A stretch of DNA of 64,000 bases from Micropruina sp. (GTDB lineage: Bacteria > Actinomycetota > Actinomycetes > Propionibacteriales > Propionibacteriaceae). Positions 1-64,000 of this stretch are shown here, piece by piece. The position numbers and the translations under genes are program-made. The notes beneath the pieces are model-generated. The model worked only from the letters and a program-made list of their open reading frames with translations, did not search any database and was not told where the DNA came from. The DNA is taken from the NCBI GenBank assembly GCA_044225075.1, contig JBGAJF010000020.1, positions 951 through 64,950 of the forward strand. The letters are read 5' to 3'. How positions within the stretch are numbered: position 1 is the stretch's first letter; each line of letters begins with the position of its first letter.

Positions 1-49
1 GGGCGATGCGCGGCCGCTAGTCCAAGCGCTGCTCACCCCGGCCCCCGCT

Positions 50-110
50 GGTTGAGCTTGTCGAGACCCCTGGCCAGCGAGCGCACGCCGAGGTCTCGAC
101 AAGTTCGAGC
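50..110. repeat. REP-like palindromic element, copy 1
   Basis: Arms GGTTGAGCTTGTCGAGACC (50-68) and GGTCTCGACAAGTTCGAGC (92-110); the same motif recurs at 56085-56138 and 58835-58883. Confidence 0.8.
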
Positions 111-143
111 AACGAAATCGGCGCTGCCCTGGTTTTCCTTGAT

Positions 144-1138
<995 letters not shown>

Positions 1139-1169
1139 GTGTCAAGCTCCCTTGTTTGCACGACATTAT

Positions 1170-1793
1170 TCACGCCTCGACCGGCGCTTCCTCGACCCAC
1201 ACCGCGGACACCACCTCGGACGGAAGCGCCGCGGCGTCTACCACGGCGTCCGGGACGACGCCGAGCGCGCGACAGCGCGCCAGCACGTCCGGGTCGGCGT
1301 CCGAGACCCGGACGACCCGGCGGGGTCCGACGATACGCGTCAGGCGAACCGCCGGACGGTGCCGCAGCGTGCCGTCGGCGGCCGGGATCGGATCGCCGTG
1401 CGGATCGGACGCCGGATGCCCCAGCAGCGCGTCGATCCGGTCGATCAACATGTCGGACGCCGCGTGCTCCAGGGCCTCGGCCTCGTCGTGCACCTCGTCC
1501 CAGCGGTAGTCGAGGACGCCGACCAGGAAGGCTTCGATCAGCCGGTGCCGGCGGACCATCGCCACCGCCAGCCGTTCTCCACGCGCGGTGAGCCGCACCG
1601 GCCGGTACGACTCATAGGTCACCAGACCCTGGGCGGCGAGGCGCTTGACGGTCTCTGACACGTTCGCCTGGGTGGTGCCGAGCCGCACCGCGAGGCCCTT
1701 GGTGGTGATCGGCGGATCGCCCCACTCGGTGGCCGACCAGATCACCTTCAGGTAGTCCTGGGCGACCGGGGTCAGCTCGTCGAGGCTGGTCAT
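1170..1793 (-). CDS. mntR: DtxR/MntR family metal-dependent transcriptional regulator
   Basis: QDYLKVIW, RRHRLIEAFL, VHDEAEALEHA and DPHGDPIP motifs; ATG overlaps the mntH stop (TAATG). Confidence 0.9.
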   Translation of the reverse strand: MTSLDELTPVAQDYLKVIWSATEWGDPPITTKGLAVRLGTTQANVSETVKRLAAQGLVTYESYRPVRLTARGERLAVAMVRRHRLIEAFLVGVLDYRWDEVHDEAEALEHAASDMLIDRIDALLGHPASDPHGDPIPAADGTLRHRPAVRLTRIVGPRRVVRVSDADPDVLARCRALGVVPDAVVDAAALPSEVVSAVWVEEAPVEA

Positions 1794-3043
1794 TACCCCA
1801 GGGTAAGCCCCATCGCGGTGAGGGTCAGCAGCGCAATATTGAGTGCCACGATCAGCGCGACCACCGTCCAGGCGATCGCCCGCAGCCGGCGTCCGTTTGC
1901 GAACCGGCCCATCACGGCCGGGTTGCTGGTCAGCAGCACCAACGGGATCGCCGCGAAGGGGATGCCGATCGACAGCAGCACCTGGCTGAGCACCAGCGAC
2001 CAGGTCGGGTCCAGGCCGAGGGCCAGCACGGCCAACGCCGGCACCAGGGTGATCGCCCGGCGGACCAGCAGTGGGATGCGCACCCGCAGCAGCCCCGACA
2101 TGATGGACGCGCCCGCGTAGCACCCCACCGAGGTCGAGGCCAGACCCGAGGCGAGCAGCCCGATGCCGAACACGACGCCGATCGCCGGCCCCAGCGCGAC
2201 GGTGATCGCGGCGTGGGCCCCTTCGATGCTGTCGGTGCCTTCGACGCCGTTCAGGCTGGCTGCGGCCAGCAGCAGCATGGCGATGTTGACGGTGCCGGCC
2301 ACCAGCAACGAGAGGCCGACGTCCCAGCGAGTGGCCCGGAGCAGCCGGCGTACGCCAGGTTCTCCGTGCAGTCCGTGCCGGTCGCGGGCCAGGGACGAGT
2401 GCAGGTAGATGGCGTGCGGCATCACGGTGGCGCCGAGCATGCCGGCCGCCAGCAGCACCGTCTGGGTGCCTTCGAAACGGGGCACCACGCCGGCGAGCGC
2501 GGCGCCCCAGTCGACGTCGCTGACCAGCAGGCCGGCACCGAAGCCCACCGTGATCACCGCGAGCAGGCCGATCACCACGAACTCGAACCGACGCTGCCCG
2601 CCCCGCGACTGCACCGCGAGCAAACCCATCGACACCACCCCGATGATCAGCCCGCCCAGCGGCAGGGGGACCCCGAACAGGATGTACAGGGCCAGCGCGC
2701 CGCCGATCACCTCGGCCAGGTCGGTGGCGGCCGCGACCACCTCGGCCTGCGCCCAGAACAGCAGCCGTTGCCCGCGTGGCAGCCGGTCCCCGAGCAACTC
2801 GGGCAGGCTGCGGCCGGTGACGAGGCCGAGCTTGGCGGACAGGTACTGGATCAACACCGCCATCGCGTTTGCCGCGATCAGCACCCAGAGCAGCAGGTAG
2901 CCGTACTGGGCCCCGGCGGTCAGATTGGCTGCCACGTTGCCCGGGTCGACGTAGGCGATCGCCGCCACGAACGCCGGTCCCAGCAGCCAGGGCAGCCGAC
3001 GCCGAGCCGGCTTCGGCGTCGACGTCCTGGTGGCAGCGGTCAC
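1793..3043 (-). CDS. mntH: Nramp family divalent metal (Mn2+) transporter
   Basis: AYVDPGN and GATVMPHAIYLHS Nramp signatures; many TM segments; GTG start 7 nt after a TAGCTT -10-like hexamer. Confidence 0.93.
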   Translation of the reverse strand: MTAATRTSTPKPARRRLPWLLGPAFVAAIAYVDPGNVAANLTAGAQYGYLLLWVLIAANAMAVLIQYLSAKLGLVTGRSLPELLGDRLPRGQRLLFWAQAEVVAAATDLAEVIGGALALYILFGVPLPLGGLIIGVVSMGLLAVQSRGGQRRFEFVVIGLLAVITVGFGAGLLVSDVDWGAALAGVVPRFEGTQTVLLAAGMLGATVMPHAIYLHSSLARDRHGLHGEPGVRRLLRATRWDVGLSLLVAGTVNIAMLLLAAASLNGVEGTDSIEGAHAAITVALGPAIGVVFGIGLLASGLASTSVGCYAGASIMSGLLRVRIPLLVRRAITLVPALAVLALGLDPTWSLVLSQVLLSIGIPFAAIPLVLLTSNPAVMGRFANGRRLRAIAWTVVALIVALNIALLTLTAMGLTLG

Positions 3044-3067
3044 GAAAGTTAAGCTACCTGAACTTTC
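3044..3067. promoter_or_regulatory. Putative MntR operator overlapping the mntH promoter and start
   Basis: Inverted repeat GAAAGTT-N10-AACTTTC abutting the mntH start codon; a DtxR-family gene is cotranscribed. Confidence 0.7.
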
Positions 3068-3210
3068 GTCCTGCGGTGTAGCTCTCGACCAGCTCATCCG
3101 GCGAGACCGGCGGTACGCAGGGACAGTTCTTTCGGTGCACTCGTGACGTGTTTGGTACGCAACAACCGCCCATACCACTCGACCCTGGAACGGGGTGCCA
3201 AGATCGGGGT

Positions 3211-5007
3211 GTGCCGACTCCGATCGAAGACCTCGCATTGCTGAGCAACTGCCGCACCGCGGCGCTGGTCTCCCGCGAGGGGGACGTCGAATGGCTGTGC
3301 CTGCCCCGGCTGGATTCGGCGTCGGTGTTCGCGGCTCTGCTGGGCGACGCCGACGACGGCGTCTGGCGGCTGCGGCCGTCCGCGACCGGCGCGAGCGCCG
3401 AGCGTCGCTACGACGGTGACACCTTCATTCTGGTGACCCGGTGGGAGACCCCGACCGGGGTGGCCGAGGTGCATGACTTCATGCCCGTCGGCAGTGACCC
3501 GCAGGCCGCGATCGACCGAACCGACCTGGTCCGGCGGGTCGTCGGCCTCTCCGGCACGGTCGCCTTCGATATCGACCTGCGGCTCCGGTTCGACTACGCC
3601 CGCGCCTTGCCGTGGGTGCGCCAAACCGGCAGCACGTCCGCCCCCGAGCTGATCGCGATGGCCGGCCCGGACGCCGTGGTGCTGCGTGGCGTCCGGCTGC
3701 ACCCCGACGGAGCTCGCCACCGCCGCAGCGTTGAGGTCACGGCTGGGCAGCGCATCGATCTGACCCTGACCTGGTTTCCGTCGTTCCGGCCGGTGCCCGA
3801 GACCCTCGACGTGGACCGGGCACTGGCTCAGAGCCGGGACTGGTGGCAGTCCTGGGCGGAGCGGATCGAGCATGGCGGCGTCCATGACGACAAGGTGGTG
3901 CGGTCGCTGCTGGTGCTGCGGGCGCTGACCAACCACGACACCGGAGGCATTGCGGCGGCGGCCACCACGTCCCTGCCCGAGGACATCGGCGGGGTACGGA
4001 ACTGGGACTACCGGTTCGTCTGGCTGCGCGACGCCGCGCTCACCCTGGAGGCCCTGCTGGCGCACGGCTTCCTTAAGCTGGCCGAGCATTGGCGCACCTG
4101 GCTGCTGCGAGCGGTGGCCGGCGACCCGGCAGACCTGCAGATCATGTACGGACTCGCCGGGGAGCGGAATCTGCCCGAGCAGGAGCTGCCGCAGCTGACG
4201 GGCTACGCGGGTTCGCGTCCAATCCGGATCGGCAACGGCGCGTCGCTGCAGTACCAGGCAGACGTGGTCGGCGAGGTGATCGTGACACTCTCCGCGGCGC
4301 GGGACGCCGGGCTGACCGAGTCGGCGTTCTCCTGGCCGCTGGAGAAGCATCTGGTGCGCTACGCGTCCGACCAGTTCGAGCGTCCGGACAACGGCATCTG
4401 GGAGATCCGCGGCGAGCCACAGCACTTCACCCATTCGCGGGTGATGATGTGGGCCACCTTCGACCGAGCCGTCCGGGCCGTGGAGCAGCACGGTCTCGAC
4501 GGCCCGGTCGAGCACTGGCGCGAGCTTCGTCAGCGCGCTCGGGAGGAGATCGACAACAGCGGCGTCGCAAACGGCCACTTCGTCCAGTACTACGGCACCG
4601 AGGAGGTGGACGCTGCGCTGCTGCTGTTGCCGCAGGTCGGCTATTGCGCGCCGGACGACCCGCGGATGCTGGCCACCGTGGCGCGGATTGAGGACACCCT
4701 GATCTCCGACGGTCTGGTGCGTCGCTACCGCACCGGCACCGGGGTGGACGGGCTGCCCGGCGGCGACCATCCGTTCCTGGCCTGTTCGTTCTGGCTGGTC
4801 GAGCAGTACGCCACGTCGGGGCGCGCCGACGATGCCGCGGCCCTGATGCAGCGGCTGTGTTCGTTCACCAACGACCTCGGCCTGCTGTCCGAGGAGTACG
4901 ACCCGGTCGGACGCCGTCAGGTCGGCAACTTCCCCCAGGCCTTCTCGCACCTGGCACTGGTGCGCGCCGCCGATGCGCTGGCCGGGATCGGACGCCAGCC
5001 GCGCTGA
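3211..5007 (+). CDS. Glycoside hydrolase family 15 (trehalase/glucoamylase-like)
   Basis: AAATTSLPE, RNWDYRFVWLRD, GIWEIRG, LLSEEYD and GNFPQAFSH motifs. Confidence 0.9.
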   Translation: MPTPIEDLALLSNCRTAALVSREGDVEWLCLPRLDSASVFAALLGDADDGVWRLRPSATGASAERRYDGDTFILVTRWETPTGVAEVHDFMPVGSDPQAAIDRTDLVRRVVGLSGTVAFDIDLRLRFDYARALPWVRQTGSTSAPELIAMAGPDAVVLRGVRLHPDGARHRRSVEVTAGQRIDLTLTWFPSFRPVPETLDVDRALAQSRDWWQSWAERIEHGGVHDDKVVRSLLVLRALTNHDTGGIAAAATTSLPEDIGGVRNWDYRFVWLRDAALTLEALLAHGFLKLAEHWRTWLLRAVAGDPADLQIMYGLAGERNLPEQELPQLTGYAGSRPIRIGNGASLQYQADVVGEVIVTLSAARDAGLTESAFSWPLEKHLVRYASDQFERPDNGIWEIRGEPQHFTHSRVMMWATFDRAVRAVEQHGLDGPVEHWRELRQRAREEIDNSGVANGHFVQYYGTEEVDAALLLLPQVGYCAPDDPRMLATVARIEDTLISDGLVRRYRTGTGVDGLPGGDHPFLACSFWLVEQYATSGRADDAAALMQRLCSFTNDLGLLSEEYDPVGRRQVGNFPQAFSHLALVRAADALAGIGRQPR

Positions 5008-5016
5008 ACCCGGGGC

Positions 5017-5580
5017 TCAGAGGTCCGGTGGGTTCGAGTGGGTGTGCATCCGCATGCCGGTCTCGTTGAAGATGCTGATCACCTGGGCCGGACGGCCACC
5101 CGCGGCGCTCATCGCATGCGGGGTGCGGGTGTCGAACTCGGCGGCCTCTCCCCTGGTCAGCACCAGGTCCTGATTGCCGAGCCGGAGCCGCAGCCGTCCG
5201 GACAGCACGTAGAGCCACTCGTAGCCCTCGTGCACCTTCAACTCATCGCACTCCTTGGTCGCGGGGTAGGTGATCTTGTAGGTGTGGATCGGCGACCCCT
5301 CGCGGGCGAGCGGCGCGATCAGCATGCCGTCGCGGCGGATCACCGGACGCCGCACCCGTGGGTCGGGCGCCTCGTCGGTCAGCAGGTCGTCCACCCGGAT
5401 GCCGAGTTGCCTGGTCAGCGGCACCAGCAGCTCCAGGGTTGCCTGCCGCTTGCCGGATTCCAGCCGGGACAGCGTGCTGGCCGACACCGACGCCCGTGCC
5501 GCCAGTTCGTCCAGCGTCCAGCCGCGTGCCTTCCGTGCCGCCCGCAGCCGGACGCCAACCTGCCCGAGGGCATCTGCCAT
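5017..5580 (-). CDS. XRE family HTH regulator with C-terminal cupin domain
   Basis: LRAARKARGWTLDELAARASVSASTLSRLESGKR HTH; HEGYEWLYVLSG...AAEFDTRTPH cupin; AAGGAG RBS. Confidence 0.9.
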   Translation of the reverse strand: MADALGQVGVRLRAARKARGWTLDELAARASVSASTLSRLESGKRQATLELLVPLTRQLGIRVDDLLTDEAPDPRVRRPVIRRDGMLIAPLAREGSPIHTYKITYPATKECDELKVHEGYEWLYVLSGRLRLRLGNQDLVLTRGEAAEFDTRTPHAMSAAGGRPAQVISIFNETGMRMHTHSNPPDL

Positions 5581-5591
5581 CGTCCAACTCC

Positions 5592-5616
5592 TTGCATGTT
5601 CAGCAAACTCATTTGC
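5592..5616. promoter_or_regulatory. Possible operator of the XRE-cupin regulator
   Basis: Overlapping dyads TTGC-N7-GCAA (5592-5606) and GCAAA-N4-TTTGC (5603-5616) in the 67-bp divergent gap. Confidence 0.4.
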
Positions 5617-5647
5617 AACTATGCCACCGTCGGACAACGATGGCGGC

Positions 5648-7207
5648 ATGACGGATTCCGAGTGGGACGTGGTGGTGATCGGGGGAGGTCCAGCCGGGCT
5701 GGCCGCCGCTTTGATGCTGGGCCGGTCGCGGCGCCGGGTGCTGGTGATCGACGCCGGCAGCCCGCGCAACCGGTTCGCGACGCACATGCATGGGGTTCTC
5801 GGGAACGAGGGTGTCGATCCGGCAGAGCTGCTCGCGCGTGGCCGCGCCGAGGTGTCCGGGTACGGCGTCCAGGTGATCGAGGGCTCGGTGGCGCGGGTGG
5901 ATCTCGCCGAGCACGGCGTTCGGGTTCAGACCTCCGATGGCGCGACCAATGCGGCGCGGGCGGTGCTGGTGGCGACCGGGCTCACCGACGAACTGCCGTT
6001 GATTCCGGGGCTGGCGCAGCGTTGGGGCAGCACGGTACTGCACTGCCCGTACTGCCATGGCTGGGAGGTCCGGGATCGTCGCCTCGGCGTGCTGCTCACC
6101 TCGCCGCTGGCGATTCATCAGGCCGAACTGCTGCGACAGTTTAGCGATCAGGTGACGGTGTTCACCGCCGGCATCGAGGTGCCGGACGCGACCCGGCACC
6201 GGTTGCGCGCTCGCGGCGTCCGGCTGGTCGATGCGGCGGTGACCGAGATCGCCGGCGACGGCGAGGTCATCGAGTCCGTGCACACCGCGGACGGCGGCAG
6301 CCACCCCATCGACGCGCTGTTCACCGCCGGACGGCCGCGCACCCACGAGGACTTCCTGGCCCACCTCGAACTGGCCCGCACCGAGACCCCGTTCGGCAGC
6401 TTCCTGGCCGTTGACCAGGCCGGGAAGACCAGCAACGACCGGATCTGGGCGGCCGGCAACGTCGCCAGCCCAATGACGAACGTGCCGATGTCGATCGGCG
6501 CCGGCACGATGGCCGGTGCGGCCCTGAACGGTGCGCTGGCCGGCTGGGACTTCGACGCCGCCGCCCATGCCGACTGGCCCGAGGTCGCCCCGGTCGACTT
6601 CTGGGAGGAGCGCTACGCCGGTTCTGGCGCGGTCTGGTCGGGACGGGTCAATCACAGCTTGGCCGCAGTAGCCACCGCCCTGGACGCCGGCACCGCGCTG
6701 GAGTTCGGCTGCGGCGAGGGCGCGGACGCCATCTGGCTGGCCCAGCAGGGCTGGCGGGTCACCGGCGTCGACATCTCACCGACCGCCATCGCCCGGGCAA
6801 CCGAGGCCGCCGCCGAAGCCGGGTTGGCTCCGGACAGCGTCCGATTCGTCGCGGCCGATCTCGCCGACTGGTCGGCGGAAGGGGCATACGACCTGGTCAC
6901 GGCCAGTTTCTTGCATTCTCCGGTGGCCTTCGACCGGACGGCGGCGCTGCGCAAGGCCGCCGGGCTCGTCCGGCCCGGTGGACATCTGCTGGTGGTGTCG
7001 CACGCGGCAGCTCCTCCGTGGTCCGAACGGCTGTCCGACCATCACCACGACTTCCTCTCCCCCGCCGAGGAGGTCGAAGCACTGGCCCTGGACCCCGATG
7101 CGTGGACGACAGAACTGGCCGACGTCCGCACCCGTCCCGCCACCACCCCCGACGGCCAGCCGGCCACCCTCGACGACAGCGTGATCCTGCTCCGCCGCAC
7201 CAGCTGA
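5648..7207 (+). CDS. Fusion of a TrxB-like FAD/NAD(P) oxidoreductase and a class I SAM methyltransferase
   Basis: VVVIGGGPAG, HCPYCHGWE (CxxC) and IWAAGN in the N-terminal part; ALEFGCGEGADAIWLA...GVDIS SAM motif in the C-terminal part. Confidence 0.88.
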   Translation: MTDSEWDVVVIGGGPAGLAAALMLGRSRRRVLVIDAGSPRNRFATHMHGVLGNEGVDPAELLARGRAEVSGYGVQVIEGSVARVDLAEHGVRVQTSDGATNAARAVLVATGLTDELPLIPGLAQRWGSTVLHCPYCHGWEVRDRRLGVLLTSPLAIHQAELLRQFSDQVTVFTAGIEVPDATRHRLRARGVRLVDAAVTEIAGDGEVIESVHTADGGSHPIDALFTAGRPRTHEDFLAHLELARTETPFGSFLAVDQAGKTSNDRIWAAGNVASPMTNVPMSIGAGTMAGAALNGALAGWDFDAAAHADWPEVAPVDFWEERYAGSGAVWSGRVNHSLAAVATALDAGTALEFGCGEGADAIWLAQQGWRVTGVDISPTAIARATEAAAEAGLAPDSVRFVAADLADWSAEGAYDLVTASFLHSPVAFDRTAALRKAAGLVRPGGHLLVVSHAAAPPWSERLSDHHHDFLSPAEEVEALALDPDAWTTELADVRTRPATTPDGQPATLDDSVILLRRTS

Positions 7208-7227
7208 CTCCCTGTGCTTGTCGCCCC

Positions 7228-7330
7228 CTTCGGCGGCACTTTTTCCCCTCGCAGGCTGAGCTGCTGAGCTTCGCAATGACCGCGCTGGCCGACACGGTGA
7301 CCGCGCGCGTCCGGGCCGGCACCGCGTTCG
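7228..7330 (+). pseudogene. Fragment of a TetR-family regulator
   Basis: Translates LRRHFFPSQAELLSFAMTALADTVTARV, like the end of a TetR HTH (LxxYFPxKxELL); no start and no C-terminal domain. Confidence 0.5.
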
Positions 7331-7359
7331 AGCGCCGCCGGGCCCGACCCGAGCAGCAT

Positions 7360-9141
7360 TCACTCCACTAGCTCGGACAACTCCAGCCAGCGTTCCTCGA
7401 GGTCTGCGACCTGAGTCTGCCGCGCGTCGATCTCGGCCATCTTCGCGGCCAGCCCGGCGTAGTCGGTGTGGTCGTGCTCGGCCAACGCGGTCTGGGCGGC
7501 GTGGATCTCATCGGTCAGCTTGGCGATCCGGCGTTCGACCGAGGCTAGTTCCTTCTGCAGCGCCCGAAGCTCGGCACCGGACAGTTCGGCACCATTGGTC
7601 GACGTCGAAACCTCTTCGCCGGAAGATCCGGATGCCGCCTGTCCGGCCCGCAGCCGAAGGTATTCGTCCACCCCGCCGGGCAGATGCCGCAGATGCCCGT
7701 CGACGATCGCGTACTGCTGGTCGGTCACCCGCTCCACCAGGTAGCGGTCGTGCGAGACCACCAGCAGGGTTCCGGGCCAGGAATCGAGCAGATCCTCCAT
7801 CGCGGCCAACATGTCGGTGTCCACATCGTTGGACGGCTCATCGAGGATCAAGACGTTCGGTTCCGAGAGCAGCACCAGCAGCAGTTGCAGCCGTCGCTTC
7901 TGGCCGCCGGACAGCTCCCCGACGCGGGCCGACAGGTGTTCGCGGGCGAATCCGAGCCGCTCCAACAGTTGGGCCGGGGTGAGTTCGCGGCCGTCGATCA
8001 GATAACTGGTCCGGGTTCGGGCCAGCACCTCGCGGACCCGGTCGCCGGCAATCTCGGCCAGCGCGTCGAACTGCTGATCGAGTACCGCCAGCTTCACCGT
8101 CTTGCCGCGCTTCACCCGTCCGGACGTCGGCCGCACCGTGCCCGCGACCAGCCCGAGCAGGGTCGATTTACCGGCGCCGTTGGCGCCCAGGATCGCGGTT
8201 CGCTCGCCGGGCGCGATCCGCCATTCGATGCCGCGCAACACCTCGTTGTCGCCGAACCGGACGCCGGCGTCGATCAGGTCGACGACGTCCTTTCCGAGCC
8301 GGGCGGTGGCCAGCCGGCTCAGCTCCAGCCGGTCCCGCGGCGGGGGAACGTCTTCGATCAGCTGGTTGGCTGCGTCGATCCGGAACTTCGGCTTGGACGT
8401 CCGGGCCGGCGCGCCGCGGCGCAGCCAGGCCAGCTCTTTGCGCATCAGGTTCTGTCGTTTGGCCTCGACGGCGGCCGCCTGCCGGTCACGCTCCACCCGC
8501 TGCAGCACGTAGGCGGCGTAACCGCCTTCGAACGGTTCGACGATCCGGTCGTGCACCTCCCAGGTGGCGGTGGCGACCTCGTCCAGGAACCAGCGGTCGT
8601 GGGTGACCACCAGTAGGCCGCCGGCGTTACGCACCCAGCGTCCGTTGAGGTGGGCGGCCAGCCAGGTGATGCCCTCGACGTCCAGATGGTTGGTGGGCTC
8701 GTCGAGCGCCACCACGTCCCAGTCACCGACCAGCAGCGCGGCCAGCGCGACCCGGCGGCGCTGGCCACCGCTGAGGGTGTCCACGACGGCTTCGAAGTCG
8801 AGATCGCCGACCAGCCCGGCGAGCACGTCCCTGATCTTGGGGTCGGACGCCCAGACATGGTCGGGCAGGTCACCGACGATCGCGTGCCGGACAGTGACGC
8901 CGGAGGGCAGCGAGTCCTCCTGGGTGAGCATGCCGATCCGGACGTCGCCGCGCCGGCGCACCCAGCCGCCGTCCGGTTCGAGGCGTCCGGCGAGCAGCCG
9001 CAGCAGCGAGGACTTGCCGTCGCCATTGCGGCCGACGACACCGATCCGGTCGCCATCGTTCACCCCGAGCGTCACCGAGTCGAAAACGACCCGGGTCGGA
9101 TACTCCAGGTGCAGCGCCTCGGCTCCGAGCAGAAAACCCAC
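7360..9141 (-). CDS. ABC-F family ATP-binding protein (Uup-like)
   Basis: Two ABC domains (GRNGDGKS/LSGGQRRR/LDEPTNHLD and GANGAGKS/LSGGQKRR/LDEPSND), no TM segments, C-terminal coiled coil. Confidence 0.92.
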   Translation of the reverse strand: MGFLLGAEALHLEYPTRVVFDSVTLGVNDGDRIGVVGRNGDGKSSLLRLLAGRLEPDGGWVRRRGDVRIGMLTQEDSLPSGVTVRHAIVGDLPDHVWASDPKIRDVLAGLVGDLDFEAVVDTLSGGQRRRVALAALLVGDWDVVALDEPTNHLDVEGITWLAAHLNGRWVRNAGGLLVVTHDRWFLDEVATATWEVHDRIVEPFEGGYAAYVLQRVERDRQAAAVEAKRQNLMRKELAWLRRGAPARTSKPKFRIDAANQLIEDVPPPRDRLELSRLATARLGKDVVDLIDAGVRFGDNEVLRGIEWRIAPGERTAILGANGAGKSTLLGLVAGTVRPTSGRVKRGKTVKLAVLDQQFDALAEIAGDRVREVLARTRTSYLIDGRELTPAQLLERLGFAREHLSARVGELSGGQKRRLQLLLVLLSEPNVLILDEPSNDVDTDMLAAMEDLLDSWPGTLLVVSHDRYLVERVTDQQYAIVDGHLRHLPGGVDEYLRLRAGQAASGSSGEEVSTSTNGAELSGAELRALQKELASVERRIAKLTDEIHAAQTALAEHDHTDYAGLAAKMAEIDARQTQVADLEERWLELSELVE

Positions 9142-9206
9142 CGGTCAAGGGTAGGGGGACGCCCGCTATGCTGCGCGCGGCGTCCGGCTCAGCTGCGGAT
9201 CGACGC

Positions 9207-10433
9207 TCAGGACGCCCCGGTGGCCACCGCCGGCTTCGCCCGCAACGCCTTGAGCACGGCCGGATCCTGCAACTCCATCCACGCGATGACGTCCTGGTAG
9301 GTGGTGCAGTAGGTGTCGGGCTTGCCGCAGGTGGCCTTCATGAACTCCGCCACTGGCGGATTGAACGAGTTGCCGTTCCAGCTGTTGAAGTGGTTCGCGA
9401 TGAGCACCGGCGCCCGGTTGCCGCGGTAGGCCTGCTGGTACATGTAGTCGTAGGTCTGCCGCACCTTCTGCCGCAGCTCGGGGGCGCGTCCGGGCTCATT
9501 CTTGCCGCCGTTGAACGTCACCCACATGTTGTAGTCCATCGCCATGATGCTGCGCTTGAAGCCCGGCGAGTAAACCCAGGGCATCTGGAACTCCCAAATG
9601 CCGCGGAGCTTGACCGGCCAGCTGATGCCACTGGTCAGCGGCAGCGAGGAGTCGTAGGTGAACCCGAACGCCTTCCAGGCCGGCACCAGGGCGGCGAGCT
9701 TGCCCTCCAGGCACGGGGTGCGGCCTCCCTTGATGTCCTGCGGCGTGACATTGAGGGTGGGCACCTCGTCGTCGCTCCAGCCGTTCAGCTTCTTGTAGTT
9801 GGTCAGGAAGTCCATGAACTGGCTGAGCTCCGACTTCCAGTCGGCCGTCGTCCAACTGTTTCCGGCGTAACCCGCGCCCGAGCAGAAATGCCCGTTGTAG
9901 TGCGTGCCGATCTCGTCGCCCGCGGCAAAGCCCTGATTCAGGTCATTGATCAGGGTGATGACGTCCTGCTTCGTGCCGCCGAACCCGATCGAGGCGGCCC
10001 CCGGCGCGTGTCCGGGTCCGTGGTACTTCTTCCGATTCTTCTCGGTGAGCAGATAGATGCCGGAGAGGAAAGCCACAAAACGGGAATCGGTCGGCTTCGC
10101 CGCCGCCCGGAACAGCTGCCAGCGGTCATGGCTGCCAGCGCCGTCGAAGGAGAAGATGACGAACTGCGGCGGCTTTTCGCCGGGCTGAAGTTTGGTCATC
10201 GGAATATTGCTGGCCGCACGTCCGGACGTTGTCGGCGGAGCGCTCGTCGACGGGCCGGAGCCGGTCGGGCTGTCACTGGGAGACGCACTGGGCGCGGCCG
10301 GTTTGCTCGTCCTACCGGCGCCGGTCGGACTTTCCGTCGTACCCGGCGTGCCTGGCGCGGCTGCGCAGCCCGTCACCAGCACCACTGCCAGACCGGTCGC
10401 CCACATCTTGCCCGTCAACCGGCCTCGTTGCAT
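9207..10433 (-). CDS. Secreted lipoprotein, polysaccharide deacetylase-like (NodB-type fold)
   Basis: Lipobox VLVTGC, Ser/Pro/Thr linker, FVIFSFDG, EIGTHYNGH, GGRTPCLEG and YDSS motifs. Confidence 0.7.
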   Translation of the reverse strand: MQRGRLTGKMWATGLAVVLVTGCAAAPGTPGTTESPTGAGRTSKPAAPSASPSDSPTGSGPSTSAPPTTSGRAASNIPMTKLQPGEKPPQFVIFSFDGAGSHDRWQLFRAAAKPTDSRFVAFLSGIYLLTEKNRKKYHGPGHAPGAASIGFGGTKQDVITLINDLNQGFAAGDEIGTHYNGHFCSGAGYAGNSWTTADWKSELSQFMDFLTNYKKLNGWSDDEVPTLNVTPQDIKGGRTPCLEGKLAALVPAWKAFGFTYDSSLPLTSGISWPVKLRGIWEFQMPWVYSPGFKRSIMAMDYNMWVTFNGGKNEPGRAPELRQKVRQTYDYMYQQAYRGNRAPVLIANHFNSWNGNSFNPPVAEFMKATCGKPDTYCTTYQDVIAWMELQDPAVLKALRAKPAVATGAS

Positions 10434-10563
10434 CTGTCGTCCTTCCCTCGAATCCCGCTGCCGTGAGTTTAGACACCAACTAACGCTAGGTCTGGCAAAT
10501 TGGCTGGCGCGGCGTAGCATCGGCCGTCCAACTCTGCCGGTCGGGTCTGCGACAATCGGCTGG

Positions 10564-12936
10564 ATGGAGCCCCTCGTCACGCCGTTCACGGCCACCTACC
10601 GCCTGCAACTGCACCGCAGCTTCACCTTGGACGACGCCACCGCGGCCGTTCCGTACCTGGCGACGCTCGGAGTTAGCCACCTCTATCTGGCACCGATCCT
10701 CACCGCCGTGCCGGGCTCGCAGCACGGCTACGACGTGCTCGACCACACATGCGTCAACCCGGAACTGGGCGGTCGGGACGCGTTCGAACGGCTCGCCGAG
10801 CAGTGCCGCGATCACGGGCTCGGCATAGTCGTCGACGTGGTGCCCAACCACATGGCGTTGACCGCGGGCCAGTGGCGCAACGCACCGCTGTGGGACGTGC
10901 TGCGGCACGGACGAAAGTCGGTGTTCGCGCACTGGTTCGACGTCGACTGGGACCACCTCGACGGTCGCTTCGGGCTACCGATCCTGGGTGGACCACTCGC
11001 CGACACGGTCTCCGAGCTTCAACTCGATGTCGGACGCCCCGACGAAGGCCCCGCGGCCGGCCAGTCGGTGATTCGCTACTACGAGCATGTGCTGCCGCTG
11101 CGTCCGGACGGGCCCGATACCTCGGACCTGGGCGAGCTGTTGGCGGCCCAGCATTGGCAGCTCGCTTCGCACACCGAGGCGGCCGAGGTGCTCAACTACC
11201 GGCGGTTCTTCGAGGTCGATCAGCTGGTCGCCGTCCGGGTCGAGGAGCCGGACGTGTTCGACGCCACCCACGCGTTGCTGCTGGAACTGCACCACGCCGG
11301 GCTGATCGACGGCTTCCGGATCGACCACCCCGACGGCTTGGCCGATCCGGAGGGCTACCTGGCCCGGCTGGCTGCCGCCTGCCGTCCGGGCACGCCGATC
11401 TGGGTCGAGAAGATCCTGGAGGGCGACGAACAGTTGCCGGCCTGGGCATGTCACGGCACGACCGGCTACGACGCGGCAGCCGTGATCGACGCCGCTCTGG
11501 TCGACCCGGCCGGGGTGGACGCGGTGACGTCGACCTGGACGGCCACCGGGGGCGAACCGGTGCTCGCGGCCTGCATCGATGCCAGCAAGCGGCAGGTCTT
11601 GGCCCAGCTGTTGCAGCCCGAACTGAACCGCCTGCAGCGGGCCGCGGTCGCCGCCCTGCCCGGCACGGACCCGGCCCGGCTGCGTGCCGCATTGTCGGAG
11701 TTGCTCGTCCAGCTGCACGTCTACCGCGCGTATGTCACGCCGGGGGCACCCGCCGATCCCACCCTGATCGCGCCGCTCCACGAAGCCCTGGAGCGGGTTC
11801 GCGCCGACCGCCCCGACCTCGCCGAGGTGGCGGTCACCCTGGCCGGTGTCCTGGAACGACCGGAAACCGCCCCCGGTGAGGTGGACGCGGCCCGCGACCT
11901 TTGCGTCCGCTTCCAGCAGACCACCGGGCCGGTGATGGCCAAGGGCATCGAGGACACCGCGTTCTACCGCTGGCATCGGCTGATCGCGCTGAACGAGGTC
12001 GGCGGGGACCCGGCGCACGGAGCCCATCCCGGCGTCCAGGCCCTGCACTCCTGGGCCGAGCACCAGGCGTCCCGCTGGCCGCTGAGCATGACGACGCTCT
12101 CCACCCACGACACCAAGCGCGGCGAAGACGTCCGCGCCCGGCTGCTGGCGCTGGCCGGCGATCCCGGCTGGTGGACCCGGGTCGCCAACCTGGCCGCCGG
12201 GGCGTCCGTGCGGCACGGCGTGGACGCCGCCACCGGTCACCTGGTCTGGCAGACGGTCGCCGGTACACCCGGGCTGACCCCGGAACGACTGGACGCCTAT
12301 CTGACCAAGGCGCTTCGCGAGGGCAAGCAGCGCACCAGCTGGCTGCATCCCGACGACGACTACGAGGAACGCGTCCGTGCACTGGGCCGGGAGACCCTGG
12401 CCGGCGGACGCCTCGGCGAGGCCATCGCCGAGGCCGCCCACGCCAACACGGACGCGATTCGCACCGTGACGCTGGCCCAGAAGGTGCTGCAGCTGACCCT
12501 GCCGGGCGTCCCGGACACCTATCAGGGCGCGGAGCTGCTGAACCTCACCCTGGTTGATCCGGACAACCGCGCCGGCATCGACTTCGCCACCCACCGGGCT
12601 CGGCTCACCGCACTGGATTCGCGCTCCCGGCCGGCACTCGACCTGGACGACGAGGTGCTGTGGGTCACGTCGCGGGTGCTTCGCTTGCGCCAACGACGAC
12701 GTGATTCCTTCACCGCCGGGTACCAGCCTCTAGAGCTGGGCGAAGGGCTGCTCGGCTTCAGCCGTGGCGCGGATGTCCTGGTGGCGGTGCGCCGACTGCC
12801 CCGGACGCCGGTGCCGGCGTCCGTGCCGCTGCCGAGCGGTGAATGGGCGGACGCGTTCACCGGCGTCCGGCATCGCGACGGGACCGGCGCGCTGTTCGAG
12901 GTCCTGCCGGTCGCCGTCCTGGTCAGGGTCGCCTGA
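10564..12936 (+). CDS. treY: Malto-oligosyltrehalose synthase
   Basis: ATYRLQL, GSQHGYDV, DVVPNHM, GFRIDHPDGL, WVEKIL and STHDTKRGEDVRAR. Confidence 0.95.
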   Translation: MEPLVTPFTATYRLQLHRSFTLDDATAAVPYLATLGVSHLYLAPILTAVPGSQHGYDVLDHTCVNPELGGRDAFERLAEQCRDHGLGIVVDVVPNHMALTAGQWRNAPLWDVLRHGRKSVFAHWFDVDWDHLDGRFGLPILGGPLADTVSELQLDVGRPDEGPAAGQSVIRYYEHVLPLRPDGPDTSDLGELLAAQHWQLASHTEAAEVLNYRRFFEVDQLVAVRVEEPDVFDATHALLLELHHAGLIDGFRIDHPDGLADPEGYLARLAAACRPGTPIWVEKILEGDEQLPAWACHGTTGYDAAAVIDAALVDPAGVDAVTSTWTATGGEPVLAACIDASKRQVLAQLLQPELNRLQRAAVAALPGTDPARLRAALSELLVQLHVYRAYVTPGAPADPTLIAPLHEALERVRADRPDLAEVAVTLAGVLERPETAPGEVDAARDLCVRFQQTTGPVMAKGIEDTAFYRWHRLIALNEVGGDPAHGAHPGVQALHSWAEHQASRWPLSMTTLSTHDTKRGEDVRARLLALAGDPGWWTRVANLAAGASVRHGVDAATGHLVWQTVAGTPGLTPERLDAYLTKALREGKQRTSWLHPDDDYEERVRALGRETLAGGRLGEAIAEAAHANTDAIRTVTLAQKVLQLTLPGVPDTYQGAELLNLTLVDPDNRAGIDFATHRARLTALDSRSRPALDLDDEVLWVTSRVLRLRQRRRDSFTAGYQPLELGEGLLGFSRGADVLVAVRRLPRTPVPASVPLPSGEWADAFTGVRHRDGTGALFEVLPVAVLVRVA

Positions 12937-14720
12937 TGCGGCAGCGCTACTCGGTGTGGGCGCCCGAGGCCGAGCGAGTGGACGTCCATCTGGGAGCCGA
13001 CGGCGATCGGGTGGAGCCGATGACCCCGGAGGGCGGTGGTTGGTGGTCGGTGGACGCCGACCCAGGTGATGGCCGCTACGCGTTCGCGCTGGACGGCGGC
13101 AACCCGATGCCCGATCCACGTGGGCGTCGGCTGCCAGACGGCGTCCATGCGGCCAGCGCGCTGGTCAACCCGGCCGCGTTCACCTGGACCGACCATGCCT
13201 GGGCTGGCCGCCGGCTCAAGGGTTCGGTGATCTACGAGTTGCACATCGGCACGTTCACCGAGGCCCGCACCTTCGACGGTGCGATCGAGCGGCTCGACCA
13301 CCTGGTGGGTCTCGGCGTCGACATCATCGAACTGATGCCGGTGGCGTCGTTTCCGGGGCGCAACGGCTGGGGTTACGACGGAGTCGCGCTCTATTCGGTA
13401 CACGAGCCCTATGGCGGGCCGGAGGGGCTGCAGCGCTTCGTGGACGCCGCCCACGCTCGCGGCCTGGCGGTGTGGCTCGATGTGGTCTACAACCACCTCG
13501 GACCGGTCGGCAACTATCTGCCGCAGTACGGCCCCTACTTCACCGACCGGCACCAGACCCCCTGGGGGGTCGCCGTCAATCTGGACGGACCGGGCAGCGA
13601 CGAGGTGCGCACCTATTTCGTCGAGAACGTGCGGCAATGGTTGCTCGACTACCACCTGGACGGCCTGCGGCTGGATGCGGTGCACGCTCTGCACGACGAG
13701 TCGGCGATCCATCTGTTGGAGGATCTGTCCGCCTTGGCCGAGGACATCGGAACCGCGACCGGGATTCCGCGGACGTTGGTCGCCGAGTCCGACCGCAACG
13801 ACCCGCGCACGGTCGCGACGCGCGGCAGTGGCGGAGCCGGCGGGCAGGGGCTGGACGGCCAATGGGCCGACGACATCCATCACACCCTGCACGTGTTGCT
13901 GACCGGCGAGACGCAGGGCTACTACGCCGACTTCACCGATCCGCAGGCGTTGCCGAAGGTGCTGGCGCACACGCCGTTCTTCCACGACGGCGTGTACTCG
14001 AGCTTCCGCGGACGCCGGCACGGACGTCCGATCGAACCGGGGATCACACCGGGCTGGCGCTATGTCGGCTCGCTGCAGACCCACGACCAGGTCGGCAATC
14101 GGGCCACCGGCGAACGGCTGAGTCACTTGGCGGGGCGTGGCCGCGCGGCGACCGGGGCGGCCCTGCTGCTGACCTCGCCCTACACGCCGATGCTGTTCAT
14201 GGGCGAGGAGTTCGACGCCTCGACGCCGTGGCAGTACTTCACCGACCACGAAGAGGAATGGCTCGCCGAGTCGATCCGGACCGGACGGCAGGCCGAGTTC
14301 GCCGAACACGGCTGGTCGGGCAACGTCCCCGATCCGCAGGATCCCGGCACCGTCGAGACGTCCACCCTGAACTGGTCCGACCTCGACGACCCCACCCGGC
14401 AGGAGTTCCTGGATTGGTACCGGCTGCTGCTACGGCTGCGCCGGGAACTGCCGACCGTCCGGGATGCCCAGCTCGGCGACGGCGCCGTCGTCCGAAAGGG
14501 GGATCTGTTGCTGGTGCGCCGCGGCACGGTCGAGGTGCTGGCCAACCTGGGCGCCGAACCGGGCAAGCTCTCGGTGCCGGACGGCTCCGAACTGCTCGCG
14601 CGCTTCGGCGAGGTCGTCCTCACCTATGCCGGCGAGGTGGCCCTGGGCCCGCACAGCACCGCCCTGCTGCGCGCCCCGCTACCCGACATCACCGGCGAGA
14701 TCCCCCGGATCGTGGGCTGA
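12936..14720 (+). CDS. treZ: Malto-oligosyltrehalose trehalohydrolase
   Basis: YELHIGTF, IELMPVA, WGYDGV, DVVYNHLGP, GLRLDAVHAL and QTHDQVGNRA; TGATG overlap with treY. Confidence 0.95.
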   Translation: MRQRYSVWAPEAERVDVHLGADGDRVEPMTPEGGGWWSVDADPGDGRYAFALDGGNPMPDPRGRRLPDGVHAASALVNPAAFTWTDHAWAGRRLKGSVIYELHIGTFTEARTFDGAIERLDHLVGLGVDIIELMPVASFPGRNGWGYDGVALYSVHEPYGGPEGLQRFVDAAHARGLAVWLDVVYNHLGPVGNYLPQYGPYFTDRHQTPWGVAVNLDGPGSDEVRTYFVENVRQWLLDYHLDGLRLDAVHALHDESAIHLLEDLSALAEDIGTATGIPRTLVAESDRNDPRTVATRGSGGAGGQGLDGQWADDIHHTLHVLLTGETQGYYADFTDPQALPKVLAHTPFFHDGVYSSFRGRRHGRPIEPGITPGWRYVGSLQTHDQVGNRATGERLSHLAGRGRAATGAALLLTSPYTPMLFMGEEFDASTPWQYFTDHEEEWLAESIRTGRQAEFAEHGWSGNVPDPQDPGTVETSTLNWSDLDDPTRQEFLDWYRLLLRLRRELPTVRDAQLGDGAVVRKGDLLLVRRGTVEVLANLGAEPGKLSVPDGSELLARFGEVVLTYAGEVALGPHSTALLRAPLPDITGEIPRIVG

Positions 14721-14828
14721 CTACCCTCGTCCGTCGGCTCACAGTGGGGACGCGCAGTGGGGACGGTTCTTTTTCGTTCGATATTCGCACGCCGTTCGAA
14801 CCGGGGCCGGGGTTCGAGCGGGGCAGAC

Positions 14829-17063
14829 TCAGGCGTCGACGGGCTCGGGTTCTTCGGCGACGGCGCGGGTGACCTCGCGTAGTTGCAGCCACCAGGGGTT
14901 CTTCGGACGCCGGAAGGTGCGATCCATCAATCGCATCATCGACTCCATCGGGACGTCGGTGAGCCTGGACTCGGTGAGACCGACCAGGTAGCTGCCGTCG
15001 GATCCGTCGGCCAGTTCGGCGGCGATCAGGTCGAGCGCGTGGCCCACCATGCGCGTGGCCAGCAGCCGGTCGAACGGGGACGGCGAGCCGCCCTGCTGCT
15101 GGTGACCCAGGACGCCCTGCCGGACGTCGTACAGCCCGCGTCCTTCCTCTTCCAGCAGGCCGGCGATGAAGTCCGTCGTGTAGCGCTCGTTGGCCCGTTC
15201 GTTGCGGACGGCCAGGAACAGCGATCGGCCGGCGGCGAAGGACCGCCTGAGCCACTTCACGTCGTCGTTCAGCTGGTCGAGGGTGATTCCCTCCTCGTGC
15301 AGGTAGATACGCTCGGCGCCGCCGGCCAGCCCGCCCATCAGCGCCAGGTAGCCGCAGTAGCGACCCATGGTCTCCACCACGTAGGACCGGGTGGTCGCCG
15401 ACGCCGACAGCTTGATCCGGTCGATCGCCTCGACGATCACGTTGAGTGCCGTGTCACCCCCGATCGCCAGTTCCGAGCCGGGCAGGTTGTTGTCGATGGA
15501 CGCCGGCACGCAGATGATCGGGATCCGGAACGCCGGGTAGCGGTCGCGTTCTTCATGAAGCAGATGCGCGGCCTGATAGCCGTTCCAGCCGCCGATCACC
15601 AGCAGCGAGTCGACCGCGTGATCCTCCAGTTGCCGACTCACCTGGTACAGCTCCTCCACCGTGGGGATGGTCCGCCGCACACCGAGCTTGGCCCCACCGT
15701 CGGCCGTCCACGCCTCCACGTCACCCCAGGCGAGCTCGCTGATCCGGCCGCCGCGCAGGCCGGGGAAACCGTCGTGGACACCGAGCATGGTGTGTCCGCG
15801 GCTGATTCCCAGCCGTACCGCCGCCCGGGCCGCGGTGTTCATCCCTGGCGCGAGCCCGCCGCCATGGATGATCGCGATCCGCCTGGCGCCGTCCGCAGCC
15901 GCGACCCGCGACGGCTCGGACAGCTCGGCGAACAGCTGGTTCATGGTGACGAAGGACCCGCCGCGTTTGGCCATCGCACCGGCATAGTCGCCGGCTTCGA
16001 TCAGCGCCGGCACCTCGCGGGTGTTCCGCACCGCTTCCATCAGGTCGACCGAAGCCACCCGATTGCCGCGGAAGCCGAACACCCGGCCCGGACTGTCGGC
16101 GTCGGCGGTCAGCAGCGCCCGGGCGGCCTCGTAGCCCAGCCAGGTGGAACACCACCGGTCGAAGGCGCTGGGACTGCCTCCGCGCTGGACGTGACCGAGG
16201 ATGGTCACCCGGGTGTCCTCGCCCAAACGCTCCTCAAGCGTCGCCCGGACGTACTCCGCCGAGATCGGGTTGCCGGACCGATCGGTCGCACCCTCGGCGA
16301 CCAGCACGATGGAGTCACGGCGTCCGGCGGACCTGCCGCGACGCAACTCGGCGCACATCTTGTCTTCCCAGCCGTCCGAGGGCGGGTTCTCCGGGGTCAG
16401 CACATAGTCACAGCCGCCGGCGACGGCGGCCATCAACGCGAGGTAGCCGCAGTGCCGACCCATCACCTCGACGACGAAGCTGCGCTGGTGGCTGGCCGCG
16501 GTGCTGGCCAGATCGTCGATGGCGGACACGATGCGATGCAGGGCCGAGTCGGCGCCGATCGTCATGTCGGTGCCGACCAGGTCATTGTCGATCGAGCCGA
16601 CCAGTCCGGCGATCATCAGCGCCGGATGTTCGGCGGCAGCGGCGGCGTCCAGTTCACCGGCTTCGACCAGCTCGGCCAGCAACGCGGGCCATTCGGTGCG
16701 GAACGCGTCCAGCCCGGAGAGGCTGCCGTCGCCACCGATCACCACCAGCCGGTCGATGCCGGCCGCCATCAGGTTGCGGGCGGCGAGGCGGCGTCCGTCA
16801 CGCTCGCGGAACTGCTTACTCCGGAAGGTGCCGATCACCGTGCCGCCGCGGTGCAGGACGTTGCCGACGTCGTCCCAGCCGAATCGCCTGATGCCGTCGC
16901 CGCCGTCGATCATGCCCTGGTAGCCCTCGAAGATGGCGTAGACCTCGGCGCCGAGCGTGATTGCCGTCCGGACGACGGCCCGCACCGCCGCGTTCATGCC
17001 CTGAGCGTCGCCGCCGCTGGTCAGGATGCCGATGCGCTTGCCCGCGCCGATGAGTTCGACCAT
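14829..17063 (-). CDS. pfkA: 6-phosphofructokinase, tandem two-domain (eukaryote-type) form
   Basis: N half TSGGDAQGMN, IGGDGS, GSIDND and VEVMGRHCG; C half GGLAPGMN, ASIDNN and VETMGRYCG; 744 aa. Confidence 0.93.
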   Translation of the reverse strand: MVELIGAGKRIGILTSGGDAQGMNAAVRAVVRTAITLGAEVYAIFEGYQGMIDGGDGIRRFGWDDVGNVLHRGGTVIGTFRSKQFRERDGRRLAARNLMAAGIDRLVVIGGDGSLSGLDAFRTEWPALLAELVEAGELDAAAAAEHPALMIAGLVGSIDNDLVGTDMTIGADSALHRIVSAIDDLASTAASHQRSFVVEVMGRHCGYLALMAAVAGGCDYVLTPENPPSDGWEDKMCAELRRGRSAGRRDSIVLVAEGATDRSGNPISAEYVRATLEERLGEDTRVTILGHVQRGGSPSAFDRWCSTWLGYEAARALLTADADSPGRVFGFRGNRVASVDLMEAVRNTREVPALIEAGDYAGAMAKRGGSFVTMNQLFAELSEPSRVAAADGARRIAIIHGGGLAPGMNTAARAAVRLGISRGHTMLGVHDGFPGLRGGRISELAWGDVEAWTADGGAKLGVRRTIPTVEELYQVSRQLEDHAVDSLLVIGGWNGYQAAHLLHEERDRYPAFRIPIICVPASIDNNLPGSELAIGGDTALNVIVEAIDRIKLSASATTRSYVVETMGRYCGYLALMGGLAGGAERIYLHEEGITLDQLNDDVKWLRRSFAAGRSLFLAVRNERANERYTTDFIAGLLEEEGRGLYDVRQGVLGHQQQGGSPSPFDRLLATRMVGHALDLIAAELADGSDGSYLVGLTESRLTDVPMESMMRLMDRTFRRPKNPWWLQLREVTRAVAEEPEPVDA

Positions 17064-17198
17064 GGGTCAATCCTGGCGAACCCGGGACCTGCGCGGCGAC
17101 CAATCGAGCAAGTGTTTACCCTTTCGTCGCCCGCCCGGCCCCGTTGGCCAGCCTGCCGAAACCAGGGACGAGCTCGATCACCGGAGGCCGGGAACGCG

Positions 17199-17232
17199 AA
17201 AAACGGGGGGCGACCAGCGGTCGCCCCCCGTT
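17199..17232 (-). terminator. Rho-independent terminator after the ABC substrate-binding gene
   Basis: 14-bp stem AACGGGGGGCGACC/GGTCGCCCCCCGTT with a 3-nt loop, followed by TTTTT on the minus strand. Confidence 0.85.
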
Positions 17233-17243
17233 CATTCAGACGG

Positions 17244-18962
17244 TCACTTCGTGTAGCCGACGTTCTCCCACTTGACGGTGCCGAACGCCACTGCACCGAT
17301 GTTGGCCAGCTTGGCCCGGACGCCGATCAGCATCGGGCGCTGGTACAGCGGCAGCGTGACGCTGGACTCCCAGATCGACTTCGCGACCTGGTTGGCCATC
17401 TCGGCGCGCTTGGCGGGATCCATCTCGGTGTCGATCTTCGGCGCCAGTTCCTCCACCGTGGGGTTCAGGAACTGCGCGTAGTTGAACAACTCGTAGGTCT
17501 CTTTGCCGTCCTTGACGGTGGCGCCGTAAATCTGCCGGATGTCTCCCAGCGGGTAGGGAGTGCCGATCCACGAGAAGGCAATGATGTCGAAGGCATGGTC
17601 GTCAAGCACGCCGGGCCACTGCTTGTCGACATTGATGTTCTTCAGCTTCAGGTTGACCCCGATGTCCTTGAGCATCTTCTGCGCCTGCAGGCCTTCGTTC
17701 TCGGACGCCTTCACACCGCTCAGCACAACAAAGGTCACGTCGAGTTGCTTGCCGTCCTTCTCGCGGTAGCCGGTGCTGGCATTCAACGTCCAGCCGGCCT
17801 CATCGAGCTTGGCCTTAGCGCCCTCCACATTGAAGTCGATCCCGGTCGCCTTGCCCTGGTCGACATAACCGGTCTGGTTCGCCATGTACAGGTTGTTGTT
17901 CAGCGGCGTCGCCTCCCAGTCGAGGCCGGCTAGGTCGGAGCGGGCGATGGCACCGCGGTCCAGGCCCATCACGATGGCCTGGCGGACCTTGGCATCGGTC
18001 AGGTTGGGGGCCTTGGTGTTGAAAGTGAAATGCCGGAAGTTCGGTCCGCCCGCTTTGCGCACGACCGAGTTCTGCGCCTCGCTAGCTGTCTTGAAACCGT
18101 TCGGGTCGGCGCCCATGTCGTAGTAGTCGAGTTCCTGGTTGGCGAATGCGGTCGCCTGCGCGTCGGTCAGGATCTTCTTCCAGGTGAGCTTCGTCAGCAG
18201 CGGCTTCTCGCCCCACCACAGCTCATTGGGGACCATCACCGTGGTGCCCGAGGCGTTGTCGATCGATTGGATCTTGAACGGGCCGGACTGCCACCCGAGC
18301 TTCATCCCCTTCTTCCAACCGTTGTTGAACATGTCGGCGGTGGCGACGCTCTCGGCCCGGTACGGCCCGGTGGCAATGATCTTGGTCCAGTCGGGGTAGG
18401 GACTCTTGAACTTGAGGACGACTTCATAGTCGTCCGCGCCCTTGGTCACGGAAGTGATCAACTCCCAGCCGGCCGTGTTGATGTTCTTGAAGGCCTTGTC
18501 GGAACCGTTCAGGGCGTTCACCGTAGCGATCCAGTCCTTGACCGTGATCGGGGCGCCGTCGTTCCAGACCGCTTTGGGGTTCAGTTTCAGCGTCAGCGTC
18601 AGGTTCGGGTTGACCTCCGCCTTCGCATCCAACAGGTAGTCATTGTTGATCTGGGGCTCACCCATTGCGTTGTAGTCGTAGTACGCGGGGACGACCGGCT
18701 TCTCCAGGTCGACCATCTCTCGGTCGCCGCCCTCCGAGGTGGACGGGTTCCAGTTCCGGTACTCGTGCGAGATGGAGCCGGTGAACTCACCACCACTGGC
18801 CAACTGATCACGCGGCGTCTCGTTGATGTCCCAGCCCGCCTTCATCGCCGGAGCCGACGTGGCGCCGCCAGGGCCGTTCGGCTGGGCGGGCCCGCCACAG
18901 GCCGCCAGTCCCAGCGCGGTAACGCCGGCGATCAGTGGCAGAACAAACCTTGTTGCCTTCAC
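17244..18962 (-). CDS. oppA: Peptide ABC transporter substrate-binding lipoprotein (family 5)
   Basis: Lipobox LAAC, SGPFKI, VRQAIVMGLDR and LDEAGW; GGAGG RBS before GTG. Confidence 0.88.
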   Translation of the reverse strand: MKATRFVLPLIAGVTALGLAACGGPAQPNGPGGATSAPAMKAGWDINETPRDQLASGGEFTGSISHEYRNWNPSTSEGGDREMVDLEKPVVPAYYDYNAMGEPQINNDYLLDAKAEVNPNLTLTLKLNPKAVWNDGAPITVKDWIATVNALNGSDKAFKNINTAGWELITSVTKGADDYEVVLKFKSPYPDWTKIIATGPYRAESVATADMFNNGWKKGMKLGWQSGPFKIQSIDNASGTTVMVPNELWWGEKPLLTKLTWKKILTDAQATAFANQELDYYDMGADPNGFKTASEAQNSVVRKAGGPNFRHFTFNTKAPNLTDAKVRQAIVMGLDRGAIARSDLAGLDWEATPLNNNLYMANQTGYVDQGKATGIDFNVEGAKAKLDEAGWTLNASTGYREKDGKQLDVTFVVLSGVKASENEGLQAQKMLKDIGVNLKLKNINVDKQWPGVLDDHAFDIIAFSWIGTPYPLGDIRQIYGATVKDGKETYELFNYAQFLNPTVEELAPKIDTEMDPAKRAEMANQVAKSIWESSVTLPLYQRPMLIGVRAKLANIGAVAFGTVKWENVGYTK

Positions 18963-19051
18963 TCGTCCTCCATTTGTGACACGCGTTCTCGACCGGAAAA
19001 CAGCCGACTTTGGGGGTGATCCTACCCCGACGGTTCCGTCATAGGGGCGGC

Positions 19052-19069
19052 AACAGATCACCATCTGTT
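19052..19069. promoter_or_regulatory. Dyad upstream of the substrate-binding gene (possible operator of an internal promoter)
   Basis: AACAGAT-CACC-ATCTGTT, about 30 nt upstream of a TAGGAT -10-like hexamer on the minus strand. Confidence 0.35.
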
Positions 19070-19085
19070 AACGATCGGGATCGGC

Positions 19086-21197
19086 TCAAAGAACGCGAAC
19101 CACCTCATTGAAGTGACACGCCGAGGCGTGATCTGCCGGTCCGGCGACCGACAGCAGCTCCGGAACTTCGTTGATGCACTTCGCCTGATCGGCGGCGCCG
19201 AGGGTCAGGAACTTCGGGCAGCGGGTGCGGAACTTACAGCCGGACGGCGGATCCGCCGGGCTGGGCAGATCGCCCTGCAACAGGATCCTCCGCCGCGAGC
19301 GCTCGGCGTTCGGATCGGGCAGCGGGATCGCGGACAGCAGGGCCTGCGTGTATGGGTGCGAAGGGCGGGTGTAGACGTGGTCGACATCGCCGACCTCGAC
19401 CAGCTTGCCCAGGTACATCACCGCCACCCGGGAGGCGATGTGCCGGATCACTGCCAGATCGTGGGCGACGAACAGGTAGGCCAGGCCGAGTTCCAACTGC
19501 AGTTCCTGCAGCAGGTTGATGACGCCGGCCTGGATCGAAACGTCGAGGGCCGAGACCGGTTCGTCCAACACCAGCAGCTTTGGCTTCAGGGCCAGCGCAC
19601 GGGCTATCCCGATCCGCTGCCGCTGGCCGCCGGAGAAGTGCGCGGGGTAGCGGCTGGCATGATCGGGCTGCAGGCCGACCAAGGTGAGGAGTTCCCGCAC
19701 CCGCTGCTCCATGTCGGCCTTGCTGAAGCCGTGCACACCCATCGGCTCGGCGATGATGTCGAAGATCGGCATCCGCGGATCGAGCGAGGCCATCGGATCC
19801 TGGAACACCACCTGGAGGTCGCGACGCAACGCCTTGCGCTCGGCGCGGGTGAGCTTCGCGGTGTCCTTGCCCAACACCACCACCCGGCCCTCGGTGGGGC
19901 GGACCAGGTTGAGCACCTCGAGCAGTGTCGTCGACTTGCCGCAGCCCGATTCGCCGACCAGGCCCAGCGTCTCTCCCGCCCTGAGTTCGAGGTCGATGCC
20001 GTCCACCGCGTAGACCGTGCCGACTCGGCGGCGGTAGATGGCGCCCTTCATCAGCGGGTAGTGCCGCTTGAACCCGGTCAGTTCCAGGACCGTCTCGCGC
20101 TTCTCCCTGGGCACCCGCTCCAGGGCGGACGCCGGCAGCTCCGGCACCGGGAAAATATCGGCGTGACCCAAGTGACCCTGCTCGATCGTCGCCACCCGGT
20201 GACAGGCCGCCGTATGGGCGATGCTGGTGGTCGGCACCAGTTCGGGCTCGGTCGAGCGGCAGATGTCGATCGCCATCGGGCAGCGCGGCACGAACGGGCA
20301 GCCTGGAGGCAGGTTCACCACCGAGGGCGGGCTGCCCTCCAGCGTCGGCAGCGCGGTGTCGGCTTCCTGATCGAGCCGCGGCACCGTGCCGAGCAGGCCG
20401 ATCGTGTACGGCATCCGCGGACGGTAGAAGATGTCGTCCACGCTGCCCTGCTCCACCGGACGACCGGCGTACATCACGGTGACCCGGTCGGACATCCCGG
20501 CCACCACGCCCAGGTCGTGAGTGATCATCAGCACCGCGGCCCCGGTCTCCACCTGCGCGCGCTTGAGCACCTCCAGCACTTGGGCCTGGATGGTGACGTC
20601 GAGGGCGGTGGTCGGCTCGTCGGCGATGATCACGTCCGGGTCGTTAGCGATCGCCATCGCGATCATCGCCCGCTGCCGCATGCCGCCGGAGAACTCGAAC
20701 GGGAACGACTTGACCCGCTGCTGGGGGTTCGGGATTCCCACCAGTTCCAGCAGTTCGACGGCCCGCTTGGTGGCGGTCGAAGTGCTGACGTCGTAGTGGG
20801 CCTGGATCGCCTCCACCAACTGGTCGCCGATCGTGTACACCGGGGTGAGCGCCGACAGCGGGTCCTGAAAGATCATCGCCAGTCCGTCGCCACGGATCTT
20901 CGACATGTCCTTATCACTGCGGCCGAGCAACTCGGTGCCGTGCAGCTTGACCGACCCGGTGATCCTCGCCGACTCCGAATGCAGTCCCATGATCGCCAGC
21001 GAGGTGACCGACTTGCCCGAACCGGACTCGCCCACGATCGCCATCGTCTCGCCGGCAGCGAGCTCGAAGCTCAGACCTCGCACGGCCTGCACCGGACCCG
21101 CCTCACTGGGGAAGGTCACGTGCAGATCCTGCACGCTGAGCACCGGGCCGCCGGCATTGGTGCGGGGAGCCTTCGGGGTCAACGACTTGGCTCTCAT
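19086..21197 (-). CDS. Peptide ABC transporter ATP-binding protein, fused OppD-OppF
   Basis: Two ABC domains (GESGSGKS/FSGGMRQR and GESGCGKS/FSGGQRQR), each with an oligopeptide C-terminal Cys motif. Confidence 0.93.
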   Translation of the reverse strand: MRAKSLTPKAPRTNAGGPVLSVQDLHVTFPSEAGPVQAVRGLSFELAAGETMAIVGESGSGKSVTSLAIMGLHSESARITGSVKLHGTELLGRSDKDMSKIRGDGLAMIFQDPLSALTPVYTIGDQLVEAIQAHYDVSTSTATKRAVELLELVGIPNPQQRVKSFPFEFSGGMRQRAMIAMAIANDPDVIIADEPTTALDVTIQAQVLEVLKRAQVETGAAVLMITHDLGVVAGMSDRVTVMYAGRPVEQGSVDDIFYRPRMPYTIGLLGTVPRLDQEADTALPTLEGSPPSVVNLPPGCPFVPRCPMAIDICRSTEPELVPTTSIAHTAACHRVATIEQGHLGHADIFPVPELPASALERVPREKRETVLELTGFKRHYPLMKGAIYRRRVGTVYAVDGIDLELRAGETLGLVGESGCGKSTTLLEVLNLVRPTEGRVVVLGKDTAKLTRAERKALRRDLQVVFQDPMASLDPRMPIFDIIAEPMGVHGFSKADMEQRVRELLTLVGLQPDHASRYPAHFSGGQRQRIGIARALALKPKLLVLDEPVSALDVSIQAGVINLLQELQLELGLAYLFVAHDLAVIRHIASRVAVMYLGKLVEVGDVDHVYTRPSHPYTQALLSAIPLPDPNAERSRRRILLQGDLPSPADPPSGCKFRTRCPKFLTLGAADQAKCINEVPELLSVAGPADHASACHFNEVVRVL

Positions 21198-22102
21198 GCC
21201 TGACCCCCCGAGGCGGACGCGGGATCAAGGGCATCGCGCAGGCCGTCACCGATCCCGTTGACGCACAACACCAGGAAGACCAGAACGGCCGAGGGCCCGA
21301 GGAACACCCACGGGTAGGTCGTCGCCATGGTCGCCCCCTCGCCGATCAGCGTGCCGAGCGAGGTGTCGGGCGCCTGGACGCCGAAGCCGAAGAACGACAG
21401 GCCGGTCTCGGCGAGGATGGCGTAGCCGACGCCGAGGGTGGCGTCGATGATCAGCAGCGACGATACGTTCGGCAGGATGTGCCGGACGATCGTCTTCGGG
21501 GCGGACAGACCCATGAACTTGGCGGCCAGCACATACTCCCGCTCCTTGACCGAGAGCGTCAGCGACCGCACCACCCGGGCCGACAACGGCCAGGCGAAGA
21601 GAGCCAACAGCACCACCAGAATCATCCACGAGGCATCACCCTCCGGCGCGCCGCGGGTCAGCACTGCGATCACCAGGAAGCTCGGGACGACCAGCATCAG
21701 ATCGACGATCCAGAGCATCGTCTTCTCGTACCAGCCGCCCAGGTAGGCCACCGAGGCTCCCACCATGGCTGCGATCGAGGTGGAAATCACTGCCACCAGG
21801 AAACCGATGATCAGCGACTTGCCCAGACCTTGAAGGGTCAGCGCCAGCACATCACGTCCGGCCTGAGTGGTTCCCAGCAGATGCGACGAACTCGGCGGTG
21901 TCAAGAAGTTGTAGGTGTCGATGTCGTCGTATTTCCAATAGAACACATGGGGCCCGACCAGCGCCAGGAAAACCAGGAAGACGATGCCCACTGCCCCGAC
22001 CAGCGCCGTCTTGTTGCGCAAGAAGCGACGCCAGATCAGCTGACCCCGGGTCAGCCTCTTCGCCGGCTTCTGATCGGTTCCGGCCGCCTGCAACGCACTC
22101 AT
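21194..22102 (-). CDS. oppC: Peptide ABC transporter permease
   Basis: HLLGTT..GRD, EREYVLAAKFMG, RHILPN and LSFFGFG. Confidence 0.9.
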   Translation of the reverse strand: MSALQAAGTDQKPAKRLTRGQLIWRRFLRNKTALVGAVGIVFLVFLALVGPHVFYWKYDDIDTYNFLTPPSSSHLLGTTQAGRDVLALTLQGLGKSLIIGFLVAVISTSIAAMVGASVAYLGGWYEKTMLWIVDLMLVVPSFLVIAVLTRGAPEGDASWMILVVLLALFAWPLSARVVRSLTLSVKEREYVLAAKFMGLSAPKTIVRHILPNVSSLLIIDATLGVGYAILAETGLSFFGFGVQAPDTSLGTLIGEGATMATTYPWVFLGPSAVLVFLVLCVNGIGDGLRDALDPASASGGQA

Positions 22103-22103
22103 C

Positions 22104-23084
22104 TCAGCCCAGCCTCACCCGCGGATCGAGGATCGCGACCAGGATGTCGGACAGGATGGCGCCGACCAGCACGCACACCCCCGCGAAGGCGGTGACCGCC
22201 ACCGCACCGTTGACGTCGTAGCCGGTGATCGTGTCGACCGCGTACATACCGACCCCTTGGAAGTTGAACACCCGTTCGGTGTAGGTCGCGCCGGTGAACA
22301 GGGTCGCGACCGTGAACGCGATGTAGGTGCCGGTCGGAATGAGCGCCGTGCGCAGGGCGTGCTTCATGACCGCCTTCGACCGCGGCAAACCCTTCGCCCG
22401 GGCCGTCCGGACATAGTCGGCGCCCAGCGAGTCGAGCATCAGGTTGCGCTGGATCCGACTCATCGACGCGGCACCAAGGGCCATCAGCACCACCGTGGGT
22501 AAGAACAGGTGTTGCAGGCGATCGACCAACTCGGCCATCGGATAGCTGCCCACTTCGCCCGTCTCGCCGATGAACTCGAAGGTTCGGGTGCCGGTGAGTT
22601 CGTTGAAGCGGATGGCCAGAATCTGCGAGACGTAGCCGACCACGAAGGCGGGGGTGGAGATCAGCAGCAGCGAGATCACCGTCACAGTGCGGTCGGAAAG
22701 GCTGTACTGCCTCGTCGCAGTCCAGGCTCCGAAGGCGACCCCCAGGGCGATGCCGAGCAGCGAGCCGACCAGCAGCAGTCGCAGGCTGATCCACATCTTG
22801 ATGCCGATCTGCTCGGCCACGTCGACGCCGAAGGGCGAGGAGCCCCAGTCACCGTGCAGCACCCCGCCCAGCCAGGTCAGGTAGCGGTCCCAGAGCGGCA
22901 CCTGGTCACTCAGGTTGTACTGCCGCAGTTGCGCCTCGATGTCCTCCGGTGGGATCGGCGGCTGCCGCAGGGCGAACAGCTTGCGGGGATCCATGGCGCT
23001 GGCCGCCAGAAAGTACGTCATCGATACCGCGACGAAAAGCAGCAGCACGTAGTTGATCAACCGCTTCACCACGTAGCCAATCAC
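22104..23084 (-). CDS. oppB: Peptide ABC transporter permease
   Basis: YVRTARAKGL, KHALRTALIP and ERVFNFQGVG. Confidence 0.9.
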   Translation of the reverse strand: MIGYVVKRLINYVLLLFVAVSMTYFLAASAMDPRKLFALRQPPIPPEDIEAQLRQYNLSDQVPLWDRYLTWLGGVLHGDWGSSPFGVDVAEQIGIKMWISLRLLLVGSLLGIALGVAFGAWTATRQYSLSDRTVTVISLLLISTPAFVVGYVSQILAIRFNELTGTRTFEFIGETGEVGSYPMAELVDRLQHLFLPTVVLMALGAASMSRIQRNLMLDSLGADYVRTARAKGLPRSKAVMKHALRTALIPTGTYIAFTVATLFTGATYTERVFNFQGVGMYAVDTITGYDVNGAVAVTAFAGVCVLVGAILSDILVAILDPRVRLG

Positions 23085-23173
23085 GTGACTCCCCTCGACG
23101 GTGTCAGGGGCACAACATAGCGCGTCCGCGGTAGCCCGAGTAGGCGTTTGAGGAGGTGCGTGGGCCCATCGCC

Positions 23174-23608
23174 TCAGCGACGATTGATCACCACGGTGCC
23201 GAGCACAAGATCGTTCAAAGCCCGTCGCTCGGCACCGATCACAACGGTCGGCAACACCAGGCAGATCATCGCCTGCCGGGCGATCGCCCGCCACACTCCG
23301 ATCGGCCGGCCGTCCAGCCGGGCCACCCCGATCCGCGCCAGAATGTGCCCGAAGCTGCCGCCGGCAAGGGCAGTCAGCACCGCGGACTGCACGAAGAAGA
23401 CGGTGAGGATCATCCAGCTACGCCAGCCCGGCTCCCGCAGCACGCCCGTGCCGAACAGGATCACCGCCAGAGCCATGGACGCTGCCCAGTCGATGATCAG
23501 CGCCGCGATCCGCGACCGCCAACTCGCCAGGGCACCGCGTCCGGTCTCGGGCAGCCCGAGCGACTGCCCGGGGTACTGCTCCGCCTGGTCCACGGCTTCG
23601 TCGCTCAC
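23174..23608 (-). CDS. RDD family membrane protein
   Basis: RIAALIID RDD motif; usual position divergent from actinobacterial glnA1; GTG 7 nt after TAGACT. Confidence 0.85.
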   Translation of the reverse strand: MSDEAVDQAEQYPGQSLGLPETGRGALASWRSRIAALIIDWAASMALAVILFGTGVLREPGWRSWMILTVFFVQSAVLTALAGGSFGHILARIGVARLDGRPIGVWRAIARQAMICLVLPTVVIGAERRALNDLVLGTVVINRR

Positions 23609-23697
23609 CCGGGTCAGTCTAGGCCCCGCTCCCGGGAGAGTTTCGGTAGATCGGAGGCTGGCCGGCGCCGCGCGCGACACCCCGCGTCGAGGCGGCC

Positions 23698-23735
23698 GTA
23701 ACGCTGCTGAAACACATGTGCAACGGAGCGGAAAT
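23698..23735 (+). promoter_or_regulatory. GlnR binding site (two tandem a/b boxes) upstream of glnA1
   Basis: GTAAC-N6-GAAAC-N6-GCAAC-N6-GAAAT matches the gTnAc-n6-GaAAc consensus twice. Confidence 0.85.
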
Positions 23736-23788
23736 GCGATCTTCTTAGGGTGACCGCGTTCCGAGTCCCTTATTCCATCGGAGGAAAG

Positions 23789-25219
23789 ATGTTCCAGAGC
23801 GCTGACGATCTGCTGGCCTATGTGAAGGACGAAGGTGTCGAGACCATCGACGTTCGGTTCTGCGATCTGCCCGGCGTCATGCAGCACTTCACGGTTCCGG
23901 CGGGCTCCTTCGGACCCGAGGTGTTCGAGGACGGCCTCGCCTTCGACGGCTCCTCCATCCGCGGCTTCCAGAAGATCCACGAGTCGGACATGGCGTTGCT
24001 GCCCGACCCGACCACGGCCTTCATCGACCCGTTCCGCCGATCCAAGACGCTGGCACTGAGCTTCTTCGTTCACGACCCGCTGACCAAGGAGCCGTACAGC
24101 CGCGACCCGCGCAACATCGCGCGCAAGGCCGAGTCCTACCTGAAGTCGACCGGCATCGGCGACACCGCGTTCTTCGCGCCCGAGGCCGAGTTCTACATCT
24201 TCGACTCGGTCCGGTTCGAGACCAAGCAGAACGCCAGCTACTACTACATCGACTCCGAGGCCGGCGCCTGGAACAGCGGCAGTGAGTCCGACGGGGACGG
24301 CCGTCCGAACCGTGGCTACAAGGTGAAGTACAAGGGCGGCTACTTCCCGGTCGCTCCCGTCGACCACTTCACCGACCTGCGCGACGACATGGTCCGCAAC
24401 CTGGAGAACGTCGGCCTGACCGTCGAGCGCGCGCACCACGAGGTGGGCACCGCCGGCCAGGCCGAGATCAACTACCGCTTCAACAGCATGCTGGCCGCGG
24501 CCGACGAGGTGATGAAGTTCAAGTACATCATCCGCAACACCGCCTGGGAGTCCGGCAAGACCGTCACCTTCATGCCGAAGCCGATCTTCGGTGACAACGG
24601 TTCGGGCATGCACGTGCACCAGTCGATCTGGAACGAAGGCGTGCCGCTGTTCTACGACGAGAACGGCTACGGCCAGCTCTCCGACATGGCGCGGCACTAC
24701 ATCGGCGGCCTGCTGCACCACGCGCCGTCCCTGCTGGCATTCACCAACCCGACCGCCAACAGCTACCACCGCCTGGTGCCGGGCTTCGAGGCTCCGGTGA
24801 ACCTGGTCTACTCGGCCCGCAACCGGTCGGCTTGTATCCGCATCCCGATCACCGGTTCGAACCCGAAGGCCAAGCGCATCGAGTTCCGCTGCCCCGACCC
24901 GTCGTCGAACCCCTACCTGGCGTTCGCCGCCTGCCTGCTGGCCGGCCTGGACGGCATCCAGAACAAGATCGAGCCGCCGGCTCCGGTCGACAAGGACCTC
25001 TACGAGCTGCCACCGGACGAGCACGCACAGATCAACCAGGTGCCCGGCACCCTCAGCGAGGTGCTGGACAAGCTGGAGGCCGATCACGACTTCCTGCTCG
25101 CCGGCGACGTGTTCACCTCCGATCTGATCGAGACCTGGATCGAGATGAAGCGCGCCGACGTGGACGCCCTGCGGCTGCGTCCGCACCCGCACGAGTTCGA
25201 GATGTACTTCGATCTGTGA
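23789..25219 (+). CDS. glnA: Glutamine synthetase type I (GlnA1, adenylylatable)
   Basis: [41 protein letters not shown] and the DLYELP adenylylation loop. Confidence 0.97.
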
Positions 25220-25303
25220 CAACTGCGTTGTCACAGAGCTCCGACACTCGGCGGGGCTGAAGCCCCACTCACCCGTGTACTTCGATCTGTGACAACTCCG
25301 TTG
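25203..25303. repeat. 28-bp direct repeat duplicating the glnA 3' end and stop codon
   Basis: TGTACTTCGATCTGTGACAACT(G/C)CGTTG at 25203-25230 and 25276-25303; copy 1 extends into the dyad CTGTGACAAC-TGC-GTTGTCACAG. Confidence 0.9.
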
Positions 25304-25337
25304 CCTAGTCAAAGCGATTTCTGAGCGGGTTCAGTAC

Positions 25338-25383
25338 GCAACGAGTCCGCACGTGCGCGAAAGCCGCCGTGCGGACTCGTTGC
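25338..25383. repeat. 16-bp perfect inverted repeat (REP/MITE-like or terminator)
   Basis: GCAACGAGTCCGCACG-N14-CGTGCGGACTCGTTGC. Confidence 0.75.
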
Positions 25384-25502
25384 TGTCCCGGAACAGATGC
25401 GCCCGCAGCGGTGCAGCGTGGTGATCGCCTGACGGCTGCTGCGGCCGTGCCCGCAAACACGGCTCGCGGTAGCGTCGGGTGCTACCGATCAGGGAGGCGA
25501 GA

Positions 25503-25893
25503 ATGAGCCATCCGCGTCGCTATACCGACGACGACCCTTTTCTGGCGCGGCTACGCACCGTCTGTCTGGCCCTGCCGGAGGCGTCCGAGAAAGAGTCCCA
25601 TGGGCACCCGAACTTCTACACCAAGAGGGTGTTCGCCGTATTCGGCGGGGTCGTCAAGGGAGACCACGACAGCGATCGCTGGTCGCAGTCGGTGCTGGTG
25701 CTGCCCAATCTGCTGACCCGCGAGGCGGCGCTGAGTGACGACCGGTTCTTCGTGCCCGCCTATTTACGGGCCGTACGGCTGGATCGGCCTGAACTTCCGT
25801 GCGGCCGAGGTCGACTGGGACGAGGTGACCGAGCTGGTGGAGGAGTCCTATCGCAACACCGCGCCGGCTCGTCTGACCCGGCTGCTGCCGTGA
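25503..25893 (+). pseudogene. MmcQ/YjbR family protein with a +1 frameshift at ~25763
   Basis: LRTVCLALPEA.E..SHGHPNF N-terminus; removing one T from TATTTACGGG restores FFVPAYYGPYGWIGL...VDWDEVTELVEESYR and a stop overlapping the aph start (GTGA). Confidence 0.8.
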
Positions 25894-26666
25894 CACCCTC
25901 GCTGGAGTACCGGCCCCTGGCCGGCCAGCTGGACGTCGCCGACCTCGTCGTCCCGGACTGGGTCAAGCAGGTGGCCGGCGGGACGGCGGCAGGCCCGGTG
26001 TGGCGCAACGAACTTGGCGGCATCACCTACTCCATCGACGGTGGTCAGTGTTACCTGAAAGCGCAGCCGGCCGATACCGGGTGGGACTTGGACGCCGAGG
26101 CGTCCCGGCTGGTCTGGGTGGCCGGCTTCGTGCCGGCACCGCGTGTGCTGGCGTCCGGCGAGCGGGACGATCTGCGCTGGCTGCTCACCGTGGGGCTGCC
26201 CAGACGCTCTGCCGTCCAGCAACCGTGGATCGACCGGCCGGCGACCACCGTGCCCGCGCTGGGCCGGGCGCTGCGCCGGTTTCACGACCGGGTGCCCGCG
26301 GCGTCCTGCCCGTTCAGCTGGTCGGTGGCCGATCGGATAGCCCGGTTCGGCCTCTCCGCCACGTTGATGGACGACGCTTCGGCGCTGGACCCCGTGGTCT
26401 GCCACGGCGATGCCTGCAATCCGAACTTCCTGGTCGGCGCCGATGGCGAGGTGTGCGGCTACGTCGACCTGGGAAATCTGGGAGTCGGCGACCGCTGGGC
26501 CGATCTGGCTCCGGCCCTGATGAGCCTCGGCTGGAACTACGGCCCCGGTTGGGAACGGGCCTTCCTGGACGCCTACGGCATCGACACGGACCCGGCCAAG
26601 CAGGCCTTCTACACGCAACTCTGGAACGCCGAGGACGAGCCACCTACCGGGTATACCCCTCCCTAA
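25890..26666 (+). CDS. aph: Aminoglycoside 3'-phosphotransferase-like kinase
   Basis: HGDACNPN, YVDLG and DRWADLA motifs; LGWNYGPG..AFLDAYG C-terminus. Confidence 0.85.
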   Translation: MTPSLEYRPLAGQLDVADLVVPDWVKQVAGGTAAGPVWRNELGGITYSIDGGQCYLKAQPADTGWDLDAEASRLVWVAGFVPAPRVLASGERDDLRWLLTVGLPRRSAVQQPWIDRPATTVPALGRALRRFHDRVPAASCPFSWSVADRIARFGLSATLMDDASALDPVVCHGDACNPNFLVGADGEVCGYVDLGNLGVGDRWADLAPALMSLGWNYGPGWERAFLDAYGIDTDPAKQAFYTQLWNAEDEPPTGYTPP

Positions 26667-26714
26667 TCAGTTCAGGCCTCCCGTCGACGGGAGGCCTGAA
26701 CTGATTAGGGAGGG
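26657..26714. terminator. 58-bp perfect palindrome between convergent aph and VOC genes (likely bidirectional terminator)
   Basis: 29-bp arms with no loop, centred on GTCGAC; includes the aph stop codon. Confidence 0.7.
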
Positions 26715-26715
26715 C

Positions 26716-27627
26716 CTAGTGAGCGGCGGGGTCGCGTTCGGACGAACACGAACTCAGCCGGACCAGGTTGCCCCAGGGGTCGTCGAGTTCCACCGCGACG
26801 CCGTCGTCGCGGAGCTGGACGCCGTGGACGCGCAGCCGGACGGCCGCCCGGGCGACCTGGTCGGCGTCCGGCAGTGCGATGTCCACCCGGCCGAGCCCCA
26901 ACGCGGGAGCTCGCAGACCGGTGCCGGCGCTGCGCCAGGTGTTCATCGCCATGTGATGGTGGTAGCCGCCGGCCGAGACGAACACGGCGCCCGGCGCTTC
27001 CGCGGTGAGTTCGAAGCCGAGCAGGTCGGTATAGAAGTGCTTGGCGATCGCTGCGTCCCCGACCTTCAGATGGACGTGTCCGACGGTGCCCTGCAGCCCA
27101 TCCAGGACGCCGCGCCGATCGGGAGCGGTCGAGAGCAACTCGCGTCCCACGTCCGTGAGGTGGGCACCGATGAAGCCGTTCGGGTCGAGCGGAAGAGTGT
27201 CCATCACGACGCCGCCCTGCTGCCAACTCCACTCGGCGCGCGGCCGGTCCCAGTACAGTTCGACGCCGTTGCCCTCCGGGTCGTCGAGATAGAACGCCTG
27301 GGACACCAGATGGTCCGCTGCCCCGGTGTACAGGTGAGGGGTATGCATCGCGACCGATGCCATCGTCGCCGCCAGCGAGGCACGGTCCGCATGCAGCAGG
27401 GCGGTGTGAAACAGTCCCGCGCTCCGCCGTTCACCCTTCGGCAGCTCAGGCCGGTGCCGCAGCGTGACCAGTGTCTCGGCGCTCCGTCCCAGGTCAACCT
27501 CGGACGGTCGCTGCGCCAGCACGTCGAGCAACAGCACGTCGCGATAGAACCTGGTCAGCGCGTCCAGGTCGGCCACGTCCAGGCTCACCCGCCCCATCCG
27601 GGTGTCTGCCGGCAACAACTTGGTCAC
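26716..27627 (-). CDS. VOC family protein (catechol 2,3-dioxygenase CatE-like, two glyoxalase domains)
   Basis: GLFHTALL, ADHLVSQAFYLDDPEGNGVELYWDRP, GHVHLKV and GGYHHHMAMNTW. Confidence 0.9.
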   Translation of the reverse strand: MTKLLPADTRMGRVSLDVADLDALTRFYRDVLLLDVLAQRPSEVDLGRSAETLVTLRHRPELPKGERRSAGLFHTALLHADRASLAATMASVAMHTPHLYTGAADHLVSQAFYLDDPEGNGVELYWDRPRAEWSWQQGGVVMDTLPLDPNGFIGAHLTDVGRELLSTAPDRRGVLDGLQGTVGHVHLKVGDAAIAKHFYTDLLGFELTAEAPGAVFVSAGGYHHHMAMNTWRSAGTGLRAPALGLGRVDIALPDADQVARAAVRLRVHGVQLRDDGVAVELDDPWGNLVRLSSCSSERDPAAH

Positions 27628-27710
27628 GAGCACCTCACTTTTCCTGACCCATCAACAACCTCTCATATCGGTTTGTTCCCGCCCGGGCGACGCGTCGTAC
27701 ACTCCCCCGG

Positions 27711-28976
27711 GTGACCTCGGCCGGAACGGATGTGGAAAGCCCGAAGATCCGTGTCCTGGTGGTGATCGGGATCGTGCTGCTCTCGCTCAACCTGCGACCG
27801 GCGGCGGTCTCGGTGGGGCCGGTGCTCGCCGACGTCACCGACAGCCTGCAACTGAACGGCGTCGAAGCGGGCCTGCTCACCTCGCTGCCGGTGATCGCGT
27901 TCGCGGGATTCGGCGCCCTCACCCCGCGGCTGTCGCACCTGATCGGGCCGCACCGATTGACCCTGGTCGCGCTGCTGGCGGCCACCATCGGTCTCTTCGG
28001 ACGCAGCCTGGTCGGCGATACCTGGCTGTTCCTGCTGTTGTCGCTCGTGGCGCTATCGGGGATGGCTGCCGCGAACGTACTACTTCCGTCCCTGGTGAAG
28101 CGCCACTTCCCCGATCGGGTCGGCCTGATGACCGCGGTCTACTCGACGACGATGACCATGGCGTTGACCACCGCGTCCGTACTCACAGTGCCGATCGCGG
28201 ACGCCTACGGTGGCTGGCGCACCGGCCTCGCGAGTTGGGGCCTGTTCGCCGTCGTCGCCACCATCGCCTGGGTGGGGCTGGCCGCTCAGGACCGTGGGAA
28301 CGGCGAGGCCGGGGCACCAGCGATCAGCATGGGCGCCGTCGCGCGCACCCGGCTGGGCTGGACGATGGCAGTGTTCTTCGGGCTGCAGTCGCTGCAGGCT
28401 TATGCCGTGTTCGGATGGTTTCCGAGCCTGTACCGCTCCGCCGGTTTCAGTCCCACCGACGCCGGCGTGATGCTGGGTGTCATCACCGGGATCAGCATTC
28501 CGCTCTCGTTCATCGTTCCGGCCCTGACCGCCCGGCCACGTGCCCAGTTGCCGGTGCTGTTCACGCTGGGCGGCTGCTACCTGGCCGGCTACCTCGGCCT
28601 GCTCCTCGCCCCCGCCCGCGCAGGCCTGCTGTGGGCCGCCCTGGTCGGCATCGGCACCAGCACCTTCCCGATGGTGCTGACGCTGATCGGCCTGCGCTCG
28701 CGAACAGCGGACGGCACGGCCGCATTGTCGGGCTTCACCCAGTCGGTCGGGTACCTCATCGCCGCTCCGGGGCCGTTGTTGATCGGGCTGCTGCACGACC
28801 TCACCGGTTCCTGGACGGCGCCGCTGCTCGCACTGATGGCGATCGCCGTCGTGCTGGTCTGGACCGGCACAGCTGCCAGCCGTCCGGACGCCGTCGAGGA
28901 CCACCTGCCCCGACGCCGGCCCCGCACCACGTCCGTGTCCGGCCCGGATGGACCGCAGACGGTCGACGACCAGTAG
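27711..28976 (+). CDS. MFS transporter, CynX/NimT family
   Basis: LSLNLRPAAVSVGP, NVLLPSLVKRHFP and LSGFTQSVGY; about 12 TM segments; GTG 7 nt after TACACT. Confidence 0.9.
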   Translation: MTSAGTDVESPKIRVLVVIGIVLLSLNLRPAAVSVGPVLADVTDSLQLNGVEAGLLTSLPVIAFAGFGALTPRLSHLIGPHRLTLVALLAATIGLFGRSLVGDTWLFLLLSLVALSGMAAANVLLPSLVKRHFPDRVGLMTAVYSTTMTMALTTASVLTVPIADAYGGWRTGLASWGLFAVVATIAWVGLAAQDRGNGEAGAPAISMGAVARTRLGWTMAVFFGLQSLQAYAVFGWFPSLYRSAGFSPTDAGVMLGVITGISIPLSFIVPALTARPRAQLPVLFTLGGCYLAGYLGLLLAPARAGLLWAALVGIGTSTFPMVLTLIGLRSRTADGTAALSGFTQSVGYLIAAPGPLLIGLLHDLTGSWTAPLLALMAIAVVLVWTGTAASRPDAVEDHLPRRRPRTTSVSGPDGPQTVDDQ

Positions 28977-28986
28977 CATTCCGCCC

Positions 28987-30279
28987 ATGGTCGGCCAGCA
29001 CTCACGTCCGCGCTGGCACTACTCCCCACAGCACATGTGGATGAACGACCCCAACGGGCTCATCTTCAACGCCGGCACCTGGCACATGTTCTACCAGTCC
29101 AACCCCTCCGGGAACGTCTGGGGCAACCTCTCCTGGGGTCATGCGACGTCGTCGGATCTGCTCCACTGGACCGAGCATCAGGTGGCGCTGTGGCACACCG
29201 AGACCGAGCAGATCTTCTCCGGCAGCTGCGTGTTCGACGCAACCAACTCCTCAGGGCTTGGGACGGCCGACTGGCCCCCGCTGATCGCCGTCTACACCGC
29301 CGCCTACCGGCCCGGGAGCGAACTGGAAGGCCGGCAGGCGCAGGCACTCGCCTACAGCCTGGACGGCGGCAGCCATTGGACGGCCTACCCGGGGAACCCG
29401 GTGCTCGATCGGTCCTCGACCGACTTTCGGGACCCCAAGGTGTTCCGGCACGGCGACGATTGGGTGATGGTCGCCGTCGAAGCCGAGCAGCGCCAAGTGG
29501 TGATCTACCGATCGACCAATCTGGTCGACTGGACCTACGCGTCCACCTTCGGCCCCGCGCACGCGGCCGCCGGCGTGTGGGAATGCCCCGACCTGTTCGA
29601 ACTGCCGGTTGCCAACCAGGCCAGCCGCAAATGGGTGCTCCTGGTGAACATCAATCCGGGCGGGGTCGCCGGCGGAAGCGGTTGCCAGTATTTCGTCGGG
29701 GAGTTCGACGGTCACACCTTCACCCCCGACGCAATCGTCGGGGTGTCCACCGACCCCGCGCTCGGACTCGACGATCCGCTGCTGCGGGCCTACGACTGGC
29801 TGGACTTCGGCCGGGACTGTTACGCGGTGACGTCCTTCGCCGATGTTCCCGGCGGCCGGCGCATCGTGCTGGGCTGGATGAACAACTGGGACTACGCCAT
29901 CGATGTACCGCTCACCGGCGGACGCAGCATCATGACCATTCCCCGCGAACTCGACCTGCTCAAGGTCGGTGGCCGATACCTGGTGCGGCAACGCCCGATC
30001 CGCGAACTGCCGGACGCCGCGCTGGAACGCCACACGCTGTCCGACGGCGACCGGATACGCGTGCGCGGAGTGGCGCTGGAGTACCACAACGGCGTCCTGA
30101 GCCTGGACCGCCGGGGGGTCGGGACCGCCGACTTCCACGAGGGATTCGGCTCTCGGCAGTGGGCGGAGATCCCGGAACGGCCCGCCAGCGTCACCGTCGA
30201 GATCCTGCTCGACACCTGCTCGATCGAGGTGTTCGCGGCGTCCGGGCTCGTGGTCATCAGCGACCTGGTCTTCTTCTAG
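28987..30279 (+). CDS. Glycoside hydrolase family 32 (beta-fructofuranosidase/levanase), no signal peptide
   Basis: WMNDPNG, FSGS, RDPKV and WECPD catalytic motifs. Confidence 0.92.
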   Translation: MVGQHSRPRWHYSPQHMWMNDPNGLIFNAGTWHMFYQSNPSGNVWGNLSWGHATSSDLLHWTEHQVALWHTETEQIFSGSCVFDATNSSGLGTADWPPLIAVYTAAYRPGSELEGRQAQALAYSLDGGSHWTAYPGNPVLDRSSTDFRDPKVFRHGDDWVMVAVEAEQRQVVIYRSTNLVDWTYASTFGPAHAAAGVWECPDLFELPVANQASRKWVLLVNINPGGVAGGSGCQYFVGEFDGHTFTPDAIVGVSTDPALGLDDPLLRAYDWLDFGRDCYAVTSFADVPGGRRIVLGWMNNWDYAIDVPLTGGRSIMTIPRELDLLKVGGRYLVRQRPIRELPDAALERHTLSDGDRIRVRGVALEYHNGVLSLDRRGVGTADFHEGFGSRQWAEIPERPASVTVEILLDTCSIEVFAASGLVVISDLVFF

Positions 30280-30352
30280 CGCTCGAGGTTCAGCGCTCGA
30301 GCCTCAGCCTCCCGGGTGAGGCGCTGTCAGCGGCGCGCGGCATACTGCCGCC

Positions 30353-31147
30353 ATGGCCACGATCATGTTCGTTCACGCCCACCCCGATGATGAGGGCACG
30401 CTGACCGCCGGGTCGATGATCCGGGCGGCCGAGGAGGGGCACCGGGTGGTCGTGGTGTTCGCGACCCATGGCGAAAACGGCGAGGAGCCGGATGACCTCG
30501 GCCCGGACGAGACGCTGGCCCAGCGCCGGATGGCAGAGGCGCACCGCGCCGCCGAAGTGGCCGGCGTCGCGCGCGTCCACTGGCTGGGCTATCGGGATTC
30601 CGGCATGGCCGGCTGGGAGCAGAACCACCACCAGCACTGCCTGCTGCAGGCGCCCGCGGACGAGGCCGCCGGACGGCTTGCCGAGCTGATCGCCCGCGAG
30701 CGACCCGACGTCCTGGTGGGCTACGACTGGCACGGCAACTACGGCCACCCCGACCACGTGCGGGTCCATCAGGTGGTCCGCCGGGCGGCCGAAGTGGCCG
30801 ATCCGCGTCCGCGGCTGTTCGAGGCGACGATGAACCGGGATCGGGTGCGCCAACAGTTCCAGGCGGCCAAGGCGTCCGGCGTGCCCGATGCCGACGGTTT
30901 CGACCCCGACCGGCCGATGAACGACGGCAACCCGCTGGGCACACCTGAAGCCGAGATCAATCTGCAGGTCGATGTCAGCGGTCAGGTGCTGCGCCGCCGC
31001 GAGGTGATGGCCTGCCACGCCAGCCAGGTCACCGACATTCAGGGCTGGCTGGAGCTGCCCCTCGAAGCCTATGCCGCCGTGTTCGACACCGAGCACTACC
31101 TGGAGGTCGGCAGCTCCGATCCGATGCGGACCGGCTGGTTCTTCTGA
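30353..31147 (+). CDS. PIG-L family deacetylase (MshB/Mca-like)
   Basis: HAHPDDE, LGYRDSGM, YGHPDH and HASQ. Confidence 0.9.
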   Translation: MATIMFVHAHPDDEGTLTAGSMIRAAEEGHRVVVVFATHGENGEEPDDLGPDETLAQRRMAEAHRAAEVAGVARVHWLGYRDSGMAGWEQNHHQHCLLQAPADEAAGRLAELIARERPDVLVGYDWHGNYGHPDHVRVHQVVRRAAEVADPRPRLFEATMNRDRVRQQFQAAKASGVPDADGFDPDRPMNDGNPLGTPEAEINLQVDVSGQVLRRREVMACHASQVTDIQGWLELPLEAYAAVFDTEHYLEVGSSDPMRTGWFF

Positions 31148-31335
31148 ACCAGCAGATATCGGCCACGAGGTGATTGGCCGGCATTTGATACACGGTAACC
31201 ACCACAGTTTTTCCGGCGGAAGATCCTGTGGTTTTCCCCGGTCCCGGCCCGGGACGCGACTTCCTAGGGTGAACCCGTCGACAAACCAGGGCCCGTCGAT
31301 ATGTCCGCCCCAGAAGTCTTGTGAGGAGTTATCAC

Positions 31336-32418
31336 ATGCGAGGAATGAGCTTGAAGCGAGGGCTCGCAATGGCCGGTATCGCCGGCATCGCGCTCGGCGC
31401 AACCCTATTGGCGAATCCCGTTTCCGCCCGCGCGGAGTTGCCGGCCAAGCCGACGGCAGCCGCCACCGTCACCCACACCAACAACCTCTCGAAGGCCGTC
31501 ACCAAGCTGATGAAGGGCAGCGGCGTGAGCGCCGAGGCCAAGGCTCTGGAAGCCTATTGGACGCCGGCCCGGATGCGGGCGGCCAAGTCCATGGACCGCA
31601 GCGCCACGATCACCCGCAGCGGCAAAGCGCCGAAGCAGCAGTCGCGGCAGCGGATGTTCCACCCCGAGGGGGCCTCGGGCAGCGTCGGTCCCGCGGTCAC
31701 GAAGTCGGCCCCCAAGGCCGCCGCGCGGCCGAACACCAAGCAGGCTCAGGCCTACTATCCGAACCTGCCGTACAACCACCCGGCAGCCCGGACCAACGGC
31801 AAGGTCTTCTTCACCCGCGGCGGCCTGAACTACGTCTGCTCGGCGTCGATCGTCAACAGTGAGGGCAAGAGCCTGATCTGGACCGCCGGTCACTGCCTCG
31901 CCGACTACAAGGTGTGGTCGACCAACGTGTCGTTCGTCCCGTCGTACTCCAACGGCTGGCGTCCCTACGGCACCTGGTACGCGCGCACGCTGACCACCAC
32001 CTCGGCATGGTTCAACAACCGGTCGTTCAGCGACGATGTCGGCGCGGCGACCATGTACCGCAACTACGGCTACCGGATCGCCGACTACCTCGGTGCTCAG
32101 GGGATCATGTGGAACCAGAGCGCCAACTACACCGCCACCGCGTTCGGCTACCCGGCCGCATCCCCGTACAACGGTGCGTACCTGGTGCGTGCCGACGGCT
32201 ACACCTACAACGCGGGCAACGGCACGATCTACATGTACTCCGGCCTCACCGGCGGCTCATCAGGCGGCGCCTGGTACCGCAACTTCAACGGCAGCTGGGG
32301 CTACGTCAACGGGCACAACGACTTCATCTACACCAGTTCGCCGGCGTGGATGTACAGCCCGTACTACGGCAATCAGGTCGCCAACCTGTACAACGCGGTC
32401 CGCTACCAGAGCAGCTGA
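31336..32418 (+). CDS. Secreted trypsin-like serine protease with signal peptide and propeptide
   Basis: Signal peptide, YWTPARMRAA propeptide motif, triad TAGHC / DDVG / TGGSSGG; GAGGAG RBS. Confidence 0.85.
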   Translation: MRGMSLKRGLAMAGIAGIALGATLLANPVSARAELPAKPTAAATVTHTNNLSKAVTKLMKGSGVSAEAKALEAYWTPARMRAAKSMDRSATITRSGKAPKQQSRQRMFHPEGASGSVGPAVTKSAPKAAARPNTKQAQAYYPNLPYNHPAARTNGKVFFTRGGLNYVCSASIVNSEGKSLIWTAGHCLADYKVWSTNVSFVPSYSNGWRPYGTWYARTLTTTSAWFNNRSFSDDVGAATMYRNYGYRIADYLGAQGIMWNQSANYTATAFGYPAASPYNGAYLVRADGYTYNAGNGTIYMYSGLTGGSSGGAWYRNFNGSWGYVNGHNDFIYTSSPAWMYSPYYGNQVANLYNAVRYQSS

Positions 32419-32444
32419 CCCAACCGCCCCCTCCCCCCACGGAC

Positions 32445-32478
32445 GGCGCCGATCGGCCTTCTTTGGCCGGTCGGCGCC
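32445..32478. terminator. Stem-loop downstream of the protease
   Basis: GGCGCCGATCGGCC-TTCTTT-GGCCGGTCGGCGCC between convergent genes. Confidence 0.6.
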
Positions 32479-32504
32479 GACCCGTGTCCTGGGCGCCCGC
32501 GCGC

Positions 32505-32602
32505 TCAACCGCCGGCGGGTAGGTGGGTCGTTCAACCGCCGGCGGGTAGGTGGGTCGTTCAACCGCCGGCGGGTAGGTGGGGCGTTCAACCGCCGGCGGG
32601 TG
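32505..32602. repeat. 27-bp tandem repeat (~3.6 copies) copying the 3' end of the LAL regulator gene
   Basis: Unit TCAACCGCCGGCGGGTAGGTGGG(T/G)CGT at 32505, 32532, 32559 and 32586; no spacers. Confidence 0.92.
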
Positions 32603-35399
32603 CGTGGTTCGGTGCGCCCGGACCACCGGCGCCGCGGGCCTGGGCGATCACCCGGACCAGCTGGACCCGGCGCCTGACCTGCAGCTTGCGATAGATGTTG
32701 GAAAGGTGGAACTCGATCGTCCGCACGCTGAGGAACAGCGCGGACGCCAGTTGCTGGTTGGTGAGTCCATCGGCGGCGAGTTCGGCGACCCGCAACTCCT
32801 GAGCGGTCAGCGCGGTCAGGCTTCGGCGTCCGGCCCCCACCACGGCCGGCTCGGACGTCACCCCGGACCCGGCGGGTACGGCCGAGGAAGCTGCCGGTTC
32901 CGGCACCAGGTCGAGAGCGCGGGCGTACCAGTTCACCGCTCCCAGGGCGTCGAAGGCAGCGGCGCCGGCCATGATCGTGCGCCGCGCGTCCACCGATCCC
33001 TGGTCGCGCAGCACCTCACCCAGCAACATCAGCCCACGAGCCTCCTCGATGCGCAGCCCGGCCTCGCGCGCGACGTCGACGGCAGCGATCAGGTAGGTGA
33101 CGGCGTCCGCCGGGTCCTCGGCGAGCAGGCCACGCGCCCGGGCCAGCGCGGACTGCAGCGCCGGCGGGGCCGAGCCGCGCTGATCCAGCTCGGCCAGCAA
33201 CCGGCGGGCCTCGGCCCGGGAACCGGTCCGTGCCAGCGCCTCAATCAGGTCTCCGTGTCCTGGTAGGACGGCGTCCTCGACCATCGGGACCCGCGGGGTA
33301 CCTTCGAGGTGGGCCAGCGCCGTGGCTGGATCACCCTGCGAAAGGCTCAGGAATCCGGCGATGGTCGACGCCTGGATGAGCAGCGCAGCGTCCTGGGCGG
33401 CACGCGCCCACACCCTGGCTTCGTCGAGGTGCAGCAGGCAATCGTGCTCGCGTCCGGTGACCGCCTCCGCACGGGCCAGCGCCAGCAGCGCCCGAGGCAC
33501 GACCGCGTTCGCCTCGACCCCCTGGGCCAGGTCGAGCGCCTCCTGCGCCGCCGATAGCCCGCCCACCACGCGTCCGGACGCCAGCCGCAGACCGGACAAC
33601 GCGACCAGCCGCGCGGGCAGCATCCCGGCGGCGGCGCGGCGCCGCGACGCGTCCACGGCGAGTTCGAGTTGGGTGAGCGCCGCCGGGGTGTGACGGCGCC
33701 AAGCCGTCGTCCAGGCCGTCGGCAGCGCGGGATCGGCCGTGAGCTCGTCGACGTCGAGCCAGGACCGGCCGGCCGGAGCAGTGGAGTCCGGCGATCCGCT
33801 CCCGGTGAGGACGGCGACGAGTCCCGCGCAGGCGTCGCCGATCACCCCGCTGCCACCGAGTTCGCGCGCGATGATGACGGCGGTGCGGGCCAGTTCCAGG
33901 TCGCCGCTCGCGATACTGATCGACGCCGCCCGCGTGTACCGCAGCGCGGCGCCGTCCGGATCGTCCATCGCCGTGTCCGACGCCAGCCGCAGCAGAGTGT
34001 CGCGCGCCGTCAGCGGGCTGCCCGCGAGTGCCTCGGCGTCCGCCCGCAGCTCGGCGAGCCGGGCGCGCTCGCCGGGAGTCCGGAGGAGCGCCTCGGCAGC
34101 AGCGAGCTGCTCGCCGGCCTCGGCCAGACAGCCACCGGCCTGCAGCCGTCCGACGCCTCGCAGCAGGCGGCGCAATCGCTCGGACCTGCCGACGGTGAGC
34201 GCGGCCGCACTCACCAGCAGCCGTCCGGCGGCGGCGACGTCGATGCCCGGGTCCTCCGCAGCGTGCTCGATGTCGTCGGCGAGCCTGTCGTCGCAGCCGT
34301 CCGCAGCGGCGATGCGATGCCGCAGCTGGCGGACGATCGCCGCCGGCTGGGTGCCGACCGGAAACCCGGCCGCCACGGTGTGCAGCCGGCGCAGCCGGGC
34401 AGGCGCCAGGCCGGCCAGCAGCGCCGGGCCGAGGAGGGGATGCGAGAGGCGCCATTGGCCGGCCTGGCGCCACAGCAGGCCGGCAGTTTCCAGCTCGACC
34501 CGGACCGCGTCGGTGCAGGTCGCCGGCAGCGGACCCTCGCCGTCGTCCAGGCACACGGCAAACTCCTCGGCGGCCTCGCGCGCGGCCCGGGACAGCCCGG
34601 CCAGTTCGGGGTGGAACAGCTCGCCCAGTCGCGTGTGGCCGCCGCCGTCCCCGCCGACTGGATGGGGCTGTCCGCCGGACGCGACCAGCTGCAACGCGAG
34701 CGGGTTGCCTCCGACTCGGCGCACCACATCGTCCGCAGCCGGCCACGAGGGCCGGGCGTCCGCGCGTCGTCCGAGCAGCTGGACGATCTCGTCGTCGGTG
34801 AGCCGATCGAGCAGGACCCCCGGCAGCCCGCCCAGGGCCGTCGGCAGCTGCGCCGGCTGACCCGGCCCGTACCGCACCGCGAGCAACAGCACCACCGCGC
34901 GCCCGCCGATCCGGCGACCAAGCTGGCCCAGCACCTCGAGGCTCAGTTCGTCCAGCCACTGCGCATCGTCGATGGCGATCAGGACCGGCCGTCCCCGGTC
35001 CAGCAGGCCTAGCATGAACGCGGCGAGCTCGGCTGCGCGGCCCACCGACGACTCAGTCGGCGGCGGGAGTGCGAGCAGGCCGTCCGGGAGGGCAGACCCC
35101 AGTTGTCGCGCCAGTTCCACCAGTGCGATCCCCGGGGTCGGTTGGTCGCGCACATGTCCGGCCACCTGCGTCTCCTGAAACCGGCCACTCGCCAGTGCGG
35201 CGGTCCAGTTGAGCAGCGCGGTTCGGCCGATGCCCGGCACCCCGGCCACCACCAGTGCCTGGCCCCGACCTCGGACGGCAAGGTCGAGGCAGTACCCGAT
35301 GCGGTCGACGATCGCCTGGCGACTGGGCGGCCACGACTCTGGCGCGAACCATGGGGTATTGGCGCCGAAGCCGTTGGCGGGCATCTCAGGACCTGGCAT
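32586..35399 (-). CDS. Large ATP-binding LuxR-family (LAL) regulator
   Basis: N-terminal GVPGIGRT Walker A variant, IAIDDAQWLD Walker B, C-terminal LTAQELRVAELAADGLTNQQLASALFLSVRTIEFHL HTH. Confidence 0.9.
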   Translation of the reverse strand: MPGPEMPANGFGANTPWFAPESWPPSRQAIVDRIGYCLDLAVRGRGQALVVAGVPGIGRTALLNWTAALASGRFQETQVAGHVRDQPTPGIALVELARQLGSALPDGLLALPPPTESSVGRAAELAAFMLGLLDRGRPVLIAIDDAQWLDELSLEVLGQLGRRIGGRAVVLLLAVRYGPGQPAQLPTALGGLPGVLLDRLTDDEIVQLLGRRADARPSWPAADDVVRRVGGNPLALQLVASGGQPHPVGGDGGGHTRLGELFHPELAGLSRAAREAAEEFAVCLDDGEGPLPATCTDAVRVELETAGLLWRQAGQWRLSHPLLGPALLAGLAPARLRRLHTVAAGFPVGTQPAAIVRQLRHRIAAADGCDDRLADDIEHAAEDPGIDVAAAGRLLVSAAALTVGRSERLRRLLRGVGRLQAGGCLAEAGEQLAAAEALLRTPGERARLAELRADAEALAGSPLTARDTLLRLASDTAMDDPDGAALRYTRAASISIASGDLELARTAVIIARELGGSGVIGDACAGLVAVLTGSGSPDSTAPAGRSWLDVDELTADPALPTAWTTAWRRHTPAALTQLELAVDASRRRAAAGMLPARLVALSGLRLASGRVVGGLSAAQEALDLAQGVEANAVVPRALLALARAEAVTGREHDCLLHLDEARVWARAAQDAALLIQASTIAGFLSLSQGDPATALAHLEGTPRVPMVEDAVLPGHGDLIEALARTGSRAEARRLLAELDQRGSAPPALQSALARARGLLAEDPADAVTYLIAAVDVAREAGLRIEEARGLMLLGEVLRDQGSVDARRTIMAGAAAFDALGAVNWYARALDLVPEPAASSAVPAGSGVTSEPAVVGAGRRSLTALTAQELRVAELAADGLTNQQLASALFLSVRTIEFHLSNIYRKLQVRRRVQLVRVIAQARGAGGPGAPNHAPAGG

Positions 35400-35715
35400 T
35401 CTTCGGATATTCCTTCGGGGTACAAGTGGCCTGTCGGAGCGTCGTCAGAAATGCCGCTCAGAGAAATCGGGGGTCATGAGACCGCCGGTCCAGAATTGAC
35501 GAAGCTTGGCCCGGAGACCGCTACGGCAGCACATGCTACACGTGGCCAGTAGTGCCGCCCAGTACGCAATTCTCCGCCCTCTTCTTAGCCGGGATCAGAA
35601 ATCGTCGCCGGTGGGATTTGTGATCTCGGGTCGCGCCCGAGGGCGGCCGCGTCAGGGTGAGACTCGCCATCGGCCGTGGCCGGCTGGGCCCCCCTCACGC
35701 GAGACAATCCGGGGC

Positions 35716-36057
35716 ATGACCGACACCCAATGGCCGACCCTTCCGCTGCCGTCCGACGCCGACCAGCCGGGTCCCGAGCCGGGCGCCACCCGGTACACGC
35801 TGCTGGTGGAAGAGACCACCGGCTCGGGCGAGTCGATGCGCTGGCTGGGTTCACCGGCCACCGGGAAGACCTAGATGGATCGGACCGAGGCCAGGCGTGC
35901 CGCGGAGCAGTTCGCCCGGACCTACGCGCCCAGACATCCGATGTCGGAGCAGAACCGCGGCGTGTACCGGGTGAGTCCGGACCACTACCTCACCGTCGTC
36001 AAGGGCGCGACCAAGACGTTCGCCTTCCGGACGACGGTCGCGGAGCCGCTGGACTGA
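35716..36057 (+). pseudogene. Small hypothetical protein interrupted by an in-frame TAG at 35872-35874
   Basis: One frame reads ...RYTLLVEETTGSGESMRW...GKT*MDRTEARRAAEQFARTYAPRHPMS...RTTVAEPLD; ATG 7 nt after GACAAT. Confidence 0.55.
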
Positions 36058-36114
36058 TCCCGCCCGCCGCTGGGCCCTGCAGATGAGCGGGGACGCCGCA
36101 GGCCGGCTGACGGC

Positions 36115-36876
36115 TCAGATCGGCAGCTTGCGGAAGATCGGGGTGGGGATGTGCCGCAGCACCATCATCACGTAGCGGAACGCCGGCGGTACCCAGATCA
36201 ACTCCTTGCCGTCGGCGACGGCGGCGACGATCTGCTGGGCGACGTCCTCTTTGTTCACCGTCAACGGCGCCTCTTTGACGTGCGCCGACATCCGGGTGCG
36301 GACCTGACCCGGACGGACCACCAACACCTTCGGGCCGAGGCCGGCGAGCGCCTGGCCGAGGTTGAGGTAGAAGGCGTCAAGACCGGCCTTGGTCGAGCCG
36401 TAGACGAAGTTCGAGCGGCGCACCTTCTCGCCGGCGACCGTGCTCATCGCCACGATCTGGCCGTGGCCCTGAGCCTTGAACCGCTCGCCGAGCAGCACCC
36501 CGACGCTGACCGCGCCGGTGTAGTTGATGTTGCAGATGGCGACGGCCTTGGCCTGGTCCTGCCAGAGTTCCTCGGCGTCGCCGAGCAGGCCGAATGCGAC
36601 CATGGCAAGGTCGATGTCGCCGCCGGCGAAGGCGGCGTCGATGGCCTCCGGGTGCGAGCCGAAGTCGGCGGCGTCGAAATCGACCACGTCGACCGCGGTC
36701 GCACCCTGGGCCTTCAGCGAATCCACGGCTACCTCGATACCCGGATCGCCCGGCATGCAGGCAAGCACCACCCGCAGCGGCTGCCGGCGCAGGTACTCGC
36801 TGACCACCGCCAGACCGATCTCGGACGTGCCTCCCAGCAGCAGGATGGACTGCGGGTTGCCGACGGCGTCGAACAT
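36115..36876 (-). CDS. dprE2: Decaprenylphospho-beta-D-erythro-pentofuranosid-2-ulose 2-reductase (SDR)
   Basis: [36 protein letters not shown] and VVRPGQVRT; adjacent to dprE1. Confidence 0.9.
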
Positions 36877-36914
36877 GGAATCTCCCTTTGGTTACGGCGA
36901 ACGGTGGTGGCGGG

Positions 36915-38345
36915 TCAGAGCAGGTCGAGGCGGCGGGCCATGTCCGAGGCGAACACGCCGTCGGGGTCGATGGCGCGCCGGGTGGCGATCCAGGAGTCGA
37001 TCTCGGGATACATGGCGTGGAAGGTGGCGGCGGTGGTGCGGGAGTCCTTGGCGGTGTAGAGCCGTCCGCCGAACTGCAGGATGCGGGCGTCCAGGCCGGC
37101 CAGGAACTCGTGCAGGCCGCGCTTGATCGGGAAGTCGACGCAGACGTTCCAGCCGGCCATCGGGTAGCTGAGCGGCGCCCGGTTGCCCTCGCCGAACAGC
37201 TTGAACACGTTCAGGAAGGAGTAGTGCCCGGAGCGCTGGATGTCGCCGATGATCGCCTTGAACTCCTCAACCGCGGACGGCGGCACGACGAACTGGTACT
37301 GCAGGAAGCCGGCCGGACCGTAGGCACGGTTCCACTCGCTGAACATGTCCAGCGGATGGTAGAAGCCGGTGAGGCTCTGGATCTTGTTGGTGTAGCTACC
37401 CGACTTGGCGTACCAGGCGGTGCCCAGCGCGGTGAACGACAGCTTGTTGGCCAGGCCGTTGGGGAACACGTCGGGCAGTTCGAACAGCGGCTTGGCGCTG
37501 AACGCGAGCGGGTCGGCGGCCAGCTTGGGCGCGTGCTCCTGCAGCTGCGCCAGGGTGGCCAGGTTGCCCCGGGACAGCGCGGCCCGGCCCAGCTTCGGAG
37601 GCGCCGAGATGGCGTCGAACCAGGCCGAGCTGTAGTCGTAGCGGTTCTCGGAGCCGTCGGAGTGGACGGCGATGGTCTCGTCCAGGCTGTGGGTGACGAT
37701 GCCGTCGGCGAGGAAGTAGGCGGTTTCGGTGCGGGTCATCAGCAACCGCGCGCGCAGGATGATGCCGGTCAGTCCGATGCCGCCGACGGTCGCCCAGAAC
37801 AGGGTGCCGTCCGGGTCGTCGGCGGAGCCTGCCGGGGTGAGGGTGAGGACGCGTCCGTCGGCGACCAGCAGGTCGAGCGAGATGACGTGGTCGCCGAACG
37901 AGCCGGCCGAGTGGTGGTTCTTGCCGTGGACGTCGCAGCCGATCGCCCCGCCGATGGTGACCTGCCGGGTGCCCGGCAGCACCGGCACCCACAACCCGTG
38001 CGGCAGCGCGGCGCGCATCAGCGTGTCCAGGCTGACGCCGGCGTCGACGTCCACGATCGCCGAACCGGGGTCGATCTCGTGGATGGTCGCCAGGCCGGTC
38101 ATGTCGACCACCAGGCCGCCGGTGTTCTGCGCGACGTCGCCGTAGGAACGGCCCAGCCCGCGGGCGACGATGCCGCGCTTCAGGTGCGAGGGGCGGCCGG
38201 CGTTGTGGTCGGCGACGGCGGCCACCGCCGCCTGCACCTGCTCGGCCGAACTCGGCCGCAGCACGTGCGCCAGGCCGGGCGCGGTGCGGCCCCAGCCGGC
38301 GAGGGTCTCCAGGGACGTGGGCAGATCAATGGCTGAACTGGGCAT
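36915..38345 (-). CDS. dprE1: Decaprenylphosphoryl-beta-D-ribose 2'-oxidase (FAD-linked)
   Basis: [54 protein letters not shown] and [11 protein letters not shown]. Confidence 0.9.
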
Positions 38346-38420
38346 CGGTGGGGAGTCTATCGGGCACGCCCGGACGGGCCGCTGGCAACCGACCGGGTCC
38401 GGACGCCGAGCGGGCCGGTC

Positions 38421-39059
38421 TCATCGCGGGCCGGTCAGCTCCCGGGTCAGCAGCAGTGCCAGGCCAGTGCGGTCGCGCTGTTCCAGCTTGCGCAGCAGCG
38501 CTGAGACGTGGTTCTTCACGGTGCCCTCCGCCAGGTGCAGCCGAGCGGCGATCTCGGTGTTGGTGGCGCCGGTGGCCACCAGTTGCGCCACCTGGAGTTC
38601 GGTCGCGGTCAGCGCGGCTAGCGGGCCGGCATCCGGGCGGGGCCGGCTGAGCGCCGAGCGGGCTACCCGCGGGTCAATCACCAGGCCGCCGGCGACCACC
38701 TGGCGGATGGTCTCGCCGAGGGCCTCCACCGAGCAGTCCTTGAGCAGGAAGCCGGCTGCGCCGCTCTCGACGGCGCCGCGAACGAGTTCCTCGTCGTCGA
38801 AAGTGGTGAGCAGCACCACCGGCAGCCCCGGATGCTTCCGAGCACACGCCTCGACCAGGCCGAGGCCATCCAGGCCCGGCATCCGGGCGTCAGTGAGCAC
38901 CACGTCCGGGGCGGTGGCGGCGATCACCGTCAACGCCTCATGACCGTCGCCCGCCTCGCCGACCACCTCGATACCGCCGTCGGTGCCGAGCAGCATGCCC
39001 AGCCCACGGCGCAGCAACTGCTGGTCGTCCACCACCACGACCCTGATCCGCCCGGTCAC
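38421..39059 (-). CDS. Response regulator, NarL/LuxR family
   Basis: VVVVDDQ, DVVLTDARMP, LTTFDD and GFLLKD; C-terminal LuxR HTH. Confidence 0.92.
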   Translation of the reverse strand: MTGRIRVVVVDDQQLLRRGLGMLLGTDGGIEVVGEAGDGHEALTVIAATAPDVVLTDARMPGLDGLGLVEACARKHPGLPVVLLTTFDDEELVRGAVESGAAGFLLKDCSVEALGETIRQVVAGGLVIDPRVARSALSRPRPDAGPLAALTATELQVAQLVATGATNTEIAARLHLAEGTVKNHVSALLRKLEQRDRTGLALLLTRELTGPR

Positions 39060-40207
39060 GCCGGCTCCGCCGCGAGCGGGAGTTCAGCAACGACGTCTAG
39101 CCCGCCGAGCCGTCCGGGATGACGCAGCAGCAGGGTGCCGCCCAGTTCCCGAGCCCGCTCGGTGAGCCCGCGCAGCCCGAAGCCGAGCTCCGGCTGCCGG
39201 AGGACGGTGCCGTTGTCGCTGACCACCAGGCGCAGCCGGTCGGCGTCACGGTCCAGGGCGCAGACCACCCGGTCGGCCGTAGTGTGCCGCAAGACGTTGG
39301 TCAGCCCCTCCTGGATCAGCCGGTAGGCGAACAGTGCCCGGGGCCGGTCCAGTCGACCGAGTTCCGGGGCGACGTCGACGCTGACCGCCAGACCGGTGCC
39401 GCGGAAGACGTCCGCGACCGCTTCGAACGCCTGTGGGTCGGTGAGTTCCTCGAGCCGGGCCGGGTGCAGAGCGCGCACCCACAGTCGCATGTCGGCGAGC
39501 GCCTGCCTCGTCATCGCCGAGGCGTTCACCACCTCTTTCCAGGCGGCGTCCGGGTCGCGGTCGCGGACCCGTGCGGCGAACTCCAGCGACATCGAGATCA
39601 GCGTCAGCTGGTGGCCGAGCCCGTCGTGCAGCTCGGCGGCCGCGCGAGCCCGCTCCTGCGCCAGCACCAGGTCGCGAGAGGCGTCCATCGCCTCGGTGAG
39701 CTGGGCATTGACGGCGACCAGTTCGCGATGCTGTTGGTCGAACGCCCGCAGCACACCGCCGAAGATCAGGATGATCGCGAACAGCGCCGCGTTCGCCAGT
39801 GACTGCAGCAGCACCGGCGCCCACTCGCCCCGGTAGCCGTCGTGCAACAGAGCGACCAGTACCGCGATCATCAACGCCGCCACGACGCCGCCCGTCCACA
39901 ACCCCCAGTCAACGACCAGCACGATGAGAGCAGCGAACAGCAGCGGCAGCCCCAGGTTGTCGCCGAAGGTGACCACGCCGATGCCGCACAGAGCCAGCAC
40001 CAGCGACGCGGCCTTGGCGAACCGGTCGGCCATCCGGAACCGCCAGGCCGCCGCGGCTGCGGCCACCAGCAGCAGGATCGCCACCGCGTTGCCGGGCTCA
40101 TCCGGCGCCCGCAGCACCACCGAGCCGAGGGCGGACAGCAGACTCGCGGCGAACATCAGGTTCAGCAGCCGGCGCACCCGGTCGACGACGGTGCGCGGAC
40201 GAGGCAT
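39056..40207 (-). CDS. Membrane sensor histidine kinase (HisKA_3, DesK-like)
   Basis: ERARAAAELHDGLGH H-box, QEGLTNVLRH N-box, DNG and GFGLRGL G-boxes; about 5 TM segments. Confidence 0.92.
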   Translation of the reverse strand: MPRPRTVVDRVRRLLNLMFAASLLSALGSVVLRAPDEPGNAVAILLLVAAAAAAWRFRMADRFAKAASLVLALCGIGVVTFGDNLGLPLLFAALIVLVVDWGLWTGGVVAALMIAVLVALLHDGYRGEWAPVLLQSLANAALFAIILIFGGVLRAFDQQHRELVAVNAQLTEAMDASRDLVLAQERARAAAELHDGLGHQLTLISMSLEFAARVRDRDPDAAWKEVVNASAMTRQALADMRLWVRALHPARLEELTDPQAFEAVADVFRGTGLAVSVDVAPELGRLDRPRALFAYRLIQEGLTNVLRHTTADRVVCALDRDADRLRLVVSDNGTVLRQPELGFGLRGLTERARELGGTLLLRHPGRLGGLDVVAELPLAAEPA

Positions 40208-40239
40208 GGCAGCACCCTAGAGTGCGGGACGCCGCCGCA

Positions 40240-40292
40240 CCCGTGACCGTGGTCATGGGTGCCCGTGACCGGACGCCGCCCAACCCGTGACC
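40240..40292. promoter_or_regulatory. Three direct repeats at 22-bp phase between the kinase and CPBP genes (probable response-regulator sites)
   Basis: CCCGTGACC at 40240, 40262 and 40284; GGACGCCGCC at 40227 and 40271 (44 bp apart). Confidence 0.7.
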
Positions 40293-40336
40293 CCGGCCGG
40301 TTCCGGGAGCCCCGGCCGGATCCATAGCGTCGGGGC

Positions 40337-41218
40337 ATGACCACCACCCCTGACACCGACACCACCGCCGTCTCCGCCGCCCCGACCGGTCGCGCACCGC
40401 TGCCCACGCCCGCCGTCGGCTGGCTGGGCGTGTTGCTGCGGGCACTGCTCGCCCTGGTCGCCACCCTGGCCAGCTACCTGCTGCTGCTGGTGTTGCCGTC
40501 CGTTCCGGGCCTTGACCCGGCACCGGACGCGATCGCCGGCAATTGGGGGCTGGCGGTGCTCAAGCAGAGCGTGCCGATCCTCACCGTTCCGCTGCTTTCC
40601 ATCGTCTTCGTCGTCTTGCTGACCCGGTTCGTCGACCGGCGTCCGCTGCGGGTGACCGGGCTGACTCTGGACGCCCGGACCGTCCCGGCGCTGCTGCTGG
40701 GCACCGCGATCAGCCTCGTGGTGGTGGTTCCGGCCAGTGTGCTGTTCACTCGGCTGCAGCTGACCGCGGCCCCTCCCGGCTACGGCAGCCAGCCGCTCTG
40801 GGTGGTGGTGGCCGGCAGCCTGCTGCTCGGCTACGCCATGCAGGGAGCCACCGAGGAGTTCATCTGGCGTGGCTGGCTGACCCAGTCGATCGGCGGCAGC
40901 CCATGGCGGCAGGCAACCATCGCCGCGGTGGCGTTCGGGCTGATCCACATCGTCTCCAACGGCGGGCACGCGGTGTGGTGGCAGGGTGCGATCTACATGA
41001 TCGCGGCCGGCAGCTTCGGGTTCGCCGCCGCCGCGCTCTACTTCGCCACCAGCTCGCTGTGGGCCGCCGTCGGCATCCACGGCGGTCTGCACCTGGGCAA
41101 CATGCTGGCCAGTCTGCTGGGCGGCGGCGAAGGCTGGCCGCTGGAGATCTTCCAGACCGCGGTCTACCTGCTGATCGGCGCGGCGATCCTGCGCCGGGTG
41201 CCGTCCGCATCCGCCTGA
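40337..41218 (+). CDS. CPBP (Abi/CAAX) family intramembrane glutamic endopeptidase
   Basis: EEFIWRGW, FGLIH and HGGLH motifs; multiple TM segments. Confidence 0.88.
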   Translation: MTTTPDTDTTAVSAAPTGRAPLPTPAVGWLGVLLRALLALVATLASYLLLLVLPSVPGLDPAPDAIAGNWGLAVLKQSVPILTVPLLSIVFVVLLTRFVDRRPLRVTGLTLDARTVPALLLGTAISLVVVVPASVLFTRLQLTAAPPGYGSQPLWVVVAGSLLLGYAMQGATEEFIWRGWLTQSIGGSPWRQATIAAVAFGLIHIVSNGGHAVWWQGAIYMIAAGSFGFAAAALYFATSSLWAAVGIHGGLHLGNMLASLLGGGEGWPLEIFQTAVYLLIGAAILRRVPSASA

Positions 41219-41226
41219 GATCGCCG

Positions 41227-42915
41227 TCAGCGGCAGATCGTTCTCCTGGCTTGGGCCGGGTCGACCGGAATGCGCAGCATTGTCAGCTTGGGCGCCAGCA
41301 TCACGTTGCCCAGGAAGCGTTGCACGGTGAGCGGTTCCGAGATGGCCTCGATCAGGGCCGGAATGTCACCGCAGGCCAGCGTCGCCCGGGCGTCATTGAG
41401 CGTCTTGTCATCGGGACGGACGTCAGCGGCCGTGTACCGCGCCATGGCCCACACCACCGGCTTATAGGCATGACCGACTCGGTACTCGGCGTCCGGGGGC
41501 AGCACCAGCCGCGAGCCGATCGGATCACCCAGCGACGGCGGGTCGATCATCGTCACATCGAGACCGGCACCGACGCCGGCGATGCCTAGCGAGTTGATCA
41601 CCACGTAGACGCCCTCGCCGTCATAGGTGGGCAGCTTGACGTCGGGCTTCATGATGTCGACGAAATAGGAGCGGCCGGCAGCCAGGTCCTTCGCGGCCCG
41701 CTGGGTGAGCTGGTAGCCGACGTCCGCCGACCAGTTCTCGGCGATGACCATCGCACCTGGCCGGTCCGGCACGAACTTCGCGTAGTAGCTGCGCTCGTCG
41801 ACGATCATCCCGTTCCACAACACCGGACGCAGGACGAGGCCGGCCACCAACGCCCAGACCATGGTCAGCACCGCCAGCACCCGAGTCCAGGCGGCTCCGC
41901 CGACGACGGCGACTGGGGCGAAGAGCAGGACGGTGGCGGGCAGCAAGAACCGGGCGTGCATGAAGTCGCCACCCACCGACACCACGAAACCCGTGTGGAT
42001 CACCGCGGCGGCCAGCGGCCCGAGCCAGAGGGCGGCGAGGCCGCCGTCTCTGTCCTGGGCAGCCTTGGCGACGCCCGCGACGAAGAACATCAGCGCGATT
42101 GCGACCGGAATGTAGAGGTAGTAGGTCGAGGCGTAGTCGAACAGGTACAGCAGGCCCTCCGCAACGGACGCGTTTGCCTTGGCCAGCGCCGTGTTGGGCA
42201 CCAGTGACGCGTAGTAGCCCATCCGGAAGATTTCGTAGCCGACCGGGATCGCCAGGGCCAAACCTGCGGCGCCGAACCAGCCGCCGGCCCGGCGTTCGGA
42301 CTGGCACAGCAGCATGATGCCGAAGACCAGGCTGACCAGCGCCAGGTCGGGCCGGATCAGCACCCCGAGGCCGATCAGGACCGCGACCGGCCAGGGCCGC
42401 CAGGCCGGCAGCGGGTTGCGTGGGCGGTTCGCCCAACGCCTGGACAGCGACCAGAAGCAGGCGGCGATCCAGCAGAAGGTGAGCGACGTCTCCAGCCCCG
42501 AGGTGCCGAAATCCCAGAATGGGGTCAGACCGGCCAACGCGGCGGCGCCGAGCGGCAGCACTACGTTGCTGCGCGCGGGCACAAGATGGAGTCCACCCAG
42601 CCCGAGCAGGATCATCGCCAGCGTGATGAATCCCGTGCCCAGCCAGACCATCACCTCGCCCACCTCGGCCCAGGGCGCGGCCAGCTTGCCGAGGGTGACG
42701 AACCCCAGCCACAGCGTCGAGGTGCCGACCTCGACGCGTTCGTTCAGGTTGTAGGTGGGGCCGTTGCCGGCGACCAGCTGCAGCACCACCCGGACGTTGA
42801 TGAATCCGTCGTCGGAAACCCACCGGCGCAGCCAAGTCTGCACACCGACCACGGCGGCGGGCAGCAGAATCGACAACACCACCCAGAGACGCCTGGATGA
42901 GGAGGCTGCGGCCAC
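41227..42915 (-). CDS. aftB: GT-C membrane glycosyltransferase, AftB-like arabinofuranosyltransferase
   Basis: RRWVSDDGFINVR...AGNGPTYNLNERVEVGTSTLW resembles the AftB N-terminal motif; TSGLETSL, IRPDLAL, RMGYYASLVPNTALAK, GGDFMHARFLLP and RVGH. Confidence 0.7.
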   Translation of the reverse strand: MAAASSSRRLWVVLSILLPAAVVGVQTWLRRWVSDDGFINVRVVLQLVAGNGPTYNLNERVEVGTSTLWLGFVTLGKLAAPWAEVGEVMVWLGTGFITLAMILLGLGGLHLVPARSNVVLPLGAAALAGLTPFWDFGTSGLETSLTFCWIAACFWSLSRRWANRPRNPLPAWRPWPVAVLIGLGVLIRPDLALVSLVFGIMLLCQSERRAGGWFGAAGLALAIPVGYEIFRMGYYASLVPNTALAKANASVAEGLLYLFDYASTYYLYIPVAIALMFFVAGVAKAAQDRDGGLAALWLGPLAAAVIHTGFVVSVGGDFMHARFLLPATVLLFAPVAVVGGAAWTRVLAVLTMVWALVAGLVLRPVLWNGMIVDERSYYAKFVPDRPGAMVIAENWSADVGYQLTQRAAKDLAAGRSYFVDIMKPDVKLPTYDGEGVYVVINSLGIAGVGAGLDVTMIDPPSLGDPIGSRLVLPPDAEYRVGHAYKPVVWAMARYTAADVRPDDKTLNDARATLACGDIPALIEAISEPLTVQRFLGNVMLAPKLTMLRIPVDPAQARRTICR

Positions 42916-43012
42916 GGGTTCCCCTTTCGATCGGCGTCCATCATGACAGCCGGGTCCGACACTGCCCGCGTCCCTCGCCGGTCGGCCCGGCGTCCGAGGC
43001 CTCCACTCGCCA

Positions 43013-43084
43013 CCCATCCGCTCCCCGAACTACTTGGGGCTCGCTGAGTTCAGCGAGCGCCAAGTAGTTCGGGGAGCGGATGGG
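43013..43084. repeat. 72-bp near-perfect palindrome between divergent genes
   Basis: CCCATCCGCTCCCCGAACTACTTGG-g-GCTCGCTGA-gt-TCAGCGAGC-g-CCAAGTAGTTCGGGGAGCGGATGGG. Confidence 0.9.
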
Positions 43085-43106
43085 TTGGCGGGACTACGGT
43101 GAACTC

Positions 43107-43898
43107 ATGGACGTCCTGCTGCTCGGTACCGGGGCTTCGGACGGCGTCCCGAACGCCTGGTGCACCTGCCCCACCTGCGCGGAGGCCCGGGCGTCCGGCG
43201 CGATTCGGACCAACGCGTCCGTGCTTGTCGACGACGTGTTGCTGCTCGACTCCGGACCGGAGGCGCCGCGGCAGGCGCAACGCGCCGGACGCGCCCTGGC
43301 CGGCGTCCGGACGGTGCTGCTCACCCATGCCCACGACGACCACCTCAACCCGTCGTTCCTGATGCACCGTGGCTGGGTCAGCGAACAGCCGCTCGAAGTG
43401 ATCGGTCCGGCACCCGCAATCGGCCGCTGCGTGGACTGGTTGACGCCCGATCAGCAGGCGATCACCCTGACCACCGTCACAGCCGGCGACGAGTTCACGG
43501 CGAACGGCTACCGGGTGCTGGTGCTGCCGGCCACCCACTATGCGCTGGGCGAGGCGGTGCTGTACGCCGTCGAGCACGACGGACGCCGCCTGCTCTATGC
43601 CACCGACACCGGTCCGTGGAGGTCGACCGCGCTCGACCTACTGGCCGGTTGGAGGTTCGACCTGGTGCTGCTGGAGGAGACGTTCGGCGACGCCGTCCCG
43701 CCCGGTGAGGGGCATCACACCTTCGCCAGTTTCGGCACCGCGCTGGAGGATCTGCGCGGCATCGGTGCGATCGACGACTCCACCCGGATGGTTGCGATAC
43801 ACCTCGGTCATGACAATCCGCCGCTGGCGGAACTGACCCGTCGGCTCGCCGAGGTGGGTGCGGAGGTGCATCCGGATCTGACGCTGCTGAAGATCTGA
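43107..43898 (+). CDS. MBL-fold metallohydrolase (PhnP-like)
   Basis: LLGTGASDGVPNAWCTCPTC, THAHDDH, YATDT and HLGH. Confidence 0.85.
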   Translation: MDVLLLGTGASDGVPNAWCTCPTCAEARASGAIRTNASVLVDDVLLLDSGPEAPRQAQRAGRALAGVRTVLLTHAHDDHLNPSFLMHRGWVSEQPLEVIGPAPAIGRCVDWLTPDQQAITLTTVTAGDEFTANGYRVLVLPATHYALGEAVLYAVEHDGRRLLYATDTGPWRSTALDLLAGWRFDLVLLEETFGDAVPPGEGHHTFASFGTALEDLRGIGAIDDSTRMVAIHLGHDNPPLAELTRRLAEVGAEVHPDLTLLKI

Positions 43899-43912
43899 CA
43901 CTGCTGAAGATC
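43875..43912. repeat. 17-bp tandem duplication spanning the MBL hydrolase stop codon
   Basis: GATCTGACGCTGCTGAA / GATCTGACACTGCTGAA / GATC. Confidence 0.8.
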
Positions 43913-43941
43913 GACTGGGCCGGGTGGTCGCCCGGGATCGT

Positions 43942-45104
43942 CCGATCTCATCATCGACGCCCACTTTCGCTTCGGGTGGCGGGTTTCGTGTTATTGCATG
44001 GCATCCACAACGGATGCGGCCAGCGGGCACCGATGGCGAGATCGACAAGTCCCCGAGCAAGGCCGGAGTTATCCACAGATTCCCTGCGGGGTAGTGCCTC
44101 GCGAACCCATGTGTCCGATAGTCGCAGGATGATCCCTCCGGAACTCGCCCAAGTCAACATCTTCACCACCAGCCAGCTGCGCGAGCGCGGCATTGGTCAG
44201 GACGAGGTTCGCCGTGCCGTCAACCAGGGCGAACTCATCCGGCTGAAACGAGGGTGGTACACCTGCCTCGCCCGTGACCAACCGAGCGAGAGGCATCGGC
44301 TTCGGGTACTGACCGAGCTGGCGGATCATCCCGGCACAGTGCCGAGCCACTACTCCGGGGCGGTCCACCTGGGCCTTCCGGTCCATCGGCCCGACTGGCG
44401 GCGCGTCCATCTGATGCGAACAACCTCAGGCCCTGCGCAGAACCGGGCCCACGTCGTGATTCACCGACGAGTGCCCGAAGCCACCCAGGCTGACCCTGCG
44501 CTGATCATCGCTCAGACCGCGTTGTTCTGCCCCATATCGGGGCTGATGTCATTCGACAAGGCACTTCGCGACGGAGCAGCTACCGTGGCGGACTTCGAGC
44601 GCTGGTCGAAGGAACTGGCCGGACGTCCCGGGCACCAGCACCTCCACGTCGTCCGCAGGCTGGCGGACGGGCGTCGCGAGTCTCCACTGGAGTCGCAGAC
44701 AGCGCTGGTGTTCGATCGCTGGGGCTGGTCTATCGAACCCCAGTTTCCGGTACCCGGGACGAGCTATCGTGCCGACGGCCGACTCAAGGGCACTCGCGTT
44801 CTGGTCGAATGCGACGGCTTGGGCAAGTACGACGAGCCTGGTGCCCAGGTTCGGGAGAAGCTGCGCGAAGACGACATCCGCGCACTCGACTGGGAGGTCG
44901 TGCGAGTCACCAGTGAGCTGTTGGACGAGCCGCTCACGCTGGCACGCCGCGTCAAGGCAGCGGTCGACCGAGCGTCTTCCTCCCGGGTCAACCGCGCCTC
45001 GTGATCTCAGCATCGGTGGTCGCTGGCCGGGTGCGTGGCGGCTTTCGTGCAATAACACGAAAGCCGTCCCCGAGCGGTGCAGTGGGCACGGATGGTGAGA
45101 TCGG
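43942..45104. mobile_element. Candidate transposase-free cassette with 57-bp imperfect terminal inverted repeats
   Basis: 43942-43998 and 45048-45104 are inverted copies sharing CCGATCTCA.CATC...GCCCACT...TTTCGTGTTATTGCA; they enclose one gene; mobility is inferred. Confidence 0.55.
44129..45004 (+). CDS. AbiEi-antitoxin-like wHTH plus DUF559/Vsr-like endonuclease domain protein
   Basis: FTTSQL...VRRAVNQGELIRLKRGWY N-terminus, SHYSGAVHLGLP, ESPLES, LVECDGLGKY and EKLREDDIRALDWEVVRVT. Confidence 0.8.
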   Translation: MIPPELAQVNIFTTSQLRERGIGQDEVRRAVNQGELIRLKRGWYTCLARDQPSERHRLRVLTELADHPGTVPSHYSGAVHLGLPVHRPDWRRVHLMRTTSGPAQNRAHVVIHRRVPEATQADPALIIAQTALFCPISGLMSFDKALRDGAATVADFERWSKELAGRPGHQHLHVVRRLADGRRESPLESQTALVFDRWGWSIEPQFPVPGTSYRADGRLKGTRVLVECDGLGKYDEPGAQVREKLREDDIRALDWEVVRVTSELLDEPLTLARRVKAAVDRASSSRVNRAS

Positions 45105-45206
45105 CAGGCCCGGACACGGCGCGGCGCCGAGGACGCACTCCGCGGATACGTGGCGTAAAGGGGACGCGCTCACTGGTGAGCCGCGCCCACGGAGACGCTT
45201 CCCCGG

Positions 45207-48167
45207 CTACTCCAAACCCCAGAAAACGTGGTCCATCACCAGCCGGGCCCGCCGAGTGCGGCGGCGGTACTCGTCCAGGAAGACACTGGATTCGCCCTTG
45301 TCGTAGCCCAATAGTTCGGCGACGGCGGACACCTCGCGCGGGTCGGTGGGGATGGTGTCGGAGGCCCGTCCGCGGAGCAGCATGATCGCGTTGCGGATGC
45401 CGCTGGCCATCGTCCAGGCGTCCCGCAGGGCGGTGGCCTCCTCGGCCGGAATCAGGTCCGCCTCCTCGGCGGCGGCCAGCGCCGCCAGCGTGGACGTCGT
45501 GCGCAACTGCGCCAGCCGGTCGCCGTGCTGCAGCTGCAACAGCTGGACGGCCCACTCCACGTCCGTGAGTCCGCCCGGGCCGAGCTTGGTGTTGCGCAGG
45601 GGATCGCTACCGCGCGGGATCCGCTCCACCTCCATCCGGGCCTTCAGCTTGCGAATCTCGTGCACCTGCTGGCGGGCCAGCCCGCCGGCCGGGTAACGCA
45701 CCTTGTCGATGGCCCGCAGCAGCGCCGTCGACAGCTCCGCATCGCCGGCGCCATGAGCCGCCCGCTGCAAAGCCTGCGCCTCCCAGGTGGACGACCAGCG
45801 CTCGTAGTAGGCCACACACGACGACAGCGACCGCACCATCGGGCCGCCCTTACCCTCCGGGCGCAGATCGACATCGATGTCCAGGGCCGGGTCGGGGCCC
45901 GCCTTGGACAGCACCGCCCGCAGTTCCGAAACCACCTGGGTAGCGATCTTCACCGCGTCCGAGCGGTCGGAGTCCTCGATCACGAAGATCGCGTCGGCGT
46001 CCGACGGGTAGGAAAGTTCGCAGCCACCCCAGCGACCCAAGGCGATCACGGCGATCCGCGGAGACCAGTCGAACCGGCGCCGGACCACCTCGAGCGCGGC
46101 ATCGATGGTCGCGCTGAACAGCTCCGACAAACCGGTCCCGACACTGCCCAGATCGATCAGGCCGAGCAGGTCGGCCATGGCGATCCGGAGCAACTCGCGG
46201 CGCCGGACTGCCCGGACGTGCTGCACGGCGACATTCAGTTCGGAGTGCCTTTTCACCGACGCTCGCATCTCGGCCAGGATCTCGGCCCGCCCGCGAGGGC
46301 GCAGGGATTCAGCGTCGGCCAGCATGCCGACCGATTGCGGGGCCCGCATCATCAGATCGACGGTGTAGCGGCTGGACGACAGGATCTTGGCCAGCCGCTC
46401 GGCCATCACGTCGCCGTCCCGCAGCGCGCGCAGGTACCAATGGGTGCGTCCCATCGCCTCCGACACCTGCCGGAAGGCCAGCAGCGCATGGTCGGGGTTG
46501 GGTCCGGCGGTGAACCAGCCGAGCATCGCCGGCAGCAGTTGGCGTTGGATCTCCGCCTGCCGGCTGAGCCCCTGCGACAGCGCGGCGATGTGCCGCAACG
46601 CCGCCTTCGGGTCGGCGTAGCCGAGCGCCCGCAGCCGCACCTCGGCGCCGTGACTGGTCAGCCGGACGGCTTCGGACGGGATCCGCGCCACCGCCTCGAG
46701 CAGCGGAGAGTAGAACATCCGCTGCTGCAGGCCGAGCACCCGCCGGGTGGCGTCGCGCCAGCGGCTGCGCAGTTCGTCGGCGTCCACCATGCCGACAGCT
46801 CTGGCCAGGCGGCGCACGCTCAGCTCGTCGGTCGGCATCAGGTGGGTGCGGCGCATCTTCTCCAGCTGGATCCGGTGCTCCAGCAGGCGCATCAGCCGGT
46901 AGGCGGCGTCCAGGTCCTTGCCGTCCGAGCGTCCGACGTAGCCGAACTCGATCAGCTTCGCCAGCGCCGGCAGGGTCCCCCGCTGCCGGACGCGGTCGTC
47001 GGCGCGTCCGTGCACCAGCTGGATGAGCTGGACGCTGAACTCGACGTCGCGCAGGCCGCCCGCGCCGAGCTTGATCTCCCGGTCGGCTTCGCGCGCGGGC
47101 AGCAGCGACACCACCCGGCGGCGCATCGCCTGGGTCTCGGAAACGAACTGGTCGTTCTCGGCGACGTGCCAGACCAGTGGCGCGACTATCGCGACGAAGT
47201 CGCTAGCCAGCTCCAGGTCACCGGCCATCGGCCGGGCCTTCAGCATCGCCTGGAACTCCCAGTTCTTGGCCCACTTCTGGTAGTAGGTCGCGTGCGACGA
47301 GAGGGTGCGCACCAGCGGTCCGGCCTTGCCTTCAGGACGCAGGGCGGCGTCGATCTGCCAGATCGTGCCGGCGGCGGTGTGCGCCGAACAGACCCGAGTC
47401 AGCGCACCCACCAGTTTGGTCGCGACGTTCACCGCCTGACCGGTGTTACACACCGGTTCCCCGGATTCGTCCAGCGCGGCTTCGGCGATGTAGAGCACGT
47501 CGACGTCGCTGACGTAGTTGAGTTCCTGTCCGCCGGTCTTGCCCAGCGCGACGATGCCCAGCCGGGTGCATTCCCAACCCGGCACCTCGCCGCGGGCCAG
47601 CGCGAGCGCCGTCTCGACCGTGGCATCGGCCAGGTCGGCGAGTTCTCCGGCGACCTCCGGCAGCATCTCGAGCGCATCGTCGGCGGTCAGATCCGCAGCG
47701 GCGATCCGCAGGATCTCGCGGCGGTAGGCGCGTCGCAGCTCGTCGGAACGAGCCGGGTCGGCGACCGGTGCGGCGGCGTCCGGGTCGGCGCCGACCGCGC
47801 TCAGCAGCGTGCGGCGCAGGGTGGTGGCGTCGCGGCGTCCGGGCGGTTCGGCGAGCACGTCGACATCGGCGGGGTGCGCACCGAGATGCTGGTTGAGCGC
47901 GACGCTGGCGCCGAGCACGCTGATCAACCGCCGCGCCCAATCGCCGTCGGCGCACAATGTGGTGAGCAGGTCGGGGCGCTCGCCGGTCACCCGTTGCAGG
48001 CCGTTGATGGCGAGGTCGGGGTCGGCGCTGGCCAGGATGTCGGCGACCAGGTGATCACAGGTGTCGCCGAGGTCGTCGTACCAACCGTTCAGGATCGCCG
48101 CGGCCCGGTGCGGATCCCCGAAACCGAGGCGCGCCAGGTTGCCCTCGGCGGTCGAGATGCGGCTCAT
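45207..48167 (-). CDS. glnE: Bifunctional glutamine synthetase adenylyltransferase/adenylyl-removing enzyme
   Basis: Two nucleotidyltransferase repeats (ALGKTGGQELNYVSDVD and ALGRWGGCELSYPSDAD), DAALRPEG/DVDLRPEG, IKLGAGGLRDVEF. Confidence 0.95.
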   Translation of the reverse strand: MSRISTAEGNLARLGFGDPHRAAAILNGWYDDLGDTCDHLVADILASADPDLAINGLQRVTGERPDLLTTLCADGDWARRLISVLGASVALNQHLGAHPADVDVLAEPPGRRDATTLRRTLLSAVGADPDAAAPVADPARSDELRRAYRREILRIAAADLTADDALEMLPEVAGELADLADATVETALALARGEVPGWECTRLGIVALGKTGGQELNYVSDVDVLYIAEAALDESGEPVCNTGQAVNVATKLVGALTRVCSAHTAAGTIWQIDAALRPEGKAGPLVRTLSSHATYYQKWAKNWEFQAMLKARPMAGDLELASDFVAIVAPLVWHVAENDQFVSETQAMRRRVVSLLPAREADREIKLGAGGLRDVEFSVQLIQLVHGRADDRVRQRGTLPALAKLIEFGYVGRSDGKDLDAAYRLMRLLEHRIQLEKMRRTHLMPTDELSVRRLARAVGMVDADELRSRWRDATRRVLGLQQRMFYSPLLEAVARIPSEAVRLTSHGAEVRLRALGYADPKAALRHIAALSQGLSRQAEIQRQLLPAMLGWFTAGPNPDHALLAFRQVSEAMGRTHWYLRALRDGDVMAERLAKILSSSRYTVDLMMRAPQSVGMLADAESLRPRGRAEILAEMRASVKRHSELNVAVQHVRAVRRRELLRIAMADLLGLIDLGSVGTGLSELFSATIDAALEVVRRRFDWSPRIAVIALGRWGGCELSYPSDADAIFVIEDSDRSDAVKIATQVVSELRAVLSKAGPDPALDIDVDLRPEGKGGPMVRSLSSCVAYYERWSSTWEAQALQRAAHGAGDAELSTALLRAIDKVRYPAGGLARQQVHEIRKLKARMEVERIPRGSDPLRNTKLGPGGLTDVEWAVQLLQLQHGDRLAQLRTTSTLAALAAAEEADLIPAEEATALRDAWTMASGIRNAIMLLRGRASDTIPTDPREVSAVAELLGYDKGESSVFLDEYRRRTRRARLVMDHVFWGLE

Positions 48168-48191
48168 AGCGGCGATGTTATCGTCGGGCAC

Positions 48192-48599
48192 GTGCCGTCC
48201 CGCCCCGTTCGCCGCGCCCCGCAGGCACTCGATTGGGCCGAATTAGACGAATTGGCCGAGCTGGACGTCCCGGACGCCGCCCGCCTCGCCCGCGCCGTGC
48301 GGACGCTCTGCGCCAGGATCGCCGCCGACCACCCGGGACGGACCGTCGAACTGCGGGTTCCGCCGTACGCCGCCGTCCAACTCGCCCTGGACGACGGCAG
48401 CACCCACCGCCGCGGCACCCCGCCGAATGTCGTGGAGATCGACGGCGTCACCCTGCTCGCACTGGCCACCGGACGGCTCAGCTGGGCGGACGGCCGGGCG
48501 GCGCACCGCGTCCGGGCCAGCGGCGCGCACAGCGACCTCTCCGCACTTTTCCCGCTCCCCCGCACCGCCGCCGCTCAAGGCCCTGGGACCAGACGGTGA
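48192..48599 (+). CDS. Bacterial sterol-carrier (SCP_3)-like protein
   Basis: HPGRTVELRVPPYAAVQ...HRRGTPPNVVE...LATGRLSW...SGAHSDLS; GTG 7 nt after TATCGT. Confidence 0.8.
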   Translation: MPSRPVRRAPQALDWAELDELAELDVPDAARLARAVRTLCARIAADHPGRTVELRVPPYAAVQLALDDGSTHRRGTPPNVVEIDGVTLLALATGRLSWADGRAAHRVRASGAHSDLSALFPLPRTAAAQGPGTRR

Positions 48600-48612
48600 G
48601 CCGGGGGCCGGC

Positions 48613-49950
48613 TCAGAGCGAGGGCAGCGAGGTCTTCAGCTCCCACGGGGTGACCTGGGCGCGGTAGGCCTCGTACTCGGCCCGCTTGTTGCGCAGCACG
48701 AAGTCGAAGACGTGCTCGCCGAGGGTCTCGGCGGCCAGTTCGGAGTTCTCCATCAAGGTGATGGCGGTGTCCAGCGACCGGGGCAGCGGCTTGATCCCAA
48801 GTGCCTGTCGCTGCCGTTCGGTGAGCGACCAGACGTCGTCCTCGGCACCCTCGGGTAGCTCGTAGTCGTTCTCGATCCCGGCCAGGCCGGCGCTCAGCAC
48901 CAACGCGTAGGCCAGGTACGGGTTGGCCGCCGAGTCGATCGAACGCAGCTCGACCCGGGCCGACGCGCCCTTGGACGGCTTGTACATCGGCACCCGGACG
49001 AGCGCGGACCGGTTGTTCTGGCCCCAGCAGATGTAGCGCGGCGCCTCCGACCCGCCGACCAGCCGCTTGTAGGAGTTGACCCACTGGTTGGTCACCGCCG
49101 CGATCTCGGCCGCATGCCGCAGCAGTCCGGCGATGAACTGCCGACCGATCTTGGACAGGTGATACTCGGCCGAGGCGTCGTAGAAGGCGTTGCTGTCGCC
49201 CTCGAACAGCGACAGGTGAGTGTGCATGCCCGAGCCCGGCTCGTTCTCCAACGGCTTCGGCATGAAGGACGCGAACATGTTCTGCATCGCGGCGACCTCT
49301 TTGATCACCACCCGGAAGGTCATGATGTTGTCGGCCATGGTGAGCGCATCGGCGTAGCGCAGATCGATCTCCTGCTGGCCCGGGCCGCCCTCGTGGTGGC
49401 TGAACTCGACCGAGATGCCCATCTGCTCGAGCAAGGTGATGGCGTGCCGGCGGAAGTCGGTGCCGGCGTTGGTCGTGGTGTGGTCGAAGTAGCCGGACCG
49501 GTCCACCGGAACCGGCGCCTCCCCCGGCACCAGCGGCTGCTTGAACAGGTAAAACTCGATTTCGGGGTGGGTGTAGAAGGTGAAGCCCATATCGGCCGCC
49601 TTGCGCAAGGCCCGCTTGAGCACGTAGCGCGGATCGGCGAAGGCGGGCGAGCCGTCGGGCAGCCGGATGTCGCAGAACATCCGTGCCGTGCCCTGGGTGG
49701 TCCCGCGCCAGGGCAGTAGCTGGAAGGTGGCCGGGTCGGGGTGCGCCACCATGTCAGCCTCATAGACCCGGGTGAAGCCCTGGATCGCCGAGCCGTCGAA
49801 GCCGATTCCCTCGACGAAAGCGCCCTCGAGTTCGGCGGGCGCGATCGCCACCGACTTCAGGAACCCCAGCACATCGGTGAACCAGAGCCGGACGAAGCGG
49901 ACATCGCGCTCCTCCATGGCGCGCAGCACGAATTCGGTCTGCTTATCCAT
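48613..49950 (-). CDS. glnA2: Glutamine synthetase family protein GlnA2
   Basis: MDKQTEFVLR start, FDGSAIQGF, SHHEGGPGQQE, FMPKP...GSGMH and VELRSID; next to glnE as in other actinobacteria. Confidence 0.93.
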   Translation of the reverse strand: MDKQTEFVLRAMEERDVRFVRLWFTDVLGFLKSVAIAPAELEGAFVEGIGFDGSAIQGFTRVYEADMVAHPDPATFQLLPWRGTTQGTARMFCDIRLPDGSPAFADPRYVLKRALRKAADMGFTFYTHPEIEFYLFKQPLVPGEAPVPVDRSGYFDHTTTNAGTDFRRHAITLLEQMGISVEFSHHEGGPGQQEIDLRYADALTMADNIMTFRVVIKEVAAMQNMFASFMPKPLENEPGSGMHTHLSLFEGDSNAFYDASAEYHLSKIGRQFIAGLLRHAAEIAAVTNQWVNSYKRLVGGSEAPRYICWGQNNRSALVRVPMYKPSKGASARVELRSIDSAANPYLAYALVLSAGLAGIENDYELPEGAEDDVWSLTERQRQALGIKPLPRSLDTAITLMENSELAAETLGEHVFDFVLRNKRAEYEAYRAQVTPWELKTSLPSL

Positions 49951-49974
49951 GGCGGCTAGTCTGCCGCCCGCTGT

Positions 49975-49990
49975 GTTTCAGTTGGGTTAC
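49975..49990 (-). promoter_or_regulatory. GlnR box upstream of glnA2
   Basis: Minus strand reads GTAAC-CCAACT-GAAAC. Confidence 0.75.
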
Positions 49991-50004
49991 ATCCGTCAGA
50001 TGGC

Positions 50005-50193
50005 TCACGAGCCGCTCTCGTACTCCTCGTCCTCGCGATCCCACTGCTGGTTGCGCTGCTGCACCTTCTCCAGGGCGTGGGCCGCGTCGTCGCGACTCGG
50101 ATAGGGGCCGAGCCGCTCCTCGGCCTTGCAGCCCTCATACGGTTCCACCGCGTGATCCTTCAGGCACCAATACCAACCGTCGTCGCTCACCAT
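50005..50193 (-). CDS. Small hypothetical protein typical of the actinobacterial map locus
   Basis: [11 protein letters not shown]...C...[26 protein letters not shown]; GGGAG RBS; embedded at the 3' end of shadow ORF 50005-50883. Confidence 0.7.
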
Positions 50194-50235
50194 CGGCTCC
50201 CTTGTCGCTCGGATGCCCCCACTATGATCGCGCCC

Positions 50236-51084
50236 GTGACCGCGATCAAGCCCTACCCGCAGACGCCCCAGCGCAGGGTGCCCGCCGGGATCGGCAGACC
50301 CCACTACGTGGGACGACCCGCGCCCGACCGCTACCGCGGCTCCGACGTCCAGACCGCCGACGTGATCGAGCGGATGCGGGTCGCCGGCCGGCTGGCCGCG
50401 CAGGCGATGCAGGTCGCCGCCGACGCGATCGCGCCCGGTGTCAGCACCGACGAACTCGACCGGGTCGCACACGAGTTCCTGTGCGACAACGGCGCCTATC
50501 CGTCCACCCTGGGCTACCGGGGCTACCCGAAGTCGGTCTGCACCTCGGTCAACGAGGTGATCTGTCACGGCATCCCCGACACCCGCCCATTGGAGGACGG
50601 CGATCTGGTGAAGATCGACGTCACCGCATTCGTGGACGGCGTCCACGGCGACAACTGCGGCACCTTCTTCTGCGGCGCAGTCGACCAAGCGTCCCGCGAT
50701 CTCACCGAGCGCACCCGAGAGGCGCTGAATCGCGCCATCAAGGCAGTCCGTCCAGGACGTCAGGTCAACGTCATCGGACGCGTTATCGAGGCCTACGCGA
50801 AGCGCTTCGGCTACGGCGTGGTCCGCGACTACACCGGCCACGGCGTCCATACCGCGTTCCACTCCGGGCTGGTCATTCCGCACTATGACGAGCCGTCGCT
50901 GACCACGGTGATCCAGCCGGGCATGACCTTCACCATCGAGCCGATGCTCACCCTGGGCGACTACCGCTCACACCTGTGGGACGACGGCTGGACGGTGGTC
51001 ACCAACGACCGCAGCCGTTGTGCCCAGTTCGAGCACTCACTGGTGGTCACCAGCGACGGCGCCGAGGTGCTCACCCTGCCCTGA
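50236..51084 (+). CDS. map: Methionine aminopeptidase type I
   Basis: [15 protein letters not shown]...HGD, GHGV, FTIEPM and QFEHS; GTG 7 nt after TATGAT. Confidence 0.95.
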
Positions 51085-51139
51085 CCGCGCCCCGACCCTA
51101 CGGCGGGCAGGATGGTCAGCAGTCGATAAGGAGGCCGGG

Positions 51140-52039
51140 ATGGCGCAACCGGGCTGGTATCCCGATCCGGGCGGGCAGCAGGGCATGTTCCGCTACTGGG
51201 ACGGGTCCGCGTGGACGCAGCAGCTTTCGGCGAACCCGGGCGGTGCGCCGTCCGCGCCGGGCGGCCACAACTCGGCGGCGGTCTGGGCGATCATTGCCGG
51301 CGTCGTTGTGCTGGCACTGATCGCGACGTTCGCCCTACCCTCGCTGTTCGGGCTGCTCGGCGGGGGTCCGTCGGCGTCCGCGAGCCGATCTGCGCCACCA
51401 GCACCGACCGTCTCGGCTTGGGATGAGAACAGCAGCGCGACTCCCACGCCGAGCCGCACGCCGACCCCGACGCCCTCGCGCACGCCGACCCCGACGCCGT
51501 CACCCCCGGAAACCAGCCTGCCCTGCCCGCGCTACGACCGGGCGGTGGTCAACGGGCGCCTTTACGGGGGTGGCCTCAGCGTGCCGGTGATCCGCGACTC
51601 GCGCTGGAGCGTCGACGCCGTCCGGACCATTCCCTGGGCGGTATGCGCCACCGGACTCCTGCGCCAGATCACCGAGAAGTGGGTGAGCGAGCTCATCCTG
51701 GCCGGCATCCAGCCCCACTCGATGGTCGGTTCGCTCGAGGATCAAGCGACCGCGATCGCCGACGATTCGTTGGGACGCTTCTACGACCGCAACCGGGCGC
51801 GGCTGGTGATTAAAAGCAGCAACGCGGTCAAGCTCGCGGGCCTGAACGCCTGGGAACTGCGCTATGAGGTGCGGATCGACTACCTCGGTTCCATCGTCGG
51901 CGACAACGTCAACGTGATCGTGGTGCAGCACACCGATGGCTCGCGGAGCGCTCTGCTGACCTTCGCCACCATCGGCGACACCGAAACTCAGCGCCAGCTC
52001 GACGCGAGCCGCAATGCCGTGCAGGTGGAGAAGCGCTGA
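51140..52039 (+). CDS. DUF2510 domain membrane-anchored protein
   Basis: PGWYPDPGG...RYWDGSAWT DUF2510 motif, one TM segment, TPTPSR repeat linker. Confidence 0.85.
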   Translation: MAQPGWYPDPGGQQGMFRYWDGSAWTQQLSANPGGAPSAPGGHNSAAVWAIIAGVVVLALIATFALPSLFGLLGGGPSASASRSAPPAPTVSAWDENSSATPTPSRTPTPTPSRTPTPTPSPPETSLPCPRYDRAVVNGRLYGGGLSVPVIRDSRWSVDAVRTIPWAVCATGLLRQITEKWVSELILAGIQPHSMVGSLEDQATAIADDSLGRFYDRNRARLVIKSSNAVKLAGLNAWELRYEVRIDYLGSIVGDNVNVIVVQHTDGSRSALLTFATIGDTETQRQLDASRNAVQVEKR

Positions 52040-52134
52040 TCCCGGCCGGATCCATCGGCTCAGCCGCCGCAGATTGAGCTTGTCGACTCCGATCTGAGGT
52101 GATCTCGATGCGCTCGCCCAACGGCCCTCAGCTG

Positions 52135-52149
52135 TTGGAACGATTCTCA
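52135..52149. promoter_or_regulatory. Zur/Fur-type box upstream of the methyltransferase
   Basis: Reverse strand TGAGAAT-C-GTTCCAA, 5 nt before a TATAGT -10 hexamer. Confidence 0.6.
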
Positions 52150-52192
52150 TCATCTATAGTCTCCACCGGAGTTCGACCCGGGAGGATGGCAG

Positions 52193-52915
52193 ATGAGCGA
52201 CCCCTACGCGGCGACCGCGGGCGCCTACGACCTGCTGAACGCACCCTGGCGAACCGCACAGATCGCGGCGCTGGAGCAGCTGCGTCCATGGCTGCATCCC
52301 GACGCCGGTCCAATACTGGACGTGGGCGCGGGAAGCGGGCTCAACACCGCCTGGGTACTACAGAACTGCCCCGACGCGCGGGTGCTCGCGCTCGAACCCA
52401 GCCCGGCGATGCGCTCACTGTGCCTGTCCCGGCTCGCCGGGTACGCCGATTGGCACGACCGGGTCACCCTGCGACCCGAGGACTTCTTCGCCGCACCGCT
52501 ACCGCCACGGATCGGCGGGGCGATCCTGCTGGGCATTCTGGGTCACTTCGACGCCGGCGAGCGAGCGGCCGTATTCGCCGAACTCGCCGATCGACTGCCG
52601 GACGCCGGGGCGGCTCTGATCGACCTCCAGCAACCCGAGCGGCCGGAGGACGTCCCTGCCTCCACCATGGCGAGCAGCCGGGTAGGCGAGCTGGAGTACC
52701 GGCTGATCGGCGAGGCGGCACCGCTGGGCGGCGACCGGTTGCGCTGGCGGATGACGTACCTCAGTTTGGAAGGGGAGCGAGTGCTCACCGAAGAGACCGC
52801 GGAGCACGTCTACCACCACCCCGATCCCGTGACGGTGGCCACCGAGGCAGCCTCTGTCGGGCTCCGCGCACAGCGTCTGGACGACACCACCTACTGGTTG
52901 CTTCGCCGCCCCTAG
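52193..52915 (+). CDS. Class I SAM-dependent methyltransferase
   Basis: ILDVGAGSG motif I and VLALEPS; GGAGG RBS. Confidence 0.85.
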   Translation: MSDPYAATAGAYDLLNAPWRTAQIAALEQLRPWLHPDAGPILDVGAGSGLNTAWVLQNCPDARVLALEPSPAMRSLCLSRLAGYADWHDRVTLRPEDFFAAPLPPRIGGAILLGILGHFDAGERAAVFAELADRLPDAGAALIDLQQPERPEDVPASTMASSRVGELEYRLIGEAAPLGGDRLRWRMTYLSLEGERVLTEETAEHVYHHPDPVTVATEAASVGLRAQRLDDTTYWLLRRP

Positions 52916-52955
52916 CGCCAAGGCGGGAAGGATTTGGAAACCCATGCCCGCCTAA

Positions 52956-52980
52956 ATAATAATGATAGTCATTAATTTCC
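52956..52980. promoter_or_regulatory. Zur-type box upstream of the CobW GTPase
   Basis: AT-rich island with the dyad TAATGA-TAG-TCATTA (52960-52974). Confidence 0.65.
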
Positions 52981-53092
52981 ATCTATCAGACGCCCCTCCG
53001 TCGCACAACAACGGCACCTGGGATCGCCGGTGCGACCCGGGCACCCTGCCACGTCCTGCCGGCCAGGGGCGTCCGATCGAAGGGGGTGGGCG

Positions 53093-54106
53093 ATGAACAG
53101 ACTCCCGGTGATCGCGCTCACCGGCTATCTGGGCGCGGGCAAGACCACCCTGCTCAACCACCTGTTGCGCGCCCCCGGCTCCCGGATCGGGGTCGTGGTC
53201 AACGACTTCGGCGCGATCAACGTCGACGCCACACTGGTCTCGGGGCAGGTGGACGAGCCGGCCTCGATCGCCGGCGGCTGCCTGTGCTGCCTGCCGGACG
53301 CCGGCGGCCTGGACGACGCTCTGGAGAAGCTGGCCGATCCGCGGCGCGGGTTGGACGCCGTCCTGGTCGAGGCCAGCGGGATCGCCGAGCCGGTGGCGTT
53401 GGCTCGACTGCTGCGGTTCAGTGGGGTGGACCGGGTCCGCCCGGGCGGCCTGGTGGACGTGATCAACGCCGCCGACCATCTTGAAACGGTCGATCGGGGC
53501 GGGCCGCCGCTGGCCCGCTACGCCGCCGCGACGCTGACCGTGATCAACAAGATCGACCAGGTGCCGGCGTCCGGGCGCGCCGAGCGGCTGGACCGGATCG
53601 CTACCCGGGTGCAGGCGGGCAATCCGCGCGCACACCTGGTGGCGACGACCGACGGGCGCATTGATCCGCTGCTGGTCTTCGACCCGTCCGGACAACCCGT
53701 GGCCGAGCAGCAGCCGGAGCTGGACCTGGCTCCCCCGGAGCCTGCCGATGCGCATCCGCATGCCCATGCCGATGCGGTGACGGTGACCGCCACGAACCCG
53801 GTCGATCCCGCCCGGCTATTGCGACTGCTGGAGGAACCACCGGCCGACGTCTACCGGCTCAAGGGCGGCGTCCGGGTAGCCACCGCCGGCGCCCCGCGGC
53901 GCCATCTGGTCAACCTGGTGGGCCGGCAGATCCACGTCACGGACGGAGCGCCCGCGCCCATGCCGGACGCTCTGGTGGCGATCGGCATGCACCTGGATCG
54001 CGTCACCGTCCGGGCTCGTTTGGAGGACGCGCTGGCGCCCGCCGATTCCCGTCCGACCGCCGCGGCGCTGCGCCGGTTGCTACGCTATCGCCGGCTCAGC
54101 GCCTAG
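53093..54106 (+). CDS. COG0523/CobW family GTPase (putative zinc metallochaperone)
   Basis: TGYLGAGKTT, VVNDFG, GGCLCC (GCxCC), EASG, NKID, HPHAH and YRLKG. Confidence 0.93.
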   Translation: MNRLPVIALTGYLGAGKTTLLNHLLRAPGSRIGVVVNDFGAINVDATLVSGQVDEPASIAGGCLCCLPDAGGLDDALEKLADPRRGLDAVLVEASGIAEPVALARLLRFSGVDRVRPGGLVDVINAADHLETVDRGGPPLARYAAATLTVINKIDQVPASGRAERLDRIATRVQAGNPRAHLVATTDGRIDPLLVFDPSGQPVAEQQPELDLAPPEPADAHPHAHADAVTVTATNPVDPARLLRLLEEPPADVYRLKGGVRVATAGAPRRHLVNLVGRQIHVTDGAPAPMPDALVAIGMHLDRVTVRARLEDALAPADSRPTAAALRRLLRYRRLSA

Positions 54107-54112
54107 CACTCA

Positions 54113-54885
54113 ATGACCGACCGGGCACTGCCGAGGCTGGGCACGATCGCCGGCTATCCGCGCTACCTGAGCGCCCGGATCGCCGCCTGGATCGGCAATG
54201 TGATGAGTCTGGTCGCACTGCCGGTGCTGATCTACCAACTGACCGGCAGCGCGGCCCTGACCGGGCTGCTGGCGGCGGCCGGCGCCCTGCCCTATCTGCT
54301 CCTCGGACTGCCTGCCGGGGCGCTGGCCGACCGCTGGGACAGCCGCCGCACGATGCCGGCTGGAGCACGGTGGCCGGGGTCGCGATGCTGTCGGTATCGG
54401 TCGCCCATGCGCTGGGCATGCTCACTCCCGCTCATGTGATGGTCACCGCCTTCGTGGTCGGCATGGCCTTCGTCTTCGCCGACGCCGCCTGCTTCGGTGC
54501 CCTGCCCCGGCTGGTCGGACGCGCCAACGTGGGCCGCGCGACGGCGTCCCAATCGGCGATCTACACGGTGATCAGCATCGCCGGGCCGGGCGCAGCGGGC
54601 TTGCTGATCACCCTGGTCGGCCCGGCCTGGGTGGTGGGGCTGGACGGGGTCGGCTACCTGGTGGAGGCGGTGCTGATCGCACGGCTGCCGCTGCCTCGCG
54701 TCCGCCCGAAGGCGTCCGGACGACCCAGGCTGCTGACCGACGTGGCGGAGGGCCTGCGGTTCGTCTGGCGGCACCACGTGATCCGGGTGCTGACTTTGGC
54801 CACCGTCGGGTTCGTAGCGCACGGCCCGGGCCAGTGCCGCCTCCGGGTCCCGCGTGGACCGCGTCCAGGCGGACAACACCCGTAG
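54113..54885 (+). pseudogene. MFS exporter (DHA3/EntS-like), frameshifted at ~54355 and truncated
   Basis: GLPAGALADRWDSRR in one frame; continues ALPRLVG...GPGAAG...DVAEGLRFVWRH in another and ends about half length. Confidence 0.75.
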
Positions 54886-54954
54886 CCCGGCCCGGATGCA
54901 GCGATACTGGGCGTCGCTCACCCAACGCTGATCGGCGCTCATCGGCGATGCCGC

Positions 54955-55839
54955 TCAGGCCACCGAGGCCGCGTAGATCGCCTCGCTCGTGGCCGCCAGC
55001 GTGGCGTCGAACTCGTCGTCGCTCTGCTGCGCGGTCAGACCGTCGAGCAGGGCGCGGCTGAAGCTGGCGATCAGGCCGGGGTTGCGGGCCAGCCGCTCGT
55101 TCGCCTCGTCGCGGCTGTAGCCGCCGGACAGGGCGACCACCCGGGCCACGTTCGGGTGCTCGATCAGTCGGTGTAGAAGCCGTCGACGCTCGGAATGGAC
55201 AGCTTGAGCGATCTTCTCCTCGCCCAGGACGTCCAGCCGGGACAGGATCGCGGCCTTCAGCAGCGCCTCGGCCTCCACCTTGTCGGGGGCGCCGATGTTC
55301 ACTTCGGGCTCCAGGATCGGCATCAGCCCGGCGTCCAGCACCTGGCGTCCGACCGCGAACTGCTGGTCGACGATGGCGTCGATACCGGTGGCGTTCGCGG
55401 CGTGGATCACCGAGCGCTCCTTGGTGCCGAAGACACCGAGGCCGCGGGCCTTGGCGAGCAGCCCGTCCAGGCCGGGAATGTCGCGCATCAACTGGACGTC
55501 GTCGGCCTGGTCGGCCAGGCCCTTGTCGATTTTGACGAACGGGATGATGCCCTTGCGCTGCCACAGGTAGGCGGCCACGCCCTCGCCGTCGATCTGCCGG
55601 TCGAGGGTCGCCTCGAACAGGATCGCGCCCAGGATCGTGTCGCTGGTGAAGGCGGCGCTGGTGATGATGCGGGCGCGGGCGGCCTGGATCAGGTCGTACA
55701 TCTCGGCGTCGGTTGAGTAGGCGGACTCATCGATGCCGTAGGACTTCAGAGCCTTCGGGGTGCTGCCGCCGCTCTGGTCCAGGGCGGCGATGAAGCCGTC
55801 GCCGGTTTCGAAGCGCGCGAGCATCTGCGGGTCGGACAT
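54955..55839 (-). CDS. fda: Fructose-bisphosphate aldolase class I, with a compensated double frameshift at ~55164-55210
   Basis: GFIAALDQSGGSTPKAL, ILGAILFE, PFVKIDKG, FGTKERSVI, PILEPEV, VVALSGGYSR and SFSRALL. Confidence 0.92.
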   Translation of the reverse strand: MSDPQMLARFETGDGFIAALDQSGGSTPKALKSYGIDESAYSTDAEMYDLIQAARARIITSAAFTSDTILGAILFEATLDRQIDGEGVAAYLWQRKGIIPFVKIDKGLADQADDVQLMRDIPGLDGLLAKARGLGVFGTKERSVIHAANATGIDAIVDQQFAVGRQVLDAGLMPILEPEVNIGAPDKVEAEALLKAAILSRLDVLGEEKIAQAVHSERRRLLHRLIEHPNVARVVALSGGYSRDEANERLARNPGLIASFSRALLDGLTAQQSDDEFDATLAATSEAIYAASVA

Positions 55840-55902
55840 GAACAGCCTCCTTGGTCGGCTCTCGCCGGCTCGGTCGTGGGGTCGTTACCAGGTTAACCTT
55901 AT

Positions 55903-55917
55903 CGCGAGTGATTCTCA
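55903..55917. promoter_or_regulatory. Zur/Fur-type box upstream of the class I aldolase
   Basis: Reverse strand TGAGAAT-C-ACTCGCG just upstream of a TAAGGT/TAACCT -10-like region. Confidence 0.5.
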
Positions 55918-55940
55918 TTCTTTTTCGGATGTTTTGTTGA

Positions 55941-55967
55941 CCACCCCTCCACCCCTCCACCCCTCCA
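55941..55967. repeat. 8-bp tandem repeat (CCACCCCT)x3
   Basis: Direct reading of 55941-55967. Confidence 0.85.
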
Positions 55968-55978
55968 GACCACTGAAT

Positions 55979-55993
55979 CGAGAATCATTCTCG
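55979..55993. promoter_or_regulatory. Perfect 7-1-7 Zur/Fur-type palindrome in the fda-TetR divergent region
   Basis: CGAGAAT-C-ATTCTCG. Confidence 0.65.
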
Positions 55994-56042
55994 TCAGATA
56001 GTGTGAACGCTGTTCTAATCTGTCCGCGGGACGAGATCAAGA

Positions 56043-56138
56043 CGTTGGTCGAGATCCACCATCCGTTGGTCGAGACCCACCACCCGTTGGCCGAGCTTGT
56101 CGAGACCTCACGAGGGGTTTCGACAAGCTCAACCAACG
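56043..56138. repeat. REP-like element copy 2, with a 21-bp tandem triplication of its left arm
   Basis: CGTTGG(T/C)CGAG... units at 56043, 56064 and 56085; arms GAGCTTGTCGAGACC / GGTTTCGACAAGCTCAACCAACG. Confidence 0.8.
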
Positions 56139-56167
56139 GGAGGTCGAGCCAGTAGGAAGGAGAGCCG

Positions 56168-56866
56168 GTGAGCGACACCGCCACCGCGCCGTTTCATGTC
56201 GGACTCACGCCGGACCGCGTGGTCGATGCCGCCGCGGACTTGACCCGCGAGTCACACCTGATGAGCTGGTCGATCCGCGACCTGGCGGCCCGGCTCGGGG
56301 TCGCGCCATCGGTCATTTACCACCATGTCGGCGGCAAGGATCTGCTCTGCCGTCGGGTCGTCGAGCGCGTCCTCGTCCGAATCGAACTACCGGACGCCGA
56401 ACTGCCGTGGCAGGACTGGTTCCGGACGCTGCTCCGCTCCGTCCAGCCGCTCGCCGCCGAGTATCCGGGCGTGGCGAAGTGGATGCTGATGCACGGGCCG
56501 ACGATTCCTGCCGTGCTGCCGGTGCTCGAGGCCGGGATGGCGATCCTGCGCCGCGCCGGCTTCGGTGACCACACCGTGCTCGCCTATGCGGTGCTGCTCA
56601 ACAGCGCCATGCTGACCATCTCGATGAGTGACGATCGCCTGCAGCACGAGGGGGACGGGCCCCGCGACCACGCCACCATGATGACCGAGTTCGCCCAGCT
56701 GCCGACCCAGTCCGACGACGTCCGAGCGATGGGACGTGACTTCCTGCGTCCGTTCGCCGAGGGCGGCGAAACCGCGGCCCGGATGCGCGTCGCGTACTAC
56801 CACTTCACCATCGACACCACCATCGCCGGGCTGACGTCCACCCTGACCGGAGGTACAGCACAGTGA
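56168..56866 (+). CDS. TetR/AcrR family transcriptional regulator
   Basis: WSIRDLAARLGVAPSVIYHHVGGKDLL HTH; TetR_C-like C-terminus. Confidence 0.9.
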   Translation: MSDTATAPFHVGLTPDRVVDAAADLTRESHLMSWSIRDLAARLGVAPSVIYHHVGGKDLLCRRVVERVLVRIELPDAELPWQDWFRTLLRSVQPLAAEYPGVAKWMLMHGPTIPAVLPVLEAGMAILRRAGFGDHTVLAYAVLLNSAMLTISMSDDRLQHEGDGPRDHATMMTEFAQLPTQSDDVRAMGRDFLRPFAEGGETAARMRVAYYHFTIDTTIAGLTSTLTGGTAQ

Positions 56867-58092
56867 CCGCCACAGATCCGACCACTACCACACGTCCGCA
56901 GATCGGGCTGCTGCTCAGCTCCGTGCTGCTGGTCTACTTCGGCCAGATGACGCTCAACCCGATCATCGCGCCGCTGTCCCGCGAGGTCGGCCTGGCGGAA
57001 TGGCAGATCGGCGTCACGATCAGCGCCGCCGCGGTCATGCTGGTGCTGACCAGCCAGTCCTGGGGACGCCGCTCCCAGGCCTGGGGCCGCAAACCGGTCC
57101 TGATCGCCGCGTTTGCGCTCGCCACCGCCACGATGACGGCGTTCGCCCTGGTCGCCTGGCTGGGCATGACCGGCATCCTTACCGGCACCGGCCTGTTCAT
57201 GCTGTTCGTGCTGCTGCGCGGCGTTGGCTTCGGATCAGCGATCGCCGCCGTCCCGCCGACCGCGCAGGCCTACATCGCCGATGTCACCAGTGACGAGCAG
57301 ACTCGGGTGAAGGGCATGGCCGGCATCGGGGCGGTGCAGGGGGTGGCGATGATCGGCGGCTCCGTTCTCGGCGGGGTGCTGGCGGCGTTCGGATTGATCG
57401 TCCCGCTGATCGCCGTCCCGGTGTTGCTGGCGGTCGGGCTGGTGCTGCTGGGCGTCCGGCTGCGTCGTGAGACGCACACCGAACTCGTCGAGCAACCGCC
57501 CCGGATCAGTCCGCTGGACGCCCGGGTGTGGCCGTTCCTGCTGGCCGGCTTCGGCATGTTCACCGCGCTGGGCTTCATTCAGGTCATCACCGGGTTCATC
57601 GTCCAGGACCGGCTCGGCCTCGACGCCCAGACCACCGGCCTGGTCACCGGCGGTGCGTTGCTGGCCGCCGGGGTGGGCATGGTGGTGGCGCAGGGCGTGA
57701 TCGTGCCGCGCAGCGGTTGGGCGCCGCAGAAGCTGCTGCGGGTCGGCACGGTCGTCGCGCTCGTCGGCTTCGCCACCCTCATTCCGGACGCCGGCGCGGC
57801 AGCGCTGTTCGTCGCGATCCTGCTGATCGGGCTGGGACTCGGCGTCGCCATGCCCGGGTACACCGCCGGCCCCTCGTTGCTGATGCGGCGCGAGGAGCAG
57901 GGCGGCCTGGCCGGGCTGATCGGCGCGACCAACGGACTTACGTTCGTGATCGCCCCCACGCTGGGCACCGCGCTCTACGGAGTCTGGCCGTTGCTGCCGG
58001 TGATCCTCGGCACGGTCGTGATGGGGATCGTGGCGGCGTTCGTCCTGGTGCATCCACGGTTCCGGAGAATCTCGGCACCCGTGGTCGGTTGA
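56863..58092 (+). CDS. MFS transporter
   Basis: WGRRSQAWGRKP motif A variant; about 12 TM segments; GTGA overlap with TetR. Confidence 0.9.
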   Translation: MTATDPTTTTRPQIGLLLSSVLLVYFGQMTLNPIIAPLSREVGLAEWQIGVTISAAAVMLVLTSQSWGRRSQAWGRKPVLIAAFALATATMTAFALVAWLGMTGILTGTGLFMLFVLLRGVGFGSAIAAVPPTAQAYIADVTSDEQTRVKGMAGIGAVQGVAMIGGSVLGGVLAAFGLIVPLIAVPVLLAVGLVLLGVRLRRETHTELVEQPPRISPLDARVWPFLLAGFGMFTALGFIQVITGFIVQDRLGLDAQTTGLVTGGALLAAGVGMVVAQGVIVPRSGWAPQKLLRVGTVVALVGFATLIPDAGAAALFVAILLIGLGLGVAMPGYTAGPSLLMRREEQGGLAGLIGATNGLTFVIAPTLGTALYGVWPLLPVILGTVVMGIVAAFVLVHPRFRRISAPVVG

Positions 58093-58559
58093 GCTTGGCG
58101 AAACCCGTTGTCAGCCGGATCTCCCAGGCGCCTCAAGCGTCTGTTGCCGACCGAACTCCAAAGGCATCTCGGTCGCCGAGTGCCAGGTGCTTGATCGAGG
58201 CGACAGCGGGCTCAAATGCACGTCCCACCAAGCCCTCATACCGACCGACTGGCCGTGTCCCAAGATCGCGTGCGGACGTCCCGGTGTCAAACTCTGCAGC
58301 ACGGCCGGTCGGTAAAGGGTCAGATCGTGCGGCCCAGGCTGACCGGATAGCGTTCGGCTGTGGACATCTGGTTCTGGCAGCCCTGCAAGACACCTTGGAA
58401 GGACTGGATCGATTGAGTGCTGAAATCGAGGCCGCCGGTGACGACGTCCAGGTCATCGAGGACGAGTAACTCATCGGTTGCCGGTGTGCGGCTCGCTTGG
58501 CAGGGGATTGGCTGCGGCCGTACCCTTTACGGTAAGTGCTTCCAGAGTGGGGGTGGACC

Positions 58560-58709
58560 GTGGCCACAAGGGTCGTGAGGGTTGCTCCTCATCAGCGCAT
58601 GGCTGCTCAGGCCTTGGTGGAGCAGTTGGAGAAAGAGGGCAAACCCGTTCCGGAGTGGACGCGCAAGATCGCCAACGCCAAGCCGAAGGTTGCCCCGACA
58701 GCGGCCTGA
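58560..58709 (+). CDS. Unlisted 49-aa small protein
   Basis: VATRVVRVAPHQRMAAQALVEQLEKEGKPVPEWTRKIANAKPKVAPTAA; amphipathic helix pattern, GGGGG RBS-like tract; below the ORF-track cutoff. Confidence 0.5.
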   Translation: MATRVVRVAPHQRMAAQALVEQLEKEGKPVPEWTRKIANAKPKVAPTAA

Positions 58710-58834
58710 ACGGCAGCGCACTTCTGTGTCAATACGCACCCCAGGCTCAACGAGCCTGTGGTGTTCGCTTTGTGGCGGACTCTCTCCTCGACCTGCAATG
58801 CCACCGTCCTACACCTGCGCCCAGCCCCGCCGTA

Positions 58835-58883
58835 GGTCGAGCTTGTCAAGACCCATCCTGACCAGGTTTCGACAAGCTCAACC
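58835..58883. repeat. REP-like element copy 3
   Basis: GGTCGAGCTTGTCAAGACC ... GGTTTCGACAAGCTCAACC. Confidence 0.8.
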
Positions 58884-58917
58884 CCCGGCGGGCAAGCTCA
58901 CTGAACAGGACGGCTAC

Positions 58918-59214
58918 TCAGTGCTCGTCGTAGTGATCGCCATGGACGGCGTGGCGATGGCCATCGTGCACGTAGTCGACGTGGTCGCCGTGCTGCACGG
59001 AGTCGTGACCGCAGTCGTCGCCGTGGGCGTGGTCAGCCGGGGCGTGCTCGGCGACTTCCTCATGCTCGTCATAGTGATCCTCGTGCGCGGCGTGGCGATG
59101 GCCGTCGTGCAGGTAATCGACGTGGTCGCCGTGCTGCACCTCCTGATGGCCGCAATCGGCGCCGTGGGCGTGGTCGGCCTGGGTGTGCTCAGCCGTGTCG
59201 TGCTGGATGGTCAT
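58918..59214 (-). CDS. His-rich putative metal-binding protein with two internal repeats
   Basis: Two copies of DHAHGxDCGHxxVQHGDHVDYxHDGHRHAxHxDHYDEH; GGAAGGGAG RBS. Confidence 0.85.
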   Translation of the reverse strand: MTIQHDTAEHTQADHAHGADCGHQEVQHGDHVDYLHDGHRHAAHEDHYDEHEEVAEHAPADHAHGDDCGHDSVQHGDHVDYVHDGHRHAVHGDHYDEH

Positions 59215-59234
59215 GAGAGCTCCCTTCCTGGAGT

Positions 59235-59555
59235 TCAGTCGTCCGCCTCTGGGTCGAGAACGGGTTCCTGGACGTGGGCGAGGGCGTCCGCGATGACGTG
59301 GGTGACGTGCCGGTCGGCAAGGCGATACGTGACCTCCTTGCCGGAACGGCTGGCGGCCACCAGGCCGCCCTGACGCAGGGTGCGCAGATGCTGAGAAACC
59401 AGCGGCTGCGAAAGTCCCGTTGCTGCGGTCAGCGCTCCCACGGTTCGCGGCTCCTCACCGATCAGCCTGAGCAACAACAACCGCGACTCGTTGCCGAGCA
59501 CTTTGAACAGTTGCGCCGCCGCAGCCAGACCGGCTTCCGCGTCCATAAACTCCAT
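59235..59555 (-). CDS. ArsR/SmtB family metalloregulator
   Basis: LFKVLGNESRLLLL, LSQPLVSQHLRTLR and VTYRLADRHVTHVIADALAH (SmtB-like alpha5 D/H ligands). Confidence 0.9.
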   Translation of the reverse strand: MEFMDAEAGLAAAAQLFKVLGNESRLLLLRLIGEEPRTVGALTAATGLSQPLVSQHLRTLRQGGLVAASRSGKEVTYRLADRHVTHVIADALAHVQEPVLDPEADD

Positions 59556-59854
59556 GCCACCACACTTATTAGAAGATTGCAATATGTCTATATTTGAAAG
59601 CTGTTCTCATCGTCACCTGCCGCCGAATGGTAGTGATGTCTGCGCCGGGCCGGCCGGATTCCCACCCTGCCGTGGCTCCAGCGGCGTTCGATTGCCGGAA
59701 CGTTCGCAGGTCAGCCGCCGGCAAACCCGCCGCTCCGGTGAGGTCGCCGCGCGGCACCTGCGGGGTGACAACTCTTGACGACGCCGGAGCGCGGCGGTTA
59801 GGTGAGGACACTCGGGCACCGCCGCCCCGGATACCCATCCGACCAGGAGTGATC

Positions 59855-62089
59855 ATGACCACCGACCAGCTTCCCCCCGTCAGCCTCACCCCCGAGCAGA
59901 TCACCCAGCACGAACGCCGCTGGACGCCGGTTCGGATCGCCATTTGGGTGGCGATCGCGCTGCTGGGCGGGACGGCGTGGTTGATGATCGCGCTAGTCCG
60001 TGGCGAGACGATCAACGCGATCTGGTTCGTGTTCGCAGCGGTCTGCACGTACTTCATCGGCTATCGGTTCTACGCGACCTACATCGAGAAGAACATCACC
60101 AAACCCGACGACACCCGGGCGACTCCGGCCGAATACCTGGACAACGGGCAGGACTACATGCCCACCGATCGCCGGGTGCTCTACGGCCATCACTTCGCCG
60201 CCATCGCCGGCGCCGGACCGCTGGTCGGACCCGTCCTGGCGGCCCAGATGGGGTACCTGCCCGGGACGATCTGGATCATCGTCGGCGTCGTCCTGGCCGG
60301 CGCCGTTCAGGACTACCTGGTGCTGTTCTTCTCGATGCGCCGCGGCGGACGCTCGCTGGGCCAGATGGCCCGCGATGAACTCGGCGTGATCGGTGGCACC
60401 GCTGCCCTGCTCGCGACGCTGACCATCATGATCATCATCGTCGCCATCCTGGCCCTGGTCGTGGTCAACGCCCTCGGCGAGAGCGTCTGGGGGGTGTTCT
60501 CGGTCGGCATGACGATCCCGATCGCACTGTTCATGGGGGTCTACCTGCGCTACCTGCGGCCCGGGAAGGTGACCGAAGTCTCGATCATCGGTTTCGTGTT
60601 GCTGATTACGGTGATCATCGCCGGCGGTTGGGTCTCCAAGACCGACTGGGGACAGCATTACCTGCACCTGGATCGTCCGATGCTCGCCTGGTTCGTGATC
60701 ATCTACGGGTTCATCGCGGCCGTCCTGCCGGTGTGGCTGCTGCTGGCCCCGCGCGACTACCTGTCCACCTTCATGAAGGTCGGCACCATCGTGATGCTGG
60801 CCGCCGCCATCATCATCGTGCGGCCCGAAATCACGGTTCCCGCAGTCAGCGAGTTCGCCGGACGAACCGACTCGCCAGTGGTACCGGGCGCACTGTTTCC
60901 GTTCCTGTTCGTCACCATCGCATGCGGCGCACTCTCCGGTTTCCACGCGCTGATCTCGTCCGGCACCACGCCGAAACTGATCGAGAAAGAACGGCAGACG
61001 AAGCTGATCGGCTACGGCGGCATGCTGATGGAGTCCTTCGTGGCGATCATGGCGCTGGTCGCCGCCATCTCCATCGACCGCGGCATCTACTTCGCGATGA
61101 ACGCCTCCGCGGCGGTCACCCAGGGCACCGTCGAGGGCGCCGTCCAGTTCGTCAACAGCCTCGGCCTCGCCGGCGTCCACGTCACACCCGAAGTGCTTGA
61201 GTCGACCGCGCAGGCGGTCGGCGAGCACTCGATCGTCTCCCGCACCGGAGGAGCCCCGACGCTCGCCGTCGGGCTGGCCACGATCATGCATCACCTCATT
61301 CCCGGCGACGGGATGATGAGCTTCTGGTACCACTTCGCGATCATGTTCGAGGCGCTGTTCATTCTCACCGCCGTGGACGCCGGCACCCGGGTGGCGCGGT
61401 TCATGCTGCAGGATTCGCTGGGCAACTTCCTGCCGAGGTTCAAGGACACCTCGTGGCGGCTGGGAGCCTGGCTGGCGACGGCCATCATGGTCGGCGGCTG
61501 GGGCGCCATCCTGATCATGGGGGTGACCGATCCACTCGGCGGCATCAACACCCTGTTCCCGCTGTTCGGCATCGCCAACCAGTTGCTCGCCGCGATCGCG
61601 CTCGCGGTCTGCCTGGCGATCGCCGCCCGCACCGGACGCAAGGCTTTGTGGGTGATCGTGCTGCCCCTGGCCTTCACCTCGGTGATCACCATCTACGCCT
61701 CGATGGAGAAGATCTTCAGCAATGTGCCGGCCATCGGCTACTGGGCGCAGCACCGGGCCTACGCCGACGCGCTGGCAGCCGGCAAGACCAGCCTGGGCAG
61801 CGCCAAGACGGTGGCGGCGATGGAGGCGGTAGTGAGGAACACCTTCATCCAGGGCACCCTGTCGATCATCTTCGTCAGCCTGGCCATCATCGTGATCGTG
61901 ACCGCGCTGATCGCCACTGCCCGGACGCTGCGCCACGGCAGCGGGGACAGCACCGAGGACCCTGCCGTGCCGTCCACGATCTACGCACCGGCCGGCATGC
62001 TCGCCTCGGAGGACGAGAAGGCCTTGGAGGCGGAGTGGGCCGCGTACCACGCCGAGCACCCGCCGCTGGTCAGGCGCGGACACCACTGA
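59855..62089 (+). CDS. cstA: Carbon starvation CstA family transporter (peptide/pyruvate)
   Basis: GHHFAAIAGAGPLVGP, WLLLAPRDYLSTFMK, IACGALSGFHALISSGTT and LWYHFAIMFEALFILT-type motif. Confidence 0.95.
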   Translation: MTTDQLPPVSLTPEQITQHERRWTPVRIAIWVAIALLGGTAWLMIALVRGETINAIWFVFAAVCTYFIGYRFYATYIEKNITKPDDTRATPAEYLDNGQDYMPTDRRVLYGHHFAAIAGAGPLVGPVLAAQMGYLPGTIWIIVGVVLAGAVQDYLVLFFSMRRGGRSLGQMARDELGVIGGTAALLATLTIMIIIVAILALVVVNALGESVWGVFSVGMTIPIALFMGVYLRYLRPGKVTEVSIIGFVLLITVIIAGGWVSKTDWGQHYLHLDRPMLAWFVIIYGFIAAVLPVWLLLAPRDYLSTFMKVGTIVMLAAAIIIVRPEITVPAVSEFAGRTDSPVVPGALFPFLFVTIACGALSGFHALISSGTTPKLIEKERQTKLIGYGGMLMESFVAIMALVAAISIDRGIYFAMNASAAVTQGTVEGAVQFVNSLGLAGVHVTPEVLESTAQAVGEHSIVSRTGGAPTLAVGLATIMHHLIPGDGMMSFWYHFAIMFEALFILTAVDAGTRVARFMLQDSLGNFLPRFKDTSWRLGAWLATAIMVGGWGAILIMGVTDPLGGINTLFPLFGIANQLLAAIALAVCLAIAARTGRKALWVIVLPLAFTSVITIYASMEKIFSNVPAIGYWAQHRAYADALAAGKTSLGSAKTVAAMEAVVRNTFIQGTLSIIFVSLAIIVIVTALIATARTLRHGSGDSTEDPAVPSTIYAPAGMLASEDEKALEAEWAAYHAEHPPLVRRGHH

Positions 62090-62094
62090 GTCCG

Positions 62095-62343
62095 ATGACC
62101 GACATCCGCGCATCCTTCCCCTCCGGCCGGCCCACATCGGGCCGGGCCTCGGTCGGACCGGACGCCGGCTGGTGGGCGCACGTCCGCTGGTTCGTCAACG
62201 GGCTGACCGGCCAGAACGCCTACCAGGCATATCTGGCCCATCACGCCCGCACCGGCTGCGCCTCGCCGCCGATGTCCGAGCGGGAGTACTGGCGGCATCG
62301 CAGTGATTGGCAGGACCGGAACCCCCAGGGGCGGTGCTGCTGA
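62095..62343 (+). CDS. YbdD/YjiX family CstA-associated small protein
   Basis: YQAYLAHH...PPMSEREYWR...NPQGRCC C-terminus directly after cstA. Confidence 0.88.
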   Translation: MTDIRASFPSGRPTSGRASVGPDAGWWAHVRWFVNGLTGQNAYQAYLAHHARTGCASPPMSEREYWRHRSDWQDRNPQGRCC

Positions 62344-62432
62344 CAGGTTCTCGACAGCCTCGAGCCAGGACAGCGCCAGGTAGGGCGGGAATGGTCGAAC
62401 TCACACATCACCGAGTCCGAGGAGTTCTCATC

Positions 62433-62994
62433 GTGTCCCGTTCGACCAAAGTCGCCGTCGCTTCGACCGCTGTCGGCCTGCTCGCCCTGGGTGGCGGCCT
62501 CAGCATCGCCGGTCAGGCGTCCGCCGACCCGACCACCTCTCCCTCGTCCAGCCCGTCCGCGTCGTCGTCCGCCCCAGGCGCCGGCAAGGACGGCCACCGT
62601 GGCGGCCCCGGACGTGGCCCGCGCGACTCCGACCTGGCCCAGAAGCTGGCCGAAAAGCTCGGCGTCGACCAGGCCAAGGTGACCGAGGCGCTGCAAGCCG
62701 TCCGCGAGGCGAACAAGCCGACCTCGCCGCCCACCGCCGGCGCCAACCCGTCCGAACGACCGGACCCAGCGACCCGCGACGCGGCGCTGGCCAAGCAACT
62801 CGCGAACAGGCTCGGTGTCGCCGAAGCCAACGTGACCAAGGCACTGGATGAGATCCGCGCCGAGCGGCAAAACCGAGCGAGCTGCCGCGCTGAAGAGCCG
62901 CCTGAACGAGGCCGTCAAGGCCGGGACGCTCACTCAGGCCGAGGCCGACGCGGTCACCAAAGCCGTGGAGAAGGGGGTGATCGGGGGTCGCTGA
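62433..62994 (+). pseudogene. Secreted hypothetical protein with a +1 frameshift at ~62868-62871
   Basis: Signal peptide and two LAEKLGVDQAKV-type repeats; removing one A restores ...ALKSRLNEAVKAGTLTQAEADAV...GGR*. Confidence 0.65.
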
Positions 62995-63057
62995 GGCCCT
63001 GGTGCGTGATGTCAGGGCAGTCTGTGCGTTTTGAGCGTTTGAGACTACCCTGGTGTC

Positions 63058-63472
63058 ATGCCCGGGTTGATCGCACACGATAAGGCGCAGCAACTGCGTT
63101 TCGCCATCGAGGGCGCCCTCAGCGGGCCGGAAGGCGTCGGGGCTGCCGTTCCAGAGATGGCCAGAGAGGCACTGTTTCGGGTCGTGGATGTACTGGAGTC
63201 GAGCGGCGGAGCCGTCGTACTGCCGTCGGACGCATTCCCTGAGCACGCAGCAGGCCGCCGAGTTGCTCGGCATCAGTCGGATGACCATCGTGCGACTGGT
63301 CGACCGCGGCGAACTGGTCGCAGTTGGCGGAGGCGTCCATCGCCGGATCGCGACGACCGAACTAGACCGCTACCGCGCGGCCAGCGCGATCCGCAGGAGG
63401 GCCGCGCTGCGCGGGCTGGCCGAGGAGATCGACGACGGCACGCCGCCGGACCAAGTGATCAGCACCCGGTGA
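63058..63472 (+). pseudogene. Excisionase-like (Xis/MerR-type HTH) DNA-binding protein with a +1 frameshift at ~63237
   Basis: LSTQQAAELLGISRMTIVRLVDRGEL...GVHRRI; the N-terminus from ATG 63058 joins if one C is removed from TTCCCTG. Confidence 0.75.
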
Positions 63473-64000
63473 GCGGCCCCACCGTCGTTCTCGATGCCTG
63501 CGTCCTGATCCCGATCAGGCTCACGACGAGCCTGCTATGGCTTGCCGAGGCTGGCCTATTCCAGCCGCTGTGGTCGGACCGGATCTTGGACGAAGTCGAG
63601 CGCAACTTGCCCAAGTGTGGGGTGCCGCCTGCACAAGCTGCCCGCCGGGTCGGCATGATGCGGGACGCGTTCAACGCGGACGCCCTGGTCGAAGGCTTCG
63701 ATGAACTGATTAATGAGATGACGTGCGATTGGAAAGACCGCCACGTGCTCGCGGTTGCTGTGCACGACCATGCCGACGCGCTGGTGACGTTCAACCTGAA
63801 GGACTTCCCCGCACATGCGACCAACCCCTATGAAATCGAAGTCCTCCATCCCGACCCGTTCCTCTGTGAGATGCTCGCCGAGCGCCCCGCCGAGGTGACG
63901 ACCGTCTTCGCGACGCGAGTCATGGACCTCCGCAGACCGCCAGAGACAGTTCTGGGCTGGCTGGCCGGCCTCACCGCAACGGTGCCCACGTTCGCCAACC
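63469..64000 (+). CDS. PIN domain protein (putative toxin), runs off the window end
   Basis: VVLDACVL, PLWSDRILDE, DRHVLAVA and LVTFNLKDFP; GTGA overlap with the HTH gene; absent from the ORF track because there is no stop in the window. Confidence 0.88.
   Translation, partial: MSGPTVVLDACVLIPIRLTTSLLWLAEAGLFQPLWSDRILDEVERNLPKCGVPPAQAARRVGMMRDAFNADALVEGFDELINEMTCDWKDRHVLAVAVHDHADALVTFNLKDFPAHATNPYEIEVLHPDPFLCEMLAERPAEVTTVFATRVMDLRRPPETVLGWLAGLTATVPTFAN

What the first reader, a model, noticed from the sequence alone, without database searches (positions are those of the whole stretch)
43942..45104. Transposase-free 1.16-kb cassette: 57-bp terminal inverted repeats around a single wHTH-endonuclease gene
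Seen: left end CCGATCTCATCATCGACGCCCACT...TTTCGTGTTATTGCA (43942-43998) and the inverted right end (45048-45104) align over 57 bp without net indel and end in a 15-bp identical core. The right end also folds on itself (GGCTTTCGTG-CAATAA-CACGAAAGCC). The only cargo is an AbiEi-like HTH plus DUF559/Vsr-like nuclease with codon use that looks atypical by eye, and it sits right after a 17-bp duplication at the neighbouring stop codon. Established: these proteins are annotated as orphan type IV TA antitoxins, and no AbiEii toxin is present here. Inference: the nuclease may recognise its own inverted repeats and mobilise the unit, a possible undescribed class of selfish element analogous to RAYT/REPIN.
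Basis: partly seen in the sequence, partly recalled or inferred. Interest (0 to 1): 0.8.

Follow-up and report, generated by a model that had tools for sequence, protein, structure and literature searches.

The report
Nuclease gene framed by cognate palindromes
A DNA-binding nuclease gene in this Micropruina genome sits between two copies of a 102-base palindromic repeat, as its relatives across Actinobacteria do; the same repeats also occur alone between ordinary genes, a pairing that resembles the REPIN-RAYT partnership but uses a different enzyme class.

Summary
The "57-bp TIRs" are the outer halves of two about 102-bp near-palindromic elements (43943-44044 and 45002-45103). They are 76% identical in inverted orientation (E 8.6e-14).

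Between them lies a 291-aa gene under purifying selection. It encodes an AbiEi-type wHTH fused to a Vsr/DUF559-like nuclease.

All 22 full-length Micropruina homologues, and homologues in Serinicoccus, Janibacter, Phycicoccus and a Streptosporangiales MAG, are framed in the same way. Each element has:
- 14-bp terminal boxes (CGAT-N6-ATCG) with constant 74-81 bp spacing;
- a central TTTCG..AAC.CGAAA hairpin.

Box sequence follows the protein subclade.

The MBL-glnE site is empty in related genomes. Species with 94-95% identical GlnE carry different cassette types there.

A metagenome scan found at least 27 gene-less copies between housekeeping genes.

This supports the REPIN/RAYT analogy. It does not support a TIR transposon: the relative orientation of the two elements varies, no target duplication was found, and the cassettes are long-term residents of three core loci.

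Binding and cleavage of the elements by the nuclease remain inferred. I found nothing on this in the literature searched.

The parts
43875..43908 (.). 17-bp tandem duplication at the 3' end of the MBL-fold gene (GATCTGACGCTGCTGAA / GATCTGACACTGCTGAA). The second copy supplies the TGA stop. It is probably incidental to the cassette.
   Evidence: D7, 94% identity. L014 has the same MBL 3' end without the duplication, and no context-A locus outside the window's own sequence shows it. It is not repeated at the right border of the cassette.
43943..44044 (-). Left palindromic element (102 bp, degraded copy). 5' box CGATCTCATCATCG at 43943-43956. 3' box CGATGGCGAGATCG at 44031-44044. Central motif TTTCGTGTTATTGCA at 43984-43998.
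   Evidence: box-to-box spacing 74 bp. CM R1 79.1 bits, E 3.6e-21. DNA fold z -1.9.
44068..44078 (+). Conserved upstream motif GTTATCCACAG. It contains a perfect DnaA-box-like 9-mer, TTATCCACA, that starts 60 nt before the start codon.
   Evidence: same position in 13/23 cassettes across protein clades that are only about 50% identical; single occurrence in the window. TCCACAG or CTGTGGA within 120 nt upstream in 16/30 loci, against a background of 0.013 per 120 nt.
44117..44122 (+). -10-like hexamer GATAGT, 6 nt before ATG 44129. This suggests a leaderless mRNA (inferred).
   Evidence: Read from the sequence; relatives have TTGAAC/TTGACC, then about 17 nt, then CAnnnT, then about 6 nt before the start codon.
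44129..45004 (+). Gene for a 291-aa protein. An AbiEi-like N-terminal region (wHTH plus AbiEi C-domain, about residues 1-190) is fused to a Vsr/DUF559-type PD-(D/E)xK nuclease (about residues 195-265). Residues D216, E227, D229 and K233 are invariant.
   Evidence: dN/dS 0.07-0.21; gene callers on other contigs use the same 291-aa product.
45002..45103 (+). Right palindromic element (102 bp, well preserved). 5' box TGATCTCAGCATCG at 45002-45015, overlapping the stop codon. 3' box GGATGGTGAGATCG at 45090-45103. Central hairpin GGCTTTCGTG-CAATAA-CACGAAAGCC at 45040-45065.
   Evidence: spacing 72 bp. CM R1 77.5 bits, E 1.1e-20; z -7.4.

Best explanation
The window holds one member of a family of gene-plus-repeat partnerships seen here in several actinobacterial genera.

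The gene encodes an AbiEi-type winged-helix DNA binder fused to a Vsr/DUF559-type nuclease. On both sides it is framed by a cognate palindromic element (PE) of about 102 bp. Each PE has two 14-18-bp terminal boxes (CGAT-N6-ATCG here), a fixed 74-81-bp spacing between them, and a conserved central mini-hairpin (TTTCG..AAC.CGAAA). The same PEs also exist without the gene in intergenic DNA.

Shown:
- the framing in every relative examined;
- co-variation of box type with protein subclade;
- palindromy kept by compensatory change;
- concerted evolution of the two flanking copies;
- empty sites and type replacement at the MBL-glnE locus;
- gene-less copies elsewhere;
- purifying selection on the protein.

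Inferred:
- The wHTH reads the type-specific boxes, in duplex form or at the base of an extruded hairpin or cruciform.
- The nuclease nicks or cuts there.
- The resulting breaks drive recombination or repair. That would homogenise the two flanking copies, occasionally invert, delete or replace the cassette, and seed or maintain PE copies elsewhere.

In short, it would work like a RAYT with its REPINs but with double-strand-DNA nuclease chemistry. The conserved TCCACAG motif at -57 is most simply a regulatory site for the leaderless promoter.
For: Anatomy:
- Arms are 102 bp and each is palindromic.
- The protein fold is AbiEi plus a Vsr-like homing-endonuclease or DUF559 domain. Catalytic-type residues are invariant. 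dN/dS is 0.07-0.21.

Generality:
- 22/22 full-length Micropruina loci have mutually similar palindromes upstream and downstream, against 6/56 control intervals.
- The same holds in Serinicoccus (114 bp, 82%), Janibacter, Phycicoccus and a Streptosporangiales MAG.

Geometry and specificity:
- Box-to-box spacing is 74-81 bp in nearly every intact element, including those of Serinicoccus; the outliers are degraded or mis-delimited copies.
- Box type tracks the protein subclade.
- wHTH helices carry type-specific residues beside an invariant RLKRGWYT wing.

Palindromy is maintained. 77% of cells are paired against 30-41% when the partners are slid. 31/47 pairs show changes on both sides.

Concerted evolution: upstream and downstream copies are 95-96% identical within L013, L014 and L030, but only 78-88% identical between orthologous copies.

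Dynamics:
- Empty MBL-glnE sites exist in L036 and L037. L035 has a gene-less palindromic array.
- L009 and L014 share 95% GlnE identity but only 61% nuclease identity, with different boxes. The window and L013 share 94% GlnE identity but 61% nuclease identity.
- The cassette is inverted relative to its flanks in L021 and L029.
- Clade members occur in unique contexts in L011, L016 and L022.
- L025 and L027 carry pseudogenes.

Dispersed copies: of 49 metagenome loci with family elements, 27 are confirmed gene-less and 4 have the gene. They lie between housekeeping genes. At least some come from Micropruina-like genomes. CM scores are 70-97 bits for both solo and flanking copies.
Against: - There is no biochemical evidence that the protein binds or cuts PEs.
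- No solo PE was found in 294 kb of the window plus Micropruina and related loci. Copy number per genome may therefore be low (fewer than about 1 per 80 kb) and is unknown.
- Solos and nuclease genes could not be assigned to the same genome.
- Cassettes occupy three conserved core-gene sites across the genus, so transposition, if any, is rare.
- There is no TSD and no excision footprint.
- Gene-less doublets contain no nuclease remnants.
- The most conserved upstream motif (TCCACAG) is not in the PE, so the wHTH might bind there instead.
- L164 (Ornithinimicrobium) has only an upstream hairpin. L033 and L034 show only weak flank similarity.
- Type replacement could occur by ordinary homologous recombination through the conserved flanking genes.
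- The CM was built partly from the solo copies, so their scores are not independent evidence.
Confidence: 0.5

Rival explanations
1. The gene is a self-contained regulatory, defence or addiction gene: an orphan AbiEi-like repressor fused to a toxic nuclease. The palindromes are its operator and bidirectional hairpin terminators, or insulators. They are kept similar by gene conversion. The gene-less copies are scars left when recombination between the two flanking copies removed the gene, as with solo LTRs, or they are simply related terminator-like palindromes.
For: - AbiEi proteins autoregulate through inverted repeats in their promoters (established knowledge for S. agalactiae AbiEi and M. 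tuberculosis Rv2827c; the fold match is).
- The downstream element starts within -19 to +135 nt of the stop codon in most loci, and the upstream element follows the neighbouring gene's end. Those are terminator-like positions.
- The direct-repeat arrangement in most loci makes loop-out deletion easy.
- Cassettes are vertically stable.
- Presence/absence and rapid type turnover resemble defence loci.
Against: - A terminator or operator role does not explain the fixed 102-bp length, or the same box type at all four positions of a cassette.
- It does not explain conservation of the architecture across orders while the sequence is replaced.
- Solos lie at many sites other than the three cassette sites. 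The scar model therefore still requires past cassette insertions at many places.
- No AbiEii or other partner gene is present.
- PADLOC matches only the AbiEi N-terminus.
Confidence: 0.25
2. The gene is a free-standing homing endonuclease gene. The nuclease cuts gene-less alleles of its insertion site after DNA transfer between cells. Repair then copies the cassette in. The palindromes are cargo or repair by-products, and the box-protein match reflects only co-inheritance.
For: - The best structural match of the catalytic domain is the homing endonuclease I-Bth0305I (3r3p, TMt 0.72).
- The gene sits between conserved genes, with empty alleles in relatives.
- Its phylogeny is discordant with its flanks.
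- Its codon use is atypical.
Against: - Three unrelated insertion contexts and several unique ones share no evident target sequence.
- The empty site L036 shows no box-like site.
- Homing does not explain gene-less dispersed PEs, or framing on both sides by whole palindromes of fixed geometry.
Confidence: 0.12
3. The palindromes are MITE-like elements moved by an unidentified enzyme encoded elsewhere. The nuclease gene is merely a passenger caught between two copies, or a preferred neighbour.
For: - Most perfect-box copies found in metagenomes lack the gene: 27 gene-less against 4 with the gene.
- In L094 two elements flank an unrelated 277-aa ORF.
- The relative orientation of the two flanking copies is variable.
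Against: - Capture would have to persist or recur in every one of at least 27 loci, across three old paralogous clades and five genera, always with matching box types on both sides.
- No transposase gene was seen next to any element.
- The background density of elements is far too low for chance adjacency.
Confidence: 0.08

Closest known systems
REPIN-RAYT systems (REP doublets with a REP-associated tyrosine transposase; Bertels & Rainey 2011, PMC3116915; PMC3337134)
   Same: - The repeat is a hairpin-forming doublet of about 100 bp with conserved terminal motifs.
- The single-copy enzyme gene is flanked by its own repeat type.
- Repeat type co-varies with the enzyme lineage.
- Gene-less copies lie in intergenic DNA.
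- There is no target duplication.
- The gene stays vertically at fixed loci for long periods.
   Different: - The enzyme is not an IS200/IS605-type HUH/Y1 transposase. It is an AbiEi wHTH fused to a Vsr/DUF559 PD-(D/E)xK nuclease.
- The hosts are Actinomycetota.
- There are several paralogues per genome, each with its own type.
- Copy number appears low and was not measured per genome.
- No strand bias suggests a single-strand substrate.
AbiE type IV toxin-antitoxin system (AbiEi antitoxin with AbiEii nucleotidyltransferase; PDB 6y8q)
   Same: The N-terminal 190 residues share the AbiEi fold (Foldseek probability 1.0) and hit Pfam AbiEi_4. Known AbiEi proteins bind inverted repeats (from established knowledge).
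   Different: No AbiEii gene is next to any of the loci whose neighbours were read. The C-terminus carries a nuclease domain instead. The inverted repeats are whole 102-bp elements on both sides of the gene, not a promoter operator.
Vsr-like nucleases: the DUF559 family (NGO0050, 3hrl), the MTES_1575 REase (PMC3710099) and the EDxHD homing endonuclease I-Bth0305I (3r3p)
   Same: The C-terminal domain has the same fold (TMt 0.65-0.72). The motif ...D216...E227-x-D229-G...K233 is invariant. Homologues carry PF04480 and PF18741.
   Different: I-Bth0305I is intron-encoded in a phage. DUF559 proteins have no described link to flanking repeats. Here the domain is fused to AbiEi and embedded in cognate palindromes.
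MITEs with their autonomous TIR transposons, and IS200/IS605 elements
   Same: Short palindromic non-coding copies exist alongside gene-carrying copies. As with IS200/IS605, there is no TSD and the ends are palindromic.
   Different: There is no DDE or HUH transposase. The gene-carrying form is framed by two complete elements, in either relative orientation, not by one pair of TIRs. Gene-less doublets are not internal-deletion derivatives.
Integron gene cassettes with attC sites
   Same: Single-gene units are bounded by imperfect palindromes of 57-141 bp. Structure and length are conserved while sequence varies.
   Different: There is no integrase, no attI and no array. Both flanking sites of a unit are near-identical and cognate to the encoded protein. 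The units lie singly between core genes.

Membership tests
REPIN-RAYT system | The associated enzyme is an IS200/IS605-like HUH (Y1) transposase (RAYT). | tested here: not met
   Pfam gives only AbiEi_4 and MTES_1575. The fold search gives AbiEi and Vsr-like nuclease. NCBIfam gives nothing.
REPIN-RAYT system | The repeats are doublets of short palindromic motifs in inverted orientation that can form a long hairpin. | tested here: met
   14-bp boxes in inverted orientation, 74-81 bp apart. 77% of cells are paired across 47 positions, with compensatory changes in 31.
REPIN-RAYT system | The enzyme gene is flanked by its own repeat type. | tested here: met
   22/22 Micropruina loci plus the window, and 4 further genera. 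Box type follows the protein subclade.
REPIN-RAYT system | Tens to hundreds of gene-less copies are dispersed within the same genome. | tested here: inconclusive
   27 confirmed gene-less copies were found in metagenome contigs, some of them Micropruina-like. None was found in 294 kb of the window and related loci.
AbiE type IV toxin-antitoxin | An AbiEi antitoxin with an N-terminal wHTH and a C-terminal antitoxin domain. | tested here: met
   Foldseek against 6y8q: 191 aligned columns, probability 1.0. Pfam AbiEi_4. PADLOC AbiEi models.
AbiE type IV toxin-antitoxin | An adjacent AbiEii (DUF1814 nucleotidyltransferase) toxin gene in the same operon. | tested here: not met
   The neighbours are the MBL hydrolase and glnE. 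Other loci adjoin lipB/E2, sucD, Fpg and similar genes. There is no room for a second gene inside the cassette.
Homing endonuclease gene (free-standing) | The nuclease belongs to a homing-endonuclease fold family. | tested here: inconclusive
   There is structural similarity to the I-Bth0305I catalytic domain (E 0.02, TMt 0.72). The same fold is shared by non-homing Vsr and DUF559 proteins.
Homing endonuclease gene (free-standing) | Occupied and empty alleles of the same site exist, and the enzyme cleaves the empty allele. | tested here: inconclusive
   Empty alleles exist in L036 and L037. Cleavage cannot be tested here, and no box-like target is seen in the empty site.
TIR transposon / MITE | Terminal inverted repeats in fixed inverted orientation, bounded by a target-site duplication. 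| tested here: not met
   Orientation is inverted in the window, L008 and L020, but direct is the better match in L009, L011, L013-L015, L019, L023, L024, L029 and L030. No TSD was found at 21 solo borders.
TIR transposon / MITE | A transposase (DDE or other known class) is encoded by the autonomous copy. | tested here: not met
   The only ORF is the wHTH-nuclease.
Vsr/DUF559 PD-(D/E)xK nuclease superfamily | A Vsr-like alpha/beta core with conserved acidic and lysine catalytic residues. | tested here: met
   Fold matches to 3r3p and 3hrl. D216, E227, D229 and K233 are invariant in 29 sequences. Homologues are annotated PF04480 or PF18741. The Pfam hit of the window protein itself is below the gathering score (22.2 against 38.2 bits).
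Integron cassette (attC) | An associated tyrosine-recombinase integrase and attI, with cassettes in arrays. | tested here: not met
   No integrase is present in the flanks of any locus whose neighbours were read. Single units lie between core genes.

The most novel reading that the evidence does not exclude
The many actinobacterial genes annotated as orphan AbiEi-antitoxin or DUF559-domain proteins are the enzyme partners of a second, evolutionarily independent class of REPIN-like intragenomic replicators. In this reading a wHTH reads type-specific 14-18-bp boxes. A Vsr-type nuclease then cuts 102-bp palindromes, possibly as extruded cruciforms or hairpins. This propagates and homogenises the palindromes, and protein and repeat co-diversify into mutually exclusive specificity types.
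Probability: 0.4. Interest if true: 0.9.

Novelty: new variant of a known kind. Interest (0 to 1): 0.75.

Why it matters
If the coupling is functional, four things follow.
- A large family of actinobacterial proteins that now carries uninformative names (orphan type IV antitoxin, DUF559, very-short-patch-repair endonuclease) would get a function.
- REPIN-RAYT-like partnerships would be shown to have arisen more than once, with unrelated enzymes. That bears on whether such repeats are selfish, domesticated or beneficial.
- The many protein-box specificity pairs are natural material for studying how wHTH recognition diversifies.
- Long palindromes that are tolerated and actively homogenised next to core genes (glnE, sucB-lipB, sucD) may affect transcription termination and genome stability in these organisms.

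Micropruina matters in activated-sludge phosphorus removal (from my own knowledge), so the repeats could also serve as strain markers.

Tried and rejected
- Rfam (gathering threshold) on the whole window: no hit. The arms are not a known RNA family.
- A profile search of PDB sequences found nothing. Only the fold comparison was informative.
- The search for related loci with the diverse alignment A2 failed for lack of a conserved stretch. The closer set A3 worked.
- No homologue in PLSDB plasmids. The pattern scan of viral contigs gave 3 unrelated coding hits. There is therefore no evidence for a plasmid or phage vehicle.
- The target-site duplication search at solo borders found nothing.
- I looked for a strand-specific (RNA or single-strand) hairpin signal. 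G:T mismatches number 138 and A:C 119, p 0.26. My orientation assignments are imperfect, so this is a weak test.
- I tested whether gene-less doublets are internally deleted cassettes. They hold no nuclease remnant and no TCCACAG motif.
- I tried to find the orthologous empty site for the L011 cassette in L112. The region is rearranged and cut by the locus end.
- I tested whether the solos sit at the three cassette sites, which would make them loss scars. Apart from the three loci that still carry the nuclease gene (L076, L092, L099), none shows the flanking genes of a cassette site.
- I considered the 17-bp duplication as an insertion footprint and rejected it. It is a lineage-specific tandem duplication that is not mirrored at the other border.
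- About half of the metagenome pattern hits (the CGATCTCCAGATCG...CGATCTGGAGATCG type, and coding sequences) are unrelated. I excluded them by the absence of the central motif.
Full report
**What is at the coordinates**

The window has 68.6% G+C. Every close relative of its genes comes from Micropruina (Propionibacteriaceae, Actinomycetota).

Between the stop codon of an MBL-fold hydrolase gene (43080-43898, +) and the stop codon of glnE (45207-48191, -) lies a single gene. Its most plausible start is ATG 44129. This gives a 291-aa product, the same one that gene callers used on seven other contigs.

It is only part of a longer match. 43942-44043 aligns with the reverse complement of 45003-45104 over 104 columns at 76% identity (E 8.6e-14), and there is no third copy in the 64 kb.

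Each arm is itself an imperfect palindrome (I2 and I4). Folded as DNA, the right arm is strongly structured (-36.1 kcal/mol, z -7.4). The left arm is decayed (z -1.9).

The 17-bp tandem duplication at the MBL stop is real. Among the context-A loci compared it is seen only in the window and in the same-sequence Logan contigs, and it is not mirrored at the other border. I treat it as incidental.

GC3 is 0.76 against 0.85-0.93. The CAI-like index is 0.52 against 0.685 +/- 0.053.

**The protein**

Pfam finds AbiEi_4 and a sub-threshold Vsr-type REase (MTES_1575). PADLOC matches only AbiEi models, over the N-terminal 110 residues. NCBIfam and a PDB sequence search give nothing.

An AlphaFold2 model (pLDDT 92) matches two things:
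- S. agalactiae AbiEi (6y8q) over about 190 residues;
- in its C-terminal about 95 residues, the catalytic domain of the homing endonuclease I-Bth0305I (3r3p, TMt 0.72, rmsd 2.8) and the DUF559 protein NGO0050 (3hrl).

D216, E227, D229 and K233 are invariant across 29 homologues that are as little as 33% identical to the window protein. Pairwise dN/dS is 0.07-0.21. The gene is therefore under purifying selection and the nuclease site looks intact.

No AbiEii gene is adjacent here or at any related locus whose neighbours were read.

**The architecture is a property of the family**

A scan of one genome per species found 23 loci, all in Micropruina, with two or three paralogues per genome.

In all 22 full-length loci the gene has mutually similar sequences of 65-144 bp upstream and downstream. 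Each of these is itself palindromic. The same test on 56 control intervals of the window gives 6 weak hits.

The elements share one plan:
- a 14-bp terminal box, often itself palindromic (CGAT-N6-ATCG);
- about 30 bp of variable sequence;
- a central mini-hairpin TTTCG-N-AAC-N-CGAAA;
- about 30 bp of variable sequence;
- the box again, inverted.

In nearly every intact element, box-to-box spacing is 74-81 bp, so the unit is about 102 bp. The outliers are degraded or mis-delimited copies. An alignment of 56 copies is almost gap-free.

Across that alignment, 77% of symmetric positions are complementary, against 30-41% when the partners are slid. 31 of 47 pairs show changes on both sides. G:T and A:C mismatches are equally common (138 and 119). 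There is thus no sign of selection on one transcribed strand. The symmetry looks like a DNA-level property.

One clade (context B) uses a shorter, 65-bp perfect hairpin.

Outside Micropruina, homologues 31-45% identical to their search query are framed in the same way:
- Serinicoccus profundi: 114 bp, 82% identical, spacing 76 bp;
- Janibacter sp. CX7;
- Phycicoccus;
- a Streptosporangiales MAG.

An Ornithinimicrobium locus has only the upstream hairpin. Two other loci (L033, L034) show only weak flank similarity.

**Protein and repeat co-vary, and the two flanks evolve in concert**

Box sequence follows the protein subclade:

| Loci | Box |
|---|---|
| window, L008, L009 | CGATCTCAcCATCG |
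| L010, L011 | CGTTCTCAGCAACG |
| L012, L013, L014 | CGATCGCGCGATCG |
| L015 | CGATGCCGGCATCG |
| L021, L029 | CGATCTCGAGATCG |
| L020 | CGATCTCGGGATCG |
| L022, L023, L024, L030 | CGATCTCGACATCG |

The wHTH helices (residues 14-32) carry type-specific residues next to an invariant wing, RLKRGWYT. This fits type-specific recognition. It also fits plain co-descent.

Within a cassette the two copies can be 95-96% identical (L013, L014, L030). Orthologous copies in sister species are only 78-88% identical. This means recurrent homogenisation, or regeneration from one template.

The relative orientation of the two copies is not fixed. Inverted is the better match in the window, L008 and L020. Direct is the better match in at least ten loci. 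That is the main reason I reject a TIR-transposon reading.

**Stability and turnover**

The cassettes occupy three conserved sites next to core genes, plus three unique sites:
- context A: MBL / glnE;
- context B: downstream of sucD;
- context C: between the 2-oxoacid dehydrogenase E2 gene and lipB;
- unique sites: L011, L016 and L022.

Protein clades follow these sites, so the paralogues are old and mostly inherited vertically. The loci are nevertheless not static.

- Starting from MBL homologues rather than from the nuclease, I found empty sites. L036 has 34 bp between the MBL and glnE stop codons. The outgroup L037 is also empty.
- L035 has a 362-bp gene-less array of a different palindrome at the site, while the same genome carries a clade-A cassette elsewhere (L011).
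- On a GlnE tree, cassette types are incongruent with the species relationships. L009 and L014 share 95% GlnE identity but carry different types, with 61%-identical nucleases. The window and L013 share 94% GlnE identity, again with 61%-identical nucleases. The window and L008 share 92% GlnE identity and 94% nuclease identity.
- In context C the cassette is inverted relative to its flanks in L021 and L029.
- Two copies are pseudogenes (L025, L027).
- Several loci carry extra whole or partial tandem copies of the element.
- L013 is nested inside a second, different palindrome pair.

**Gene-less copies exist**

In 294 kb of the window plus related loci, every strong covariance-model hit flanks a nuclease gene, apart from the tandem array beside the L024 cassette.

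About half of the hits are unrelated. 49 loci hold true family elements: 102 nt, with the central motif, scoring 70-97 bits. Of these 49:
- 4 adjoin a nuclease gene;
- 27 are confirmed gene-less, with at least 1.3 kb read on both sides;
- 18 are too near a contig end to tell.

The gene-less copies lie between ordinary genes such as mfd, a PLP enzyme and an ABC1 kinase, an aldehyde dehydrogenase and a LuxR regulator, an ADH and a tRNA synthetase, and malQ. The contigs have 65-73% G+C, and at least one is syntenic with a Micropruina MAG. With one exception in which no nuclease gene was seen (L052), the gene-less copies are not at the three cassette sites.

They show no target duplication. The palindrome simply extends 2-4 nt beyond the box.

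Copies of one box type keep the boxes and the central hairpin but differ in the intervening arms, which stay self-complementary.

**Interpretation**

The comparative pattern matches the hallmarks of REPIN-RAYT systems:
- a hairpin doublet;
- an enzyme gene flanked by its own type;
- co-variation of enzyme and repeat;
- dispersed gene-less copies;
- no TSD;
- long vertical residence.

A defining feature of that family, an HUH/Y1 transposase, was tested and is not met. I therefore do not file this as a member. I describe it as working like one, with a wHTH-Vsr nuclease.

My preferred mechanism is as follows. The wHTH reads the boxes. The nuclease cuts at or near them, possibly on extruded structures. 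Break repair then homogenises the flanks, occasionally inverts, deletes or replaces the cassette, and spreads or maintains copies. All of these steps are inferred.

The main rival is an autoregulated orphan AbiEi-nuclease with operator and terminator palindromes, whose solos are loss scars. It explains the positions of the elements. It does not explain the fixed geometry, the identity of all four boxes in a cassette, or the many non-cassette sites.

Homing, and passenger capture by MITEs, explain less. See the rival explanations.

**Novelty**

Full-text searches found no description of palindrome-framed DUF559 or AbiEi-nuclease genes, and none of REPIN-like systems in Actinobacteria. The terms searched were:
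- DUF559;
- MTES_1575;
- AbiEi with endonuclease and palindromic repeats;
- REPIN / RAYT / Actinobacteria.

The library is incomplete, so this is absence of evidence. I rate the finding a new variant of a known kind (a repeat-plus-enzyme partnership). I put a 0.4 chance on it being a mechanistically independent class.

Noticed in passing
window 44068-44078; same position in L008-L011, L020-L024, L029, L030; opposite strand in L031, L161, L164: A perfect DnaA-box-like motif, (G)TTATCCACA(G), starts 60 nt before the start codon in 13/23 cassettes. The core TCCACAG / CTGTGGA recurs upstream of distant homologues in five genera, while the surrounding spacer is not conserved. The background is 0.013 per 120 nt. 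It could be an operator for the wHTH, a DnaA site or a promoter element.
   Followed up: partly
L012-L015, L017-L019, L025, L027 upstream regions; window 44117-44128: Cassettes without the TTATCCACA motif have TTGAAC/TTGACC, then about 17 nt, then CAnnnT, then about 6 nt before a GTG start. This looks like a promoter for a leaderless mRNA. The window has GATAGT 6 nt before ATG 44129.
   Followed up: no
L013 3617-3714 and 5250-5358; partial copies at L030 488-730, L009 1046-1074 and L080 4848-4954: A second, unrelated palindromic repeat (GCGCTGATC...GATCAGCGC type) brackets the whole L013 cassette as an outer inverted pair. It also occurs elsewhere, so it is another dispersed palindrome family in these genomes.
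   Followed up: partly
L035 5793-6154 (Micropruina MAG JADJTM010000002, MBL-glnE intergenic region): A 362-bp gene-less array occupies the site where other species hold the cassette. It has 2 left and 4 right half-palindromes (unit GGGGACGGTTCCTTTACCTGTCGCC, about 60-bp period, -115 kcal/mol as DNA). It may be the remnant of a lost cassette of another type.
   Followed up: partly
L010 3577-3779, L023 2434-2579, L024 3399-3626; also L008 3478-3813, L014 913-1138, L038 2285-2566: Tandem arrays of half-elements (periods of 52, 28 and 41 bp) and other short G+C-rich tandem repeats pile up next to cassettes and element doublets. This suggests repeated slippage or repair at these sites.
   Followed up: no
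L043, L044, L086, L119, L127, L128, L147, L150 and others (soil and peat metagenome contigs): A different 105-bp palindromic element has CGATCTCCAGATCG / CGATCTGGAGATCG ends and an inner GGCGGTTTCCC..GGGAAACCGCC hairpin. It recurs in many unrelated metagenomes and is not part of the family studied here.
   Followed up: no
L094 1676-2907: Two family elements 1.1 kb apart frame an unrelated 277-aa ORF (weak fn3 hit) instead of a nuclease gene. This could be a captured gene or two independent solos.
   Followed up: partly
L031 (Serinicoccus) versus L164 (Ornithinimicrobium): In two related genera the homologous nuclease gene sits in adjacent but different intergenic gaps of the same PEPcase - fpg - PIG-L neighbourhood. 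It lies after fpg in one and before fpg in the other.
   Followed up: no
window 56115-56135; L020 7662-7709; L051 1295-1349: A short motif, GGTTGAGC-N-TGTCGAAACC, is shared between the window, a Micropruina locus and the spacer of a gene-less element doublet. It may belong to another small repeat family.
   Followed up: no
window 7648-8610 versus L076 8-970: This stretch is 83.6% identical to DNA about 3 kb from the E2-lipB cassette site of M. glycogenica. The window contains no lipB or E2 gene, so synteny breaks between the two species near that second cassette site.
   Followed up: partly

Follow-up and report, generated by a model that had tools for sequence, protein, structure and literature searches.

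Zur regulons of actinobacteria (PMC4298942; review PMC6103462) offer the nearest precedent for the locus described here. In the zinc-responsive island of M. avium subsp. paratuberculosis, 7-1-7 boxes of the form TGAAAAT-N-ATTTTCA overlap the promoters, which lie in a cluster and in some cases bear more than one box; among the members are a znuABC-like importer, cobW/COG0523 genes, and transporters (PMC4298942). For aldolases, it is established that in S. aureus the class I enzyme FdaB, a metal-free aldolase of the short bacterial type (roughly 296 aa), replaces the metal-dependent FbaA under metal starvation, the limiting metal being Mn and control involving ArlRS and an unidentified regulator, with no Zur box described (PMC9973326). 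Finally, Zur-regulated zinc-independent paralogues accompanied by COG0523 (FolE2, PyrC2, DksA2, HemB2, and Cam) have been surveyed in Bacilli, proteobacteria, and cyanobacteria, not in Actinobacteria; its nine families do not include aldolase, and in it the COG0523 subfamily with a CxCC motif and a His-rich linker is the usual one behind Zur sites (PMC2770081).

The window, i.e., the whole stretch of 64,000 nucleotides (64 kb) analyzed here, comes from Micropruina, an actinobacterium from sewage sludge. Its 52.1- to 59.6-kb region is probably a metal-starvation island of this genus, with operators of a global Fur-family repressor (most likely Zur) on its promoters and an aldolase gene that has decayed in the window's strain (Table 1). 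As in the M. avium subsp. paratuberculosis island, 7-1-7 boxes overlap clustered promoters, some of which carry more than one, and COG0523 and transporter genes are members; the Micropruina set adds a class I aldolase, a methyltransferase, a TetR-MFS pair, and an ArsR-His-rich protein pair.

Table 1. Genes and predicted regulatory sites of the island and its flank (window coordinates)
Feature	Position	Strand	Details
Box 1, predicted Zur-type operator	52135-52149		TTGGAACGATTCTCA; reverse complement TGAGAATCGTTCCAA
SAM-dependent methyltransferase, 240 aa	52193..52915	+	Pfam Methyltransf_25/12/11; first gene of box 1 operon
Box 2 region	52957..52977		Two overlapping 7-1-7 sites, 6 nt offset: TAATAATGATAGTCA and TGATAGTCATTAATT
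Box 2 as given in the earlier note	52960-52974		TAATGATAGTCATTA
COG0523 GTPase, 337 aa	53093..54106	+	cobW and CobW_C domains
EntS-like MFS_3 transporter pseudogene	54113..54885	+	Frameshifted, 3'-truncated
Class I fructose-bisphosphate aldolase (FBA), FdaB/PRK05377 type	54955..55839	-	Compensated double frameshift
Scrambled FBA segment	55168..55207	-	1-nt deletion (55167/55168) and 2-nt deletion (55207/55208)
Box 3, predicted Zur-type operator of FBA promoter	55903-55917		CGCGAGTGATTCTCA; - strand, reverse complement TGAGAATCACTCGCG
Box 4, predicted operator	55979..55993		Perfect 7-1-7 palindrome CGAGAATCATTCTCG, upstream of TetR-MFS
Box 4b, candidate TetR operator	56004..56018		Second, different palindrome TGAACGCTGTTCTAA, then invariant TAATCT
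TetR-family regulator	56168..56866	+	
MFS transporter, DHA12/Tet-like	56863..58092	+	Overlaps TetR stop codon
His-rich protein, 98 aa	58918..59214	-	Two repeats (DHAHGxDCGH..HGDHVDYxHDGHRH..DHYDEH), downstream of ArsR
ArsR/SmtB-family metalloregulator	59235..59555	-	NF033788, 80.8 bits (cut-off 55)
Box 5	59595..59609		TGAAAGCTGTTCTCA; absent from earlier note
CstA-family transporter	59855..62089	+	

All four boxes that the earlier note had placed at the promoters of a methyltransferase, a COG0523 GTPase, the class I FBA, and a TetR-MFS pair are found exactly there; three share GAGAATC, box 4 is the perfect palindrome it described, and domain matches agree with its naming of the flanking genes. 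Allowing up to 2 mismatches, the motif TGAGAAYNRTTCTCA occurs at 3 sites in the 64-kb window, all intergenic, against 0.20 expected and a maximum of 2 sites in 200 Markov simulations. We also scanned the window with a Zur matrix built solely from published M. avium subsp. paratuberculosis boxes, which is mycobacterial and independent of the window. Box 4 ranked first in the 64 kb (19.3 bits) and 52957-52971 second (15.9 bits), relative to a null maximum that averaged 11.7, with 15.6 as its 95th percentile, and 5 sites reached at least 12 bits versus 0.48 expected. Boxes 1 and 5, each with 2 mismatches to the motif, scored 12.1 and 11.3 bits, respectively; box 3 is weak taken alone (8.4 bits), and was accepted because it is conserved in relatives. 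In Mycolicibacterium and other taxa, the matrix found no match close to class I FBA genes.

The promoters share a geometry of box, 5-7 nt gap, and TAnnnT -10 hexamer, which fits the overlap of Zur boxes with the -35 element (PMC6103462). More specifically, box 1 is separated by 5 nt from a downstream -10-like TATAGT (52155-52160) and precedes the methyltransferase ATG by 44-58 nt, and box 3 lies 7 nt upstream of TAACCT (55890-55895, - strand). Registers 52957-52971 and 52963-52977 suit box 2 better than the one reported earlier, and the box 2 region overlaps a sigma-70-like -10 element (TTGGAA-18-AATAAT). A box of its own for COG0523 is present in the window, but it is lineage-specific: it sits inside a 178-nt spacer confined to the window's lineage and absent in the relatives L002, L003, and L033, in which the methyltransferase gene directly abuts COG0523 and both appear to be co-transcribed from the box 1 promoter. 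The COG0523 protein carries the P-loop GAGKTT, the CxCC motif (GCLCC), and a His-rich linker (AHPHAH).

The classical Fur box, as reportedly described by Baichoo and Helmann in 2002, consists of two overlapping 7-1-7 sites with a 6 bp offset. Box 2 (TAATAATGATAGTCATTAATT) and the FBA sites of relatives (GAGAATGAGAATCACTCGC) are likewise overlapping heptamer dyads, box 2 matching GATAATGATAATCATTATC at 15/19 positions. Iron control in Actinobacteria is normally exerted by DtxR/IdeR, and the gene content of the island points to zinc, unlike classical Fur.

Six Micropruina genomes, whose flanking DNA differs, retain boxes before the genes for the aldolase, methyltransferase-COG0523, TetR-MFS, and ArsR. 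Box 1 is kept as TTGTAACGATTCTCA or TTAGAATGATTCTCA in L002, L003, and L033, and CGATAGTCATTCTCA precedes COG0523 in L004. The FBA box is kept in 7 relatives despite different genes upstream, its ATGAGAA is invariant in 8 genomes including Propioniciclava, and the Propioniciclava version is a perfect palindrome (TGAGAACGGTTCTCA). Similarly, boxes 4 and 4b are kept as TGAGAACCATTATCT and TGAACAnTGTTCTAATCTGTCC, respectively, in L002, L004, and L033, and L033 carries TGAGAACCGCTCTCA at the place equivalent to box 5. In L001-L005, TGAGAGTAGTTATCA is found ~70 nt before a ZnuA (PF01297)/ABC-3 operon, which adjoins the COG0523 gene and whose best NCBIfam matches are AztC/A/B. The ZnuA-like protein falls below every NCBIfam cut-off and matches both zinc and manganese models; reading its sequence revealed no obvious His-rich stretch.

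Taken as operators of one Zur-type repressor, as the earlier note had proposed, the boxes have in their favor (i) their 7-1-7 geometry; (ii) their match to experimentally backed mycobacterial Zur boxes; (iii) their conservation before orthologues; and (iv) the importer box in sister genomes. These points give good support to a Zur-type regulon, though not proof. The sequences, their conservation, the identities of the genes, and the deletions are direct observations; we infer Zur as binder, zinc as signal, and a class II aldolase as partner. The consensus TGAGAAY-N-RTTCTCA carries G/C as the fourth base of each half-site, with G where mycobacterial and Streptomyces boxes have A; a paralogous Fur-family protein is therefore a possible binder instead of Zur. 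No zur gene was seen in the 64-kb window or in the loci examined from relatives, and neither were ribosomal-protein paralogues, which also typify Zur regulons of actinobacteria. Under the Zur reading, zinc-bound Zur would occupy boxes overlapping the -35/spacer and keep the methyltransferase-COG0523(-EntS-like MFS), TetR-MFS, and ArsR-His-rich protein operons, as well as the class I aldolase gene, from being transcribed. In sister genomes a siderophore-type binding protein and the ZnuABC/AztABC-like importer would come under the same control; zinc scarcity would derepress the whole set.

In the genus, this set has the class I aldolase, a Schiff-base, metal-free enzyme, as a conserved member, and the enzyme could plausibly replace a metal-dependent class II aldolase. 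Its gene product, of the same short bacterial type as in S. aureus, matches NF003784 (420.9 bits, cut-off 392), the family to which S. aureus FdaB presumably belongs. The two deletions together restore the frame and leave 15 codons scrambled, such that AQAVHSERRRLLHRL replaces ALKLSIPSVDGFYT(D/E)L. All 21 other homologues have K213 and P217 without exception, and the invariant lysine, which by position would be the Schiff-base lysine, is absent from the window allele. With these 15 codons scrambled, including that lysine, the product is most likely catalytically dead. This allele was confirmed in runs X1, X3, and X4, and other sludge samples held an intact allele (X16) or a stop allele (X25). 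The zinc-sparing backup proposed earlier thus fits the genus, in which intact alleles and a conserved box make it the best hypothesis, but most likely cannot work in the window's strain. It would resemble S. aureus in that class I takes over from class II when metal is scarce (PMC9973326), and differ in having a predicted Fur/Zur-type operator on the aldolase promoter, a presumed class II partner, and a broken allele in the window. As in the paralogue survey, COG0523 lies near a candidate metal-independent substitute behind predicted Zur sites (PMC2770081).

The island is decaying in the window's strain: the importer is lost, the EntS-like MFS truncated, and the aldolase scrambled. A deletion of ~6.7 kb (junction 54794/54797) has removed the importer operon and the 3' part of the MFS_3 gene, so that window 54100-54794 corresponds to 5' MFS_3 and 54797-54960 to DNA just 3' of FBA in relatives. 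Identical split ORFs of the MFS_3 pseudogene occur in 4 Logan contigs.

The same boxes might instead serve another metal sensor (the island's ArsR/SmtB protein or a non-Zur Fur paralogue) answering metal excess (Ni/Co/Zn/Cd), with the MFS pumps and the His-rich protein detoxifying and the class I aldolase replacing a poisoned class II enzyme. We regard this as rather unlikely. The promoter of the ArsR/SmtB gene itself does have a box, a resistance set could well comprise two MFS exporters and a His-rich protein, and the consensus departs from canonical Zur at one position per half-site. Class I FbaB reportedly relieves the effect of nickel on FbaA in an E. coli nickel-toxicity study, and the title of a reference in PMC12632275 names class II FbaA as the main nickel target in that organism. 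Relatives, however, carry the box before a COG0523 gene and an operon for metal import, both starvation functions, and the boxes resemble those of Fur/Zur in their 7-1-7 architecture and in their match to the matrix. ArsR/SmtB operators, moreover, are 12-2-12 repeats, unlike these boxes. Propioniciclava also has the FBA box, and there the window's COG0523, TetR, and MFS genes, used as queries, had no homologue within 10 kb. It is very unlikely that the boxes are purely local, boxes 4 and 4b being TetR's own operator and the others AT-rich look-alike promoter elements. Box 4 does lie immediately upstream of the TetR gene, the usual place for autoregulation, and a shorter 13-mer pattern at 3 mismatches is no more frequent in the window than chance predicts; but enrichment is seen with the stricter motif and with the independent matrix alike, L001, L003, and L005 have the box before FBA and znuA while the DNA examined from them contains no TetR homologue, the TetR gene lies ~7.7 kb from FBA in L002 and L004, and box 4b is a separate conserved palindrome available to TetR.

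It is also improbable that Micropruina relies, or once relied, on the class I enzyme as its housekeeping aldolase, with a box that only modulates expression and neither a class II partner nor an isozyme switch. The GC3 of FBA is 0.93, as high as that of glnA, and high GC3 would fit high expression; FBA transcript fragments were found in sludge metatranscriptomes, and several MAGs have this class I copy alone. Likewise, class I fba2 of P. freudenreichii is well expressed (PMC3258244). Yet the gene is inactivated in a strain present in at least four separate sludge/bioreactor studies (23-48x depth in three runs measured), and the syntenic site of a second class I copy is occupied by another gene; the organism must therefore have another aldolase. 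A search for class II FBA found none assignable to the window's genome; class II fragments at similar depth occur in runs carrying the strain, and are suggestive only.

Returning to the members of the proposed Zur-type regulon, the export role given earlier to the TetR-MFS pair is conjecture. Pfam and NCBIfam searches with the His-rich protein gave no match; its pairing with ArsR is kept in L033. Box 5 has the ArsR ATG 40 nt downstream on one side and cstA, whose regulon membership is uncertain, 246 nt downstream on the other. Both box 5 and the conserved palindrome of box 4b had been overlooked in the earlier note.

Four related boxes had been proposed in the 52.1-59.6 kb cluster (hereafter, the island), and all four were present (boxes 1 to 4), three of them with GAGAATC in common and box 4 being a perfect 7-1-7 palindrome, as the earlier note had stated. 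A 13-mer allowing 3 mismatches occurred at chance-level frequency, and a window scan with the 15-mer TGAGAAYNRTTCTCA (≤2 mismatches) returned 3 sites versus 0.20 expected, all of them intergenic, including a fifth box that the earlier note had overlooked (box 5). We then scored the 64 kb with a Zur matrix, a check that had been proposed; because it was built from 11 published M. avium paratuberculosis (MAP) boxes (PMC4298942), its consensus is mycobacterial and independent of the window. Box 4 ranked first (19.3 bits), followed by 52957-52971 (15.9 bits), which overlaps box 2; boxes 1, 5, and 3 reached 12.1, 11.3, and 8.4 bits, respectively, with a mean null maximum of 11.7 bits. At ≥12 bits, 5 sites were found versus 0.48 expected, one of which (58099-58113; 12.4 bits) lies in an arm of a REP-like hairpin and so was discounted as an operator. 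By their MAP matrix scores, the boxes are 7-1-7 inverted repeats like the actinobacterial TGAAAAT-N-ATTTTCA. They stand 5-7 nt 5' of conserved TAnnnT hexamers at predicted promoters, and box 2 overlaps a predicted sigma-70-like -10 element. An IdeR-like palindrome, AGGTTAACCT (55890-55899), was rejected, as relatives read AGGTTAGTCT at this place, which corresponds to the -10 region. No RNA family was detected at E ≤0.1 in an Rfam scan of 51.5-60.5 kb.

Features of the island and its surroundings (window coordinates unless a related locus is named)
Feature	Coordinates	Strand	Position or remark
Methionine aminopeptidase, then DUF2510 protein			ahead of box 1
Box 1	52135-52149
Methyltransferase	52193-52915		preceded by box 1
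Box 2	52960-52974
COG0523	53093-54106		preceded by box 2
MFS_3 (EntS-like)	54113-54885		split gene
Class I FBA	54955-55839	minus	box 3, then box 4 and box 4b on far side
Box 3	55903-55917
Box 4	55979-55993
Box 4b	56004-56018
TetR	56168-56866		after boxes 3, 4, and 4b
MFS	56863-58092		after TetR
Gene-free stretch, ~800 nt	58093-58917		between MFS and His-rich ORF
His-rich ORF, 98 aa	58918-59214	minus
ArsR/SmtB	59235-59555	minus
Box 5	59595-59609
CstA	59855-62089		beyond box 5
Second class I FBA paralogue	L007:3389-4270; L008:10001-10882; L009:10001-10882

Conservation across relatives is the strongest evidence for these predicted operators. The window (68.6% G+C) recurs in many sludge and bioreactor metagenomes, and its nearest relatives are Micropruina metagenome-assembled genomes (MAGs) from activated sludge; its fructose-bisphosphate aldolase (FBA) shares 84-91% protein identity with the related loci L001-L005 and L033, and 77% with L006, a Propioniciclava MAG. 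Upstream of the FBA orthologues, alignment is lost beyond about -95 because the neighboring genes differ. Ahead of FBA, ATGAGAA is invariant in 8/8 genomes; in Propioniciclava, the site (TGAGAACGGTTCTCA) is perfectly palindromic, and 7 nt beyond the box comes a TAnnCT/TAnTGT -10 hexamer. Similarly, box 4 is kept ahead of TetR as TGAGAACCATTATCT, box 5 ahead of ArsR in L033, and box 1 ahead of the methyltransferase in L002, L003, and L033. In these same three loci, COG0523 follows directly on the methyltransferase (at a distance of 12-28 nt in L003 and L033) and would therefore be driven from box 1. The box that the earlier note had placed at the COG0523 promoter does exist in the window, but the 178-nt spacer carrying it is peculiar to the window lineage. 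L004, which is without the methyltransferase, has CGATAGTCATTCTCA immediately 5' of COG0523, homologous to TGATAGTCATTAATT of the window. Box 4b is a different conserved palindrome, TGAACAnTGTTCT, lying past box 4 and ahead of an invariant TAATCT in the TetR promoter, and is probably TetR's own operator. In Mycolicibacterium, Pseudonocardia, Acidimicrobiia, and other taxa, class I FBA genes had no match to the mycobacterial matrix in their vicinity, and the link between the Zur-type box and FBA therefore appears to be lineage-specific.

The genes behind the boxes bear on which regulator binds them. In L001-L005, ~7 kb separates FBA from MFS_3 and includes a ZnuA (PF01297)/ATPase/ABC-3 operon with TGAGAGTAGTTATCA in front; a Peripla_BP_2 lipoprotein gene preceded by TGAGAAYNGTTGTCA lies 5' of FBA in L001, L002, L005, and L033, and L002 additionally encodes two exporters of the ABC type and an EamA transporter whose tail is His-rich. 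The importer's top NCBIfam matches were AztC, AztA, and AztB, all under their cut-offs and with manganese models close behind. The COG0523 protein (PF02492 and PF07683, CobW_C) carries the features of a zinc-linked metallochaperone GTPase of the YciC/ZigA type, namely a G3E P-loop (GAGKTT), GCLCC (CxCC), and the His-rich stretch AHPHAH; every score against the NCBIfam ZigA, CobW, and YjiA models fell under the cut-off, and thus it does not qualify as equivalog of a named member. A metal importer together with a CxCC/His-linker COG0523 protein behind one Fur-type box is a Zur-regulon signature (PMC2770081; PMC6103462), and a box precedes both the ZnuA/ABC-3 operon (L001-L005) and COG0523 (window, L002-L004, and L033). 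We recognized no Fur-family gene in the window or the relatives' loci, and no C-minus ribosomal paralogues in the ~260 kb examined. The boxes are likely of Zur type and would define a zinc-starvation regulon.

The earlier note had proposed the class I aldolase as a zinc-sparing glycolytic backup; in the window strain, this idea fails, as the catalytic strand is lost. The FBA ORF belongs to the short bacterial type, scoring 420.9 bits as a full-length match to NF003784/PRK05377 (cut-off, 392), and aligns to PDB 2IQT at E = 1.4e-89, with the alignment failing at residues 211-226. We aligned the FBA DNA of the window with twelve others, i.e., nine relatives and three same-strain contigs with the window allele. 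The window allele is short of 2 nt following GAGAAGAT and of one more nucleotide 47 nt later; reading returns to frame, yet 15 codons (55168-55207) are scrambled and ALKLSIPSVDGFYT(D/E)L becomes AQAVHSERRRLLHRL. The Schiff-base motif LK[LI][ST]IP is consequently absent, in contrast to xLKLSIPxVDGFYxxL in 21/21 homologues, among which the lost K213 and P217 are invariant (Actinobacteria, Proteobacteria, and Firmicutes). No invariant lysine other than K213 occurs from the EPE motif to LSGG, and from this position, together with HAMAP MF_00729, we infer that it is the Schiff-base lysine (strand beta-6). Against eukaryotic aldolases, the profile alignment stops just short of K213. Misassembly does not account for the lesion, because identical FBA protein is encoded by five assemblies and the lesion recurs in Logan contigs from three runs of three studies, with no gaps and at 23-48x depth. 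Judged by its sequence, the window FBA is most likely catalytically dead. Annotation alone is thus misleading: the ORF is full-length and above the curated family cut-off, yet its catalytic strand is lost.

Three FBA alleles occur side by side in sludge populations: (i) an intact allele in run X16 (2019, sludge), with both insertions relative to the window and ~99% identity; (ii) a 1-nt deletion allele in run X25, which has the GC insertion only and a premature stop after GFYTD; and (iii) the frame-restored allele with 1-nt and 2-nt deletions (55167-55208) in the window and runs X1, X3, and X4. This pattern suggests that the intact allele gave rise to the 1-nt deletion, followed by the compensating 2-nt deletion. 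Beyond FBA, window positions 54100-54794 correspond to the 5' portion of MFS_3 and 54797-54960 to the DNA directly 3' of FBA in relatives, and therefore ~6.7 kb present in L001-L005 was deleted, taking the 3' part of MFS_3, the ZnuABC/AztABC-like importer operon, and the Peripla_BP_2 gene. The surviving part of MFS_3 is also frameshifted, and L033 has a different deletion that overlaps the window's. By these lesions, the island is evidently decaying in the window strain, where it is a relic and not a working system. Another gene may be frameshifted as well: the gnd-like gene (6-phosphogluconate dehydrogenase family; 144-1138, minus) is split into two ORFs that overlap.

Whether class I FBA could be the sole, constitutive aldolase was weighed against the other aldolases in sight. 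The apparently dead copy sits in an abundant strain; since a 744-aa PFK is encoded in the window, we take this strain to run glycolysis. With the only class I FBA seen in this strain apparently dead, another aldolase would have to exist, which counts against a sole constitutive class I enzyme. In some Micropruina MAGs, a further class I FBA copy (68% identity) that has no box stands beside mntH and a DtxR/MntR-type gene, the L008 copy containing an in-frame TAG; at the syntenic place in the window (~1138-1190) is the gnd-like gene and no second FBA. No class II aldolase was found in the window. A metagenome pattern scan for class II FBA yielded 118 loci, none assignable to the window genome, tetranucleotide similarity being non-discriminating, and the M. 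tuberculosis FBA as query retrieved mycobacterial matches only. Class II FBA fragments at similar depth were detected in four runs, which is suggestive only.

Zur-controlled replacement of zinc proteins is well established (PMC2770081; PMC6103462), as is the replacement of metal-dependent FbaA by class I FdaB under metal starvation in S. aureus; in that system, the one aldolase swap studied, starvation is for Mn, and a metal-responsive regulator is still lacking (PMC9973326). The literature searched and the two surveys consulted do not describe a Zur box at a class I aldolase gene, and aldolase goes unmentioned in the Micropruina genome paper and its supplement. We propose tentatively that Zur, in Micropruina and Propioniciclava, may act directly on the aldolase step of glycolysis, exchanging a zinc-dependent class II enzyme for a metal-free one of class I (FdaB type), a switch dispensable enough in wastewater plants for intact, truncated, and frame-restored dead alleles to coexist. 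If true, a metalloregulator operator would be known from a class I FBA promoter for the first time. An abundant, culturable wastewater genus in which an FdaB-type gene carries a conserved operator of Fur/Zur type offers a direct and cheap test of the link between a metal-responsive regulator and the aldolase swap.

The island's intergenic regions, including the TetR 5' leader, are occupied by a REP-like hairpin element (arms CCGTTGGNCGAGCTTGTCGAGACC and GGTTTCGACAAGCTCAACC) at 56079-56144 and 58830-58892, with half copies at 52067-52086 and 58084-58114 and tandem 21-mers at 56043-56084; similar sequence is visible in upstream regions of several relatives. RNA contigs showed very high depth over this element, from which the high metatranscriptome depth at 56084-56140 stems, the contigs being too fragmentary for expression. 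The gap separating boxes 3 and 4 contains CACCCCTC three times in tandem (55941-55967), a repeat absent upstream of the relatives' FBA. In L033, a second methyltransferase paralogue (5402-6115) lies 3' of TetR-MFS, and the matching place in the window is gene-free. ArsR/SmtB is a winged-helix HTH_5 protein (NF033788, 80.8 bits; cut-off, 55) and is followed in every case (window and L033, ~2960-3260) by the His-rich ORF. This 98-aa protein, which had no Pfam or NCBIfam family match, is encoded by two 131-nt repeats, each contributing a single Cys, and has an extremely high content of His, Asp, and Glu; it is a candidate metal-binding protein.
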